DNA from: an uncultured Chloroflexia bacterium
GTDB lineage: Bacteria; Chloroflexota; Limnocylindria; Limnocylindrales; CSP1-4
Assembly (NCBI GenBank): GCA_963697135.1
Contig: CAVOMZ010000016.1
Span: 152,801-216,800 of the forward strand
Reading direction: 5' to 3'
DNA length: 64,000 bases
The position numbers and the translations under genes were made by a program. Shown here one piece after another: positions 1 through 64,000 of the stretch; within the stretch, counting starts at the first letter, position 1, and the number at the start of each line of letters is the position of its first letter. The notes under the pieces were generated by a model. It had not been told where the DNA came from. It worked only from the letters and a program-made list of their open reading frames with translations, and made no database searches.

Positions 1-150
1 GCGATGCTTGTTGCCCACGCCGAATCGCTTCGTGACGTGGTCGACCAGCAGGGCCGGGATCGTCTGCCTGATCAAGCGTGGCCGGAGCAAGGGCCGGCCG
101 AGTCGGCGGGATCGAGCCTATTCAGTTGTTGGTTCGGTGATCGTGGTCAT
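1..150 (-). CDS. N-terminal fragment of a probable ABC transporter ATP-binding protein (runs off window; frameshifted)
   Basis: Minus strand ATG at 150 (MTTITEPTTE). After a frame change it reads IPALLVDHVTKRFGVGNKHR, typical of the ABC ATPase N-terminal 'L.V..V.K.FG' strand. Confidence 0.5.
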
Positions 151-208
151 CAACGGGCTCCGAGGTGGGAGGCTGGCTGGGGATCCGAGGCGGACCCGTG
201 AATCACAA

Positions 209-256
209 GAGCCGCGGATCGGCAACGACGTCATCGCGTCGGCGGTCTCGCGGCTC
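209..256 (-). promoter_or_regulatory. Second hairpin in the ABC-gene leader
   Basis: GAGCCGCG (209-216) pairs with CGCGGCTC (249-256), followed by TTGTGATT on the minus strand. Confidence 0.4.
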
Positions 257-278
257 GGCCAGCCAGCTGGCTGGCAAC

Positions 279-309
279 AAAAAACCGTGCGACCGATTCC
301 GGCCCACGG
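279..309 (-). terminator. Intrinsic terminator (attenuator) in the leader
   Basis: Minus strand CCGTGGGCCGGAATCGGTCGCACGG hairpin followed by TTTTTT. Confidence 0.7.
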
Positions 310-347
310 CTCGAGGTGCTCCTGGCGGCCACTGGCCGCCGGTGGAT

Positions 348-428
348 CTACGAGATGGGCAGGAACGTCCCGCGAACAGCGCCCAGGAAGACGCTGGTCG
401 AAGCGATGCTGCGGACGTCGTTGTTCAT
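348..428 (-). CDS. Putative 26-aa leader peptide MNNDVRSIASTSVFLGAVRGTFLPIS
   Basis: Strong SD (GGAGGAGG) just upstream of the ATG. The stop lies ~40 nt before the terminator hairpin. Confidence 0.55.
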   Translation of the reverse strand: MNNDVRSIASTSVFLGAVRGTFLPIS

Positions 429-867
429 GCGCGACGCCTCCTCCAATCGCGATCTGCACGGGTACCCAGCGGGTACCTGGGCAGGATAGGACGGCCGGCG
501 CGCTCCGTCAAGCCCTGATCTGCCCGGACAGGTGGATAGTTGCGGAGGCACTTGGGGCAGCTGGACTGTTCGGTCCTGTTCGAGCCGCTCTAGAGTTTGC
601 GGCCTGGCATCCCCAGTGCTACTCGGCAGGATTCGGGCCCAAAGGACGCGACGTGGCAGTCGGCCCCATCAGCCGGGCGAGCGTGGAATGGGCCGGATCG
701 GCTCGCCTCTATGCGGCCCTGCTGGCTTCCGGAATGGAGGCCGGGCCGAGTCTCCGCTGAAGAGCAGTGTGGCCGCCAGCTGGCACAAACGGCCGTTTCG
801 CTGCGTGGGCTTGTCACACCCGGCGCGCTTCGGGACTCGATTCGCGCGAGGCCCTAGACTGCCGCCG

Positions 868-2575
868 GTGAACACGCCCGGTACCGCGCCTCCGATCGAG
901 CAGCCCGAGCCGAGGCCCGTCCGCGCGACCCCGCCGACGATCGGGAGCGGCCGAGGTAGACCGGCGCCCCATCCTGGAGCGCGTCCGCGAGCCAGGCCTG
1001 CTCGTGCCTCTCATCAGCGGCTGGGGGGTCTCGCGATCTATTCCCAGACCTTCATGCCGGGGATTGGGTTCGGCGACTGGGGTGAGATGACGACCGTCCC
1101 GCACGTCCTGGGCGTCGCCCATCCGACGGGCTATCCGACCTACATCGTCCTGGCCTGGCTGGCCGAGCTCGTGCCGATCGGCTCGATCGCCTTCCGGGCC
1201 AACCTGCTCTCGGCGGTGTACGTCGCCCTGACCCTCGCCACCCTCAGCCTGATCTCGCTTCGACTCGGCGTCCGGCCGCTGCTGGCGGTCGTCGGTGCGA
1301 TTGACCGTCGGCCTGATCGGGACCGTCTGGATCGCCGCCGACGTGTCCGAGGTGAACCCACTCCACCTCCTGTTCGTGGCCCTGATCGATCCACCGGGCC
1401 CTGGTCTGGGCCGACCGGCGGCGAACCCGGGACCTCGTGATCGGCGGGCTGCTGACCGGGCTGGCCCTGGGCAACCACCTGCTGATGCTGTTCGTGGTTC
1501 CGTTCGTCGTTTTGTTCATCCTGTGGGCCGGTCGGCGCGAGCTGCTTGCCCGGCCGTGGATCCTCCTGGCGGGCGCCGGGGCCGGCGCTCTGGGCCTGAC
1601 CGTCTACCTCTACATCCCGCTTGCCGCGATGGGCAATCCGCCCCTGCCGTACAACCATCCGACGACGCTCGACGGCGTGATCTGGCTGGTGAGCGGCACC
1701 CAGTTCCGGGGCCAGTTCGACTTCCTGGCGGGCGACGGGCCGGGCGACTTCGTGGCGGCCCTGCCCGACCTGTGGTCGCTGATGCATGGCCCGGGCGACG
1801 ATCGTCGTCCCGATGTCGGCGCCATCGGCCTTGCCCGGCTGCTCTGGCGACGGCCGGCGTTCGGCCTGATGTGCATCGGGATCATGGTCACCACGACCTA
1901 CATCTGGGCGAACTACCTCGAGCTCGAGCACTACCTGCTGGTGCCCTGGCTCGTCCTCGGGGATGGGCTTCTCGATGGGTCTCGAGGGCCTGGCCCGGGC
2001 CCTCGGCTGGGGCGTGGCCGGCGGTCGCGGAACCGATGGCCGGCGGGAGCGGGCGAACCGGCCGAGCCGGCCGCGCGCGCCGGGGAGGCCGAGCAGGTCC
2101 GCCTGGCCAGCGGCGCCGTGATCGGCGTGCTCGGCCTGGTCTTCGTGCTCGTGCTGGGCAGCCTGAACTGGGCGATCGAACGACCTGAGCGCGAACACGT
2201 CCGGGGCCGGACTACGTCAACGCCGTGTTCTAGGCCCTGCCCCACAACGCGGCGATCCTGTCCTACTGGGATGCGTCGACGCCGCTGTGGTACGGCCAGC
2301 ATGTCGAAGGCCTTCGGCCCGATGTCCTGATCGTCGACGACACGAACATCGTCTACGAGAACTGGGGCACGCGCGAGGCGCGGATCGCCTCACTGATCTG
2401 CAGCCGGCCGGTCTTCATCCTGCGCCTCGACCCACGTGATCTGGAGCCGACCCGGGCCGACTACAAGCTCGACCCATTCCTGGCGGTGACCGTCGCGGCG
2501 GGCGGTCCGACCGCCGATGTCATGGGCGAGATCTACCAGGTCCATCCGATCGACCCGGCGACCTGCCCGGGCTGA
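868..2575 (+). CDS. DUF2723 / TMEM260-like GT-C membrane glycosyltransferase (frameshifted)
   Basis: Motifs GDWGEM, LGVAHPTGYPTY, AFRANLLSA, GLALGNH and YLYIPL, plus many TM segments across ORFs 532-1440 and 1437-2330 and a downstream frame ending at TGA 2575. Confidence 0.8.
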
Positions 2576-2813
2576 TCTCGATCGGGTGACCTGCCGGTTG
2601 GCGAATGGCCGGGTGAGCCGGCGCGAACGGCGAATCGCTCAGCCGTTGATCGACCGGTGAGCCGCGCTGGCTAAGGTCGCGGGGCGGCTGTTCGGCGGCA
2701 CGATGACGGCCCGGAGGTCCCGGCCGCAGATCGTGCGGCTCGCGCAGGCCCGGGTTCCGCCGGCTCGCCTTCGCCTGCGCGCCGGCGAGGACGACCGCAG
2801 CAGGAGCTGTGCG

Positions 2814-3521
2814 ATGGTCCTCAATCTCCCTCGCCCCCGGTTCAGCCGGGCCGGTCCGGGCTCGCCACCGGGGCTGGCCTGGTCCTCAGCCTCGTTCTCG
2901 GGCTCGCGCCAGGCCGGGCCGGTCGCCGCCGCGGATCCGGCCGCGATGTCGTCGGAGGCGAAGGCGACCGCGGGGCTGGTCGCCCGGCTCGCCGCCGCGC
3001 CCGACCCTGCCCGCCTGTTCCGCAGCCTGCCGTCGGCAGATCAGCACTCGGTGACGGGCTACCTGTCGGCCAGCCGGTTCACCTCCAGCCAGCAGCTCGG
3101 CCGGCGGACCAGCGGAGGGACCGCGACGACGCAGGCGCCCGGGCAGGCGCCGCTGCGTCGCTCAGCGGCGCACGGCCGGTGCCGGCTGCTGGACCTGGAA
3201 GTGGGAGCGCGACGCCTACAACCTGATCGGCCTGAAGCTGTGGGCCTACTACCAGGAGATCGACTGGTGCGACGACGGCCTGACGTGATCCTCGGCAGCC
3301 CCCAGGTCCTGAGCTACGGCGCGACGTGGTTCCCGTTCTGGACCTGGGTCCATGCGGGCGACCGGGCCTGGGGAGGCTCCGGCCAGGCGACCTTTCGGGC
3401 CTGGACCCAGGCGGACTTCAGCCTCTGCCTGACCCCCAACATCGGCTGCATCCAGAGCACGTATCCCTGGCTCGACATGACGGCCCATGCCAACGGCACG
3501 GGGACCGGCTCAGCGGGTTGA
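2814..3521 (+). CDS. Hypothetical secreted protein (frameshifted)
   Basis: AGGAG SD and a signal-like N-terminus. C-terminal Trp/Cys-rich region WTQADFSLCLTPNIGCIQSTYPWL. Confidence 0.5.
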   Translation: MVLNLPRPRFSRAGPGSPPGLAWSSASFSGSRQAGPVAAADPAAMSSEAKATAGLVARLAAAPDPARLFRSLPSADQHSVTGYLSASRFTSSQQLGRRTSGGTATTQAPGQAPLRRSAAHGRCRLLDLEVGARRLQPDRPEAVGLLPGDRLVRRRPDVILGSPQVLSYGATWFPFWTWVHAGDRAWGGSGQATFRAWTQADFSLCLTPNIGCIQSTYPWLDMTAHANGTGTGSAG

Positions 3522-4772
3522 TCAGGCGGCCGAGATCCGCCGGGCCGAATCGGCCGGGCCGTGGTCCGCCGCCACGACCTGGTTTCGGCCGCCGTCCTTG
3601 GCCCGGTAGAGCGCCTCGTCGGCCTGGCTCAGCCACTGGTCGTCGGTCAGGACGAGCTCCTCCGGGCCGATCAGGCCCACCCCAAGGCTGATCGTCACGA
3701 TCCCGTGGGGGGCATTCTCGGCCAGGGGGATCGCCAGGCCGGCGACCGTCGCTCGAAGCCGCTCGGCGGCCGCCATCAGGCCGTCCCAGGTCGCGACGTG
3801 GAGGATGACCAGGAACTCCTCGCCGCCCATCCGGTAGATCGCGTCCTCGGCCCGGAGGGCCTGCTGGATCGTCGCGACCAGCCGTCGCAGGACCTCGTCG
3901 CCGGCCTGGTGGCCGGATCGGTCGTTGACCGCCTTGAACCGATCGATGTCGATCGCGACGAGGCCGTAGGTCATCGACGAGCGGTTGATGTGGGCCCGCA
4001 CGGCCCGCAGGTCCTCGTCCAGGCGGCGCCGGTTGCCGGCCCCGGTCAGGGGATCGATCCGGGCGGTCAGCTCGAGGGCATGGTGGACCCGCTCGAGCTC
4101 GAGCATGTCGGCGTCGGCCCGCCGGCGGAGGGCCCGGATCTTCTCGAGCTGGGCAAAGCTCCGGATCTGGGCCGCCTTGAGCAGGACATGGCCGGCAAAG
4201 CTGGCGCCGAGGGCGACGACCAGGACGACGACGAGGTCGCCCCGTTCGTCGGGCGAGAAGCGGGTGCTGGGGTCGAGGGCCAGGTAGCCGAATCGAGATC
4301 AGGGCATAGCCCAGGAGCCACCAGGCGTGAACCCGGGTTCGCCAGGGCAGGACCAGGGCGATCAGGCCGGGCATGACGAGCAGGTAGCCGACGGTCTCGG
4401 CCGCCAGGGCCGGCACGGCCACCCCGGTGGCGACGGTCGAGGCGGCCAGGGACAGGCTGATCGCGGCGGCCACCAGCTCGGGCCGCTGGCGCAGGTCGCG
4501 GGGCAGGTACCACCAGGCGCCGATCACCATCGCCAGCATCGCGACGTCGGTGGCCAGGGCGAAGCCGACCGCGGCGGCCTGCAGGTCGAACAGGGCAGCG
4601 CATCGAAGGCGACCGCCAGGGCGATCACGGCACTGCCCGCCCGGGTGGCCGTCCGGGTCCGGCGGCGCTCGAGCGCCCGGAACCTCGGGCTGCCGCCCAC
4701 CTGGACGTACTCGCTCGATCGGAACCGCCGTGGGGCCGACGCCAGCCACGTCACGGCTGTCCGGACGTTCAT
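3522..4772 (-). CDS. Membrane-anchored diguanylate cyclase (frameshifted)
   Basis: DPLTGAGNRR, DIDRFKAVND..GHQAGD, RMGGEEF and ADEALYRAKDGGRNQV; hydrophobic N-terminal part. Confidence 0.9.
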
Positions 4773-4980
4773 CGATCCGACTCTAGCCGGTGACTCCGGC
4801 GGTGTCCAGACGGACAATGGTCATGGCGGGCGAGGTCGGCCGACCCGCCGGCTGCCTGGCAACACCGTGGCTCGCGCCCGCGGGCCGGTCGGGCGCCTCC
4901 GTTTGACGCTCGTTCGACGCGGTCCTAGGCTGGATCGACCGAGCCGACCGCCCAGCCCATCTTTCGATTCCGGAGCCTTC

Positions 4981-5720
4981 GTGGACGATCGACCTGCACC
5001 AGGCGCCAGTTCGGCAACGGGGACCCTGGCGCGAGCCGCGATTTCCGGCCGCCCGATCCCGCCGTCGATCACCGGCTGGATTCGGGCCGGGACGCTCGAT
5101 GCCGAGCTGGCCGCCCTCGTCTCGGTCCTGATGGAGCACGGCCTGCCGCTCGTCGTGGCCGCCCCAGGCGCGGCCGCGGCCAGCGGCTGGGCAGGGGCCG
5201 AGGTCCGCGAGGCGCTCGGGCTGGCCCTGCTGACCTGCAGCCCTGCCACCCCAGCCCGCCATCCGGGCCCAGGCCCCGGTGACGGTCGATGCCGCCTCGC
5301 TCGAGGAGGTCCTCGCCCGGATCCCGACCCTCAGTCTCGAAGCGGCCGACGAGACGGGCGCCCGCGTGGCGATCGTCGTCGTCCTCGAGGCCGACCTCGA
5401 GGCCGATGCCTGGCGGATCGGCGCGGCCCACCTCCTGCGGCCGCCCCTGCGAGACGGCCACGGCCATCTCCAGCGCCAGGGACCGGCGGTCCTCGCGACC
5501 TGGGACGGCCAGTCCGGCACCTACCAGCACTTCGCCTGGGGGGTCATGCCCGAGCTGGCCCTGCTGGCCCAGCGTTCGGGCCGGCGATCTCGAGGCTGAG
5601 ATCGATCAGGGCGTCGATCTCCTGGCCGGCCTGGTCGCCCATGAGATCGATGATCCGGGCGCGATCCGCCTGGCGATCGAGGCCGCCCGGACCGATCCGG
5701 CAGCCGGCCAGCGTCATTAG
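4981..5720 (+). CDS. Hypothetical protein, weakly resembling a degenerate VirB11/CpaF-type ATPase core (frameshifted)
   Basis: SITGWIRAGTLDAELAALVSVLMEHGLPLVVA resembles the segment preceding Walker A in secretion ATPases, but no GxxxxGKT follows. Confidence 0.4.
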
Positions 5721-5745
5721 CACCGATTCGCGATTCGAGGTCCCG

Positions 5746-7299
5746 ATGCCAGCTCCCAGGCACAACCCGTCAACGGACCAATCGTCACCGGCCCGGGCCG
5801 CTCGGGTCCGACGCTTCCAACGGACCCGCCGATGGCGGCCCGCCCGCGCCGGCACGATCGGCGAGCTGCGCGCCTCGGGCTGGCGTTCCCGCTCGGTCAA
5901 GGCCGAGCTCCGCTCGAACCTGCTGACCCGCCTGGGCGAGGGCGCGGCCGTCTTCCCGGGTGTCGTCGGCTACGCCGACTCGGTCCTGCCGGCGGTCGAG
6001 AACGCGATCCTGGCCGGCCAGGACCTCGTCTTCCTCGGCGAGCGAGGCCAGGGCAAGACCCGCCTGGCCCGTCTCCTCGTCGGCCTGCTCGATCCGTGGC
6101 TGCCGGTGGTCGCCGGGGGCGAGCTCAACGACGACCCGTTCGGTCCGATCAGCCCGGCTGCCCGGGCCCTCGTCGCCGAAGGCGGCGAGGAGACGCCGAT
6201 CGGCTGGCTGCCCCGTGACCGGCGCTACGGCGAGAAGCTGGCCACCCCGGACATCACGATCGCCGACCTGATCGGCGAGGTCGACCCGATCCGGGTCGCC
6301 GAGGGGCGCTACCTGTCCGACGAGCTCGTCCTCCATTTCGGCTTGATCCCGCGCTCGAACCGGGGCATCTTCGCGATCAACGAGCTGCCCGACCTCGCCG
6401 AGCGGATCCAGGTCGGCCTGCTGAACATCCTCGAGGAGCGCGACGTCCAGCTCCGCGGCTTCGTGATCCGGCTCCCGCTCGACCTGTTCGTCGTGGCCAG
6501 CGCGAACCCGGAGGACTACACCAGCCGGGGCCGGATCATCACTCCCCTCAAGGACCGCCTGGGCTCCCAGATCCGGACCCACTACCCACGCTCGCTGGCC
6601 GACGAGATCTCGATCATGCGCCAGGAGCGGTTCGTGTTCCCGCCCGAGGAGGGCGTCCCGGCCGTCCACGTGCCGGCCTTCATCGAGGAGATCGTGGCCG
6701 AGCTGAGCCATCTCGCCCGGCGTTCGGGCGAGATCAGCCAGCGCTCGGGGGTGAGCGTCCGGGTCTCGATCGCCAACCTCGAAGTCCTCGAGGCCGCCGC
6801 CCTGAAGCGAGCGGTCCGGCTGGCCGAGGCAGCCGGGGCGCCGCGGATCAGCGACCTCGGGGCGCTCGTGGCCTCGACGGCCGGCAAGATCGAGCTCGAA
6901 GGCGCCGGCGAGGAATCGCCCGAGGACCGGATCGTCGAGCGGCTGATCACGAAGTCGGTCTACGCGACCTTCAACCGGCTGGTCGACGTCGACGAGCTCG
7001 ACCCGGTCGTGGAGGCGTTCGAGCGGGGCCTGACCCTCGAGACCGGCGACCAGGTTCGGTCGAACGAATACGTTCGCTGGGTCGCCGAGGTGCCCGGGCT
7101 GGCCGATGCCGTCCAGCGGACCGGGGTCCTGGCCGAGGCCGCGGCAGGCGGCGCCGGGGGATCCCGGGCGGCGACGCTCGGCCCGCAGGCCGAGGCCGCC
7201 CTGGTCGCCTCGACCGTCGAATTCCTGCTCGAGGGCCTCCACCTGGCCCGCCGCCTGAACAAGGAGCGGGTCGGCGGGCTGGTCTCGTACCGGCGATGA
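5746..7299 (+). CDS. Mg-chelatase ChlI-like AAA+ ATPase (Rv0958-type)
   Basis: Walker A GERGQGKT, EKLATPD..IADLIGEVDP, FAINELPDLAERIQVGLLNILEERD and ANPEDYTSRGRIITPLKDR. Confidence 0.9.
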   Translation: MPAPRHNPSTDQSSPARAARVRRFQRTRRWRPARAGTIGELRASGWRSRSVKAELRSNLLTRLGEGAAVFPGVVGYADSVLPAVENAILAGQDLVFLGERGQGKTRLARLLVGLLDPWLPVVAGGELNDDPFGPISPAARALVAEGGEETPIGWLPRDRRYGEKLATPDITIADLIGEVDPIRVAEGRYLSDELVLHFGLIPRSNRGIFAINELPDLAERIQVGLLNILEERDVQLRGFVIRLPLDLFVVASANPEDYTSRGRIITPLKDRLGSQIRTHYPRSLADEISIMRQERFVFPPEEGVPAVHVPAFIEEIVAELSHLARRSGEISQRSGVSVRVSIANLEVLEAAALKRAVRLAEAAGAPRISDLGALVASTAGKIELEGAGEESPEDRIVERLITKSVYATFNRLVDVDELDPVVEAFERGLTLETGDQVRSNEYVRWVAEVPGLADAVQRTGVLAEAAAGGAGGSRAATLGPQAEAALVASTVEFLLEGLHLARRLNKERVGGLVSYRR

Positions 7300-9605
7300 G
7301 CGGCAGATCGCCGGACCGACGATGAGCCACTGGTCGCCGGATCGGCGCGACCTCGACGAGGCCCGGCTGGGCGCCCGTCCGTCGGGTCCCGCCTCGGGTG
7401 GAGGGTCGGGCGGATCGCGCGACGGGGCGGGGGAGCGCGCCGGGGACGAGGAGCGGGCCGCCACGGGCGGCCCCTCGAGCCCCGCGGGTCCGTTCGCCCG
7501 GCATGCCCGGTTCGGCCGCTGGGACGGCAGCCAGCAGGTCGCCGACCTCTCGGCCGACGAGATCATCTCGGCCCTGGCCGATGACATGATGGCCGACGGC
7601 GACCTGGGTGAGGCCCTCCGCCGGCTGCTCGAGCGCGGCTGGCGCTCGTCCGATCCGAGCCGGCCCAGCCTGCCGGGCCTGGAGGCCCTGCGCGAGCGAC
7701 TGCGCGCCCGGCGCGACGAGCTGCTCGACCGCTACCGGCTGGGCGACGTCCTGGCCGATGTCCGGGCCGAGCTCGAGCAGGTCATCGAGACCGAGCGGGA
7801 CGGGATCGATCGGCGACTGGCCGGCACGGCCGACTCGACGGGCCGGAGCGTCCCGGGGCTCGGCCACCGAGATGCCCGGGACCGATCCAGGCCCGGCCAA
7901 ACCGGCCGCCTCCGGATCGGACGCCCTGAACGACCTGCTCAGGGACACGATCGCCCGGCGGCTCGATCGCCTCGATGCCCTGCCTGAGGACCTCGGCGAC
8001 CGGATCCGGGCGCTCGAGGAGTACGACTTCCTCGAACCTGCCGCTCGCGAGCGATTCGAGGCGATGGTCGAGCGCCTCCGCCGATCCGTCCTCGATCGCT
8101 ACGCCGCGGGCATGGCCGACGCGGTCCGGGGAATGAGCCCGGAGGACCTGGCCGCGAACCGCGAGATGGTTCGCGACCTCGACCAGCTCCTCCAGCAGCA
8201 GCTCGCCGGCGAGGAGCCCGATCCGGCCGAGTTCCTCGCCCGTCACGGCGCGTTCTTCCCGGGAGCGAAGACGGTCCAGGACATCATCGACCAGCTGGCC
8301 GAGCGGATGGCCGCAATGCAGTCGCTCCTCCGCTCGATGACCCCGGAACAGCGCTCCGAGCTGAACTCCCTGATCGACGGGTTGCTCCGCGACGATCGCC
8401 TGCGCTGGGACCTGGCCCAGCTTGCGGCGACCCTCGACCAGCTCCTGCCCGATGGCCTGGGCGACCGATTCCGCTTCGGCGGACAGGAGGAGCTCGGCCT
8501 CGAAGGGGCGCTCGGCCAGCTCGAGACGCTCGGCCGGCTCGAGTCGCTCGAGGCCGGGCTGGCTGACATCGACGGGCCGGCCGGCCTCGGCCGGATCGAC
8601 CGGGCCGGCCTGGCCGAGCTGCTCGACGAGGAGGCGGCCCGCGACCTCGACGGGCTCGACCAGCTGGCCGAGCGGCTCGAAGCGGCGGGCTACCTGACCG
8701 GAGACGCCGACCACCTCGAGCTGACCCCGCGGGGCAGTCGCCGGATCGGCCAGCAGGTCCTCGACGACCTCTTCGCCCGGCTCCGGCGGGACGCCTTCGG
8801 GGAGCACCGGGTCGACCGGCAGGGGCGGAGCGGGGAGCGGACGGAGGGCACGAAGCCGTTCGAGTTTGGCGACCCGTTCGACCTCGACCTGCGCGAGACC
8901 CTGTCGAACGCCCTGGCCAGGCCCGAGAATGCGCCCGCCCGGATCGGCTCCCCGAGACCATCGGGGCCCCGGCCGATCCGGCTTTCGGCGGACGACTTTG
9001 CCGTCCATCGGACCGAGGAGTCGACCCGCACGGCCACGGTCCTGCTCGTCGACATGAGCCGCTCGATGCTCCTGCGGGGATGTTTCGTGGCCGCCAAGAA
9101 AGTCGCCGTGGCGCTCGACACCCTGATCCGGACCCAGTACCCGCGGGACGAGCTGACCGTGATCGGCTTCGCCTACTACGCCCGCGAGATCAAGCGGGGG
9201 ACGCTGCCCGAGCTTTCCTGGCATGGCTACGAGTACGGAACGAACCTCCAGCACGGGCTGCTCCTGGCCCGTCGGATCCTGGCCCGGACCGGCTCGGCCA
9301 ATCGCCAGGTGGTGGTCATCACCGACGGCGAGCCGACGGCCCATTTCGAGAATGGCCAGGTCGAGTTCAACTACCCCCCGACGCGCCAGACGATCCAGGC
9401 CACCCTGCGCGAGGTCGAGCGCTGTACGAAGGCCGGGATCACGATCAACACGTTCATGCTCGAGCGGTCGAGGGCCCTGACCGACTTCGTCGCCCATATC
9501 ACCCGGCTGAACCACGGCCGGGCGTTCTTCGCCGAGCCGGAGCACCTGGGCGAGTACGTCCTGGTCGACTTCGTCCGGGGCCGGACGGCCCACCGGCGCA
9601 ACTGA
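7296..9605 (+). CDS. VWA domain protein, partner of the AAA+ ATPase (frameshift near 7870)
   Basis: N-terminal RFGRWDGSQ, MIDAS motif LLVDMSRSM, TNLQHGL and VITDGEPTAH. Confidence 0.85.
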
Positions 9606-9706
9606 CGGTCCACTCCGCTTGGCGACGCGACCTGCCGGCCGCCGGCCCGCGTTACCGCCGGCGACTAGAATTCGGCGGCCAGCGCCGATCCTTCATGAGG
9701 TTTGTC

Positions 9707-11182
9707 ATGCCCAGCGTCGCTACCTCGATCCCCGAGCTCCTCGGCCTCCTCGGCCCGTCTGCGAGCGTAGTCCGACGGCCGGCTCGTGATCTCGGACGAG
9801 GCGGCCTTCCGGGCGACGACGATTCGGGACCTGGCCTGGACGGCCGCCTTCAGCGCCGACGATCCGACGGTCGAGGCGGCGCGCTGGCTCGTCTGGGAGG
9901 CGAGCCTCGAGCTCGGGCGCCCATTCGGCCAGCATCCAGGACCTGTACCTCGCCCGATCGCGGGGCGAGGTCCATGGCTTCACCGTCCCGGCGATCAACC
10001 TGCGCGCCCAGACGTTCGACATGGCCCGGACGATCTTCGAGACGGCCGAGGCGGGCGGCGTCGGGGCCCTGATCCTCGAGCTGGCCCGGAGCGAGCAGAC
10101 GTACACCTACCAACGGCCGGCCGAGTACGCGACGAGCGTCCTGGCCGGGGCGATCGCGGCGAACTGGCAGCATCCGGTCTTCATCCAGGGCGACCACTAC
10201 CAGTTCAATGCGGCGAAGTATCAGGCCGATCCCGAGAAGATGACCGAGGAGATTCGGGGCGCCTGCCGACAGGCGATCGCGGTCGGCTACCGGAACATCG
10301 ACATCGACAGCTCGACCCTGGTCGACCTCAGCCAGCCGAACGTCGATCTCGAGCAGCGCCAGAACTACGAGCGGGCGGCGGAGCTGACGGCCCTGATCCG
10401 CGAGCTCGAGCCGGCCGGGATCACGATCAGCGTCGGCGGCGAGATCGGCGAGGTCGGCAAGCAGAACTCGACCGAGCCCGAGCTGCGGGCCTACCTCGAT
10501 GGCTTCCGGGCCGAGCTCGAGCGACGCTCGCCAGGCGCGACCGGGATCAGCAAGGTCAGCCTCCAGACCGGCACGAGCCACGGCGGCGTGCCGCTGCCAG
10601 ACGGCTCGATCGCCGCCGTCAAGCTCGACTTCGAGGTGATCCGGCGGCTCGGCGAGGTCGCCCGCGAGTACGGCCTGGCCGGGGCGGTCCAGCACGGCGC
10701 GAGCACCCTGCCCGACGAGCTGTTCCATCACTTCCCGGCGGTCGAGGCGGCCGAGATCCACCTCGCGACCGGCTTCCAGAACGCCCTCTTCGACAACCCG
10801 GCCTTCCCGGCCGAGCTGCTCAAGGCGATCGACGCCTGGTGCTACTCCGATGCCGCCGACGAGCGCAAGCCCGGCCAGACCGACGAGCAGTTCGTGTACA
10901 CGACCCGCAAGAAGGCGATCGGGCCGTTCAAGCGGGAGCTGTGGGACCTGCCCGAGAAGGACCAGATCCTGGCCGACCAGGCGGCCAAGATCGGCTTCCT
11001 GTTCAAGGAGCTGGCGGTGGAGCGAGACGCGCCCGATGGTCGATCGCTACATCAAGCCGGTCGTCCACCATCGGCCGGCCCCGGACTCGATCCGCGAGGC
11101 GGTGAGCCGCGAGCTGACCCCGCGCGCCCTGCCGGTCCCGCTGTCGGCCCGCGCCCGCCCCGAGCTCGGCAGATTCCGCTGA
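9707..11182 (+). CDS. Class II fructose-bisphosphate aldolase family protein (frameshifted; end approximate)
   Basis: FIQGDHYQ, NIDIDSSTL, VGGEIGEVG, QTGTSHGG, VQHGASTLP and EIHLATGFQ. Confidence 0.8.
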
Positions 11183-11347
11183 CGAGCCCGGGGCCCGTCG
11201 GCGAGCCCCGCGGCCCGCGCCCGCGCCCGCCGGCCCGACTCGGCAGATTCCGCTGACGAGCGCTGGGCTGGCCCCTCGGCGCAGCCTCCGAGTCCCGCGC
11301 CCGCGCTCTGCGGCGGCGGCCCGACTCGGCAGATTCCGCTGACGAGC
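11157..11347 (+). repeat. Three direct repeats of ~29 bp GCCCGA(G)CTCGGCAGATTCCGCTGACGAGC
   Basis: Copies at ~11157-11187, 11233-11261 and 11319-11347, separated by GC-rich 45- and 57-bp spacers. Confidence 0.9.
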
Positions 11348-11387
11348 GCGCGAAGGTCCTTCGCAAGGCAGAAACAGCCAATCTAGG

Positions 11388-12152
11388 TCAGCGAACGCCC
11401 GTTCCGGGACGACCTCCGTGCTCAGATCCGACCGTTCGATCCGCGGGAGCTGCCACTCCTGTGCGGCGACCGACCTGCGTGCGGCGTGGAGCGGAAACTG
11501 CCAAAAAGAGGAGCCCGGAGATCGACCCGCTCGGGGCCCGACACCAGGCTCGAACCTGCCGGGTGCGCAGCGGGTAGGCGCCGTCGATGATCGAAGCGAA
11601 CCGCGCGACCCTGCGGCGCTCGGTTCGACCCTCGGGCAGGATCAGGAGGCGGCCGACCGAGCTGGCTGGCCAGCCCAGCGATGTGGCGATTGTCGGCGCG
11701 AGGCGGACCTTCTCATCGTGCTTGCGCAGGGTGGCCTCGATCGAGGCGAGCTCGGACTTGACCTCGATCACCAGGAGGCAGCCGCTCGAAGCATGCCAGG
11801 CGAGGATGTCGACCGATCCGCGCTCGCCCCACTCGGAATACGACACCTCGGCTCTTGTCTGCCAGCCGAGGAGCTTCAACCAGGTGATGGCCGCAGCCAT
11901 GATCGACGCATGTCGCTCGTCGAGGAGGCGGTCGAGGTCTGCGCCGAGGCCCCACACGGAACCTTCGAACGACAGGCCGAAGACCGCCGTGATCCGGCGA
12001 ACGCTGGCGACGCCGACACCCTCGAGCCGACCCAGCTCCAGGTCCGAGATGACCGACCGCCCAAGGCCCGCGCGTTGCGCGAGGTCGACCTGCCGCCAGC
12101 CGCGCCGCAGCCGCAGCGCTCGGAGCAGGCGGCCGAGCTTCCGATCATCCAT
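11388..12152 (-). CDS. XRE-family HTH fused to a PD-(D/E)XK restriction-endonuclease-like domain
   Basis: N-terminal LRALRLRRGWRQVDLAQRAGLGRSVISDLELG (XRE HTH). C-terminal EVSYSEWGERGSVDILAWH...LLVIEVKS (D...E-x-K). Confidence 0.8.
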   Translation of the reverse strand: MDDRKLGRLLRALRLRRGWRQVDLAQRAGLGRSVISDLELGRLEGVGVASVRRITAVFGLSFEGSVWGLGADLDRLLDERHASIMAAAITWLKLLGWQTRAEVSYSEWGERGSVDILAWHASSGCLLVIEVKSELASIEATLRKHDEKVRLAPTIATSLGWPASSVGRLLILPEGRTERRRVARFASIIDGAYPLRTRQVRAWCRAPSGSISGLLFLAVSAPRRTQVGRRTGVAAPADRTVGSEHGGRPGTGVR

Positions 12153-12383
12153 CGTCGCCGAAGGATCGTCGGCCGCGGTTCGTTGGCGCTTATGAGGAAC
12201 CAGTCGTCCCATTCCGCCGTGCGCAGCACCGAGGCTGGTCGATCCAGCCTGTCGGGGGCCGTCTCACAGGGGACCGGCCAGCGCCTTCGAACGTCCTCGT
12301 GCTCATGGAAGGTCGGCTGGATAGAAGCTGGCAACCATCGCGCGCCGGCCGTCGGTCAGCCGCGAAGACCCAGGGGCGGCTCT

Positions 12384-12628
12384 GGGCGGAATGTGACGAG
12401 TTGCGGCACGGCGATGGCCCGCCGGACACCCAGTCGGTCGCGGGCGGCCGAGGGCGGAATGTGCCGTCTCGACGGGGTCGAGCGAGGCTCGGGACGATCC
12501 TCCAGACGGCCGAAGGCGGAATCTGCCGAATTCGGCGCAGCCGAATGTCCACTACGCGGCCGAGGGCGGAATCTGCCGATTCGGCGGAGCCGAATGTCCA
12601 CACGCGGCTACGAGCGGATTGTGCGGCG
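12384..12628 (+). repeat. About five copies of core GCGGAAT(C/G)TG(C/A)CG, the reverse complement of the 11157-11347 core; includes a ~50-bp tandem duplication
   Basis: Cores near 12386, 12454, 12516, 12566 and a degenerate one at 12614. The unit GGCCGA(A/G)GGCGGAATCTGCCGA(A)TTCGGCG.AGCCGAATGTCCAC occurs at 12508 and 12558. Confidence 0.85.
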
Positions 12629-12647
12629 CGCCTCGTGCGAATCCCCG

Positions 12648-12676
12648 TTGACTCTGCTCCGGACCACACCTATCCT
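12648..12676 (+). promoter_or_regulatory. Sigma70-type promoter for the APC permease operon
   Basis: TTGACT-17 nt-TATCCT. Confidence 0.55.
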
Positions 12677-12802
12677 GCGCCGCAAGCCTGTCCGATGAGG
12701 GAGCCGGACGGGTTGAATCCGGTGGTTCCTCGCGGCTCTTCGTGGGTCAGGGCCTGGCGCGACATCCCCCGGTCGACGCCCGGCGCAAGAGGAGGGTTGT
12801 TC

Positions 12803-14389
12803 GTGTCGGGTCCAACGAGCACCGCTGACCAGGCGGCGCGCGATGATGCGCACCTTGAAAGCCTGGGCATCAAGCCGGAGCTGAAACGGTCGCTCGGGTT
12901 CCTGTCGAACTTCGCGGTCGCGTTCAGCCTACATCAGCGTCTCGACCGGAACCTACACCCTGATCGGCCTTGGCCTGGCCGTCGGCGGCCCGTCGTTCTT
13001 CTGGTCCTGGCCGCTGGTCGTCCTGGGCCAGCTCTTCGTGGCCCTCAACTTCGCCGAGCTGTCGAGCCACTTCCCAGTCGCGGGTCGATCTACCAGTGGT
13101 CGAAGCGGCTCTCGAACCGGACCCTTGGCTTCTTCACCGGCTGGATCTATTTCTGGGCCGGCGTCCTGACCGTCACCGCCGTCGCGGCGACCGTGCCGCT
13201 CGTGCTGCTCGAGCATCTTCGGCTTCAGCCTCAGCGCGCCGTCACCCCTGCCGGCCGTCAATAACCTGATCTTCTGGGCCATCCTGACCCTGATCACGAC
13301 GACCCTGATCAACGGCTTCGGCGTACGGCTCCTGTCGATCATCAACAACCTGGGCGTCGCCGCCGAGATCGCCGGGAATGCTCGTCTTCGCCCTGATCCT
13401 GCTGATCTTCTTCCACAACCAGCCGTTGTCGGTTCTGACCACGACGGCAGGCCTGGAGAATCGAACCGGGCGGCAGCTACACCGCGGTCTTCCTGGTCGC
13501 GATGTTCATGTCCCTGTTCGTCATCTATGGCTTCGACACGGCCGGGACCTTCGGCGAGGAGACGGTCGATCCCGGCCGCCAGGCCCCGCGCGGGATCCTG
13601 GCCGCGATCCTGCTCTCGGGCGCGGTCGGCTTCGTCTTCCTGCTGGCGATCATCCTGTCGTTCAAGGATGTGCCGGCCGAGATCTCCTCGGCCAGGCCTC
13701 GGACTCCCGATCGGCGACACGATCCTGGCCAACATGAGGACTTCGGCAAGATCTACCTGGCGGTGATGCTCTCGCCGTGTTCGTCTGCACGATGGCGATC
13801 CAGGGTGCGACGACCCGCCTGATGTTCTCGATGGGCCGCGATCGGCGGATGCCCCTCGGCGGGATCTGGGGCCACGTCAACACCCGCTTCCGGACGCCGG
13901 CCAATGCCGCCATCGCGGTCGGCGTCCTGGCCGCGATCCCGTTCCTCGTGAGCGACAGCCCGGGCCACTCGCGATCGGCGCGACCGGCCTGATCTACCGA
14001 GCTACTTCCTGTGCAACTTCGGCGTCCTGCTGCGCCCGCTCGAAGGGCTGGCCGCACAGGGCGCCTGGTTCAAGCTCGGCAGCTGGGGCATCGTCATCAA
14101 CATCCTGCCTTGATCTGCGGCGGGATCATGATCGTGAACTTCGCCCTCTGGAACAATCCCGCCTTCGGCGACTGGGGCAACTCCCTGCGCGACCTCACCA
14201 ATCCGACGATCAATACGCTTTCGGTCCTGGGAAGCGAGACCGCTGACCGGATTGCCCGCCTGGCCGATCTTCGAGGTCTTCCTCGGGATCGTCCTGATCT
14301 TCGGCCTGATCTACTACCTGGCCGTGGCCCGCGGTCGGGCAGACACCGTCCAGGCCGACCTGGCCACCGGTGAGGCCACGATCGGCTGA
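12803..14389 (+). CDS. APC-family amino acid/amine permease (multiple frameshifts)
   Basis: GIKPELKRSLGFLSNFAVAFS, FAELSSHFP, GSIYQWSKRL, YGFDTAGTFGEET and RLMFSMGRD..P; AGGAGG SD. Confidence 0.85.
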
Positions 14390-14531
14390 GCCCGGCAGGC
14401 TCCAACGCAACCACGACGGTGCGGCGAGCGATTGCCGCGCCGTCGGCGCGTCATGGCCGAAGATATCTGGAGACGGCGGGGTAGCCGGGGAGCCCGAAGA
14501 TGATCCCGGCGCGACCGGACCAGGAGGCAGC

Positions 14532-15483
14532 ATGACCGAGCAGGACGCCGGATCGGGGGCGGGCGAGCGCCACGACGAGCTCGTCGCGGCGATGCAGCGC
14601 GTGCCCGAGCTCGCCGGGCGCCACCTGGCCCTGACCGCCCTGTCCGGCGGGATCACCAACCGGAACTTCCTGGTCGAAGTCGAGGGCGATCCCGAGCGCT
14701 ACGTGATCCGCCTCGCCGGCAACGACACCCACCTGCTCGGGATCAGCCGCGAGGTCGAGCAGGCGGCGACCGTGGCCGCCGCCGGCGTCGGGGTCGGACC
14801 CGAGGTCACGGCCTTCATCCGACCCGAAGGCCTGCTTGTGACCCGGTTCATCGTGGGCGAGCCGGTCAGCGATGAGGCGGTCCACCAGGCGGCCACGATC
14901 CGGCGGGTGGCCGACTCGATCCGCCGGTTCCACGACGGGCCGGCGATCCCGGGCCTGTTCATCCCGCTCCGGATCGTCGAGGCCTACCGCGCCCTGGCCG
15001 AGGCGCGAGGCGTGCCGATCCCGATCGAGTATGGCCTGGCTAGTGCCGTCGGCCGGCGGATCGAGCTGGCCCTGCTGAGCAACCCAATCGAGCTGCGGCC
15101 CTGCCACAACGACCTGCTCAACGGCAACTTCATCGACGACGGCCGGCGGATCCGGATTGTCGATTGGGAGTACGCCGGGATGGGCGATCCGTTCTTCGAC
15201 CTGGGCAACTTCAGCGTGAACCACAGCCTGACCTCCGACGAGGACCGGGTCCTGCTGGAGGCCTACGACCGCGGCCCGGCCCGACCCGACCGGCTGGGAC
15301 GGCTGGCCCTGATGCGGATCGTGTCCGACTTCCGGGAGGCGATGTGGGGGGTGCTCCAGCAGGGGGTGAGCACGCTCGACGTCGATTTCGTGGGCTACGC
15401 CGACGGAGCACTTCGAGCGGCTCCTGGCGAATGCCGCCGGGCCCGCTTTTGACCGGGCCCTGCACGACGCCGCCGATGCCTGA
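14532..15483 (+). CDS. Choline/ethanolamine kinase (APH-superfamily) protein
   Basis: LSGGITNRNF, Brenner motif CHNDLLNGNF and IVDWEYAGMGDPFFDL. Confidence 0.9.
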
Positions 15484-17936
15484 GGTCGCCGGCCAGACCC
15501 TCGAGCATGCCCGGGCCGTCGTCATCGGCGGCGGGATCACCGGCTGCAGCGTTGCCCTGCACCTGGCCGAGGCCGGCTGGACCGACGTCGTCCTGGTCGA
15601 GAAGGCCAGCCTCACCGCGGGCTCGACCTGCCACGCGGCCGGCCTCGTGACGGTCTTCAATCCGTCCTCGACGATGATGCGATTCCGGCGCTACAGCGTG
15701 GAGCTGTACGAACGGCTGGGGGTCTTCGAGCGGGTCGGCAGCCTGCGGCTCGCCTCGAGCCCGGAGCAGCTGCTCGAGCTCGAGCGGGCGGCCAGCCGGG
15801 CCCGCGGGATCGGGCTCGACGTCGGGGTCGTCTCGGCCGACGAGGCGCGCCGGCTGATGCCCGCGATCTCGCCCGATTCGCTCTACGGCGGGGTCTACCT
15901 GCCGGTCGATGGCCACCTCGATCCGCACCGGACGACCCATGCCGTGGCCGATGCGGCCCGGGCTCTCGGGGTCAGGATCCGGACCGGGCTGCGGGTGACC
16001 GGGATCGAGCTGACCGCCCGGCGGGCGATCCGGGCGGTCCTGACCGAGCAGGGCCGGATCGAGACCGAGCTGGTCGTCGACGCGGCCGGGATCTGGGCCC
16101 CCCAGGTGGCCGCCATGGCCGGTGGCTTCATCCCGTCAACGCCGGTCGACCACCAGCACATCGCCGTTCGAGCCGTGCCCGGCCACGAGCTGCCGGCGGA
16201 CATGCCCTGCTTCCGGGATCCCGACAACCTCGTCTACGGCAAGAGCGAGCAGGGCGGGATGCTCTTCGGCGGGTACGAGCTCGATCCGGTCAGCCGCTGG
16301 GAGGACGGCGTCCCGTGGAACCATGCGGCCCAGTCCCTGCCGCCCGACTTCGAGCGCTTCCGGCCGCTCATGGCCGGGGCGATCCGGCGCTTCCCGTTCC
16401 TGGCCGACGCCGAGGTCGTCCGGCTGGTGTGCCATCCCGACGCGATGACGCCCGACGCGAATCCGCTCGTCGGCCCCCTGCCCGGGGTCGAGGGCTTCTG
16501 GGTGGCCGCCGGCCTGTCGCTCAACGGCTTCGGCGGAGGCGGCGGGATCGGCCGGGCGCTGGCGGGCTGGATCACGGCCGGCGATCCGGGCGTGGACATC
16601 GGCCCGTACCGGGCGAGCCGGTTCGCCGAGACCTACCGGGATCCGGTCTTCGCGGCCGGCCTGGCCCGCGAGACGTACAGCGACTACTACCGGCTGCGCT
16701 ATCCCTACGATGCCGACGTCGCCGGCCGGCCGCGCCGGCTCTCGGCCCTCCACGGTCGCCTCCAGGAGCTCGGCGCGGTCTTCGGCACGAAGGCCGGCTG
16801 GGAGCGGCCCGACCACCTCGATCCGGGCCGGCCGTGGCGCCGGGCCGAGCGCGACCAGGCAGCCTGGGGCTGGACCCGGCCGCCCTGGTTCGAGCGGGTC
16901 AACGCCGAGGCGCTGGCCGTGCGCGAGCGGGCCGGCCTGATCGACCTGAGCTCATTCGGCAAGATCGCCGTCGAGCGGACCCGGTGCGCTCGGTCTGCTC
17001 CAGCGGGTGGCCGCCAACAACGTCGATCGGCCGGTCGGCAGCCTGACCTACAGCCAGCTCCTCGACGACCGGGGCGGGATCGTGGCCGACGTGACGATCA
17101 GCCGGCTGGGCGAGGAGCGCTTCCGGGTCGTGACCGGGGCCGGGTCGGTCGCCGATGGACCTGGCCTGGCTGCGCAGCCGGCTCGAGCCGGGCGACCGGC
17201 CGGTCGTCCTGCGCGACGAGAGCGACGAGCGTGGCGGTGATCGGGCTGTGGGGCCCCCGGGCCCGGGCCGATCCTCGAGGCGGTGGCCGAGGGCGACGTC
17301 TCGGATGCCGGCCCTGCCGCTCCGCCGAGCGGGCGAGATCCGGATCGGCGGAGCGCCGGTCCTGGCCGCCCGGATCAGCTACGCCGGCGAGCTCGGCTGG
17401 GAGCTCTACGTCGAGCGAGCCTGGGCGACCCAGGCCTGGGACGCCCTGCTCGAGGCCGGCGGCCCGGCCGGGCTCGAACCGTTCGGCTACCGGGCCCTCG
17501 AGTCGCTCCGGATGGAGAAGGGCTACCGCTACTTCGGGACCGAGCTGACGATGCTCGACAGCCCGTTCGAGGCCGGCCTCGGCGCCTTCGTGCGCTGGGA
17601 CAAGGGTCCGTTCGTCGGGCGCGACGCCCTCCGCGACCGGCTCGATGCCGAGTCCGAGGGGACGGCCCGCCGGCTGACGACGATCCTGATCGGCGGCGGC
17701 CGACTACGTCAGGGTCTACGGCGGAGAGGCGGTCCGGCTCGGCGGCGAGGTCGCCGGCCGGCTGCGCAGCGTGGCCTACGGCCCGACCATCGGGCGAACG
17801 ATCGGCACGGTCTACCTGCCGGCCGGACCTGGCCCTCGGCACCCCGGTCGAGGTCGATGTCTTCGGTGAGCGGCTGCCGGCCGAGGTTGCGGCCAGCGTC
17901 CAGGTCGACCCGGCCGGCCTCCGGATGCGGGGCTAG
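15476..17936 (+). CDS. GcvT-fused FAD-dependent oxidoreductase (dimethylglycine/sarcosine dehydrogenase family), copy 1 (frameshifted)
   Basis: VIGGGITG, GSTCHAAG, DLSSFGK, ISYAGELGWELY and ESLRMEKGYR. Confidence 0.9.
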
Positions 17937-17961
17937 GGCCGCCGGGCCGCCCCGGCGAGAT

Positions 17962-18888
17962 CTACACGACCGCCCCCAGGCGGGCCTCGAAATCGGGGCT
18001 GGCCAGGCCGCTCGAGGCCCGGCCCCAGCGCTCCTCGGCCCAGCCCCAGAAGTCGTAGTCGATCGGCGAGATCCGGGCCTGGATCGCCGCCCACAGGGTC
18101 CAGCCCACGTCCGACATGATCATCTGGAGCTGCATCCGGGCGAGCATTCGATCGAGGGTGGTCGAATCCGCCGGCTCGAAGTAGGCCCGGCACAGCTCGG
18201 CCACCCGGGCGTCGTCGAAGCCCAGCTCCTGGCAGGTGTTGCCGAGCTCAAAGGTCGGGTCGTTGTTGCCGCTGTATTCGTAGTCGACGATCCACAGGCG
18301 CCGGCCGTCGTCGAGGTAGTTCTCGGCCAGCAGGTCGTTGTGGCAGGGCCGGCTGGGCAGCGGCCGGGCGGCCAGGGCCGTCTCGATCCGCCCGACGAGC
18401 GGCAGGTGCTCGCTGAAGCCGGCCGGGATCGTCACGTCGCGCTGGGCGACCACGCCGAGGTAGAACTCGGTCAGCCGGAACATGTCGAAGTCGAGGGCGA
18501 AGCGCGGCCCAGCGTGGAGCTGCCGGAGGACCGTCCCGATCCGGGCCGGGCTGTCGGCGGCCGCGAACGCCTCGTTCGACATCGTCCGGCCGGGCAGCCA
18601 CTCGAGGACCATCACGTTCCATTCGGCGAGCAGGTCGAGGACCCGGGGCCCGACCCCGGCAAGGGCCGCTGCCCGGGTGTTGTGGAGCTCGTTCGCCCGG
18701 TCGATCGCGAGGAGCTCGGTGGCCGGTCCGGGCACCCGGACGAAGCAGGGCGCCCCGTCGACGTCGACCCGGTAGTTCCGGTTCGTCAGGCCCCCGCCGA
18801 TCGGTTCGACGCGGACCTCGTGCCCGCTGCCAGGCCGGGATCGCCTCGATCACGGCCTCGATCGAGGGCCTCCTGCGCTCGTCGGCAT
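17962..18888 (-). CDS. Second choline/ethanolamine kinase family protein (frameshifted N-terminus)
   Basis: GGLTNRNY, CHNDLLAENY and IVDYEYSGNNDPTFEL. Confidence 0.85.
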
Positions 18889-18987
18889 GCGGGCCATTCT
18901 GGCAGCCGATACCCTAGCCGGCAGGGCTTCCCCGCCCGCCGCTCAGGCGATCCGAGCCGATTGATCCGCGCAGAGGAGCACGCCCCG

Positions 18988-21449
18988 ATGGACCAGGCCC
19001 AGGCGGTGATCATCGGCGGCGGCGTCGGCGGGACGAGCATCGCCTACCACCTGGCCGAGCGCGGCTGGCGCGACGTGACCCTGGTCGATCGGGCCGAGCT
19101 CACCTCAGGCTCCACGTTCCATTCGGCCGGCCTCGTGGGCCAGCTTCGCTCGAGCGTGACCCTGACCCGGATGATGATGTACAGCGTCGAGCTGTACCGC
19201 CGCCTGAAGGACGAGACCGGGCACGGATCCGAGCTGGCACGAGGTCGGTTCGCTCCGCCTCGCCTCGAGCCCGGCCCGGCTCGAGGAGCTGGCCCGGCAG
19301 GCCGGCTGGGCCAAGACCTTCGGCTTGCCGCTCGAGCTGATCGGGCCGGACGAGGCCGGTGATCTGTTCCCGCTCATGTCGCTCGACGGCGTCCTCGGAG
19401 CGGTCTACCTGCCGACCGATGGCTGGCTCGACCCGTCCGGCCTGGCCTTGGCCCTGGCCGCCGGGGCCCGCTCCAGGGGCGTCCGGATCGAGACCGGCAC
19501 CCGGGTCATCGGGATCGACGTGACGGATGGCCGGGTCAGCGGGGTCCAGGTCGAGAAGGGCGGCGAGCGCCGGACGATCCGGGCCGACGTCGTGGTCAAT
19601 GCCGGCGGCATGTTCGCTCCGGAGATCGGGCGGCTGGCCGGGGTGAACGTCCCGATCATCCCGATGGCCCATGAATACCTGTTCACCGAGCGGATCGAGG
19701 GGGTTACCCCGAGCCTGCCGACGATGCGCGACCCCGACCACCTGTGCTACTTCCGCGAGGAGGTCGGCGGGCTGTGCATGGGTGGCTACGAGCGTCACCC
19801 CGCGCCGTGGTCCCTGGACGGCGTGCCGGCCGACTTCAACGGCAAGCTGCTCGCCCCGGACTGGCCGCGCTTCGCCGAGATCATGGACGGCGCGGTCCAC
19901 CGGGTCCCGCCGATCGCCGACGCCGGGATCAACCGGATGATCAACGGTCCCGAGGGCTTTACCCCGGACAACGAGTTCATCCTGGGCGAGAGCGAGGTCC
20001 GGGGCTTCTTCGTCGCGGCCGGCTTCTGTGCCCACGGGATCGCCGGGGCCGGCGGGATCGGCCGCCAGGTCGCCAGCTGGATCGTCGACGGCGAGCCGGA
20101 GCTCGACCTCTGGAAGATGGACATCCGCCGGTTCGGTGGGCAGTACCGCTCGCAGGCCTACACCCTGGCCCGGACGGTCGAGGTCTACCAGCAGTACTAC
20201 GACATCCACTACCCGAACGAGGAGCGCCAGGCCGGCCGGCCCCTCCGCCTGTCGCCGGCCTACGGCCGGCTGGCCGAGCTCGGCGCGGTCTTCGGCGAGC
20301 GCTCGGGCTGGGAGCGGCCGAACTGGTTCGCCTCGAACGAGCCGCAGGGCGACGAGTCCCTCCGCCCCCGCGGCTGGGCCGGCGAGAACTGGTCGCGCGG
20401 CGATCGGCGCCGAGGCCCTGGCGACTCGCCGGGCCGCCGGCCTGTTCGACGAATCGAGCTTCGCCAAGATCGAGATCGCCGGGCCGGGCGCGGCCGACTT
20501 CCTGGGCCGGCTGTGCGCCAACGAGGTCGATCGCGAGGTCGGCACGATCGTCTACACCCAGATGCTCAATCAGCGCGGCGGGATCGAGACGGACTTCACG
20601 GTCACCCGCCTGGCCGACCGACCGGTTCCTGATCGTGACCGGGACCGCCTTCGGCAACCACGACCTGGGCTGGATCCGCAAGCAGCTCGACGACGACCCG
20701 GCTGCCCGCGGCCGGGTCCTGCTCAACGACCTGACCTCGGCCCTGGCCTGCTTCGGCCTGTGGGGCCCGAACGCGCGGACGATCCTCGGGAGCGTCACGC
20801 GCGATGACCTCAGACCCGACGGCTTCCCGTACCTGAGCGCCCGCCGGATCACCGTCGGCAACGTCCCGGTCCTCGCCCTCCGGGTGACCTACGTCGGCGA
20901 GCTCGGCTGGGAGCTCTACCCCCCGAGCGAGTACGGGGCGAGCCTGTGGGACAGCCTGTGGGCGGCCGGCGCGGGCCACGGCCTCGTCGCCGGCGGCTAC
21001 CGGGCGATCGACGCCCTGCGGCTCGAGAAGGGCTACCGGGTCTGGTCGAGCGACATCACCCCGGACGAGACGCCCTGGGAGGCCGGTCTCGGCTTCGCCG
21101 TGCGGCTGGCCGGCCGGGACGGCGGCCGCGCTCGTTCATCGGCCGGGAGGCCCTGGTCGAGGCCAAGGCCGCCGGGGCCCGCAAGCGGCTGCGCTGCCTC
21201 GTCCTCGAGGATCCCCGCTCGGTCTGCCTCGGCAACGAGCCCGTCCGGGTCGGCGATGCGATCGTCGGCCGGGTCACCAGCGGCGGCTACGGCTTCGCCG
21301 TCGAGCGCTCGATCGCCTACGCCTACCTGCCGCCCGACCAGGCCGCGATCGGAACCCGGGGCGAGATCGAGGTCTTCGGCCAATGGATCGGCTTCGAGGT
21401 GGCCGCCGAGCCGTTGTACGACCCGGCCGGCGAGCGGCTCCGGGCGTGA
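18988..21449 (+). CDS. GcvT-fused FAD-dependent oxidoreductase, copy 2 (frameshifted)
   Basis: IIGGGVGG, GSTFHSAG, INGPEGFTPD, GWERPNWF, VTYVGELGWELY and DALRLEKGYR. Confidence 0.9.
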
Positions 21450-22453
21450 GCAGCGAGGCTCGCTTCGACCCGGCGATTGCCGACGCCGTGGCCGCCGGGC
21501 CGGCCTGGAGCGCCGGCCGGGCCCGGGCCAGTGCGCGCCGAGCTCGAGGCCTGGCTGGAGTTTGCCCAGGCGGCCTGCGATGCCGCCGACGCTGGTCTCG
21601 CTCGGCCACTTCCGGCGCGACCTCGAGGTGATGACCAAGCCCGACCACTCGTTCGTCACGGTCGCCGACCAGGCCGTCGAGCGACTGATCCGGGAACGGA
21701 TCCAGGCCGCCTACCCGGATCACGGCCTGGTCGGCGAGGAGTACGGCCCCGAGGGCCAGGCCGCCAGATGCCGCTGGTACATCGACCCGATCGACGGGAC
21801 CCACAACTACATCCGCGGGAGTGCCCCTGTTCGGGACGCTCCTGGCCCTCGAGGTCGACGGCGAGCTCCAGCTCGGGGTCATCTCGGCTCCGGCCCTCCG
21901 TGAGCGCTGGTACGCCCGGCGGGGCGGGGGAGCGTGGGCCGTCGGCGCCGCCGGCCAGGAGGCGGCCCGGGCGATCCAGGTCTCGGGCATCTCGACCCTG
22001 GCCGACGCCCAGGTCCTGTACGGCTCGGCCCACGACATCGAGGCGTCGGGCCTGGCGCCCGGCTTCAACGACCTGCTCGGGCGGGTCTGGCGGGACCGCG
22101 GCTTCGGCGACTTCTGGGGCTACGCCCTGCTCGCCGAGGGAGCCGCGGAGGCCTGCATCGAGGTCGAGCTGTCGGCCTGGGACATGGCCGCCCCGCTCGT
22201 CCTGGTCGAGGAGGCCGGCGGGCGGGTGACCGACTTCGCCGGCCGTCGGCTGATCGACTCGGGCACCCTGATCGCGACGAACGGCCTCCTCCACGACGTG
22301 ATCCTGGCGGAGGTCACCGGCGGTCCGGCTGATCGGCGTACCGATGACCCGCCCGGTCCGGGACGATCGGATGCGGTCGAGCGTCGCCGCCCCGGGCTAC
22401 CCTCGGGGCGATGGAACGAAATCGCCGCCAGCTGGGGTTCGGCCTGGCCGTGA
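21446..22453 (+). CDS. Inositol monophosphatase family, histidinol-phosphate phosphatase (HisN-like); end approximate
   Basis: VGEEYG, WYIDPIDGTHNY, RGFGDFWGY and WDMAAP..LVEEAGG. Confidence 0.8.
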
Positions 22454-23588
22454 TCGCGGCCCTGATCGCGGCCTGCGCCCCGACCGCCCTGGGGCCTGGC
22501 TCGAGCTCCGGATCGAACACCGCCGACCTGGCCGTCGGCGCCGGCCTCGCCCCCGGGACGTTTGCCTCGAACGCTCCGGGCAGCCCGCCGTCACCCGCCG
22601 GCGAGCGGCCCCGGCAGCCTCGGGCAGCCGGCCCGACCGGCCCGAGCGGGCCGGCCGCTACGACCCGGCCGACGGCGCGCCCGATCCCGATCGCGACCCC
22701 GGTGGCGACGGCCAAGCCGCGCGCCGACGGCCGACGCCCAAACCGACGCCCAAGCCGGTCGCCCCGCCGTCCCTGGCGAACTGCGAGATCTTCCCCGACT
22801 CGAACTGGTGGAACCAGCCGGTGACCGGCCTGCCCGTGGCCAGCGACTCGGCCACGATGATCGCCGCGATCGGCAAGAGCATCGGGCTCCATCCCGGACT
22901 TCGGCTCGTACGCCGGCTACGGCATCCCGTACAACATCGTGGGCAGCTCGACCCCGCGCTCGACGGTCACCTTCCAGTACAGCGACGAATCGGACCACGT
23001 GGGCTACCCGATCCCGGCCAGCCCGAAGATCGAGGCCGGCTCGGACCGCCACCTCCTGATGGTCGACACGAGCGCCTGCCGGCTGTACGAGCTGTATGAC
23101 GCGACGAAGTCGGGCAGCACCTGGCAGGCCGGATCGGGGGCGACCTGGAGCCTGACCTCGAATGCCCTCCGCCCGGCCGGCTGGACCAGCGCCGACGCGG
23201 CCGGCCTGCCGATCTTCCCCGGCCTGGCCCGCTACGACGAGGACAGCGCGGGGGTGATCGATCACGCCCTCCGCTTCACCGCCCCGAAGTCCTGCGCGGG
23301 CTACGTCACGCCGGCCCGCCACGAGGCCGGCAGCGGCTCATGCAGCGTCGAGCCGCCGATGGGCCTGCGGGTCCGGCTGAAGGCTTCCGTTCGACATCTC
23401 CGGGTTCTCGGCCCAGACCCGGGTGATCCTCCAGGCCCTCAAGACCTACGGCATGATCCTGGCCGACAACGGTTCGGCCGTGGTACATCAGCGGCGCGTC
23501 CGACCCGCACTGGAACGACGACGTGCTCCACAGCCTGAACCAGATCACCGGCTCCGACTTCGAGGTCGTCGACGCCTCGGGCCTGTAG
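22411..23588 (+). CDS. Conserved hypothetical lipoprotein with Pro/Thr-rich stalk (frameshifted)
   Basis: Lipobox IAAC. Domain CEIFPDSNWWN...GSDRHLLMVD...WTSADAAGLPIFPGL...HALRFT...PPMGLRVRLK. Confidence 0.65.
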
Positions 23589-23598
23589 CCGCGCGCCC

Positions 23599-24944
23599 TC
23601 AGGCGCCGGGCCGGCGGCCAGGCTCTGGTCGAGGATCGACAGGGCCAGGTCGACCTCGGCGGCCGTGGTCACCAGGGGCGGGATGATCCGGGCGACGTTG
23701 GCGTAGGTCCCGGCCGAGAGGACGATCAGGCGCCGCTCGAGGGCCTCGGCCAGGACCCGTCGGGCGAGGTCCGGATTGGGCACCCGGCCGTCGCCCTCGC
23801 CGGGCTTGATGAACTCGAGGGCGAGCATCAGGCCCAGGCCGCGCACGTCGCCGATCGCCGGGTGGCGAGTCGCCAGCTCGCGCAGCCCGGCCAGGAACTG
23901 GCTGCCCCGGGCGGCGGCGTTCTCGACGAGGTGCTCGTCGTTGATCACGTCGAGGGTGGCGTTGGCCGCGGCGCAGCTGACGACGTTGCCGCCGTACGTC
24001 CCGCCGTGGGTGCCGGGCGGCCACTTCTCGATCAGCTCGCGCTTGGCGAGGATGCCGCTCAGGGGCAGGCCCGAGGCGATTCCCTTGGCCATCACCAGGA
24101 TGTCGGGCTCGACGTTCCAGTGCTCGACGGCGAAGAACCGGCCGGTCCGGCCGTAGCCGGTCTGGACCTCATCGGCGATCAGCAGGATGCCGTGCTGCCG
24201 GGTGATCTCGCGCGAGCCGGGGCAGGAAGCCCGGCGGCGGGACGATGTAGCCGCCCTCGCCCAGGACGGGCTCGATGATGATCGCCGCGACGTGCTCCGG
24301 GTAGATCAGCTGGTGGAAGGTCAGGTCGAGCTGCTCCTCCCAGTCGCAGGTGCAGGCCGCCGGATCGTGGCCGCCGCCGGCGGCCCGGTAGCAGTACGGG
24401 TAGGCCGTGTGGTAGACCGAGCCGGGCAGGGGCTCGAAGTGGCCGCGGTAGACGTCCTTGGCCGTCGTCAGGGCCATCGTCTGGGCGGTCCGCCCGTGAT
24501 AGCCGCCCCGGAAGCCGATGATCACCGGCCGGCCGGTGGCGATTCGGGCCAGCTTGACCGACGGCCTCGATCGCCTCGGCCCCGCTGTTCGACAGGAAGG
24601 CCTGCCAGCCGTCGCCGGGCAGGACGTGGCGGAGCCGCTCGTGGAGGCGCAGGCCGGGCTCGTGGTAGACGATGTTCTGCTGGCCGTGGAGCAGCTTCGT
24701 GGCCTGGGCGGCGATCGCCGCGGCGACCCGTGGATGGGCGTGGCCGGTGTTCGTCACCCCGATCCCGGAGCTGTAGTCGAGGTAGCGCTCGCCGGTCGGG
24801 GTGATCAGCCAGCTGCCTTCGCCCCGCTCGACCTCGATGTTCGTGATCCGGCTCCAGACCGGGCGGGATGACCGAGTGATCGGGCCACGGCTCGGCCTGG
24901 CCGGCGCCGGCCGACGCCTCGGGCTGGGATGCGATCTCGACCAT
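23599..24944 (-). CDS. Class III PLP aminotransferase (GabT/4-aminobutyrate aminotransferase-like; frameshifted)
   Basis: YLDYSSGIGVTNTGH, NSGAEAIE, GGYHGRT, EPVLGEGG, DEVQTGYGRTG, AKGIASGLPL and HGGTYGGN. Confidence 0.9.
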
Positions 24945-24985
24945 CGGTCTCTCCGTCCTGGCCCGGCCCGCGACCGGGCGATCTG

Positions 24986-25889
24986 CTAGCGGCTGGCCGC
25001 CCGGGCGTTGCGGATGCTCGACAGGCCGACGATCAGGACGGCCCCCAGGAAGACCATCGAGCCGACGACGTTGATCTGCACCGGCAGGGCGTTCTTGATG
25101 ATGCTGTAGGCCCAGATCGGGAACGTGTTGGTCGTGCCCGAGACGAAGCTGGTGATGATGAAGTCGTCGATCGAGAGCGAGAACGCCAGCAGGCCGGCCG
25201 CCATCACCCCGGGCAGGATGAGCGGGAAGGTGATCTTGCCGGAACGTCGTCAGCTCGTCCGCCCCGAGGTCCGCCGCGGCCTCCTCGAGGCGGCGATCGA
25301 GGCCGGCGATCCGGGCCTTCACGGTGACCACGACGAAGCTGATGTTGAACATGATGTGGGCGATCAGGATCGTGCTGAAGCCGAGCGGGAAGAGCAGGCC
25401 CTTGGGCGCGATCCCGTTCAGGATCCCGCCCTGCAGCCCGGAGCTGACGAACAGGGTCAGCAGGCTGGCGCCCATGACGATCTCGGGCGTGGCCATCGGC
25501 AGGAAGATCAGGCCGTTGATCGCGCCCCGGCCGCGGAAGTGGTAGCGGGTCAGGGCCAGGCCGATGAACGTGCCCAGGATCGTGGCGAAGAACGTCGACA
25601 GGAAGGCGATCGTGAGGCTGGTCCGGATCGCGTCGGGCAGGCCCGGCCAGTCGAACGGATGAAGCCAGCCGTTCAGGGTGAAGCCGTGCCAGACGAAGTT
25701 GAACTTGCCCTGGTAGTCGTTGAAGCTGAAGACGATCATCACGAAGATCGGCACGAGCAGGTAGCAGATCGCCAGGAAAGTGAAGACCGGCAGCGCCCAG
25801 TGGTCGATGTAGTGGAGGATCTTGCGCGGCGGCTGGCGGGCAGCGCTCCGCGACGGGCTGTCGGCGATCGGCTGGCTGACGGCGGTCAT
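24986..25889 (-). CDS. potC: Polyamine ABC permease, PotC-like (frameshift near 25240)
   Basis: LPMATPEIVMG, EAA loop LEEAAADLGA and FSLSIDDFIIT. Confidence 0.8.
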
Positions 25890-25897
25890 CGGGTCTC

Positions 25898-26800
25898 CTA
25901 GCCGGTCAGCTGCTCGGTGCCCAGGGCGCGGGCGTAGATCGACACGCCGACGAGGATCGCGGCCATGAGCAGGAACGACAGGGCGGCGGCCACCGGGTAG
26001 TCGCCCAGCAACAGGAAGCGGCTCTGGATCACGTTCCCGATCATCTGGGTCGACGGTCCGCCGAGCAGGGCCGCGTTGACGTAGTCGCCGAGGGCCGGGA
26101 TGAAGGTCAGGAGCGTTCCCGCGAAGATGCCCGGCAGGGCGAGCGGGATCGTCACCCGCTGGAAGGCAGCCCAGCGATTGGCGTACAGGTCGTTGGCGGC
26201 CTCGATCAGGCGCGGGTCGATCTTCTCCAGGGCCACGTAGAGCGGCAGGATCATGAACGGCAGGAAGTTGTAGGTGATCCCGGCGATGACCGCGATCGGG
26301 GTCCCGATCACCGAAGCGTCGGCCGGCAGGATGTGGAGGGTGTCTCGCAGGAAGGCCAGGACCGGCCCGTCATCGAGCAGGAGGACCTTCCAGCTGATCG
26401 TCCGGATCAGGAAGCTGGTGAAGAACGGGGCGATGACCATGAACAGCAGGAAGTTCTTGTAGCGCCCGCCCCGGAAGGCGATCGTGTAGGCGACCGGGAA
26501 GCCGACCAGGAAGGTCAGCAGGGTCGCGATCCCGCCGTACAGGATCGAGTTCAGGAACTGCGGCCCGAACTTCGTCAGGGAAGTGATGTAGGCCGCCCCC
26601 GACCAGGTCAGCTTGAAGCCATTGTCCAGGGAGCCGGTCGAGACCGAGGTCAGGAACATCTGGAACGTGGGCAGGATGAAGAAGACGACGAGCCACAGGA
26701 TCCCCGGGGCCAGGAGCAGGTAGGGCGTGGCCTTGCCGATCCGCTGGCGCAGGCTCGGCCCGGTCGGGGCCGGCTTGCGGGGCACGCTCGAGGCGGTCAT
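25898..26800 (-). CDS. potB: Polyamine ABC permease, PotB-like
   Basis: PFFTSFLIRT, YNFLPFMILPLY, LIEAANDLYA and FIPALGDY. Confidence 0.85.
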   Translation of the reverse strand: MTASSVPRKPAPTGPSLRQRIGKATPYLLLAPGILWLVVFFILPTFQMFLTSVSTGSLDNGFKLTWSGAAYITSLTKFGPQFLNSILYGGIATLLTFLVGFPVAYTIAFRGGRYKNFLLFMVIAPFFTSFLIRTISWKVLLLDDGPVLAFLRDTLHILPADASVIGTPIAVIAGITYNFLPFMILPLYVALEKIDPRLIEAANDLYANRWAAFQRVTIPLALPGIFAGTLLTFIPALGDYVNAALLGGPSTQMIGNVIQSRFLLLGDYPVAAALSFLLMAAILVGVSIYARALGTEQLTG

Positions 26801-26836
26801 CGGCGGTTCCTGGTCGGGCTCAGCGGATCAGCCGGC

Positions 26837-28140
26837 TCAGCCGCCGGCCAGGTCGAGGTACAGGTTGTTCAGCTGGGTCTCGAGATCGTCCGAGAGGTAC
26901 TGGAAGTTGTGCTGCTTGGCGACCACGTCGTCGGGCGGGAAGAGCAGGGCGAACAGGTGCCGGATCGAGCGGGGCCGAGGCGTTGAGGGCCTTGACCACC
27001 GCGTCAGCGCCCTTGACCGGCGAGACGTAGTAGACGAAGTTGGCGATCTGGCCGGCGATCTTCGGGTCGTACACGAAGTTCATCATCAGCTCGGCCGTGT
27101 AGACGTTCGTGGCCCCCTTGGGGATGAGCATGTTGTCGGTCCAGACCATCGTGCCCTCGGTCGGGAAGACGAAGACCTGGTCGGCCGATGCCGGATGAGG
27201 CCAGGTCGCCGGACCAGACCATCGCCGCCCAGGTCTTCTTGGCGGCGAAGTTCTGGAGGTACTCGTTGCCGGTGAACGTCAGCCCGTTCTGGACGAGCGG
27301 CTGGATGTCGTCGTGGACCGCCTGCAGATCGTCGGCCGTGGTCGTCTGGGGATCGGCGTCCTTGCCGAGCTTGAGCAGGCCCAGCCCGAACGTGTCGCGC
27401 GCCTCGCTCAGGAAGGACACCTTCTTCGAGTCGATCGCCCACAGGTCGGACAGGCTGGCCGGCGCCGCGATCTTGGCCGAAGCCAGGGACGTCTTGTCGT
27501 AGCCGATCCCGGTCATGCCCGACTGCCACGGGTAGTGGTAGTCGTTCTTGGGATCCCAGGGGTAGCCCTTGAGCGGGTCGCGCAGGTTGTTGACGCAGTT
27601 GGGCACGTTCGTCTGGTCGATCTGCTCGGCCCAGCCCTTGACGATGATCTTGGCCGCCAGCCAGTCGGTGACCACGATCAGGTCCCAGCCGGTCGGTGCG
27701 CCGGCCAGCAGCTCGGGCTGGATCGTCGCGTAGAACGTGTTGTTGTCCTCGATCTTCTCCTCGTAGTCGACGTCGACCTTGTACTTGGCCTTGAACTGCC
27801 TCGAGGGTCGGCGAGGAGCCCGGGGCGTACTTCAGGTTCGTGGCGGCCTTGCCGGTCAAATCGATGTAGGCCGGCCACTGGGCCCAGTGGAGCGGGCCGG
27901 TGATCACCTTGGGCGTCGGGGCGACCGAGGGGGCCGGGGTGGCCGGGGGCAGGGTCGGGATGTTGGCATTGCTGGCGGGCGGGCCGGCGCTGCCCGGGGC
28001 GTTCGTCGCCGCGCTGCTGCTGCAGGCGGCCAGGAACGCGCCGAATCCGGCCAGCGCCGTGCCCTGGAGGAATCGCCGCCGGGTCAGGTGGGACAGGGGC
28101 GGCTGCCAGGGTCGGTCGGCTGATTCTCGTTGGCTGTCAT
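26837..28140 (-). CDS. potD: Polyamine ABC substrate-binding lipoprotein, PotD-like, Tat signal (frameshifted)
   Basis: TRRRFL...LAAC signal, WPAYID, PWQSGMTGIGY, WSGD and WTDNMLIPKG. Confidence 0.8.
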
Positions 28141-28162
28141 CGATCTCCTCCGCGCGGACGCG

Positions 28163-29279
28163 TCACGAGTCCGCCGGCGCGCTGTCGCGGACGACGAATG
28201 TGTGCTCGGGCATCCAGGACAGATGAACCTCGTCGCCCGCCTGGAAGAGCGAGCGATTGCTCGTTCGCTCGACGTTCTGCTCGTAGACGGTCATTGGCAG
28301 GCCGTTCTTCCCCTCGACGATGTACTGGGTGCTGACGCCGACGTAGGACACGTCCCGGACCGTTCCGGCGGATCTGGTTGCTGGCCGCCGGGATCGCCTC
28401 GGCCGGTCCGGTTCATCCGGATCTTCTCCGGCCGGATGCCGACCTCGATCTCGGTCTGGCCGTCGACCAGGGCGGCCGGCACGCGCAGCCGCGTGTCGTC
28501 GGCCAGCTTGACCAGGGCGAATCCATCGGCCGTGCCGATCGATCCTGCCACTGAGCAGGTTGCTGACGCCCAGGAAGCCGGCGACGAAGCGGGTCTGGGG
28601 CCGCTCGTAGAGGCTCTCCGGGTCGCCCAGCTGCTCGTACCTGCCCCGGTTCATGACGGCGATCCGATCGGACATCGTCATCGCCTCCTCCTGGTCGTGG
28701 GTCACGTAGATGAACGTGATCCCGACCTCCCGCTGGATCCGCTTCAGCTCGACCTGCATCTGCTTGCGCAGCTTCAGGTCGAGGGCGCCCAGCGGCTCGT
28801 CGAGGAGGAGGACCGCCGGCCGGTTGATCAGGGCCCGGGCGAGGGCGACCCGCTGGGCCTGGCCGCCGGAGATCTGGTTCGGCTTGCGCTTCTCGAAGCC
28901 GGGCAGCTCGACGAGCTGGAGCATGTCCTTGACCCGGCTCTTGATCTCGGCGTCCTTGACCTTCTTGCGGCGCAGGCCGAAGGCGACGTTCTCGTAGATC
29001 GTCAGGTGCGGGAAACAGGGCGTAGTTCTGGAAGACGGTGTTGACGTTGCGCTTGTAGGGCGGCAGCCAGGTCACGTCCTGGCCCTGGAGCTCGATCAGG
29101 CCGCTCGTCGGCTGCTCGAAGCCGCCGATCATCCGCAGGGTCGTCGTCTTGCCGCAGCCGGACGGGCCGAGGAGCGAGAAGAACTCGCCGTCATTGACGT
29201 CGATGCTGATGTGGTCGACGGCGTGGCACGTCGCCGAACGCTTGACGACGTCGACGAGCCGGACATCGATCTCGGACAC
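28163..29279 (-). CDS. potA: Polyamine ABC ATP-binding protein, PotA-like (frameshifted)
   Basis: [42 protein letters not shown] and [18 protein letters not shown]. Confidence 0.9.
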
Positions 29280-29378
29280 AGCCTCTACGAACTCCTGCGG
29301 CTTGGGGTTCGACCATTCCCCGGGGAAGGCGAGCGCGCATCGAACGAGCGCCTCTCCCGCACTCGGCGTCGATGCCGC

Positions 29379-29408
29379 AGGATAGGCCCGCGCGGAAACG
29401 GGTGTCAA
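29379..29408 (-). promoter_or_regulatory. Sigma70-type promoter for the pot operon
   Basis: Minus strand TTGACA-18 nt-TATCCT. Confidence 0.55.
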
Positions 29409-29628
29409 GGACGCGGAACCGGTGCGTTCTTCGCACGGATCGCGCGCTTGAAATGACGAGAATCGTGCGGTACGACGCGGGATCAGCCCCGCAGTCCGGC
29501 GGGTTCAACCGGAACTCGATCCCGCCCGGCCGGACGCTCCCCGGCGGGTTACCCGAGCCCGCGCTAGCGATTTGCGACACAACTTGCGTCACAACCCCGT
29601 CGCCAGCGCGCCCGAGGAACCCCAGCCG

Positions 29629-30710
29629 ATGACCGAACTCACCGAGGCCGCCATCCACGCCGCCCTGCGGACCGTCCAGGAGCCCGAGCTCGGCCGCGAC
29701 ATCGTGACCCTCAACATGGTCAAGGACGTGGCCATCGACGGCAGCCGGGGTCGCCTTCACGATCGAGCTGACCACGCCGGCCTGCCCGCTCAAGGACGAG
29801 ATCGAGGGCAACGCCCGGGCGGCCCTCGCAGGCGATCGGCGCCGAAACGGTCGAGATCACCTGGGGCGCGATGGTCCGCCGCGCGGCGCCGGCCCAGGCG
29901 GCCAGCAGCTCCTGCCCGGGGTCAAGAACATCATCGCCGTCGCGTCGGGCAAGGGCGGCGTCGGCAAGAGCACGGTCAGCGTCAACCTGGCCGTCGCGCT
30001 GGCCCAGGCCGGCGCCTCGGTCGGCCTCCTCGACGCCGACATCACCGGCCCGAACATCCCGCTGATGATGGGCATCGAGGGCCAGCCCAAGGCCAGCCCG
30101 AACAACAAGATCACCCCGCTCGAGCGCTACGGGGTCAAGGTCATCTCGATCCAGTTCTTCGTGCCCGAGGGCCAGCCGGTCGTCTGGCGCGGTCCGCTCG
30201 TCGGCGGCGCGATCCAGCAGTTCCTGCGCGACGTCGAGTGGGGCGAGCTCGACTACCTGGTCGTCGACCTGCCGCCGGGCACCTCCGACGCCCAGCTGAC
30301 GCTGGCCCAGGCCGTCCCGATCTCGGGCGCCGTCCTGGTGACGACGCCCCAGGAGGTCTCGCTCCTCGACGTCGACGAAGGCCCTGGCGATGCTCCGGCG
30401 GATGAACGTGCCGGTCATCGGCATCCTCGAGAACATGGGCGCGTTCGTCTGCGGCCACTGCGGCGAGGTGACCGAGATCTTCGGCCGGGGCGGTGGCGAG
30501 CGGTTCGCCCGCGAGCACGGCATCGACTACCTCGGCTCGATCCCGCTCGACGTCACCGTCCGGCAGGGCGCCGACGTGGGCATCCCGGCGGTGGCCCAGC
30601 GCGAGCCCGGCCCGGCGGCCCGGGCCCTGGTCGAGGTCGCCCAGCAGGTGGCCGCCCGGATGAGCGTCGCCGCCGCCCGCAACGAGGCCCCGGTCCTGTC
30701 GATCTCCTGA
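29629..30710 (+). CDS. mrp: Mrp/NBP35 (ApbC) Fe-S carrier ATPase with N-terminal DUF59 (frameshifted)
   Basis: [49 protein letters not shown] and ENM..FVCGHCG. Confidence 0.9.
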
Positions 30711-30734
30711 TCGGCTCCGGCTGCCCGGCCGGGA

Positions 30735-31943
30735 TCAGCGGCGGACCCCGGTCGGCCGCCCGCAGCCGGCGAAACAACGCCGCCGCGGCCAGCAGGGCGG
30801 CCCGCGAGCGTCCCTGGCTGCCGCCCAGGAAGCCAAGCCGGCGCTCGCGCTCCATCCCGGCGGGAGTTGCGAGGCCGATCGTGACCGCCGTGTCGTCGCC
30901 CCGCGGCCGGGCGATCACGGCAAGCCCGACCGTGGCCTTGGAGGCCTCGGCCGCGGAGCGGGCCTCGGCCGCGATGTCGGCCCGGCCGGGGCCCTGGGAC
31001 TCCGGCAGCGACTCCACCCGGACGAGGCGGGCCATCCCGCCCAGCAGCGCAGCCAGCGCCCCGTCGGTGCCGGTCTCGCGGGTCGGCGAGGGTCCAGTCG
31101 AGCCGGTCGAGCTCGGCGGCAAGCGCCTCGGGCCACGTCGTGGTGCCCCTGGCCCAGACGTGGTCGCCGAGCGGGGCGAGGACGTCGCCTCGACCTCGTC
31201 GAGCAGCTCCGCGGCCGAGCGGCCCGGCCGGTCGAAGGCCGACAGCCGAACATCGACACCGTCGGCGCGGGCATAGGTCGCGATCTCGGGGTTGCGTCCG
31301 CCGGAGGAGGCGCCTCGCCGAGCAGGTCGGCGATCTGCGACTCGCCGATCCCGGTCAGGCGCAGGGTGCGGCTGAGCAGGCCGCTGCCGAGGCCCCGCCG
31401 GCGAGTTCCGGCAGGGCCTGCTCGAACCACATCGGGCGCATCTCGCGGGGCGGGCCCGGGAGCAGGACGACGACCCGGCCGTCCGGCCGGCCGACCCACC
31501 AGCCCGGCGCGGTGCCGTTCGGGTTGGGCAGCGGCCGTGCGCTCGGGATCAGCCAGGCCTGCTTGCGGTTGATCTCCGGGAAGGGCAGGTCCGCGCCGGG
31601 TCCACAGGCCGCGCAGCCAGGCCTCCAGGCCCGGGTCCACGGCCGGCTCCTCGCCCATGACGAGGGCGATCGCCTCGCGGGTCAGGTCATCCGGCGTCGG
31701 GCCGAGGCCGCCGGTCGAGACGACCAGGTCTGCCCGCCGGAGGGCTGCCCGGAACGTGCTGGCGACGGTCCGGAGGCGATCGGGCAGGACGTTGATCCGG
31801 GTGATCCCGACGCCTGCTTCGGTCAGGCTGCGGGCGATCTCGCCGCTGTTCGTGTCGCGCGTATCGCCGACGGTCAGCTCGGCCCCGACGGCCAGCAGCT
31901 CGGCCGTGCGCAGCGGGCGGGGGACGCCGGGAGGTGGGGCCAC
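30735..31943 (-). CDS. cinA: Competence/damage-inducible protein CinA-like (frameshifted; degenerate C-terminal domain)
   Basis: [46 protein letters not shown] and LTGIGES. Confidence 0.75.
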
Positions 31944-32060
31944 GGTCGGAGCGTAGCGCAGCGCGCCGGCCCGGCGGCGGACGACGGAGAGCCGGGCCCC
32001 AGTCGGTCGGATCGGGGCCGTTGCGGCGCAGTATCATTCGGGGACCCCATCCGCCCCATC

Positions 32061-33118
32061 GTGCCGGAGATCCGATCCTGGACGATCCCCAGTCCGTCCC
32101 GAACCAGCCCGGCCCCGGCCCGTCGAACGACCCAGGCCCGGCGTCGCCGAACCCGGCTGGCTCCGGGCCGGCCCCGTCGGAGCCCGCCGGCGCGCGGAGT
32201 CAGGCTCCCGGCCCAGATCCGGCCGGCCCGAGCGCGTCCTCCGGCCCCAAGCCGACCGACCCAAAGGCGGCTCCCGGCCCGAACCCCGCCGGCGCCAAGG
32301 CCAAGCGTCCGCCCCGCCCGAAGAGCCCGGCCTCAGCGAGGAGTTCCGAGCGACGATCGCCGCCGGGATCCGGATCGGCCGGGCGCACCTCGCCCTGGCC
32401 CGGGCCGAGCTCGACTCGATCCTCGACGAAGGCAAGCGCTTCGGCAGCCTGGCCGGCGTCGCGGCCGCCCTGGTCGTCTTCGCCCTGATCCTCTTCTCGG
32501 TCGGCTTCACCCTGTTCCTCGGCGAGTGGCTGTTCGGGTCGATCGGCTGGGGCGTCCTGCTGGGCACCGAGCCCGCGATCGGTGGGGCGGTCCTGCTCAT
32601 CGCGGCGGCCCTGTACGTGCCCTCGGACGTGCTCGCGGGCCGGTTCATCCTGTCGTTCGGCTGGGCGTCCTGGTGGCCGTGGTCCTTGGCCTCGACCTGC
32701 TCCACAAGGCCTTCAGCGCGATCGGTGACTCGCTCCTGCCAACGGTCGATCCGGCCAATCGGCCGCTCGTGGTCGGGGTCCTGATCGGGGCCGGCGCGGG
32801 CGCGATCTGGGCCTCGTGCTGGGCCTGGTCCGCTGGCGCGGCTTCAAGGCCCTGCTCAGCCTGGTGATCGGTCTGGCCGTGCTCGGCCTGGTGATCGGGG
32901 CCCTGCTGGCGATCGACTATGGCCTGGCCGTGACGATTGCCTTCGGGCTGGCTGTCTGGCTGGCCCTCTGGCCGACCATGGTCGGCCGCGACATCCAGCT
33001 CACCGGGATCGACGTCGAAGGGCTCAAGAACCGGTTCTATCCGCGCCTGACCGTCGAGACGACGAAGGAGACGATCGAGTGGATACAGAAGCAGAGGCCG
33101 CTCGGGCCGAAGTCGTAG
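32061..33118 (+). CDS. Holin-X/YqjE-like multi-TM membrane protein (frameshifted; start uncertain)
   Basis: AHLALARAEL.. followed by TM helices and a C-terminal P.LTVETTKETIEWI; paired with the next gene. Confidence 0.55.
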
Positions 33119-33668
33119 CGCTCGCGCGAGGCGTTCGTCGGCCGAGCTCGGCCGCCTCGAGGCATGCGGCCCGGGAGGCGGTCGACATCAAGGCCAAGGT
33201 CAAGCGCAGCCCGGCCAGGGCGGCCGGGCTCGCGGCGGGTGCCGGCTTCCTCGCGGTCGGCGGCCCGGGCCGGCTGGCCCGCGGCGCGCGCCGGGTGGTC
33301 CGCGGCCGCAAGGAGCCGCTGCCGCCGTCGCTCCTGCCCAAGGAGGTCGACCGGGCCCTGCGCGCCCTGGGCGACGACGGGAGAAGGTCCGGGGCACGCT
33401 CGAGCGCGAGTTCGCGGGCTACCTCGAGAAGCGCTACCCGAACGAAAAGACGCCGGCGAGTCAAGGGTCCTGGGCGGCGATCGTCGCCAGCAGCCTGATC
33501 GGACCGATCGTCCAGACGTTCGGGCGACGCCTGGCCGGCCAGCTCGGCAACCTCGAGGACCAGGAGCTCAAGAAGGCCTTCGAGGGCTTCCGCCAGAATC
33601 CGGCCGCGCGCCCGCCCGCCGGGGCGAAGCCCGGCAGCAATCCGCCAGGCGCCGCCCCGGGCCGCTAG
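33079..33668 (+). CDS. DUF3618-like hypothetical protein (frameshifted)
   Basis: EAARAEV...EAVDIKAKVKRSP..AAGLAAGAGFL; this is the usual partner of holin-X-like genes. Confidence 0.45.
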
Positions 33669-33679
33669 ACTCGCCGCCT

Positions 33680-33767
33680 GGGCGAGTGGCGAAATGGCAG
33701 ACGCGCCGGCCTTAGGAGCCGGTGCCGCGTGAGCGGCGTCAGAGTTCGAGTCTCTGCTCGCCCACCA
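33680..33767 (+). tRNA. tRNA-Leu (anticodon TAG) with encoded CCA
   Basis: GGGCGAG/CTCGCCC acceptor stem, anticodon arm CCGGC-CTTAGGA-GCCGG, long variable arm, GTTCGAGTC T-loop and ACCA end. Confidence 0.95.
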
Positions 33768-33868
33768 GCGATCGGCAGCCGGCCAGCCCGCCGGCCGCCG
33801 GCGGGCTGGGCAAACGCGGGAGGCCCGTTCCGGACGGGCCCCGGGACCGCCGCCTATACTCCCCGACG

Positions 33869-35299
33869 ATGAACGTCACTGCCACCCCCGCGGCCAATTC
33901 GACGATCCTGCTCGAGATCGAGCTCCCCCCGGACAGCCTCGAGCGCTCGATGGAGGAGGCCACCCGGCGCCTCGCCCGGCGAACGAAGGTGGCCGGATTC
34001 CGGCCCGGCAAGGCACCCCGGTTCATGCTCGAGCGGGTCCTCGGTCCCTCGGCCGTCCTGGACGAGGCGGTCGAGCTGCTGATCCAGAAGTCGTACCGGG
34101 AGGCCCTCGTCGAGCAGGGGATCGTGCCCCTGACCGAGGCCAGCGTGGAGGTCGTCCAGGCGGTCGAAGGCCAGCCGGTGATCTTCAAGGCGACCGTCCA
34201 GGTGCCGCCCGAAGTGAGCCTGGGCGACTACCGCAACTTCAACTTCGCGCCCGAGATCGATGTCGTCGACGAGGCCAAGGTCGACGAGGTGATCGGCGAG
34301 CTGCGCGACCAGAACGCGACCCTCCGGCCGCTCGAGGACCGGCCCGCGGCCAATGGCGACTATGCCGTGATCGGCTTCCTGGGCAGCAGCGAGGGCGTGC
34401 CCTTCGAGGGCGGCTCATCGGACCGGATGCCCCTGGTGATCGGCGACGAGCGCCTGATCCCGGGCTTCGAGGCCAACCTCGTGGGTGCCGGGGTCGGCGA
34501 CCACCTCGAATTCGACATCACCTTCCCGGACGACTACAACGAGGCCAGCCTGGCCGGCAAGCCGGCCCACTTCGCGGTCGACGTCAAGGAGCTTCGGGAG
34601 AAGGTCCTGCCGCCGCTGGACGACGAGTTCGCGACCCAGATGGGCGACTTCAAGGACCTCGCCGAGCTGCGCCTGGCCGTCCGCGAGCGCCTCGAGCGGA
34701 ATACCCTCGATCGGGCCCGCCACACGTTCAGTGACCGGATCATCCAGTACGCCGTGGCCAACTCCACCCTCGATGTGCCGCCGATCCTGATCGACCAGGA
34801 GGTCGAGGTGATGCACGACGAGTTCCGGGCGACGATCGCCCGGCAGGGGATCGGCGAAGCGGCCTACCTCAAGGCCACCGACCAGACCGAGGCCGATCTC
34901 CACACCGAGTTCCGGCCCAGGGCGGAGGATCGGGTCAAGACCCTGCTCGTCCTCTCGAAGATCGCCGAAGCGGAGGGCATCACGGTCGACGATGCGGCCG
35001 TCGAGGGCGAGATCAGCGCCGCCCGGTTGCGCTACGCCGGCGACCAGAAGACGGTCGCCTACTTCGAATCGGAGCGCGGCCGGAGCTTCATCCGGAGCAC
35101 CCTCCGGCGGACGCGCACGATCGAGAGCCTGGTCGACGACTGGCTGGCGGCTCATCCCGATCATCCGGCCCTGCCCCATCTCGAGGACGACGCCGGACCG
35201 GCGGTCGAGTCCGATTCGGCCGGCGCGAACGCGGCGGTCGGGGCGACCGACCCGGGCGCGACCCTCGAGCTGGCGGAGACGGCCGCCAATCCCGCCTGA
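33869..35299 (+). CDS. tig: Trigger factor
   Basis: Ribosome-binding GFRPGKAP, FKBP domain FEGG...LIPGFE...TFPDDY; tRNA-Leu-tig-clpP-clpX synteny. Confidence 0.95.
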   Translation: MNVTATPAANSTILLEIELPPDSLERSMEEATRRLARRTKVAGFRPGKAPRFMLERVLGPSAVLDEAVELLIQKSYREALVEQGIVPLTEASVEVVQAVEGQPVIFKATVQVPPEVSLGDYRNFNFAPEIDVVDEAKVDEVIGELRDQNATLRPLEDRPAANGDYAVIGFLGSSEGVPFEGGSSDRMPLVIGDERLIPGFEANLVGAGVGDHLEFDITFPDDYNEASLAGKPAHFAVDVKELREKVLPPLDDEFATQMGDFKDLAELRLAVRERLERNTLDRARHTFSDRIIQYAVANSTLDVPPILIDQEVEVMHDEFRATIARQGIGEAAYLKATDQTEADLHTEFRPRAEDRVKTLLVLSKIAEAEGITVDDAAVEGEISAARLRYAGDQKTVAYFESERGRSFIRSTLRRTRTIESLVDDWLAAHPDHPALPHLEDDAGPAVESDSAGANAAVGATDPGATLELAETAANPA

Positions 35300-35353
35300 G
35301 CCGGCCCGCAGCCGACGCCCAAGACCTTGGCCAGCGACACCAGGAGAACCTCA

Positions 35354-36054
35354 ATGCTCGTACCGATGGTCATCGAATCGTCGAGCCGCGGAGAGCGCGC
35401 CTACGACATCTACTCGCGCCTGCTGAAGGAGCGGATCATCTTCCTGGGCGACCAGATCGATGACCACATGGCCAACCTGGTGATCGCCCAGCTGCTCTTC
35501 CTCGAGTCGGAGGATCCCGAGCGGGACATCAGCCTGTACATCAACTCGCCCGGCGGGGTGGTCACCTCGGGCCTGGCGATCTACGACACGATGCAGTTCC
35601 TGCGGGCCCCGGTCAGCACCCTCTGCATCGGGATGGCCGCCAGCATGGCCGCGGTCCTGCTCGCGGCCGGGCGCCAAGGGCAAGCGCTATGCCCTGCCCA
35701 ATAGCCGGATCATGATCCACCAGGGCTCAGGCGGCTTCCGCGGCAACGCGCCCGACGCCATGATCCAGATGCGCGAGTGGGAGCGCCTGGTCGAGGTCAA
35801 CAACGGGATCCTCGCCCGCCACACCGGCCAGGCCCTCGACAAGATCGACCGCGACACCGACCGGGACTTCTTCATGTCCGGTGAAGAGGCGCGCGACTAT
35901 GGCATCATCGATGAGGTGTACACGATGACCGGCGACTCGCTGATCGCCCAGGCCCACGACGCCGGGGCGCCCGGCGGCGACGTGGATGCCCTGACCGACG
36001 CCGAGGCGGCTCGCCGCCGACGAGGTCCGGGCCCCGCGCAAGGTCAAGGACTGA
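35354..36054 (+). CDS. clpP: ATP-dependent Clp protease proteolytic subunit (frameshifted)
   Basis: [36 protein letters not shown] and DTDRDFFMS. Confidence 0.95.
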
Positions 36055-36056
36055 CC

Positions 36057-37394
<1,338 letters not shown>

Positions 37395-37398
<4 letters not shown>

Positions 37399-38815
37399 GC
37401 CCGCCCGACCGGTCGGCCGAGGGGGCCGCCGGAGCTCGCTCGATCGTGATCCTTGGGGGCGGCTTCTCGGGCACGATGGTCGCCGTCCACCTCCTCCGGG
37501 CGGCCCGGGAACCCCTCGAGATCAGCCTGGTCGAGCGCCGGCCGATCATCGGCCAGGGCCTGGCCTACTCGACCACCCTGGGGACCCACGTCCTCAACGT
37601 GCCGGCCGCGAAGATGGGCGCCTTCGCCGAGGGAGTCGACGACTTCCAGCGCTGGCTGAAGGCGCTCGAGCCGGAGTTCGGGGCCTTCGCCGCGGACGGC
37701 TTCGTTCCCCGGATCTGGTACGGCACCTACCTCCGGGCGATCCTGGCCGAGGCCGAGGTTGTCGCCCTCGACGGCGTTCGCCTGAACCGGCTGGCCGACT
37801 CGGTCGAGGCCGTGGAGCCGGCGTGACGACGGGCTCGAGGTCCGCCTCGCCTCGGGTGACCGGCTGTTCGCCGGCCGGCTGGTGCTGGCCTTCGGCAACC
37901 TGGCCGCAGACGACCCAGCCGCTCGAGTCCGGCCGGCTGGCCGATGAGCCGGCCTACCTCCACGACGCCTGGGATACCGAAGCGGTCCGGGCGATCCCGA
38001 GCGAGGCCGACGTGCTCCTGGTCGGGACCGGCCTGACGATGGTCGACTGGGCGTTCTCGCTCGCCCGGCTCGGTCATCGCGGCCGGATCCACGCCGTGTC
38101 GCGCCACGGCCTCCTGCCCCGCAGCCACGGGCCGGCGGCGGCGATCGAGCTCGGACCGGGAATCGGCGCTGCTCCGGCCACGGCCCTCGGCCTGAGCCAG
38201 GCGGTCCGGGCCGAGGTCGAGCGGGTCGTCGCCGGCGGGGGCGACTGGCGCTCCGTGGTCGATGCGCTCCGGCCCCGAACGCAGGCGCTGTGGGCCGGCC
38301 TGCCGACCGACGAACGGCGCCGGTTCATGCGCCATCTCCGGCCCTACTGGGACGTCCATCGCCACCGGGCCGCACCCCACGTCGCGGCCCAGGTCGAGGA
38401 GCTCCGCCGGAGCGGCCAGCTCAACTGGTCGCCGGCCGGCTCGTCCGGGTCGAGCCGGCCGCCTCGGGCGTGGTCGTCCAGATCCGCCGGCGCGGATCGG
38501 GCGAGGAGCTGGACCTGCCGGTCGCCCGGATCATCAACGCGATCGGGCCGGGCGGCGACATCCGGCGGAGCCGCGAGCCGCTGGTCGAGGACCTGCTGGA
38601 GGGCGGCCTGGCCCAGGCCGATCCGCTCGGGCTCGGCCTTCGCACGGCCCCCGACGGCGGCCTGCTCGATCGGTTGGACCGGCCATCCGACCGGCTGTTC
38701 ACGCTCGGATCGCCCCGACGGGGCGACCTCTGGGAGTCGACCGCGGTGCCCGAGCTGCGGGTCCAGGCCGCCCGGCTGGCCGAGCGCCTGCTCGGGGAAG
38801 CGGATGTGGGCCCGT
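37395..38815 (+). CDS. FAD/NAD(P)-binding protein (COG4529/YdhS-like; frameshifted, ends approximate)
   Basis: [16 protein letters not shown]...[36 protein letters not shown] and [10 protein letters not shown]. Confidence 0.8.
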
Positions 38816-38834
38816 GCTACACTCCCGGCTCACG

Positions 38835-39063
38835 GCGAGGACCGGGAAGAGTAGCGCCAGGCGGGCCGGCAGCGAGTCCGGGACGGTGGAAGCCGGACAG
38901 GCAACCGCGGCGCGAACGTCGCTCGCGAGCCGTGCGGCCGGCGTCCGATAGCGCGCCGTGAGGACCCCCGGGCTTCAGCGATCGCGATGAGCGAGCGCGC
39001 CGGTGGTCGAACCAGCAGGTGGTACCACGACCCCGTTCGTCCGCTGGACGAGCGGGCTTTTTC
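38835..39063 (+). promoter_or_regulatory. T-box riboswitch (Val) with terminator
   Basis: GA motif and AGTA, AG/GGTGGAA stem I apex, specifier GAAC-GTC (Val, 38918-38920), T-box AGGTGGTACCACG (39017-39029), and terminator CCCGTTCGTCC/GGACGAGCGGG followed by a T-run. Confidence 0.85.
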
Positions 39064-39091
39064 GTGGTCGAGCCCGAACAGGAGCGCCGCG

Positions 39092-41849
39092 ATGGCCGAC
39101 AACCAGCAGACCACGAGCCTCGCCCGGACCTACGACCCGGCCGTGGTCGAGGGCGAGATCTACGAGCGCTGGCTGGCCGCGGACGTCTTCGCCCCGGACG
39201 GCGCCGGCAGCCGGGCCCGTCCCGGGGCCGCGCCGTTCGTCATCATCCAGCCGCCGCCGAACGTGACCGGCGCGCTCCACCTGGGCCACGCGTTCACCGC
39301 CGACATGGAGGACGTGATGGTCCGCCATGCCCGGATGAATGGCCGGCCGACCCTCTGGCTGCCGGGCCTCGACCATGCCTCGATCGCGGCCCAGGTCGTC
39401 CTCGATCGGATCCTCGATCGGGAGGGCGAGTCGCGGGCCTCGCTTGGTCGCGAGCGCTACCTCGAGCGAATGTGGGCCTTCGTCGACGAGACCCGCGACA
39501 CGATCCTCAGGCAGAGTCGCCGGTTCGGCTCGTCGCTCGACTGGCCCCGCCTCCGGTTCACCATGGACGAGACGAGCGCGACGGCCGTCCGGACGGCCTT
39601 CGCCCGGCTGTATCGCGACGGCCTGGCCTACCGGACCGAGGCCCTGGCCAACTGGTGCGTCGGCTGCCAGACGACCGTGAGCGACCTCGAGGTCGTGCCC
39701 ACGCCCGAGAGCGGCACGCTCTGGACGATCCGCTACCACCTGGCCGGGGCCGATGGCCGGCCGGACTCCGAGCGCTGGATCGAGATCGCCACGACCCGCC
39801 CGGAGACACTCCTGGGCGACGTCGCCGTGGCCGTCCATCCCGACGACCCGCGCTACGCCGGGCTCGTCGGGTCGAACGTGATCGTGCCCTTCGTCGAGCG
39901 GACGTGCCGGTCATCGCCGACGACGTCGTCCGGCCCGAGTTCGGGACCGGGGCGGTCAAGATCACCCCGGCCCACGATCCCGAAGACTATGCCACCGGCC
40001 GGCGGCATGGCCTGGCGATGATCAACGTGTTCGACGACCTGGGCCGGATCAACGAGTTCGGCGATGGCTACGCCGGCCTGCCCCTGGCCGAGGCTCGCCG
40101 GCGGATCCTGGCCGAGCTCGACGCCCGGGGCGACCTCGTCGCGGCCGTTCCCCACGAGATGCTGATCGGGCGCTGCCAGCGCAGCAACGACGTGATCGAG
40201 CCGCGCCTGAAGACCCAGTGGTTCATCCGGACCAAGCCCCTGGCCGCCCAGGCCCTGGAGGCGACCCGGAGCGGGCGGACCCGGATCGTGCCCGGCCGGT
40301 TCGAGAAGGTCTGGGAGCACTGGCTGACCGAGATCCGCGACTGGAACGTCAGCCGCCAGCTCTGGTGGGGCCACCGGATTCCGGCCTGGTACTGCCCGGA
40401 TGGGCCACATCACGCGTGACCGAGGATCCGGCCGGGCCCTCGGCCTGCGAAACCTGCGGCCGGCCGGCGGCCGAGCTGATCCAGGACCCGGACATCTTCG
40501 ACACCTGGTTCTCGAGCGGCCTGTGGCCGCTCTCGACCCTGGGCTGGCCGGCCGAGACCGAGGACCTCCGCCGGTACTACCCGGGCTCGGTCATGGAGAC
40601 GGGCTACGACATCATCTTCTTCTGGGTGGCCCGGATGATGATGCTGGGCATCCACTTCACCAACCAGGAACCGTTCCACACGGTCTACCTCCACGGGATG
40701 GTCCGCGATCCGGTCGGCCGGAAGATGTCGAAGACGATCGGCAACGTGGTCGACCCGCTCGAGCTGATCGAGGCGAGTGGGGCGGACGCCCTGCGCTTCA
40801 CCCTGATCAACGGCACCTCGCCGGGCAACGACCAGCGACTGTCGACCGAGCGGGTCGAGGCCGCCCGGAACTTCGCCAACAAGCTCTGGAACGCGGCGAG
40901 GTTCGTGCTCGGCGCCCGTCCAGCGACGATCGCGCCGGATGCTCCCAGGCGGGCGCCCGACCCGGCCCTGCTCGGTCCCACCGAGCGCTGGATCCTGAGC
41001 CGGACGGCCGCAACCGCCGCCGCGGTCGACCGGGCCTTCGCCGAATACGCCTTCGGCGAGGCGACCCGGGTCCTGTACGACGCCGTCTGGGGCGAGCTGT
41101 GCGACTGGGGCATCGAGCTGGCCAAGGTCCGGCTGGCTGACCCGGGACTCGCGCCGGAGGTCCGCGAGGCCACCTGGTGGACGCTCGTTGGCGCGCTCGA
41201 CGTCGACCTTCGCCTGCTCCATCCATTCCTGCCGTTCGTGACCGAGGCGATCTGGACGGCGATGCCCCACGCCGTGGACGACGCAGCGCTTCTGATCGTG
41301 GCCGATTGGCCGGCGCCCGAGGTCGCCGCCTGGCAAGACGCCGCCGCCGAATCCGAGGTCGAGCAGCTGATCGAGCTCGTCCGGGGGATTCGGAACGCTC
41401 GATCCGAGGCCCGGATCGAGCCCGCCGCCTGGCTTCCCGTCGACCTGGTCGCGGAGCCGGCGAGCGGACCGATGATCGAGGCCCTTCGCCCGGCGATCGA
41501 GCGGCTTGCCCGGGCCCGGCCGCTGACGGTCCGAGCTTCCAGGGCCGAGCTCGACCCGGCTCTTTCGGCCGGTGGCCTGGCGGTGATCGGCCAGGGATTC
41601 GAGGCGGTCGTCAGCCGGCCGGTTCCGTCCGAGGCCGGGGTTCCGGCCGAGAGCGACGGCGGGTCCGACCGGCAACGGCTCGAGCGCGAGCTCGCCGGGG
41701 CTGGCGAGCAGCTGGCGGCCGTCCGGGAACGGCTGGCCAACGAGGCCTTCACCAGCCGGGCCCCGGCAACCGTGGTCGAAGGCGCCAGGAACCGGGAGCG
41801 GGAGCTGGCCGAGCAGGTCGAGCGGCTGACTGACCGGCTCGGCAGCTGA
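39092..41849 (+). CDS. valS: Valine--tRNA ligase (frameshifts near 39900 and 40410)
   Basis: PPPNVTGALHLGHA, IATTRPET, GTGAVKITPAHD, DWNVSRQLWWGH, DTWFSS and KMSKT. Confidence 0.95.
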
Positions 41850-41995
41850 GCCCGAGCCAGCTGAGCTCGCGCATCAGCGGCCCGTCCGGTTGACGCAACG
41901 GCCCGATGGTCACCCTGTCCGGTGGCCAGCCCCGGGTTATCATCGGCCGCAAGCCACCGAAGCGGGTTGCGGCCCGGATCAACGGGGAGTCATGC

Positions 41996-42742
41996 GTGCC
42001 ACCTGAATTCCTGCGACGGAGCAAGACGACGCCGGCTGCGCCGGCCCCGCCTGAAGCTCCGGACTCGTCATTGCCGGAGGAGACGACCGCCCAGGAGTAT
42101 CAGCTGAAGCTGTACTACGCGGGCAAGAGCAGCGCCGGAGTCCGGTTCAAGGCCGGTCCGCGGACGATGGACGAGATCCCGGGCATGCTGACCGGCATCG
42201 CCAAGAGTGACGTCGAGATGGTCGAGCCGCTGCCGATCGAGTTCAGCCAGGCCACGCCCTCGATCGTCCATCCGTCCGAGGCGATGCAGTGGCTCAACGC
42301 CCACCACGCCAACTCGCCGATCACCCGCCACGCCCTGGTTGTCCTCGAATCGATCGATGCAATCGACCTTGCCTTCGATACCTTCGCCTGCGGCCTGCTC
42401 GACGGCGAGACCGACACCTCGGGCTACCCGGAATACAGCGCGATCGTCGGCGGGATCGCTTCCCACTGGGACGAGTCGAACGGTGACCTCGTCCTGCGAG
42501 CCGTGGTCGGCTGGGGCGGCCGGGGCGTCCGCGGCGACACCGACCGGACCGGTGCCCGAATCCTGGGTGGGATGCTGACGAACATCATGGCCAACCAGTA
42601 CTCGATGGGCCTGACCTCGCTCGAGCGGCCGGTGCCCGCGGCCGGTCGCGGTGGCGTCGTCTGCGCCCACTGCGGCTTCGCCTCGGCCCACGAGCGCGCG
42701 TTCTACTGTCCGAAGTGCGGCATGCGGCTCCTGCGAGGTTAG
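41996..42742 (+). CDS. Hypothetical protein with C-terminal zinc ribbon
   Basis: Intact ORF with GGGGAG SD; ends CAHCG...FYCPKCG. Confidence 0.7.
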   Translation: MPPEFLRRSKTTPAAPAPPEAPDSSLPEETTAQEYQLKLYYAGKSSAGVRFKAGPRTMDEIPGMLTGIAKSDVEMVEPLPIEFSQATPSIVHPSEAMQWLNAHHANSPITRHALVVLESIDAIDLAFDTFACGLLDGETDTSGYPEYSAIVGGIASHWDESNGDLVLRAVVGWGGRGVRGDTDRTGARILGGMLTNIMANQYSMGLTSLERPVPAAGRGGVVCAHCGFASAHERAFYCPKCGMRLLRG

Positions 42743-42753
42743 GCTGCGCCTCG

Positions 42754-43221
42754 ATGCCCACCTACGACTACACCTGCTCGAGCTGCGGCCAGACGACCGA
42801 GCTCGTCCACTCGATCAACGGCGGGCCGCCCGAAGCGTGCCCGGCCTGCGGCGCGATCGGCACCCTGCGCAAGGAGTTCAATGCCCCGACGATCCTCTAC
42901 AAGGGATCGGGCTGGGCGAAGAAGGACCGCAGCGGAGCCGGCAGCAAGGCCACCAAGTCGTCGGATTCCAGCTCTGCCAGCTCCTCTCGGAGCGCCGGCG
43001 AAGGCACCTCGCAATCGAATGAATCCGGCTCGGGCGGCGATGGCAAATCGAGCGAAGGACCATCGGCCGGGACTGCGGCTTCCGAGCGGGGTGCCGGCTC
43101 CGGTTCAGGCTCGGGATCCGGTTCAGGCTCGGGATCGGGCTCCGGCGAGGGATCGGGTTCGGGCGGGAGCGACAGGGGCAGCTCCAGCAAGGCGGCCGCG
43201 GCTGCCTCGAAGGGCGATTGA
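42754..43221 (+). CDS. FmdB-family zinc-ribbon protein with Gly/Ser-rich tail
   Basis: MPTYDYTCSSCG...CPACG...ILYKGSGW..KD. Confidence 0.85.
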   Translation: MPTYDYTCSSCGQTTELVHSINGGPPEACPACGAIGTLRKEFNAPTILYKGSGWAKKDRSGAGSKATKSSDSSSASSSRSAGEGTSQSNESGSGGDGKSSEGPSAGTAASERGAGSGSGSGSGSGSGSGSGEGSGSGGSDRGSSSKAAAAASKGD

Positions 43222-43222
43222 C

Positions 43223-43456
43223 GTGCCGACTCCTTCGGACTGGATCACGCTGGCCCAGGCCTCCGAGCTGCTGGCCGCGGCCAACATCCACTTCCGGCCG
43301 GCAACGATCGGGGCCTGGGCTCGGAGCGGCCGGCTTCAGAGCATCAAGCTCGGCGGCCGGCGCTATGTCCGTCGCGGCCAGGTACGAGGCCTGATCGCCG
43401 CGCCCCGGCACGTTCGGTCGGCCGATCTCCAACCGGGCCTGTTCGAGGAGCTCTGA
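43223..43456 (+). CDS. Small excisionase-like HTH_17 DNA-binding protein
   Basis: WITLAQASELL...ATIGAWARSGRLQSIKLGGRRYVRR. Confidence 0.7.
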   Translation: MPTPSDWITLAQASELLAAANIHFRPATIGAWARSGRLQSIKLGGRRYVRRGQVRGLIAAPRHVRSADLQPGLFEEL

Positions 43457-43623
43457 CCCGGAGCTCGTCCAGGATCGTCATCGTGACGGCGGGGGGGTGT
43501 CCTCGCTGCGACCCCTCGCGGAGCAGCCCGAGGCTCAGCGTCCCGTGAGCGGTCGCAGTCAGGACACCCTTGCGCGAGCCACTCGGTTTTCAGCGGCTTC
43601 TGCGTGGGTGAGTTCCTGACAGG
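43437..43623. ncRNA. Candidate rod-shaped structured RNA (~190 nt, possibly 6S-like)
   Basis: Outer pairing CCTGT..AGGAGCTC..ACCC with GGGTGAGTTCCTGACAGG. Inner stem GGGTGTCCT-CTGCGACC-CTCGCGG with CCGTGAG-GGTCGCAG-AGGACACCC. Open central region between them. Confidence 0.4.
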
Positions 43624-43835
43624 TCGCGACCAATCTCGACGCTACGGTGACTCGGCCGCTCCCGATCGATCGCATCGACCAGTTTCCGTCTAATTCCACG
43701 CTCGGGTCACCAACAAATCGCAGACAAATCCGGGCCAGGAACGGTGAACGGGCGGGTGATCAAGGTCGCAGCCGACCATAACGTCGACGCATCTCGAGAT
43801 CTGTCAGCCCCCGTGTCGGGCACGAGACGGCCGGA

Positions 43836-46130
43836 TCAGCCCTGGGGAGATCCGCAGCGCCGGCAGAACCGGGCGTTCGACGAGAGCGACAGTCCGCACT
43901 TCACGCAGGACTGCACCCCTGGCTGAGCCACGGCCTGGTCCGGGGTCGCCGCGTGAGCCCGCGCCCCAAGAACTTCCTGCGCGGAGGCGTTCCACAGGCC
44001 GGCTTCGACGGCTGACCGGGCGGCATCGCCGGACGCCCAGAACGGCGTGCTGCTGAGATCAGGTCCGGGCGTCCTCGGTGCCGGCCACTGGGGCGGCCCG
44101 GCTGGACGGGGCGGCTGGCTCGCGGCCACCGCGAACGGCGCGGCGAGCGGCGGCGCAACGGGCGGCGGCACTTCGGGCGCCGGCGCGACCGGTGGGACCG
44201 GTGGGACCGCGTCGGCCGGGGAAGCCGAGACGAGCGGAGGCAGGGCGGCCGCGGCCGCTGCGGCCGGCTGGGGCTGGACGGGCCGGCGGCGATCCACGAG
44301 GGGCCAGGTTGGCATCTCGACGACGTCGGTCGGGGCGGAAGGCGCCGGGACCGGTGCGGCGGCTGGGGCGGGCGGCGCAGGCGGAGAAGCCACCGGCTCG
44401 GGCACCGGTGGTGGCTCGACAATCGCGGCGGCCTCGACAGTCGCGGGGGCCTCGGCGGCGGCCGCGGCAACGGCTGCGGCGGGCAAGGCCGGCTCGATCG
44501 GTGAAGGAGGCGCGACCGTCGGCTCGGGTGCCACGACGTTGACCGGCGCGGGCGCAACAGCGGGCGTCTCCGACGGGGCGTCCCAGCCCAATCCCGCGTC
44601 GAGCGGCACCGCAGCAGCAGCCCCTACCCGGAACCGGCCGAGAAGCCGGGCCGTGTGCGCGGCGAGCTCGCTTGCTCGTTGCTCTGCCGCGGGATCGGGG
44701 ACAAGCTCGGCGGCCGCGGCTGCCGGCTCTACAACCGGCTCGGCATCCCCAACGGGTTCGGGTTCGGGTTGGTCGATCGCGGCGTCTGCGGCAGCGGCGA
44801 CGACCGCGGCTTCCGGCCCCGCAGCGGGCTCCGGGGCTGCGACCGGCCCGGCGACAACGGATTCCGGTTCGACAACCTGGGCCGGCTCGGCCACCGCTTC
44901 GACCGCTGCGGCCTCCGCCTCAACGGGCAGTGGCTCGGCCGCCGCCCCGAGTTCAGGCTCGACAGCGGGGGCGGCACCTGCAACCGGCTCGGGCTCGGCG
45001 GCAAGCTCAGGCTCGGCCGCGAGCTCGGGATCGGGCGCGAGCTCGGGATCGGCCACGGACTCGGCACCTGCCACAGACTCCGTAACGGCCACGGGCTCGG
45101 CGATCGCAACCGCCTCGGGCTCGCTCGCGACCACCTCGGGCGCCGCGATGTCCTCCGCGACATTGGCGGTTTCGGCCCCGGCCTCGGCCGGCTCGTGGTG
45201 GCCGTTGCCGTTGCCATTCGTGGCCTCGGCCGGGCTGAAGTCGCTGAAGGGGCGCATCCAGTAGGTGGCAGCCGCCGACAGCTCCTCCGGCTCCCCGGCG
45301 GGCAGGGCCGCCTCCGGGCCAGCCTCGAGCGGCTCGGAGGCGGGCTCCGCTACCGCTTCGGGAGCGGGCTCGGCGGTCGCCTCGGCCTCCGGCTCAACGT
45401 CGGGCTCGGCGACCAGTTCGGGCACCGAATCGGCGACCGGCTCGGCGACCAGGTCGGGCACGGGTTCGGCGGCCGGTTCGGCGGAAGGTCGGCGACCGGT
45501 TCGGCGACGGCCTCGGGGCTGCGGAACAGGTCGATCGTCGGCCAGGCCGCTCCGAGGACGGCGGCCGGGACCGCATCATCGGTCGCTGCGCCGGGCGCGG
45601 CCGCCGTCCGCGGGGTCGGCTGTCGGGGCGAGGGCCGCCGCCGAGGCGATGAAGGCAATCGGCGCGCCCGGCCCGACCTGGGCGTTCGGTTCGACCGGGG
45701 GGAGGGCGCCGGCCCAGGCGGGCTCGGCAGCGGCCGGTGCCGGAACGAGCGGGGACATGCCGCCGCCGGCCAGCATGTCGTCGAATGCCGATCGAGTCTG
45801 GCTGCCGCCGATCACCATCGGCGCGCAGCTCAGGCAGCGACCTTCCGGCTCATTCCAGCAGTTCGCGCAGGTGTACTGCCGGCAGGACATGCAGAACTGG
45901 AACGTCTGATGGAACGCGTCGAGCTGCCCCCCGGTCAGCTCGCGCTGCTCATCCGAGCGCGCCTCAGCCAGAGCTTCGTCGAGTGAGGCATCGTCACTCA
46001 GGACGTAGTTCTTGAGTCCCTTGGACAGGACCCGCAGCTTGCCGATCCGGCGCTTCTTCGGAATGGCCGCCTCGAAGGTGTAGCGAGTGCCACACCGTTC
46101 ACAGAACGACTCGGTGATGATCTCGGTCAT
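43836..46130 (-). CDS. Long Ala/Pro/Glu-rich protein with N-terminal Cys-rich zinc finger and C-terminal zinc ribbon (frameshifted)
   Basis: N-terminal FCERCG...FCMSCRQYTCANCW...CLSC, a low-complexity middle, and C-terminal CVKCG...ARFCRRCG. Confidence 0.7.
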
Positions 46131-46354
46131 GCGACGTCCACGCGAGGGTCTCGCCAGGGGAAATCGCGCTCCCCGAGCGGGGCGAGAGTATAGCGCAGGG
46201 GTCCAAGCGAACCCTGAGTCGCAGGTACCCCCACCTCGTCCCGATCGTACGGCTGGCGGCAAGGTCGCGGGCCTGTCGTCCGGGCGGCCTGAACGCCGCG
46301 CTCAGGCGGTCCCGGGGCGGCCGCTCCGGGCGGCCTGCTAGACTCCGGCCGACC

Positions 46355-47116
46355 ATGCAGCCGATCGCCGCGGTCGAGCGGTTTCTCGAGCGGTTGCTCG
46401 AGCGACCGACCGCTCGCCTGTTCCACTCGCCCCTCCAGCCGATCCAAATTCAGCGTCGAATCGAGCGCACGATGGAGAGCGAACGGCGATCGGTGGGAGC
46501 CCGGACCCTGGTCCCGGATCACTACCGGGTCCATCTCGCCCCGACCGATGTCGCCGCCCTGGGGACCCAGGCCGAGGGGCTGGCGGCAAGCCTTGCGGAC
46601 GAGGCCCTGGCCTTTGCCCGAAGTCACGGCTACGTGCTCGAGCACGCGCCAACCGTCGAGCTCGTGGCCGACCGATCCGTGCCGGCCGCCGAGGTCCGGG
46701 TCTCGGTCGCGAAGCCCCGGGCGCCGGCCTCGGCCAGCGCGCCGGCCGCCGGGGTGCCCGTCCGGGGAAACGGCCTGGACGAGACCCGGGCCTACGAGAT
46801 CCCGGTCACCCCGGCCCCGGCCGCAGCCCTCCGCGAGCAGCGTCCCGATGGGGGCGGGCGGCGGATCCCGGTCGACGGCAGTGTGCTCACGATCGGCCGC
46901 TCCGCGGACAACCGGCTGGTCCTGGATGACCGGCGCGTGTCCCGCCACCACGCCCGGCTCCAGGCTCGCCGGGGGATGCTCGTGCTGACCGACCTCGACA
47001 GCGCCAACGGCTCACGGGTCAATGGAGTCACGGTGACCGAGGTGGCCCTCGGGGTGGGCGATCGGATCGAGCTGGGGACGACCGTCTTCGTGGTCGAAGC
47101 CCCGTCCCAGAGCTGA
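46355..47116 (+). CDS. FhaA-like DUF3662 + FHA domain protein
   Basis: ERFLERLLE...LQPIQI (DUF3662) and FHA IGRS...VSRHHA...DLDSANG. Confidence 0.9.
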   Translation: MQPIAAVERFLERLLERPTARLFHSPLQPIQIQRRIERTMESERRSVGARTLVPDHYRVHLAPTDVAALGTQAEGLAASLADEALAFARSHGYVLEHAPTVELVADRSVPAAEVRVSVAKPRAPASASAPAAGVPVRGNGLDETRAYEIPVTPAPAAALREQRPDGGGRRIPVDGSVLTIGRSADNRLVLDDRRVSRHHARLQARRGMLVLTDLDSANGSRVNGVTVTEVALGVGDRIELGTTVFVVEAPSQS

Positions 47117-47128
47117 GGATCCTGCCTG

Positions 47129-47566
47129 ATGGATCCCTATGTCGTTGCGATCTGGATCGTCCGGATCCTGTTCCTGGCCGGCCTCTACGTGTTCATGTTC
47201 GGGGTCGCCCGGCTGCTCATGCGTGACCTTCGGAGCTCGACCCGCGACCCGGGCGCGGCCCTCGCCCGGCTGGTCGTCGTGGCCTCCGACGTGCCCGAGC
47301 CGGCCCGGGGGACCGTCTTCGGGCTGGATGCCGTGGCCACGATCGGGCGCGACGTGAACAACTCGATCGTGGTCGAGGACGACTTCGTGTCGGTCGAGCA
47401 CGCGATCGTGGCCTTCCGGGCCCGGGCCTGGTATGTCGAGGACCTGGGCAGCACGAATGGGACCCTCGTGAACGGCGCCAGGATCGAGGGCCTGAGCGTC
47501 CTCGGCTACGGCGACGAGCTCCAGATCGGGCGGGTCCGGTTCCGGTTCGAGCGGGCTCGGCGATGA
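47129..47566 (+). CDS. FhaB-like membrane FHA protein
   Basis: N-terminal TM helix and IGRD...VSVEHA...EDLGSTNGT. Confidence 0.9.
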   Translation: MDPYVVAIWIVRILFLAGLYVFMFGVARLLMRDLRSSTRDPGAALARLVVVASDVPEPARGTVFGLDAVATIGRDVNNSIVVEDDFVSVEHAIVAFRARAWYVEDLGSTNGTLVNGARIEGLSVLGYGDELQIGRVRFRFERARR

Positions 47567-49010
47567 CCGCGGCGGGCACCCTCCCGGCCCGCTCGGCCCT
47601 GGCCAGGATTCGGCCACGCAACCGCCGGCGCGAGTCCGGCCTGCTGGTGATCGTGGCCCTGGTGATCCTGACCGGGAGCATCTCCCTCGGGGCGACGCAG
47701 CGTGAGCTGGCCGGACAGGTGCCATCGTGGCTGCCGGCCGATGCCGGCCAGCTGCTGGTCTATCTCGGGGTGCTCCTGGCCGCCCACCTGGCCCTGATCG
47801 TCTCCGGCCGGCGGTCGGACCAGATCCTCCTGCCCACGGTCGGCCTGCTCGGCGGGATCAGCCTGCTGCTGATGGAGCGGCTGCCCCAGTCGCTCGTCTC
47901 GCAATCGATCGGAGGGCGGAACGTTCGGCCTGGCCTCGATCCAGCTGGCCTGGCTCGTCCTGGCCATCGTCGTGATCACGGTCCTGGCGATCGCCGTCCG
48001 TTCGGACGCCTGGCTCAGGCGCTACAAGTACACCTGGGCGGCCGCCGGGATCGCCCTCCTCCTGCTGACCTTCCTGTTCGGCAACGAGGTCAACGGAGCG
48101 CTCCTGACGATCCAGATCGGCCCGTTCAGCGGCCAGCCGACCGAGTTCATCAAGGTGATCCTGGTGATCTTCCTGGCCGGCTACCTGTCCGAGTTTCGGC
48201 CGCTCCTGGTCGATGCCAGCATGCGGCTCGGGCCGTTGACCCTGCCGCCCGGTGCCGTACCTCCTGCCGATGTTCGCGATGTGGGCGATGGCCCTCGGGA
48301 TCGTGGTGATCCAGCGCGACCTCGGGGCCGCCCTGCTCTTCTTCGCCGTGTTCCTCGCCCTGGTCTACATCGCCACGTCCCGGGCGAGCTACGTCGTCCT
48401 CGGCCTGCTCCTGTTCGTGGCCGGCAGCTTCATCGCCTACCAGCTCTTTCCGACGGTCCGCGACCGGGTCGACATCTGGTTCAACCCGTTCCTCGACGCC
48501 TCTGGCAAGGGCTACCAGGTCGTCCAGTCGCTGTACGCCTTCGCCCGGGGCGGGATCATGGGCACGGGCCTGGGGGCGGGCCTGCCGCTCGTCTCCGGTC
48601 GCCTGCCGGTCCCGGCGATCCACACGGACTTCCCGCTGGCCGCCCTGGGCGAGGAGCTCGGCCTGGTGGGGGTCATCGCGATCCTCGGCCTGTACCTCGT
48701 CCTGATCGAGCGGGGCCTGCGGATCGCGGCTTCGGCCGCCGACGACTTCCGGGCCCTCCTGGCGGCCGGCCTGACCCTCGTGGTCGGAGTCCAGGCCTTC
48801 ATCATCGCGGCCGGCAACCTGAAGCTGATCCCGCTGACCGGGGTCACCCTGCCGTTCATCAGCTACGGCGGCTCGTCCCTGCTGGCCAATGGGGTGGCGA
48901 TCGGCCTGCTCCTCGCCCTGTCCGACCGGGGTGTCGAACCGCCGCCGCCGCCCGCGCCGGCCGGTCCCGCCCGGGGACGCTTCCGCCGGGGCAGGGGAGC
49001 CGCCCGATGA
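47563..49010 (+). CDS. rodA: SEDS family RodA/FtsW (frameshifted)
   Basis: QPTEFIK, QRDLGAAL, GYQVVQS, HTDFPL and IPLTGVTLPFISYGGSS. Confidence 0.85.
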
Positions 49011-50509
49011 GCGGCCTCAACCGGCCCGATTCGGCGCCGCTCGGCCGGGGAATCGCCCGGGTCGGCCTGATCCTGACGATCGTCCTCGGGCTGATCGCGG
49101 TGGGGGCCGGCTACTGGCAGGTCGTCCGGGCCTCCGAGCTCAGCCGGGCGCCGGACAACCCGCTCGTGATCGCCGCCGCCCGGAACACGATCCGGGGCCG
49201 GATCCTGGATCGGAACGGCGCCATCCTGGCCACGAACAAGAACGATGCAACGGGCACGCCCTACCGGATCTATGCCGATCGGTCGCTGTCGCCCGTCATC
49301 GGCTACGCCTCCACGGTCTACGGCACGGCCGGTCTCGAACGGTCCTACAACGCGGAGCTGTCGGGCCTCGGCAATGCCAACTCCCTGGACGATCTGCTGC
49401 GCAAGTTGGGTCCCCGCCAGCGCCAGGGCGACGATCTCGAGGTGAGCCTGTCGCTCCAGCTCCAGAAGGCCGCGGCCAAGGCCCTCGGCTCGGATCGCGG
49501 AGCGGTGGTCATGCTCGATCCGCGGACCGGCCGGGTCCTGGCGATGGCCTCCACGCCGGACTTCGACGCCAATGCGATTGCCAACCCGACCACGGCCGCG
49601 GCCGCCTTCCGGCGGACCTCGGCCGCGGCCGGCCAGCCATTCCTGAACCGGGCCACGATGGGCCTGTACGTGCCGGGCTCGGTCTTCAAGATCGTGACCT
49701 CGATCGCCGCCCTCGGCTCGGGCGCGATCACGGCCGCCACGACCTATCCGGAGCAGCCCCCGGCCGAGTCGACCGGTCTCCTCGTGTCCGGCTTCCGGAT
49801 CCACGACGGGCACCACGACTTCACCGGCTCGACGGCCCTCAACTACGACCAGGCGATCGAGGTCTCGTGCAACATCTACTTCGCCCTGACCGGGCTGCGG
49901 ACCGGCGGAGCGGCCCTGACCGACTGGGCCGCCCGAGCCGGGTTCGGGGCGCCGATCCCGTTCGACCTGCCGACGGCGGCCAGCCAGGTGACGAACGGTG
50001 GTGGGTCGTACGGCGGCGGCTTCACCGATGACGTCGAGCTGGCCAACGCGGCCTACGGCCAGGCCGAGACCCTGGTCACGCCGCTCCAGATGGCCCTGGT
50101 CGCGGCCAGCGTGGCCAACGGCGGGGTCCTGATGAAGCCCCAGCTGGTGACCGCGATCGACGGCCCGAGCGGCCGGAGCACGATCGATCCCGAGGTCTGG
50201 CGGACGGTCATGCCGCCTTCCGTCGCGAGCACGATCGGCTCGGCCATGCAGCTGGCCGTCGAAAGCCCCTGGGGCCGAATCTTCACGACCGGCGCGGCGA
50301 TCCCGGGGATCCCCACGGCGGGCAAGACCGGAACGGCCCAGATCGGCGGAGCGGCCGAACCGAACTCGTGGTTCATCGGCTACGCCCCGGCCAACCAGCC
50401 GGAGGTCGCGATCGCGGTGATCGTCGAGCAGGGCGGCCACGGCTCGGCCCGGGCCGCGCCGATCGCCGGCTCGCTGATGAGCCTCTGGCTCAAGACCCTC
50501 AACCGATGA
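49007..50509 (+). CDS. pbpA: Class B penicillin-binding protein (PbpA-like)
   Basis: RGRILDRNG, SxxK (PGSVFK), SCN and KTGTAQ. Confidence 0.9.
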   Translation: MSGLNRPDSAPLGRGIARVGLILTIVLGLIAVGAGYWQVVRASELSRAPDNPLVIAAARNTIRGRILDRNGAILATNKNDATGTPYRIYADRSLSPVIGYASTVYGTAGLERSYNAELSGLGNANSLDDLLRKLGPRQRQGDDLEVSLSLQLQKAAAKALGSDRGAVVMLDPRTGRVLAMASTPDFDANAIANPTTAAAAFRRTSAAAGQPFLNRATMGLYVPGSVFKIVTSIAALGSGAITAATTYPEQPPAESTGLLVSGFRIHDGHHDFTGSTALNYDQAIEVSCNIYFALTGLRTGGAALTDWAARAGFGAPIPFDLPTAASQVTNGGGSYGGGFTDDVELANAAYGQAETLVTPLQMALVAASVANGGVLMKPQLVTAIDGPSGRSTIDPEVWRTVMPPSVASTIGSAMQLAVESPWGRIFTTGAAIPGIPTAGKTGTAQIGGAAEPNSWFIGYAPANQPEVAIAVIVEQGGHGSARAAPIAGSLMSLWLKTLNR

Positions 50510-50701
50510 GCCCTCCGAGGCCGGGCCGGCCGCATCCTCGAACGCCTCGGGCTGGCCCTCGTCGCGATCGTCCTGGCCGTCCTGTTCGGGGGGATCGCGG
50601 TCGCGTCCTGGATCGGCGGGGAGCTGTTCCTGGCCGTGATGGGCGCGGTCGGCTGCGGGATGACCCTGTGGGTCGGAGCGCTCACCCTGTTCCGGGGCTG
50701 A
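50506..50701 (+). CDS. Small two-TM membrane protein (frameshifted start)
   Basis: ILERLGLALVAIVLAVLFGGIAVASWIGGELFLAVMGAVGCGMTLWVGALTLFRG*; ATGA overlap with pbpA. Confidence 0.6.
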
Positions 50702-50731
50702 GCCGGGCCGGACGCTGCGCCGGGGCTGCGA

Positions 50732-53450
50732 TCAGCCGTCCAGGTCGTCGCGGGCAGCGCCCTGGGCGTCCTCGCGCCGGCGCCGGGCGGTCTGCTCGAG
50801 GAGCTTGGCCACGAGGGCGGTCCAGCCCGTCTGGTGGCTCGCCCCGACGCCTCGACCGGTGTCGCCGTCGAAGTACTCGTAGAACGGGATCCGATCGATC
50901 CAGGCCGGATCCGGCTGGAGCCGGGCGTCCGGGCCGAGCACCGGTCGCTGCCCGTCGTCACCGCGCAGGAAGAGCGCGGTCAGCCGGTCGGACAGGGTCG
51001 CCGCCACCGTGTCCAGGTCGACCTTCCGGCCGGAGCCCGGCGGCAGCTCGACGGTGAGCTCGCCGCCGTGGTAGTGGTGGAAGGTCAGGAAGGCCTCGAC
51101 CAGGAGGTAGTTGATCGGGAACCAGACCGGCCCGCGCCAGTTCGAGTTGCCCCCGAACATGCCCGTCCGTGATTCGGACGGCTCGTAGTCGATCGTGGCC
51201 ATCACCCCGCCGGGCAGGGTCACGCTGACCGGGTGGGCCAGGTGCTCGCGGCTGAGCGAGCGAATGCCGTACGGACCGAGGAACTCGTCGGGATCGACGA
51301 TCCGGCGGGTGACGGCCTTGAGCCGATCGCCGTGGACGAGGGAGAGCAGCCGCCGCTCCCCGACTCCGGGCTCGGTCCAGCTGGCCACGTTCCGGGCGAG
51401 CTCCGGCCGATTCTTCAGGAACCAGGCCATCCGCCGCCGGAAGTCGGGCAGGCCCCCGACCACGCCCGGCTCGAGGACCTGGACCGCCAGGAGCGGGATC
51501 AGCCCGACGATCGATCGAACCCGGAGCGGGACGACCTCGCCTGACTCGAAGTGGAGCACGTCGTAGTAGAAGCCGTCGGTCTCGTCCCAGAGCGAGATGC
51601 CCATCCCGCCAAGGTTGTTGAGGGCCCCGGCGATGTACAGGAAGTGCTCGAAGAACTTCGTCGCGATGTCCTCGTAGACCCGGTCGTTGCTGGCCAGCTC
51701 GAGGGCGATCGAGAGCATGTTCAGGCAGAACATGCCCATCCAGGCGGTGCCGTCTGCCTGGCCGAGATGGGCCCCGTTCGGGAGCGGCGCATCGCGGTCG
51801 AACAGGCCGATGTTGTCCAGGCCGAGGAAGCCCCCCTGGAACACGTTGTAGCCGTCGAGGTCCTTGCGGTTGACCCACCAGGTGAAGTTGATCAGGAGCT
51901 TGTGGAAGACCCGCTCGAGGAAGTCGAGGTCGCCCCGGCCGGTCATCCGGCGCTCGATCTGGTAGACCCGCCAGGCGGCCCAGGCGTGGACCGGCGGATT
52001 GACGTCCCCGAAGCGCCACTCGTAGGCGGGCAGCTGGCCATTCGCGTGCATGTACCACTCACGGGTCAGCAGGATCAGCTGGCTCTTGGCGAAGACCGGG
52101 TCGATCAGGGCCAGGGTCACCGCGTGGAATGCCGAGGTCCCAGGCGGCGAACCAGGGGTATTCCCAGTTGTCGGGCATCGAGATGATGTCCCGCACGTTC
52201 AGCTCCCGCCACTCCGCGTTGCGGCCGACCCGGCGGCTGGCCGGAGGCGGCGGAAAGGCCGGGTCGCCATCGAGCCACTGGCCGACGTCGTAGTGATAGA
52301 ACTGCTTGCACCAGATCAGTCCGGCGAAGGCCTGGCGCTGGACGGTCCGTTCGTCGGCGGTCAGGTCGGCCCCGCCGAACCCGGCGTAGAACGTGTCGGC
52401 CTCGGCGACCCGGGCGCTGAAGGTCTCCTCGAACGCATCGAAGGGATCCGCCGCCAGCCGCTCGGCCAGCTCGGCCGGGCCGAGCCGGAGGCGCAGGCGC
52501 AGGGTGACCCTCGAGCCCGGCTCGACCAGGAAGCGGTGCCGGCTGGCCGCCTTCGAGCCGGTCCGGGCCGGGTTGACGGCGCCGCCCTCACCCTCGACGA
52601 CCGCCCGGTGGAAGGCGTCCTTGACGTACGGTTGGGAGTTGGGCGTGCCCCACAGGCGCTCGGCGTTCGTCTCGTTCTCGGTGAACAGGAGCTCACCCTC
52701 GGCGTCCACGTCGAGCCGGATCCGGCCGAGCCGGTCGTCGGCGCCGACAATCGTGCGGGGATCGGGCCCCGGCTCGAGCTGCGGCCGGCTGCCACCCCGG
52801 CCCCACGACCAGGTGTTCCGGAACCAGAGCGTGGGTAGGAGCTGGATCGGGGCCGGCTCCGGCCCCCGGTTGTCGACCTGGATCCGGACCAGGATGTCGT
52901 TCGGGTCGCGCTTGGCGTACTCGACCCCGACATCGAACCAGCGGCCATCGGCCAGGGCGCCGGTGTCGACCAGCTCGTACTCGTCATCGGCCTTCGTCCG
53001 GCGGGCGTTCTCGGCCACGAGATCGGCGTAGGGAAATGCCCCCTGGGGATAGGCATAGGCGGCTTTCAGATAGCTGTGGCTGGGCGTTCCGTCGAGGAAC
53101 CAGTAGAGCTCCTTGACGTCCTCGCCGTGGTTGCCCTCCGGCCCCGACAGCCCGAAGGGGCGCTCCTTGAGGATCGGGTCGTTTTCGTTCCAGAGGGCCA
53201 GGGCGAAGCACAGTCGGCCGTGGTCGTCACTCAGGCCGAGCAGGCCGTCCTCGCCCCAGCGGTAGGCCCGCGAACGCGCCTGGTCGTGGGTCAGGTAGGT
53301 CCACGGCTCGCCGTTGGCCGAGTAGTCCTCGCGGACCGTGCCCCACTGGCGGCTCGAGAGGTACGGGCCCCAGCGCTCCCAGTGGGCCGATCCGGCATCC
53401 CGCTCGGCCAGCCGGCGCCGCTCCGCATCGCGCTCGATCCTCGGCTTCAT
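50732..53450 (-). CDS. GH63 / MGH1-like glucosidase (frameshift near 52130)
   Basis: [54 protein letters not shown] and GASHQTGWT. Confidence 0.9.
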
Positions 53451-53634
53451 CGGCCGTATCGTGCCCCGTCCGCCGATCCGGCGCTCGACAGGTGGACGGA
53501 ACGTCACGGGTTGAACCGGTTGATCGTCCGTGGCGTAGGATCACCCGACACATCCAGCCCATGAACCGGTCGCCGCCCCGGTTATCAGCCCAGCCGGCCA
53601 GCCAGCCTCCGGCACCCGTCACCGAGGGAGCCCG

Positions 53635-54645
53635 ATGACGCAGATCCAGGAAACGGGCGAGAAGGTCGCCGCCAACGTCGAGCGCGTGATCGTGGGCAAG
53701 CACCACGAAGTCCGCCTGGCCATGGTCGCCCTGATGTGTCGGGGCCATCTCCTGATCGAGGACGTGCCGGGGACCGGCAAGACCGTCCTGGCCAAGGCGA
53801 TCGCCCGCAGCCTGGGCTGTTCATTCCGGCGGATCCAGTTCACCCCGGACCTGCTGCCCTCGGACGTGACCGGCCTGTCGATCTACAACCAGAAGACCCA
53901 GGAGTTCGAGTTCCGGCCGGGCCCGATCATGGCCCAGATCGTGCTCGCCGACGAGATCAACCGGGCCACCCCGAAGACCCAGTCGAGCCTCCTCGAGTGC
54001 ATGGAGGAGCGGCAGGCCACGATCGACGGCACGACCTACCCGATGCCCGACCCGTTCCTCGTCATCGCGACCCAGAACCCGATCGAATATGAGGGCACGT
54101 TCGCCCTGCCCGAGGCCCAGCTCGACCGATTCATGATCCGGCTCCGCCTGGGCTATCCGCAGCCGGCCGAGGAGGCCGTGATCCTCGACGAGCAGAAGGT
54201 GACCCACCCGCTCGACGAGCTCGAGGAGGTCTGCTCGAACGACGAGCTGCGGGCAATGCAGGCCGCGGTGCGCGAGGTCTACGTCGACGGCTCGGTCAGC
54301 GACTACATCGTCCGCCTGGTCAACGGCACCCGGAGCCATGCCGACGTCTACCTCGGCGCCTCGCCCCGCGGCTCGCTCGCCCTGTACCGGGCCAGCCAGG
54401 CCTACGCCGGCCTGCTCGGCCGGGACTACGTCATCCCGGACGATGTCAAGGCCCTGGCCGAACCGACCCTGGCCCATCGACTGATCATCAAGACGAGCGC
54501 CACGATCCACGACGTCCAGCCGGCCCAGATCGTCCGCGAGCTGCTCGACACGATCCCGGTCGGGGCGCCCTCGCAGACCCTCCGCGGCCCGCGCGAGATC
54601 CAGGCCGCGACCGATCCGAGCGCGACCGGGCAGCTGGCGCGCTAG
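53635..54645 (+). CDS. moxR: MoxR-family AAA+ ATPase
   Basis: [35 protein letters not shown] and [11 protein letters not shown]. Confidence 0.95.
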
Positions 54646-54657
54646 GGACACGTCCTG

Positions 54658-55863
54658 GTGGTCCGCCGCCTGCCGATCATCGCGCTGGCCATCGTCCTGG
54701 TCCTTGCTGCGTTCTCGTCAGGCCTGCCCTTCCTCTTCTACCTGCTCTACCTGGGCATCCTTGTCGTCGGCGGGAGCTATGTCCTGACCCGCCTGGGCCT
54801 GGCCGACCTCGAGGCGGGCTACGCGGTCGGCCAGGTCAGCGGGCACGTCGGCGAGCAGCTCAAGGTGACGTACACCCTGCGCAACGCCGGCCGCCTGCCC
54901 AAGCCCTGGCTGGAGGTCCACAACCCGACCAGCCTGCCGGTGGCGATCCCGGGCCGGGCGATCGGGATCGGGTCGCGGGCCGAGCGGTCCTGGATCGCCC
55001 GGGTTCCGCTGACCCGTCGAGGCCACTTCCGGATCGAGCCGCTCCAGGTCCGGACCGGCGACCCGTTCGGCTTCTTCGAGGCCTCGGCGGTCGTGGGCCA
55101 GCCGGTCAGCCTGGTGGTCTACCCCAGGATCGACGCCCTGCCCCTGTGGCGGCTGCCCTCGGCGAACATCGAGGGCAGCCACGCCGCCCCGGAGCGGACT
55201 CTCCAGACCAGCCCCCTGGCCACGAGCGTCCGGCCCTATGCCCCGGGTGATGGCTTCAACCGGATCCACTGGAAGTCGACCGCCCGGCAGGGCGAGATCC
55301 AGGTCAAGGAGTTCGACCTGGAGCAGACGGCCGACGTCTGGCTGTTCCTCGATCTCGACCGGCGGGTCCAGCAGGGCAGCGGCCAGACCTCCACGGTCGA
55401 GCTGGCCGTTCGGGCGGCAGCCTCGATCGCGGCCAAGTCGCTCAACGAGAACCGGGCGGTCGGGCTGACCGCCTACGGCCACCGGATGTCCGTCCTGCCG
55501 GCCGACCGGGGTGGGCGGCAGTACCTGAAGATGATGCAGCTCCTGGCGGCGGTCGAGGGCGACGGCTCGAGCCCGCTCGTCGAGGGCCTCCTGGCCAGCC
55601 TGCCCCGGCTCCGGCGGGGGATGACCGCCGTGGTCGTCACCCCCTCGCTCGACCGGACCTGGGTCCGGCCCTTGGCCAGCCTGCGTGGGCGCGGGATCGC
55701 CGCGGTCGTGGTCGGCGTCCGCGACCACGCCCCGGACAGCTCGGAGCCGGTCAGCCCCGAGGCCCGGGCCCTGGGCTACGCCCTGGCCGAGTACGAGCTG
55801 CGGACGTACCTGATCAGTCCCGAGCAGGCCCTCGGCGTCCAGCTCGCCCGGGTCGGTCGATGA
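54658..55863 (+). CDS. DUF58 domain protein
   Basis: GDPFGFF, VRPYAPGD..RIHWKSTAR...VKEF. Confidence 0.9.
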   Translation: MVRRLPIIALAIVLVLAAFSSGLPFLFYLLYLGILVVGGSYVLTRLGLADLEAGYAVGQVSGHVGEQLKVTYTLRNAGRLPKPWLEVHNPTSLPVAIPGRAIGIGSRAERSWIARVPLTRRGHFRIEPLQVRTGDPFGFFEASAVVGQPVSLVVYPRIDALPLWRLPSANIEGSHAAPERTLQTSPLATSVRPYAPGDGFNRIHWKSTARQGEIQVKEFDLEQTADVWLFLDLDRRVQQGSGQTSTVELAVRAAASIAAKSLNENRAVGLTAYGHRMSVLPADRGGRQYLKMMQLLAAVEGDGSSPLVEGLLASLPRLRRGMTAVVVTPSLDRTWVRPLASLRGRGIAAVVVGVRDHAPDSSEPVSPEARALGYALAEYELRTYLISPEQALGVQLARVGR

Positions 55864-58216
55864 CGATCCGGCGAGCGGGACATTCCCCGCCGGCCGGCCG
55901 AGGGCTGGGTCACCCTGCTCCTCGTCTACGTCCTGGCCTACTGCCTGGCCTGGTCGCTGGCGGACTCCCGCTGGGTCCTCGGCCGGTTCGAGCTGACCTC
56001 GTTCCTGCCGGTCGCCGCGGCCGGCGGGGTGGCCTGGGGCTTCATCTCGGCCAAGGTCGGCTGGTCACGCTGGCTGGCCCACGGGCTCGGAGCAATCCTG
56101 GCCGGCCTGATCCTGCCGATCATGGTCGGCGGGGTCATGCTCAATGGCAACTTCGCGCCCGGGCCGGCCTTCACGACCACGGCCGACTCGGTGATTTCGG
56201 CCTACCTCGACCTGGCGTTCCTGGGCAAGGCCTTCACCCAGCAGTACGGCCACTTCATCCTCGTCCTGGCGATCCTGTGCTGGGCCAACGGCCAGTTCAC
56301 GAGCTATGCCGTGTTCGGCCATCACCGGCCGCTCAATGCCGTGATCATGAGCGGGGTCGTCCTCGTCCTGAACATGAGCCTGACCCTCGACGAGCAGCTG
56401 GGCATCCTGATCTGGTTCAGCCTGGCCGCGATGTTCCTGCTGATCCGCCTCCACGCCCTCGACGAGCAGTCGAGCTGGCTGCGCCATCGGCTGGGCGATG
56501 CGGGCTCGCTCTCGAGCTTCTACCTGCGGGGTGGCACCGCCTTCATCGTGGCCGCCGTGCTGGGCGCCCTCGTCCTCACCTCGACCGCGGCCTCGGCGCC
56601 CCTGGGCAGCCTCTGGCGGGGGATGGACCAGCACCTGGTCGAGCTCACCCAGGGACTCGAGGCCGTCTTCCGGGGCGGCGGACCCGGGACCCGGATCTCG
56701 CCGGTCGACTTCCTGCCGACGACCCGGATCTCGGGCAACTGGACGACCGACGAGACGCCGGTCCTCTCGATCAAGGTCCCGGACAAGGGCAACTACCACT
56801 GGGCGGCGGTCGCCTACGACACGTTCGACGGCGAGGGCTGGAGCATCGCCCGGCCGCAGCAGACGGCGGTCGCGGCCGGCACGAGCATCGTCGCCGGCTC
56901 CCTCGACGATCCGTCCGGCCTGCTCGACCAGAAGTCGATCAACGTGACGGTGACCGAGCTTGGATTTCGACCCGGATGCGATCTTCTCGCCCGGTGCCCC
57001 GGACAAGGTCTCGGTGGCAACCACGGCCTCCTTCGTGGGGACAGCCCCCGATCGCTACCTCGGAACCGTGACGAAGAGCGGGGTGACTGAGTACCAGGTG
57101 ACGGCTTCGGTCCCGGACTTTGCCGCGGACGCCGACCCGGGCTCGGTCGAGGCCGGCCTGACTGCCAACAAGCTGCGGGTGGCCGGCACGGCCTACCCCA
57201 GCGTCGTCCTGGCCAACGACCTCCAGCTCGACCCGACCGTGGCCAGGGGTCCGAACACCGTGAAGCTCCTGGCCGCGATCAAGGCGGCCCATCCCGAGGC
57301 CGCCAAGGATCCCTACGACCTGAGCGCGGCGATCGATTCCTATCTCAAGAGCGAGGGCGGCTTTCACTACCAGACCGACATGACCAACGTCGATTGCGGC
57401 AACGACGGCGTCGTCGAGTGCTTCGCCACGTTCAAGCGCGGCTTCTGTGAGTACTACGCCAGCACGATGGTCGTGCTCCTGCGGATGGAGGGCGTGCCGG
57501 CCCGTTTCGTGACCGGCTTCCAGCCCAGCTCGCCGGTGAACGGGGTCGAGACGATCCTCAAGAGCGCCGCCCATGCCTGGGTCGAGGTCTACTTCCCGAG
57601 CTACGGCTGGGTGCCCTTCGACCCGACCGGCGGCGGGGTCGGGCAGGACCAGGGGATTGTCCAGGGACCCCGGGTCACGCCCCTGCCGACGGTCCAGCCG
57701 ACCCCCGCGGGGACGTCCCAGGCCGACCCGAACGACCCGCTCCACACCCCCGACCGAGGTGACAACAGTGGTGCGGGAGCGATCGGCTCGACCAACGGCG
57801 GCGGCCCAGGAACTGGTGGTTTCGTGGTGATCGGGCTGCTCCTGGCGGCGGTCATGGGCGTGCTCGTCCTGTTCGCCTGGCAGCGCGGCCCGCGGACGCC
57901 CGAGGAGCCCGACAAGATCTATGGCGGGATCGTCGGCCTCGCCCGGCGGTTCGGCTTCGGACCGCGGCCGAACCAGACGGTCTATGAGTACGCCGGCTCG
58001 CTGGGCGACATCCTGCCCGGATCCCGGCCGGACCTGAACGTCGTGGCCCGGGCCAAGGTCGAGGTGGCCTACGGCCGGCGAACCCTGGAACCATCCCGGA
58101 TCGACGCCCTGCGCCAGGCCCAGCGCCACCTCAGGGTGGCCCTCTTCGGGCTGATCTTCCGGCGCTCCGAACGGAAGGCCCGCGGCCGCAACCGAGCGGG
58201 GGCGGGTAGGCTCTGA
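55860..58216 (+). CDS. Membrane transglutaminase-like protein (TgpA type; frameshifted)
   Basis: Multi-TM N-terminus, catalytic GFCEYYA, AHAWVEVYF and FDPT. Confidence 0.9.
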
Positions 58217-58349
58217 GCCCGTCGGCGGCTGAGCTCCTCGGCCGGGACCCTCGGGCAGGCCTCGTGACAAAGCCCTCCTCAACCAGGTCCCTCGGCCAAG
58301 CCGGATCCATGGCACGATTGGTCGCCCGCACCGCCCACAGGAGCCGACC

Positions 58350-59563
58350 GTGAACCGCTTCGAGCCGAACCTCCGAATCCCGGGACCGACCGCCCTGCCA
58401 CCGAGCGTCCGCGAGGCCGGCGGCCGGCAGATGATCAACCACCGGGGACCCGAGTTCGCGGCGATGCTCGGCCGGATCCTGGCCCGGATGAAGCCGTTCT
58501 TCGGAACGACCAGCGACGTCGCGATCCTGTCCTGCGCCGGATCGGGCGGCCTCGAGGCGGCCGTCGTCAACACCCTCTCGCCGGGCGACAAGGTGCTGGG
58601 CGTCTCGATCGGCTCGTTCGGCGACCGGATCGCCAAGATCGCCCAGGTCTACGGCGCCGACGTGACCAAGCTGTCGATCGAATGGGGCCAGGCGGCCGAC
58701 CCGACCGAGCTCCGCGACGCACCTCGAGGCGCATCCCGGCTATCGGGCGGTCCTGCTGACCCACAACGAGACCTCGACCGGGGTGATGAACCCGATCGCC
58801 GAGCTGGCGGCCGTGATCCGCGACGGTCCAGCCCGAGGCCCTGATCATCGTCGACAGCGTGTCGGGCCTGGGCGCGGTCCCGTTCGAGATGGACGCCTGG
58901 GGCATCGACGTCGTCGTGACCGGCTCGCAGAAGGCCTGGATGGCGGCCCCCGGCCTGGCCATGGTCGCCGCCTCCGAGCGGGCCTGGGCGGCGATGGAGA
59001 CGGCCACGATGCCCCGCTTCTACCTCGACCTGCGCAAGCACCGCGAATCGCACGCCCTCGGGCAAACCCCGTGGACGCCGGCGATCGCCGTCGTCTACCA
59101 GGTCGACGCCGGGCCTCGAGCTGATGGAGGCCGAGGGCGCCTCGGCGATCTTCGCCCGGCACGAGACGTGCGCCGCGGCGGCCCGGGCCGGGCTGTACGC
59201 CCTGGGCTTCGAGCTGTTCGCGGATCCCGCCCACTTCTCGCGGACGGTCACCGCCGCCCGGGTGCCGGAGGGCTTCGACTGGAAGGCGATCAACGGGGCG
59301 GTCAAGGCCGAGGGCGTGGTCCTGGCCGGCGGCCAGGGGCCGCTGACCGGCCAGATCTTCCGGCTCGGCCACCTCGGCTCGGTGACCCTCGGCGAGATCC
59401 TCGATGCGATCGGCGTCCTCGAGGAGGTCTCGATCCGGTTCGAGCGGGCCGGTCCAGCCCGGAGCCGGGATCGCGGCAGCCCAGGCCGCCGCCCTCGAGA
59501 CGGATGGGCGATCGGCCCGACGAGCCGAGCGGCGGTCCTGGCTGGCGGCGTCGACCGCGGTGA
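58350..59563 (+). CDS. Class V PLP aminotransferase (alanine-glyoxylate/serine-pyruvate type; frameshifted)
   Basis: IPGPT, HRGPEF, THNETSTG, VDSVS, GSQKAW and FRLGHLG. Confidence 0.9.
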
Positions 59564-61162
59564 GGATCCTCGTGGCCGAACCCGTCGCGGCCGAGGGCCT
59601 GGCCCTCCTGCGCGAGCGGCACGAGGTCGATGAGCGCTACGGCCTGAGCCCGGCCGAGTATCGGGCCTGCTTGTCCCGGCCTACGACGGCCTGCTCGTCC
59701 GGAGCCAGGTCCAGGTCGACGCCGAGCTGATCGCGGCCGGCTCGCGCCTGGTCGTGATCGGCCGGGCCGGGGTGGGCGTCGACAATGTCGACCTCGAGGC
59801 CGCCACCCGGGCCGGGATCACCGTGGTCAACGCCCCGACCGGCAATACGATCGCCGCGGCCGAGCACACCCTCGCCCTCCTGTACGTCCTCGCCCGGCGG
59901 GTCGCCGCCGCCGACGCCTCGGTCCGCCGCGGGGAATGGAAGCGGAGCCAGTTCAGCGGGGTCGAGCTGCGCGGCCGGACGCTCGGGATCATCGGCCTGG
60001 GCAAGATCGGCCAGGCGATCGCCCAGCGCGCGCGGGCGATGGAGATGACCGTGATCGCGGTCGATCCGTTCGTCTCGGCCGAGGCCGCCGCCCTCCAGGG
60101 GGTCGAGCTGGTCGAGCTCGACGAGCTCCTCCGGCGGGCCGACGCACTGACCGTCCACGTCCCGCTCACCCGCCAGACCCGGGGGCTGATCGGGGCCGCC
60201 GAGATCGCCCGGATGAAGCCCGGCTCGTTCGTCCTGAACGTCGCCCGAGGCGGGATCCTTGACGAGGCGGCCGTGGCCGAGGCGCTCCGATCCGGGCAGC
60301 TGGGCGGAGCCGGGATCGACGTGTTCGAGCCCGAGCCGCCGGCCGGCTCGCCGCTCCTCGAGGCGCCGAACAGCGTCCTGACCCCGCACCTCGGGGCCTC
60401 GACCGCCGAGGCCCAGGTCCTCGTCGCCGAGGAGGTCGCGGCCCAGGTCATCGACGTCCTCGAGGGCCGCCCGGCGCGCTACGCCGTCAACGCCCCGCTG
60501 CTGACTCCGGAGACGGCCCGGGTCGTCGCGCCGTACCTGCCCCTGGCCGAGATCCTCGGCCGGTTCTTCGGCCAGTTCAGCCGGACGGGGATCCAGCGGC
60601 TCACCCTCGAGATCAGCGGCGAGCTCGCCCGCGAGCTGGCCGGCCAGGACGCCGCCGCCGCTGACCGCGGCAGTCCTGCGGGGCCTGCTCGAGGGCACGA
60701 CGACCGAGCGGGTGAACCTCGTCAATGCGCCGGCGCTGGCCAGGGCCCGCGGGATCGCGATCGTCGAGCGCAAGCTCGCCGGCGGCCGAGGCCTACAGCT
60801 CGCTGCTCAGCCTGACCGGCGAGGCCGGCGGGGCAACGACAACGATCGCCGGGACCGTGGTCAACGGCGAGGCCCGGCTCACCCGCCTCAACGAGCACTC
60901 GACGGACCTCGCGCCGTAGCCCGGTCATGCTCGTCACCCGCCACCACGACCGGCCCGGGACGATCGGCCGGATCGGCTCGATGCTCGGCGAGGCCGACGT
61001 CAACATCAGCGCGATGCACCTGGCCCGCTCGGAGCCGCGGGCCGACGCCCTGATGATCCTGGCCCTCGACGACGACGTCCCGGCCGCCGTGGCCGAGGCG
61101 ATCCGGCCAGCGACGACGCGGTCCTCGACCTGTGGCTGATCCACCTCGGCACGGAGCATTGA
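59560..61162 (+). CDS. serA: D-3-phosphoglycerate dehydrogenase, type I with ASB/ACT domains (frameshifted)
   Basis: GRAGVGVDNVD, GLGKIG, NVARGG, TPHLGASTAEAQ and ACT domain DRPGTIG...VNISAM. Confidence 0.95.
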
Positions 61163-61976
61163 CCGAGGCGCTCGTCCCGGAGGGACTCCACGCCACGCTC
61201 GTCCTGCTCCGTCACGGCGAGTCCGTGGCGATCACCGAGGGCCGCTTCCAGGGCCGCCTCGATACGCCCTCAGCCCGCTCGGCGAGCGGCAGGCCGAGCT
61301 GGCCGGGGACCGCCTCGCCCATCCCGGCCGGCCGCCCCAGATCGCCGTGCCCGGCGGTCGGCCCCGATCGAGATCGCCCGCTCGCCCCTGCGCCGGGCGG
61401 CGGCCACGGCCGATGCGGCGGCGGCGGCCCTGCGCGCGGTTCACGGCCCGGCGAGCCCGCTGCCGCGCCCCGAGCCGGCCTGCTCGAGATCGGCCAGGGC
61501 CCCTGGGAAGGCCTTGACCGAGCCGAGGTCGAGGCCCGCTACGGGCGGAGCTCGAGGCCTGGCGCCGAGCGCCCCACCCCAGCAACGCCCCGGGCGGCGA
61601 GCTCCTGGTCGAGGTGGATCGCCGGGTCCGAGGCGGCGCTGCCGGCGATCCTCGACCGGCTGGCCCGGTCCGGCCGGCCGGTCTCCGGTCGAGGCCACCT
61701 CGGCCTCCGGCTATCCCCGCCGACGAGCAGCCCGGCCTGGTCGCTCCTGGTCGGCCACGACGGCGTGTTCAAGGTGTCCTGCTGGCCCTCCTCGACCTGC
61801 CCCTCGAGCGGTTCTGGACGTTCTCGTTCGGGCTGACCGGGATCACGATCCTGGCGATCCACGACGGCCATGTCGTCGTCCGAGCCCACAATCTGCTCGA
61901 CCACCTTGGTCCACTCCAGGCGGACTCGGCCCCGGCGGATCGGACGGTCGGGCGCGAGGGCAGCGGAGCGCTCTGA
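61159..61976 (+). CDS. Histidine phosphatase family protein (frameshifted)
   Basis: LLRHGES, SPLRRA, EIGQG.WEG and LVGHDG. Confidence 0.8.
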
Positions 61977-62018
61977 GCCGAGGCCGGTCGGATCCATTCG
62001 ATCCGCGGTGCGCGGGGC

Positions 62019-63535
62019 TCAGCCGCCGGCGTCGCGCTTCTCGGTCTCGGCCAGCTTCTTGCGGTTCGCCTCGCGCGTCCGCAGGATCCCGCCGGCGGCC
62101 TTCATCGAATCGACCGGCGGGGGAGGATTGACCGCCCGTTTCTGGCGACCGGCCTCGCGGGCTGCCTGGCGGCCTTCTTCCCGGGCCGCCATCCGGGCCC
62201 CGATCGTCGCCTCGTAGCCTTGCTCGCTCGGTCGGTAGTAGCGCCGGTCGACGAGCTCGTCGGGCAGGTACTGCTGGTCGACGTCGGAGCCTTCGAAGTC
62301 GGGCGGGAAGCGATAGCCGACGCCGTGGCCGTAGTGCTTCAAGGCGGGATGGCCGGCGCTCCGGAGATGGAGCGGAACGGGCAGGGCTCCGCCATTCGAG
62401 GTCGGCCACGGCCGCCCAATAGGCCGAGCCGGAGCGGGTCGACTTTGGCGCGGTGGCGATGTAGGACGTCGCCTGGGCGAGAGCGTACTGGGCCTCAGGC
62501 AGCCCGACATGGTCGAGCGCCTGGGCCGCGGCCACGGCCACCTGGAGGGCCCGCGGGTCGGCGTTGCCGACGTCTTCGGAGGCGCTGATGATCAGGCGCC
62601 GGACGATGAACCGGGGATCCTCGCCGGCAGCGATCATCGTGGCCAGCCAGTACAGGGCACCGTCGGGATCGTTGCCGCGGAGGCTCTTGATGAAGGCCGA
62701 GGCCGTGTCGTAGTGGCCGTCGCCGGCCCGGTCGTAGGCCAGGATCTTCTGCTGGGCGGCGGCCTCGACATCGGCCAGGCGCGGGGCGACTCGTCCGTTC
62801 GGGCTCCGGATCCCGGCCGAATTCGGCCAGCGCGGTCGCCCCTTCCAGGACGTTCAGGGCCTGCCGGGCGTCGCCGCCGGCCAGCCCGACGAGATGGTCG
62901 AAGGCCTCGCTCTCGAGCTCGACCCCGCCGGCTGGGCCGAGCGCTCCGGCCAGGCCGCGCTGGGGGTCGTCAAGGGCTCGCTGGACGACGGTCCGGACGT
63001 CGTCGTCGGAGAGTGGTTCGAGGCGCCAGATCCGGAGCCGGGAGAGGAGGGCGCTGTTCAGCTCGAAATACGGATTCTCGGTCGTCGCTCCGATCAGGAT
63101 GAACGTGCCGTCCTCGACATGGGGCAGCAGCCCGTCCTGCTGGGACTTGTTGAAGCGATGGATCTCGTCGATGAACAGGACGCTCCGGGCGCCGCCCAGG
63201 TTGAGGCGTTCGCGGGCGGTCGCGACCGTCGCCCGGATGTCGGCGACCCCGCTCATCACCGCCGACAGGCTCATGAACTCGGCCCCGACCGCTTCGGCCA
63301 GGAGCCGGGCCAGGCTCGTCTTGCCGGTGCCCGGCGGGCCCCACAGCAGGATCGAGCCGAGGTAGCCCCGCTCGACCGAGCGGCGCAACGGCCCGTCCGG
63401 TCCGACCAGGTGCTCCTGCCCGACGTACTCGGCCAGCGAACGCGGCCGCATCCGGGCGGCGAGTGGCTGGACGCCCGGCGGCGGCTGGAAGAGCCCCGTC
63501 TGCTGGTCGGTGGTGGGTCGGCGGCTCGTCGGCAC
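62019..63535 (-). CDS. rarA: Replication-associated recombination protein A (MgsA/RarA; frameshifted)
   Basis: [35 protein letters not shown] and [10 protein letters not shown]. Confidence 0.95.
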
Positions 63536-63651
63536 CCGGCCAGTCTACGACCCGCCCAACGGCGGGAACCCGTCGAGCCGTGGGGCCTGGGCGGCGGCAG
63601 CCGCGAGGCGGCAGCCCCGGGCCTGCGTCGGCTCGGCCGTCGCCGGTCCTA

Positions 63652-63810
63652 GTCGCCGGAGGCGAACAAATCGATGGGAACGATCAATTGGAACGCGGCC
63701 ACTCCTGGGCGTCGTCCGATTTGTTCGCCGGAGGCAGACAGATGGCGCGAATCGTCGGCAGACAAGGGTTTGGAACCTGCGATTCGGCCGTTCTGTTCGC
63801 GTCAGGCGAC
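63652..63810. repeat. REP/BIME-like palindromic mosaic
   Basis: GGCGAACAAATCG (63661-63673) is inverted at 63717-63729. TCGCCGGAGGC occurs twice. TTCTGTTCGCGTCAGGCGAC (63791-63810) is an inverted variant of the first unit. Confidence 0.65.
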
Positions 63811-63858
63811 CTGGCCACGAGCCGGGGCCTTTGGCGACATGGCCTGCCCCGGCCGCCC

Positions 63859-64000
63859 TCAGCGCCGCGGACGATCGACTCTGGGCGCTCGCGCGGCGGC
63901 GGCGATCAGCTCCTCGGCGACCATCTCGAACGGCTCCGTGCTGCGTTCCGCCCGGCTCCCGACGACGGCGCCTTCACTCGCCGCGACGAGGGTTGCTGCG
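63859..64000 (-). CDS. C-terminal end of an unidentified gene entering from the window edge
   Basis: Minus strand ...STEPFEMVAEELIAAARERPESIVRGA* with high-GC3 codons. Confidence 0.4.
   Translation of the reverse strand, partial: AATLVAASEGAVVGSRAERSTEPFEMVAEELIAAAARAPRVDRPRR

Follow-up and report, generated by a model that had tools for sequence, protein, structure and literature searches.

A lone HTH and PD-(D/E)XK nuclease gene framed by dispersed inverted-repeat elements points to an undescribed kind of mobile DNA in Limnocylindrales

Within the window, a 64-kb stretch of DNA from an uncultured soil bacterium, a single minus-strand gene with a predicted XRE-type HTH domain and a predicted PD-(D/E)XK nuclease domain lies between an aldolase and a permease gene, with copies of one 13-bp motif, CGGCAGATTCCGC, in opposite orientations on its two sides. 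This layout raises the question of whether gene and repeats form one system, and whether that system moves. The original prediction held that they do, as a one-gene cassette whose protein recognises its own flanking motifs and spreads or maintains them with a restriction-type nuclease. The source genome (G000) is a Limnocylindrales MAG with a completeness of 63% and apparent indel errors.

Exact copies of CGGCAGATTCCGC stand on the plus strand at 11167, 11241 and 11327, giving the three downstream direct repeats with spacings of 74 and 86 bp that had been noted, and on the minus strand at 12516 and 12566. Minus-strand variants occur at 12454 (one mismatch), 12386 (two) and 11491 (two). With up to two mismatches allowed, the motif is found 13 times in the window, against 5.8 expected (sd 2.6), a count reached in one of 100 shuffles, and all five exact copies are confined to 1.4 kb. 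The reverse-complement copies said to lie upstream are likewise there, as the exact copies at 12516 and 12566, the variants at 12454 and 12386, and a degenerate further box at 12614-12625. This last box sits behind the ~50-bp tandem duplication, also noted, which spans 12516-12565 and 12566-12615.

Although opposed copies do bracket the gene as claimed, the units are not simply two arrays. The motif is the outer box of bipartite, ~38-bp terminal inverted repeats that bound an element of ~180 bp. The basic units at the locus are two such complete elements, one on either side of the gene, and the ‘arrays’ are tandem extra copies of their outward-facing arms. The features are as follows.

11167..11179, plus strand: extra outer arm, copy 1, with box CGGCAGATTCCGC (box search)
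11241..11253, plus strand: extra outer arm, copy 2, with an exact box; part of the 74- and 86-bp tandem units
11325..11505, no strand assigned: complete downstream inverted-repeat element, overlapping the 3′ end of the gene
11388..12152, minus strand: XRE-HTH / PD-(D/E)XK gene, 254 aa from the conserved start MDDRK
11490..11915, minus strand: predicted PD-(D/E)XK nuclease-fold domain, residues ~80-221 (AF2 model and fold matches)
11847-11849, 11808-11810, 11763-11765 and 11757-11759, minus strand: putative catalytic codons E102, D115, E130 and K132, numbered from the conserved start
11973..12140, minus strand: XRE-type HTH domain, residues ~5-60 (Pfam and fold match)
12204..12399, no strand assigned: complete upstream inverted-repeat element, kept in the closest complete genome, G006
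12454..12466, minus strand: extra outer arm, box with one mismatch (box search)
12516..12615, minus strand: two near-identical ~50-bp tandem units, one exact box each (12516-12528, 12566-12578)
12635..12676, plus strand: right edge of the insertion, formed by the conserved promoter region of the permease (GTGCGAATC..TTGACT..TATCCT)

The downstream element has outer boxes at 11327-11339 (plus) and 11491-11503 (minus) around a centre motif, CGTGCTCAG, at 11417-11425. The box variant noticed within the 3′ end of the gene at ~11491 is present, with two mismatches, and its role is that of the inner arm of this element. The gene-proximal half of the element encodes the C-terminal tail of the protein (residues ~217-254), and this tail matches a gene-free element elsewhere in the genome (contig C3:39663-39770). 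The upstream element runs from an arm at 12204-12230 to one at 12373-12399, and between them lies the centre motif CGTGCTCAT (12298-12306); 52 bp separate the end of the element from the start codon.

The cassette inserted after the aldolase stop codon and ahead of the permease promoter consists of an element, the nuclease gene and a second element, the first arm and centre of which form the 3′ end of the gene itself. On the left, the TGA of the aldolase reading frame (10850-11182) comes directly behind the first extra outer arm. On the right, the permease promoter region starts no more than ~8 bp past the aldolase stop in three relatives (G002, G013 and G015) and within ~40 bp of it in a fourth (G005), these four being the relatives with the shortest aldolase-permease gaps. 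Two stretches, 11124-11231 and 12422-12611, have no counterpart in G006, and array size differs between the two genomes at orthologous loci. Nested insertion into an element centre, considered as a source of arrays of the form L L L c R R R, is unsupported, as each outer unit is an arm with its linker, repeated in tandem almost without change. Short contigs placed on 10400-13400 left 11006-11409 bare and supplied no joints. Among the sequencing runs listed as matching there was none of RNA, and six soil DNA runs contained only 5-12% of the words.

The gene is free of frameshifts, as predicted: the frame is open over 11388-12212 (minus), with the conserved start (MDD..) at an ATG at 12152. Both HTH_31 (PF13560; 37.2 bits, cut-off 27, E=3.6e-9) and HTH_3 (PF01381; 32.3 bits, cut-off 23, E=1e-7) match residues 26-83 of the long ORF above their Pfam cut-offs, supporting the XRE assignment, and the closest HTH folds are C.AhdI (Z 11.3), HipB (Z 11.0) and C.BclI (Z 10.4). 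The HipB/Y4mF antitoxin profile TIGR03070 scored 41.1 bits, below its cut-off of 71.65, and neither a toxin nor a methyltransferase partner adjoins the gene, its neighbours being the aldolase and the permease.

A restriction-endonuclease-type fold had been proposed for the remainder of the protein, and structure prediction agrees. The AF2 model (pLDDT 87.6) places strands at 98-104, 113-120, 125-131 and 165-173, and residues 80-221 align to the PD-(D/E)XK folds of Upx (Z 9.8; 115 residues, rmsd 2.9), AF1548 (Z 9.3) and NucS (Z 9.1). Foldseek adds SduA and the R2 endonuclease domain, the structural matches by entry being 9dou and 8gh6 (R2), 8ps5 (SduA), and 5gke and 2vld (NucS). The D...E-x-K motif noticed earlier corresponds to D115 and E130-x-K132; together with E102 these residues are invariant in 23 of 23 aligned homologs, so that the putative catalytic centre is intact as judged from sequence. 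Pfam UPF0102 matched weakly (E=0.015, under the cut-off), and the Pfam search of the gene gave no Y1_Tnp match. PADLOC profiles matched in the HTH part only (capH, control protein); the nuclease domain had no PADLOC match, and searches of PADLOC and the ESM Atlas yielded no name for it.

Gene-free copies of the motif are dispersed through the source genome. With at most one mismatch, CGGCAGATTCCGC was found 61 times genome-wide, whereas its reversed form, the control, was found 11 times. In 22 pairs, a plus and a minus box lie 132-186 bp apart at the ends of ~38-bp terminal inverted-repeat arms, with arms and centre motif conserved. An HMM of the arm found 79 matches at E<1, including 58 at E<0.01, which group into 30 clusters, 24 of them with arms in both orientations. 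The element occurs at about 24 intergenic loci. Conservation is confined to arms and centre and does not extend to the interiors, and similarity over a whole element was seen in one case only (77% over 181 bp).

Elements of this kind might act as RNA, as 3′-end stabilisers, terminators or processing sites behind genes, with the mRNA of the nuclease gene using the same structures and the protein having no part in their spread. The elements do lie behind genes: by crude ORF calls, the 22 clusters other than the gene's own comprised 8 in convergent and 13 in co-directional settings, one uncalled and none between divergent ORFs. Their termini also pair in RNA folds. The interiors, however, are branched and share no one conserved hairpin, on which ground a single long hairpin was rejected, and fold z-scores were only -0.3 to -5.9 against simple mononucleotide shuffles (30 each). 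No Rfam match was found in 10900-12900 at E up to 5, which gives no sign of a known RNA family there. An RNA role would moreover leave the gene-specific box variants and the presence/absence polymorphism with flanking duplications, both described below, unexplained, and we consider it very improbable.

Solo elements come and go. Of the about 24 element loci in the source genome, at least three are empty in G006 (C7:139125, C6:254798 and C13:337451). Three of 24 clusters lie between direct repeats of 19-21 bp that match at 18 of 19 positions, and at least 17 matches were reached in none of 86 mismatched flank pairs. These duplications are found 38-180 bp beyond the outer boxes, so the inserted DNA did not end exactly at the boxes. 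At the third empty site, tandemly repeated 19-bp flank units take the place of a simple flanking duplication. Searching the source genome by blastn with the three polymorphic inserts and a further element, C6:119885, returned no full-length donor, with the arms alone matching elsewhere; simple copy-and-paste of whole elements is therefore unproven. The four empty sites that were read have no target motif in common. At a second junction, the element interiors of the source genome and G012 could not be aligned by eye and that of G011 is of a different type; here we provisionally favour independent insertion over concerted evolution of arms at orthologous sites.

The gene is one of five paralogs of its family, which has no name and, among the genomes sampled, occurs in Limnocylindria only. 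Homologs do carry flanking inverted repeats: across the family, pairs matching at 14 or more of 16 bases turned up downstream in 11 of 33 windows and upstream in 10 of 35, while the control counts were 1 of 35 for gene interiors and 7 of 165 for shuffles. Relatives have homologous elements both upstream and across the 3′ end of the gene, so that chance adjacency of gene and repeats can be rejected. In many homologs the left arm is read as codons right after a conserved GLxFL motif. Several paralog loci are syntenic across four to five species, from which we conclude that the gene seldom moves.

The boxes vary from paralog to paralog, reading TTCCGC, TACCGC, TTCCAC or ATCGTT at the positions that differ, and the upstream and downstream elements of one gene have common boxes (G010, G014 and G013). 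Each genome's amplified repeat variant in turn matches the boxes at one of its own genes. CGGCAGATTCCGC is amplified in the source genome and in G006 (30 matches against 11 in the control), TGACAAATCGTTCAT in G010 (35 against 1), G008 (11 against 0) and G003 (9 against 1), and TTCCGGATTATCA in G008 (20), G003 (16) and G002 (11), each against 0; further variant boxes end in ..TACCGC (G004) and ..CAC (G012). A pairing of repeat variant and resident gene is seen in G000/G006, G010/G008/G003, G002/G003, G004 and G012, a set in which it is confounded by shared ancestry. Some genomes have the gene and its boxes without amplification, among them G009 (3 matches, 2 of them at the gene), which counts against a mobile system.

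Such genomes fit a second alternative, in which the protein is no more than a self-regulated nuclease, for example of defence, addiction or repair, with the flanking boxes as its operators, and the ~180-bp elements are MITEs that are moved by another transposase and that arose from, or keep inserting beside, the ends of the cassette. The nearest matches of the HTH domain are controller proteins of restriction-modification systems and autoregulators of the HipB type, an element lies ~50-110 bp ahead of the start codon in many homologs, as an operator might, and no donor was found for the young inserts. Set against this, the cargo between two elements always belongs to this one gene family, whose 3′ codons form an arm, and at least five gene-repeat pairs are seen in which the repeat variant follows the boxes at a gene resident in the genome. 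In the source genome, the HTH/PD-(D/E)XK gene is the only gene bounded by boxes in the intervals between outward-facing arms, which hold no other transposase-sized unit. Y1_Tnp (PF01797) was found in none of the six genomes searched (G000, G006, G010, G008, G003 and G002); a control search matched 6 of 14 known genomes. We regard this alternative as unlikely, if the most serious of those considered. As regards Y1, the family that the genome-wide transposase search covered, the proposal that the enzyme is neither Y1 nor DDE is supported; the invariant catalytic residues also agree with it.

The cassette as a whole is also variable. It occupies the aldolase-permease junction in 4 of 16 genomes of the genus (G000, G006, G014 and, inverted, G004), while in 11 of 15 relatives the gene is missing and the gap measures 13-314 bp; one genome, G001, was left uncalled. 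The comparison of this junction among relatives that had been suggested thus reveals empty sites, in keeping with a one-gene cassette. The gene is not syntenically fixed here, although its paralogs at other loci are syntenic in several species. No clean target duplication was found around the whole cassette. Proteins encoded at the junction are 62-64% identical, against 87-91% for the best HSPs of the flanks. The G006 ortholog has a frame break, and that genome still holds its 30 motif copies, which counts against a mobile system.

A fixed site occupied in four genomes of the genus, once by an inverted cassette, and lacking the gene in 11, with very divergent alleles, is also what a selfish gene resembling a homing endonuclease might leave. 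Its nuclease would cut empty sites such as this junction, the cassette would be copied in by repair after DNA exchange between strains, and the elements would be scars or by-products of repeated cutting and repair. Repeated occupation of the same junctions in different species and tandem duplication of host flank sequence beside the arrays fit this idea. It is hard to reconcile with the lack of a common target sequence at the four empty sites, and it leaves unexplained why genome-specific box variants recur at tens of gene-free loci and why arms and centre are conserved and interiors are not. We judge it improbable.

A cassette that is present, absent or flipped at one spot in related species, and a gene that sits between elements dispersed through the genome, together point to an undescribed kind of mobile DNA. 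The reading that we prefer, at a probability of roughly 55%, is a REPIN/RAYT-like or IS-like system run by the HTH-nuclease in place of a Y1 or DDE enzyme. Binding and cleavage, and the movement or upkeep of the repeats, would then fall to this protein and not to another enzyme. The HTH domain would read the boxes, and its binding at the upstream element might autoregulate the gene; box reading would bring the nuclease domain to cut at or beside the arms of every genomic copy. PD-(D/E)XK enzymes are hydrolases, and we know of none that acts alone as a transposase. New copies would come from host repair, possibly Ku-dependent end joining, which could also produce the ~19-21-bp flanking duplications and the tandem growth of outer arms. 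Ku is present in all 19 genomes of family f1 and in none of the 12 of family f2, in which the gene family is also absent. The gene-free ~180-bp copies would be non-autonomous derivatives, comparable to the REPINs of RAYT genes or the MITEs of insertion sequences.

In its fullest form this reading becomes a tentative one, which we hold to be possible but on balance doubtful. It posits a new class of bacterial mobile DNA, made up of ~1.1-kb cassettes and ~180-bp non-autonomous derivatives, whose sole dedicated protein, a sequence-specific HTH-PD-(D/E)XK nuclease, would cut its own bipartite boxes. Host end joining or repair synthesis would do the pasting, leaving ~19-21-bp duplications and growing tandem arms, and several paralogous nuclease-repeat pairs of diverged specificity would coexist and turn over within one bacterial class.

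How does this system compare with those already known? In its HTH fold, and in having sites ahead of its own start, the gene resembles C proteins and HipB/434-type XRE repressors. It differs from them in the nuclease domain joined to its HTH, in having an aldolase and a permease gene as neighbours, and in sites that are 150 bp apart and dispersed genome-wide. Among nucleases, the modelled fold and putative catalytic motif are like those of TnsA, the R2 endonuclease domain, Shedu SduA and NucS/EndoMS. TnsA of Tn7 is itself a PD-(D/E)XK nuclease in DNA mobility; unlike R2, Tn7 and Shedu, the present gene comes without a reverse transcriptase, a TnsB-like partner or the Shedu N-terminal domain.

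Insertion sequences consist of one ORF, extending into the distal repeat, between terminal inverted repeats, and they have short non-autonomous copies with the same repeats. The outermost boxes here are likewise terminal inverted repeats around one ORF that enters the distal repeat, and short, presumably non-autonomous copies are bounded by the same repeats, with flanking direct duplications at 3 of 24 clusters. Unlike in insertion sequences, the protein has no catalytic domain of the DDE, serine, tyrosine or HUH type, and each cassette end is a complete inverted pair. The duplications (~19-21 bp, outside the boxes) and the copies, which have only arms and centre in common, also depart from the insertion sequence and MITE pattern (MITEs are reviewed in PMC10969869).

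The closest parallel is with REPIN/RAYT systems of proteobacteria, in which REP doublets accompany a REP-associated tyrosine transposase (PMC3116915, PMC3337134, bioRxiv 10.1101/2022.05.22.493013). As in such systems, the gene has a low copy number, passes mostly by vertical descent and has its own repeats in inverted orientation on either side; these repeats also turn up between genes elsewhere in the genome, as doublets of two inverted arms around a spacer and as clusters; and gene lineages go together with repeat variants of their own, a pairing that here is confounded by relatedness. Unlike in them, the enzyme combines an XRE HTH with a PD-(D/E)XK nuclease where they have an HUH/Y1 transposase; each unit, of ~180 bp, has bipartite arms of ~38 bp around a conserved centre motif; no short REP hairpin or GTAG-type tag was seen; and one element is part of the coding 3′ end of a gene whose cassette, at one site, is found, lacking or flipped depending on the species. 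In the accessible text of the literature searched, no paper dealt with an HTH/PD-(D/E)XK gene that has dispersed inverted repeats.

Why the comparison matters is a question of enzymes. The same population-level pattern, in which a gene has its own repeats on both sides, doublets without the gene number in the tens and pairing is specific to the lineage, appears here with what is predicted to be a double-strand-type, restriction-fold nuclease bearing a phage-repressor-like reader domain. To our knowledge, REP/REPIN-RAYT is essentially the one known case in which repeats scattered through bacterial genomes have an enzyme of their own that is kept vertically, and there it is a single-strand HUH transposase. 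The repeats at these genes also explain breaks there in short-read assemblies of these soil bacteria. If the link between gene and repeats is functional, repeat-enzyme partnerships would have evolved more than once, this would be a first case of a nuclease-plus-host-repair route to repeat spread, and the paralogs would form a natural set in which reader helices and DNA boxes have co-diverged, of use in studying how DNA-recognition specificity changes.

A motif search of the window placed five exact copies of CGGCAGATTCCGC within 1.4 kb of the 64-kb stretch, around an intact ORF for an HTH-nuclease, bearing out the original observation. With up to two mismatches the window holds 13 matches against 5.8 expected, a count reached in 1 of 100 shuffles. 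The window corresponds to C16:152801-216800 of a MAG (G000; 3.06 Mb in 28 contigs, 63% complete and seemingly with indel errors), which the named sources of related proteins assign to Candidatus Limnocylindrales (Chloroflexota). Across the whole MAG, 61 matches with at most one mismatch were found against 11 for the reversed control; they are clustered, and at about 20 loci a + copy has a - partner some 150-165 bp further on. Alignment of 22 such pairs gave the consensus of an inverted-repeat element of ~180 bp, whose bipartite arms (~38 bp) consist of an outer box TCGGCAGATTCCGC, a spacer of about 10 bp and an inner box GGTCGGTCG. The centre motif (CTGAGCACG or its complement) is conserved, and the interiors keep a similar length without conserved sequence.

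Motif copies and elements in the window
11167, 11241, 11327 (+): exact copies of CGGCAGATTCCGC
12516, 12566 (-): exact copies of CGGCAGATTCCGC
12454, 12386, 11491 (-): variants of CGGCAGATTCCGC
11325-11505: complete downstream element, boxes at 11327 and 11491, centre 11417
12204-12399: complete upstream element, arms 12204-12230 and 12373-12399, centre 12298, 52 bp from the start codon
11167, 11241 and 12454, 12516, 12566: extra outward-facing arms

This consensus revises the proposed anatomy. The copies read as two opposed arrays are real, but they form two complete elements with extra outward-facing outer arms; likewise, the variant at 11491 is indeed in the 3′ end of the gene, but belongs to the downstream element as its inner arm, since that element spans 11325-11505 with a box at 11491. 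This arm codes for residues ~217-221 (L-A-V-S-A), and the protein tail (residues 218-253) matches one of the gene-free elements (C3:39663-39770) with 61% identity. The conserved start, as aligned in 23 homologs, is the ATG at 12152 (MDDRK...), not the listed upstream ATG at 12212. The extra arms sit in 11124-11231 and 12422-12611, both absent at the syntenic locus of G006, the closest complete genome; in gene orientation the layout is [L-R] gene [L-R R] in G006 and [L L L L-R] gene [L-R R R] in G000. The neighboring aldolase frame (10850-11182) runs 23 codons beyond the relatives' stop (11114-11116) to a TGA directly behind the first repeat box, and the insertion has therefore given it a new C-terminal tail.

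An arm profile recovered 79 arms at E<1 in G000 (58 at E<0.01), falling into 30 clusters, 24 with both orientations. Many carry extra tandem outer arms (for instance C7:139125, +++---, or C3:39659, +----). Crude stop-to-stop ORF calling puts the 22 clusters outside the window between convergent (8) or co-directional (13) ORFs, with one undetermined and none divergent (0/22). Immediately next to an element on C3, a short unit, CCTCGGACGTGAGGCGCTAGCCCAGGCCGA, recurs in ~6 tandem copies (C3:39473-39660; L001:1313-1500), and the orthologous G006 sequence differs. A region of ~9 kb mostly without G006 counterpart (C18:42788-51934; L045:4789-13935) has a complete element on one border (C18:42795) and a single arm on the other (C18:51703), and may thus represent a repeat-bounded island.

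Among homologs, most of the 24 genus loci whose flanks were read carry a homologous inverted-repeat element 50-150 bp upstream of the start codon, and in many a second element has its left arm in the codons right after a conserved GLxFL motif and its right arm past the stop. In G006 the stop codon immediately follows the arm, but the centre motif beyond it is kept, arguing for conservation at the DNA level. A coarse count of inverted 16-mers (at least 14 matching positions, 100-215 bp apart), which overlooks imperfect elements including the window's own, scored 11/33 windows downstream and 10/35 upstream of the gene, against 1/35 gene interiors and 7/165 shuffled downstream windows. Results were mixed in distant lineages. 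At some loci tandem arrays were seen: ~10 units of 25 bp immediately downstream of the G000 paralog p3 (C16:287717-287986; L011:1209-1478), and upstream arrays of 25-40-bp units replacing or accompanying the inverted-repeat element at L020, L027, L029 and L033.

The aldolase-permease junction allowed the cassette, gene plus two elements, to be compared with empty sites. In the 16 genus genomes the two genes are always adjacent wherever the contigs are long enough to tell. Four genomes have the cassette in between, in the same orientation in G000, G006 and G014 and inverted in G004; 11 lack the gene, and in G001 the region falls on separate contigs.

Distance between aldolase and permease HSPs in the 11 gene-less genomes (bp)
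G005 13; G002 16; G013 22; G015 23
G011 112; G007 127; G009 135; G010 234
G008 287; G003 298; G012 314

In G002, G013 and G015 the conserved permease promoter region begins about 8 bp past the aldolase stop. G010, G003 and G012 each carry a solo element there, of the type particular to that genome. Cassette proteins at the junction are 62-64% identical, against 87-91% for the best flank HSPs, and a tree does not resolve them as a group. The gene is thus not fixed in place here, but synteny between species is seen at other paralog loci (locus B in five genomes, locus C in four), so gene movement must be rare. The amino-acid permease gene itself (12805-14400) is spread over several reading frames; contigs from soil metagenomes differ from it by single bases at 12928 and 13080, which suggests assembly indel errors rather than a dead gene. 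All genus genomes read share a conserved leader between its promoter and start (GTCCGATGAGGGAGCCGGAC..., 12690-12760), possibly a regulatory RNA; an Rfam search of the region (E up to 5) gave no match. Elsewhere on this contig, C16:20400-34300 looks lower in G+C than the remainder and is possibly a mis-join or a foreign segment.

Gene-free copies proved to be dispersed, and some differ between close relatives. In the comparison with G006 (flanking DNA about 88-95% identical), five G000 clusters have an ortholog (C3:39659, C18:40360, C15:34927, C15:18976, C8:24656) and three others lie in inserts absent from G006.

Inserts absent from G006
C7:139125: 742 bp, flanking direct duplication of 21 bp with one mismatch
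C6:254798: 286 bp, flanking direct duplication of 19 bp with one mismatch
C13:337451: 488 bp against 10 bp in G006, 19-bp host flank present three times

Of the 24 two-orientation clusters, 3 have flanking repeats matching at 18 of 19 positions; in the 86 mismatched flank pairs the match always stayed below 17. Because the flanking repeats are 38-180 bp further out than the boxes, the inserted unit must be larger than the box-bounded core; a search of G000 for a full-length donor found none. Outer-array copy number differs at orthologous loci, indicating that arrays grow in place. A second junction, C15:34927, is empty in G003, G015 and G001, holds a p1-type element in G000 and G006, an own-type element in G012, a different type plus an ORF in G011, and other inserts in G014, G008 and G005.

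The boxes are variants of a single theme, TGnCAnATnnCGC, and differ among paralogs; the element before a gene and the one behind it have a common variant (G010, G014, G013). Each genome has amplified its own variant, always as +/- pairs ~155 bp apart.

Box counts against reversed controls (counts vary with the variant chosen)
CGGCAGATTCCGC: G000 61 vs 11; G006 30 vs 11; 28 other genomes near background, G001 (14 vs 3) a possible exception
TGACAAATCGTTCAT: G010 35 vs 1; G008 11 vs 0; G003 9 vs 1; G000 2 vs 0
TTCCGGATTATCA, controls all 0: G008 20; G003 16; G002 11; G010 8; G005 6; G000 0
TGWCARATTCCGC: G012 49 vs 0 (mostly ..TTCCAC); G007 27 vs 0; G004 15 vs 2 (mostly ..ATACCGC)

In every checkable case the amplified variant coincides with the box of a gene in that genome. 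These are the locus-B genes in G010, G008 and G003, the locus-C genes (3′ arm) in G002, G005 and G009, the G004 locus-A gene (..TACCGC) and a G012 gene with TGACAGATTTCAC. In the alignment of 23 homologs, recognition helices also differ between these groups. All this is what would be expected if each protein read its own boxes, but it is confounded by common descent, the relatives not being independent. G009 has the gene and no repeat amplification. The main rival explanation, that the protein only regulates itself through the boxes and another enzyme moves the elements, seems to us unlikely; a Y1 transposase, sought in six genomes, was found in none (0/6).

The protein itself has both predicted parts. 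Pfam HTH_31 and HTH_3 score above their cut-offs, and E102, D115 (in GERGSxD), E130 and K132 (in LLVIExK) are invariant among the 23 homologs. The AlphaFold2 model (pLDDT 87.6) folds into two domains. The N-terminal one resembles C.AhdI, C.BclI and HipB (Z 10-11), and the second, residues 80-221, matches PD-(D/E)XK folds (Upx, Z 9.8; AF1548, Z 9.3; NucS, Z 9.1), with SduA and the R2 endonuclease domain as further Foldseek matches. The tail beyond residue 222 is of low confidence (pLDDT about 50). Profile and collection searches (Pfam, PADLOC, ESM Atlas) assigned the nuclease domain to no named family.

G000 encodes five full-length paralogs, which are 100, 61, 59, 47 and 43% identical to the window's protein. 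The gene family is present in 18/18 genomes of the MAG's own family (f1) and 0/12 of the streamlined sister family (f2). In a 301-genome phylum sample it occurs in 26 genomes including G000; leaving G000 aside, these are 14/15 in f1, 11/15 in another family (f3), 0/2 in f2 and none in other families. A large protein collection holds 1830 relatives (E up to 0.001). In short-read assemblies, many homologs are no more than a few hundred bases from a contig end (for example G004:C343, G001:C258, G012:C74, G016:C78), as expected if flanking repeats break assemblies. The G006 ortholog of the window's gene (C1:2559597-2560357; L021) has a frame change near residue 100 that splits it, through sequencing error or else recent inactivation.

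Together, we favor, at roughly 55%, the reading in which the protein recognizes the boxes and the repeats depend on it for their spread or maintenance. We infer binding, cleavage and a copying route in which the nuclease would cut and the host would join. Ku, found in 19/19 f1 and 0/12 f2 genomes, shows a split identical to that of the gene family, a weak fit to such a scheme as only two clades are compared. The layout, a gene with its own dispersed repeats, is that of REPIN/RAYT systems and equally of an insertion sequence with MITE derivatives; what sets the present system apart from both is that its sole protein is an HTH-PD-(D/E)XK nuclease.
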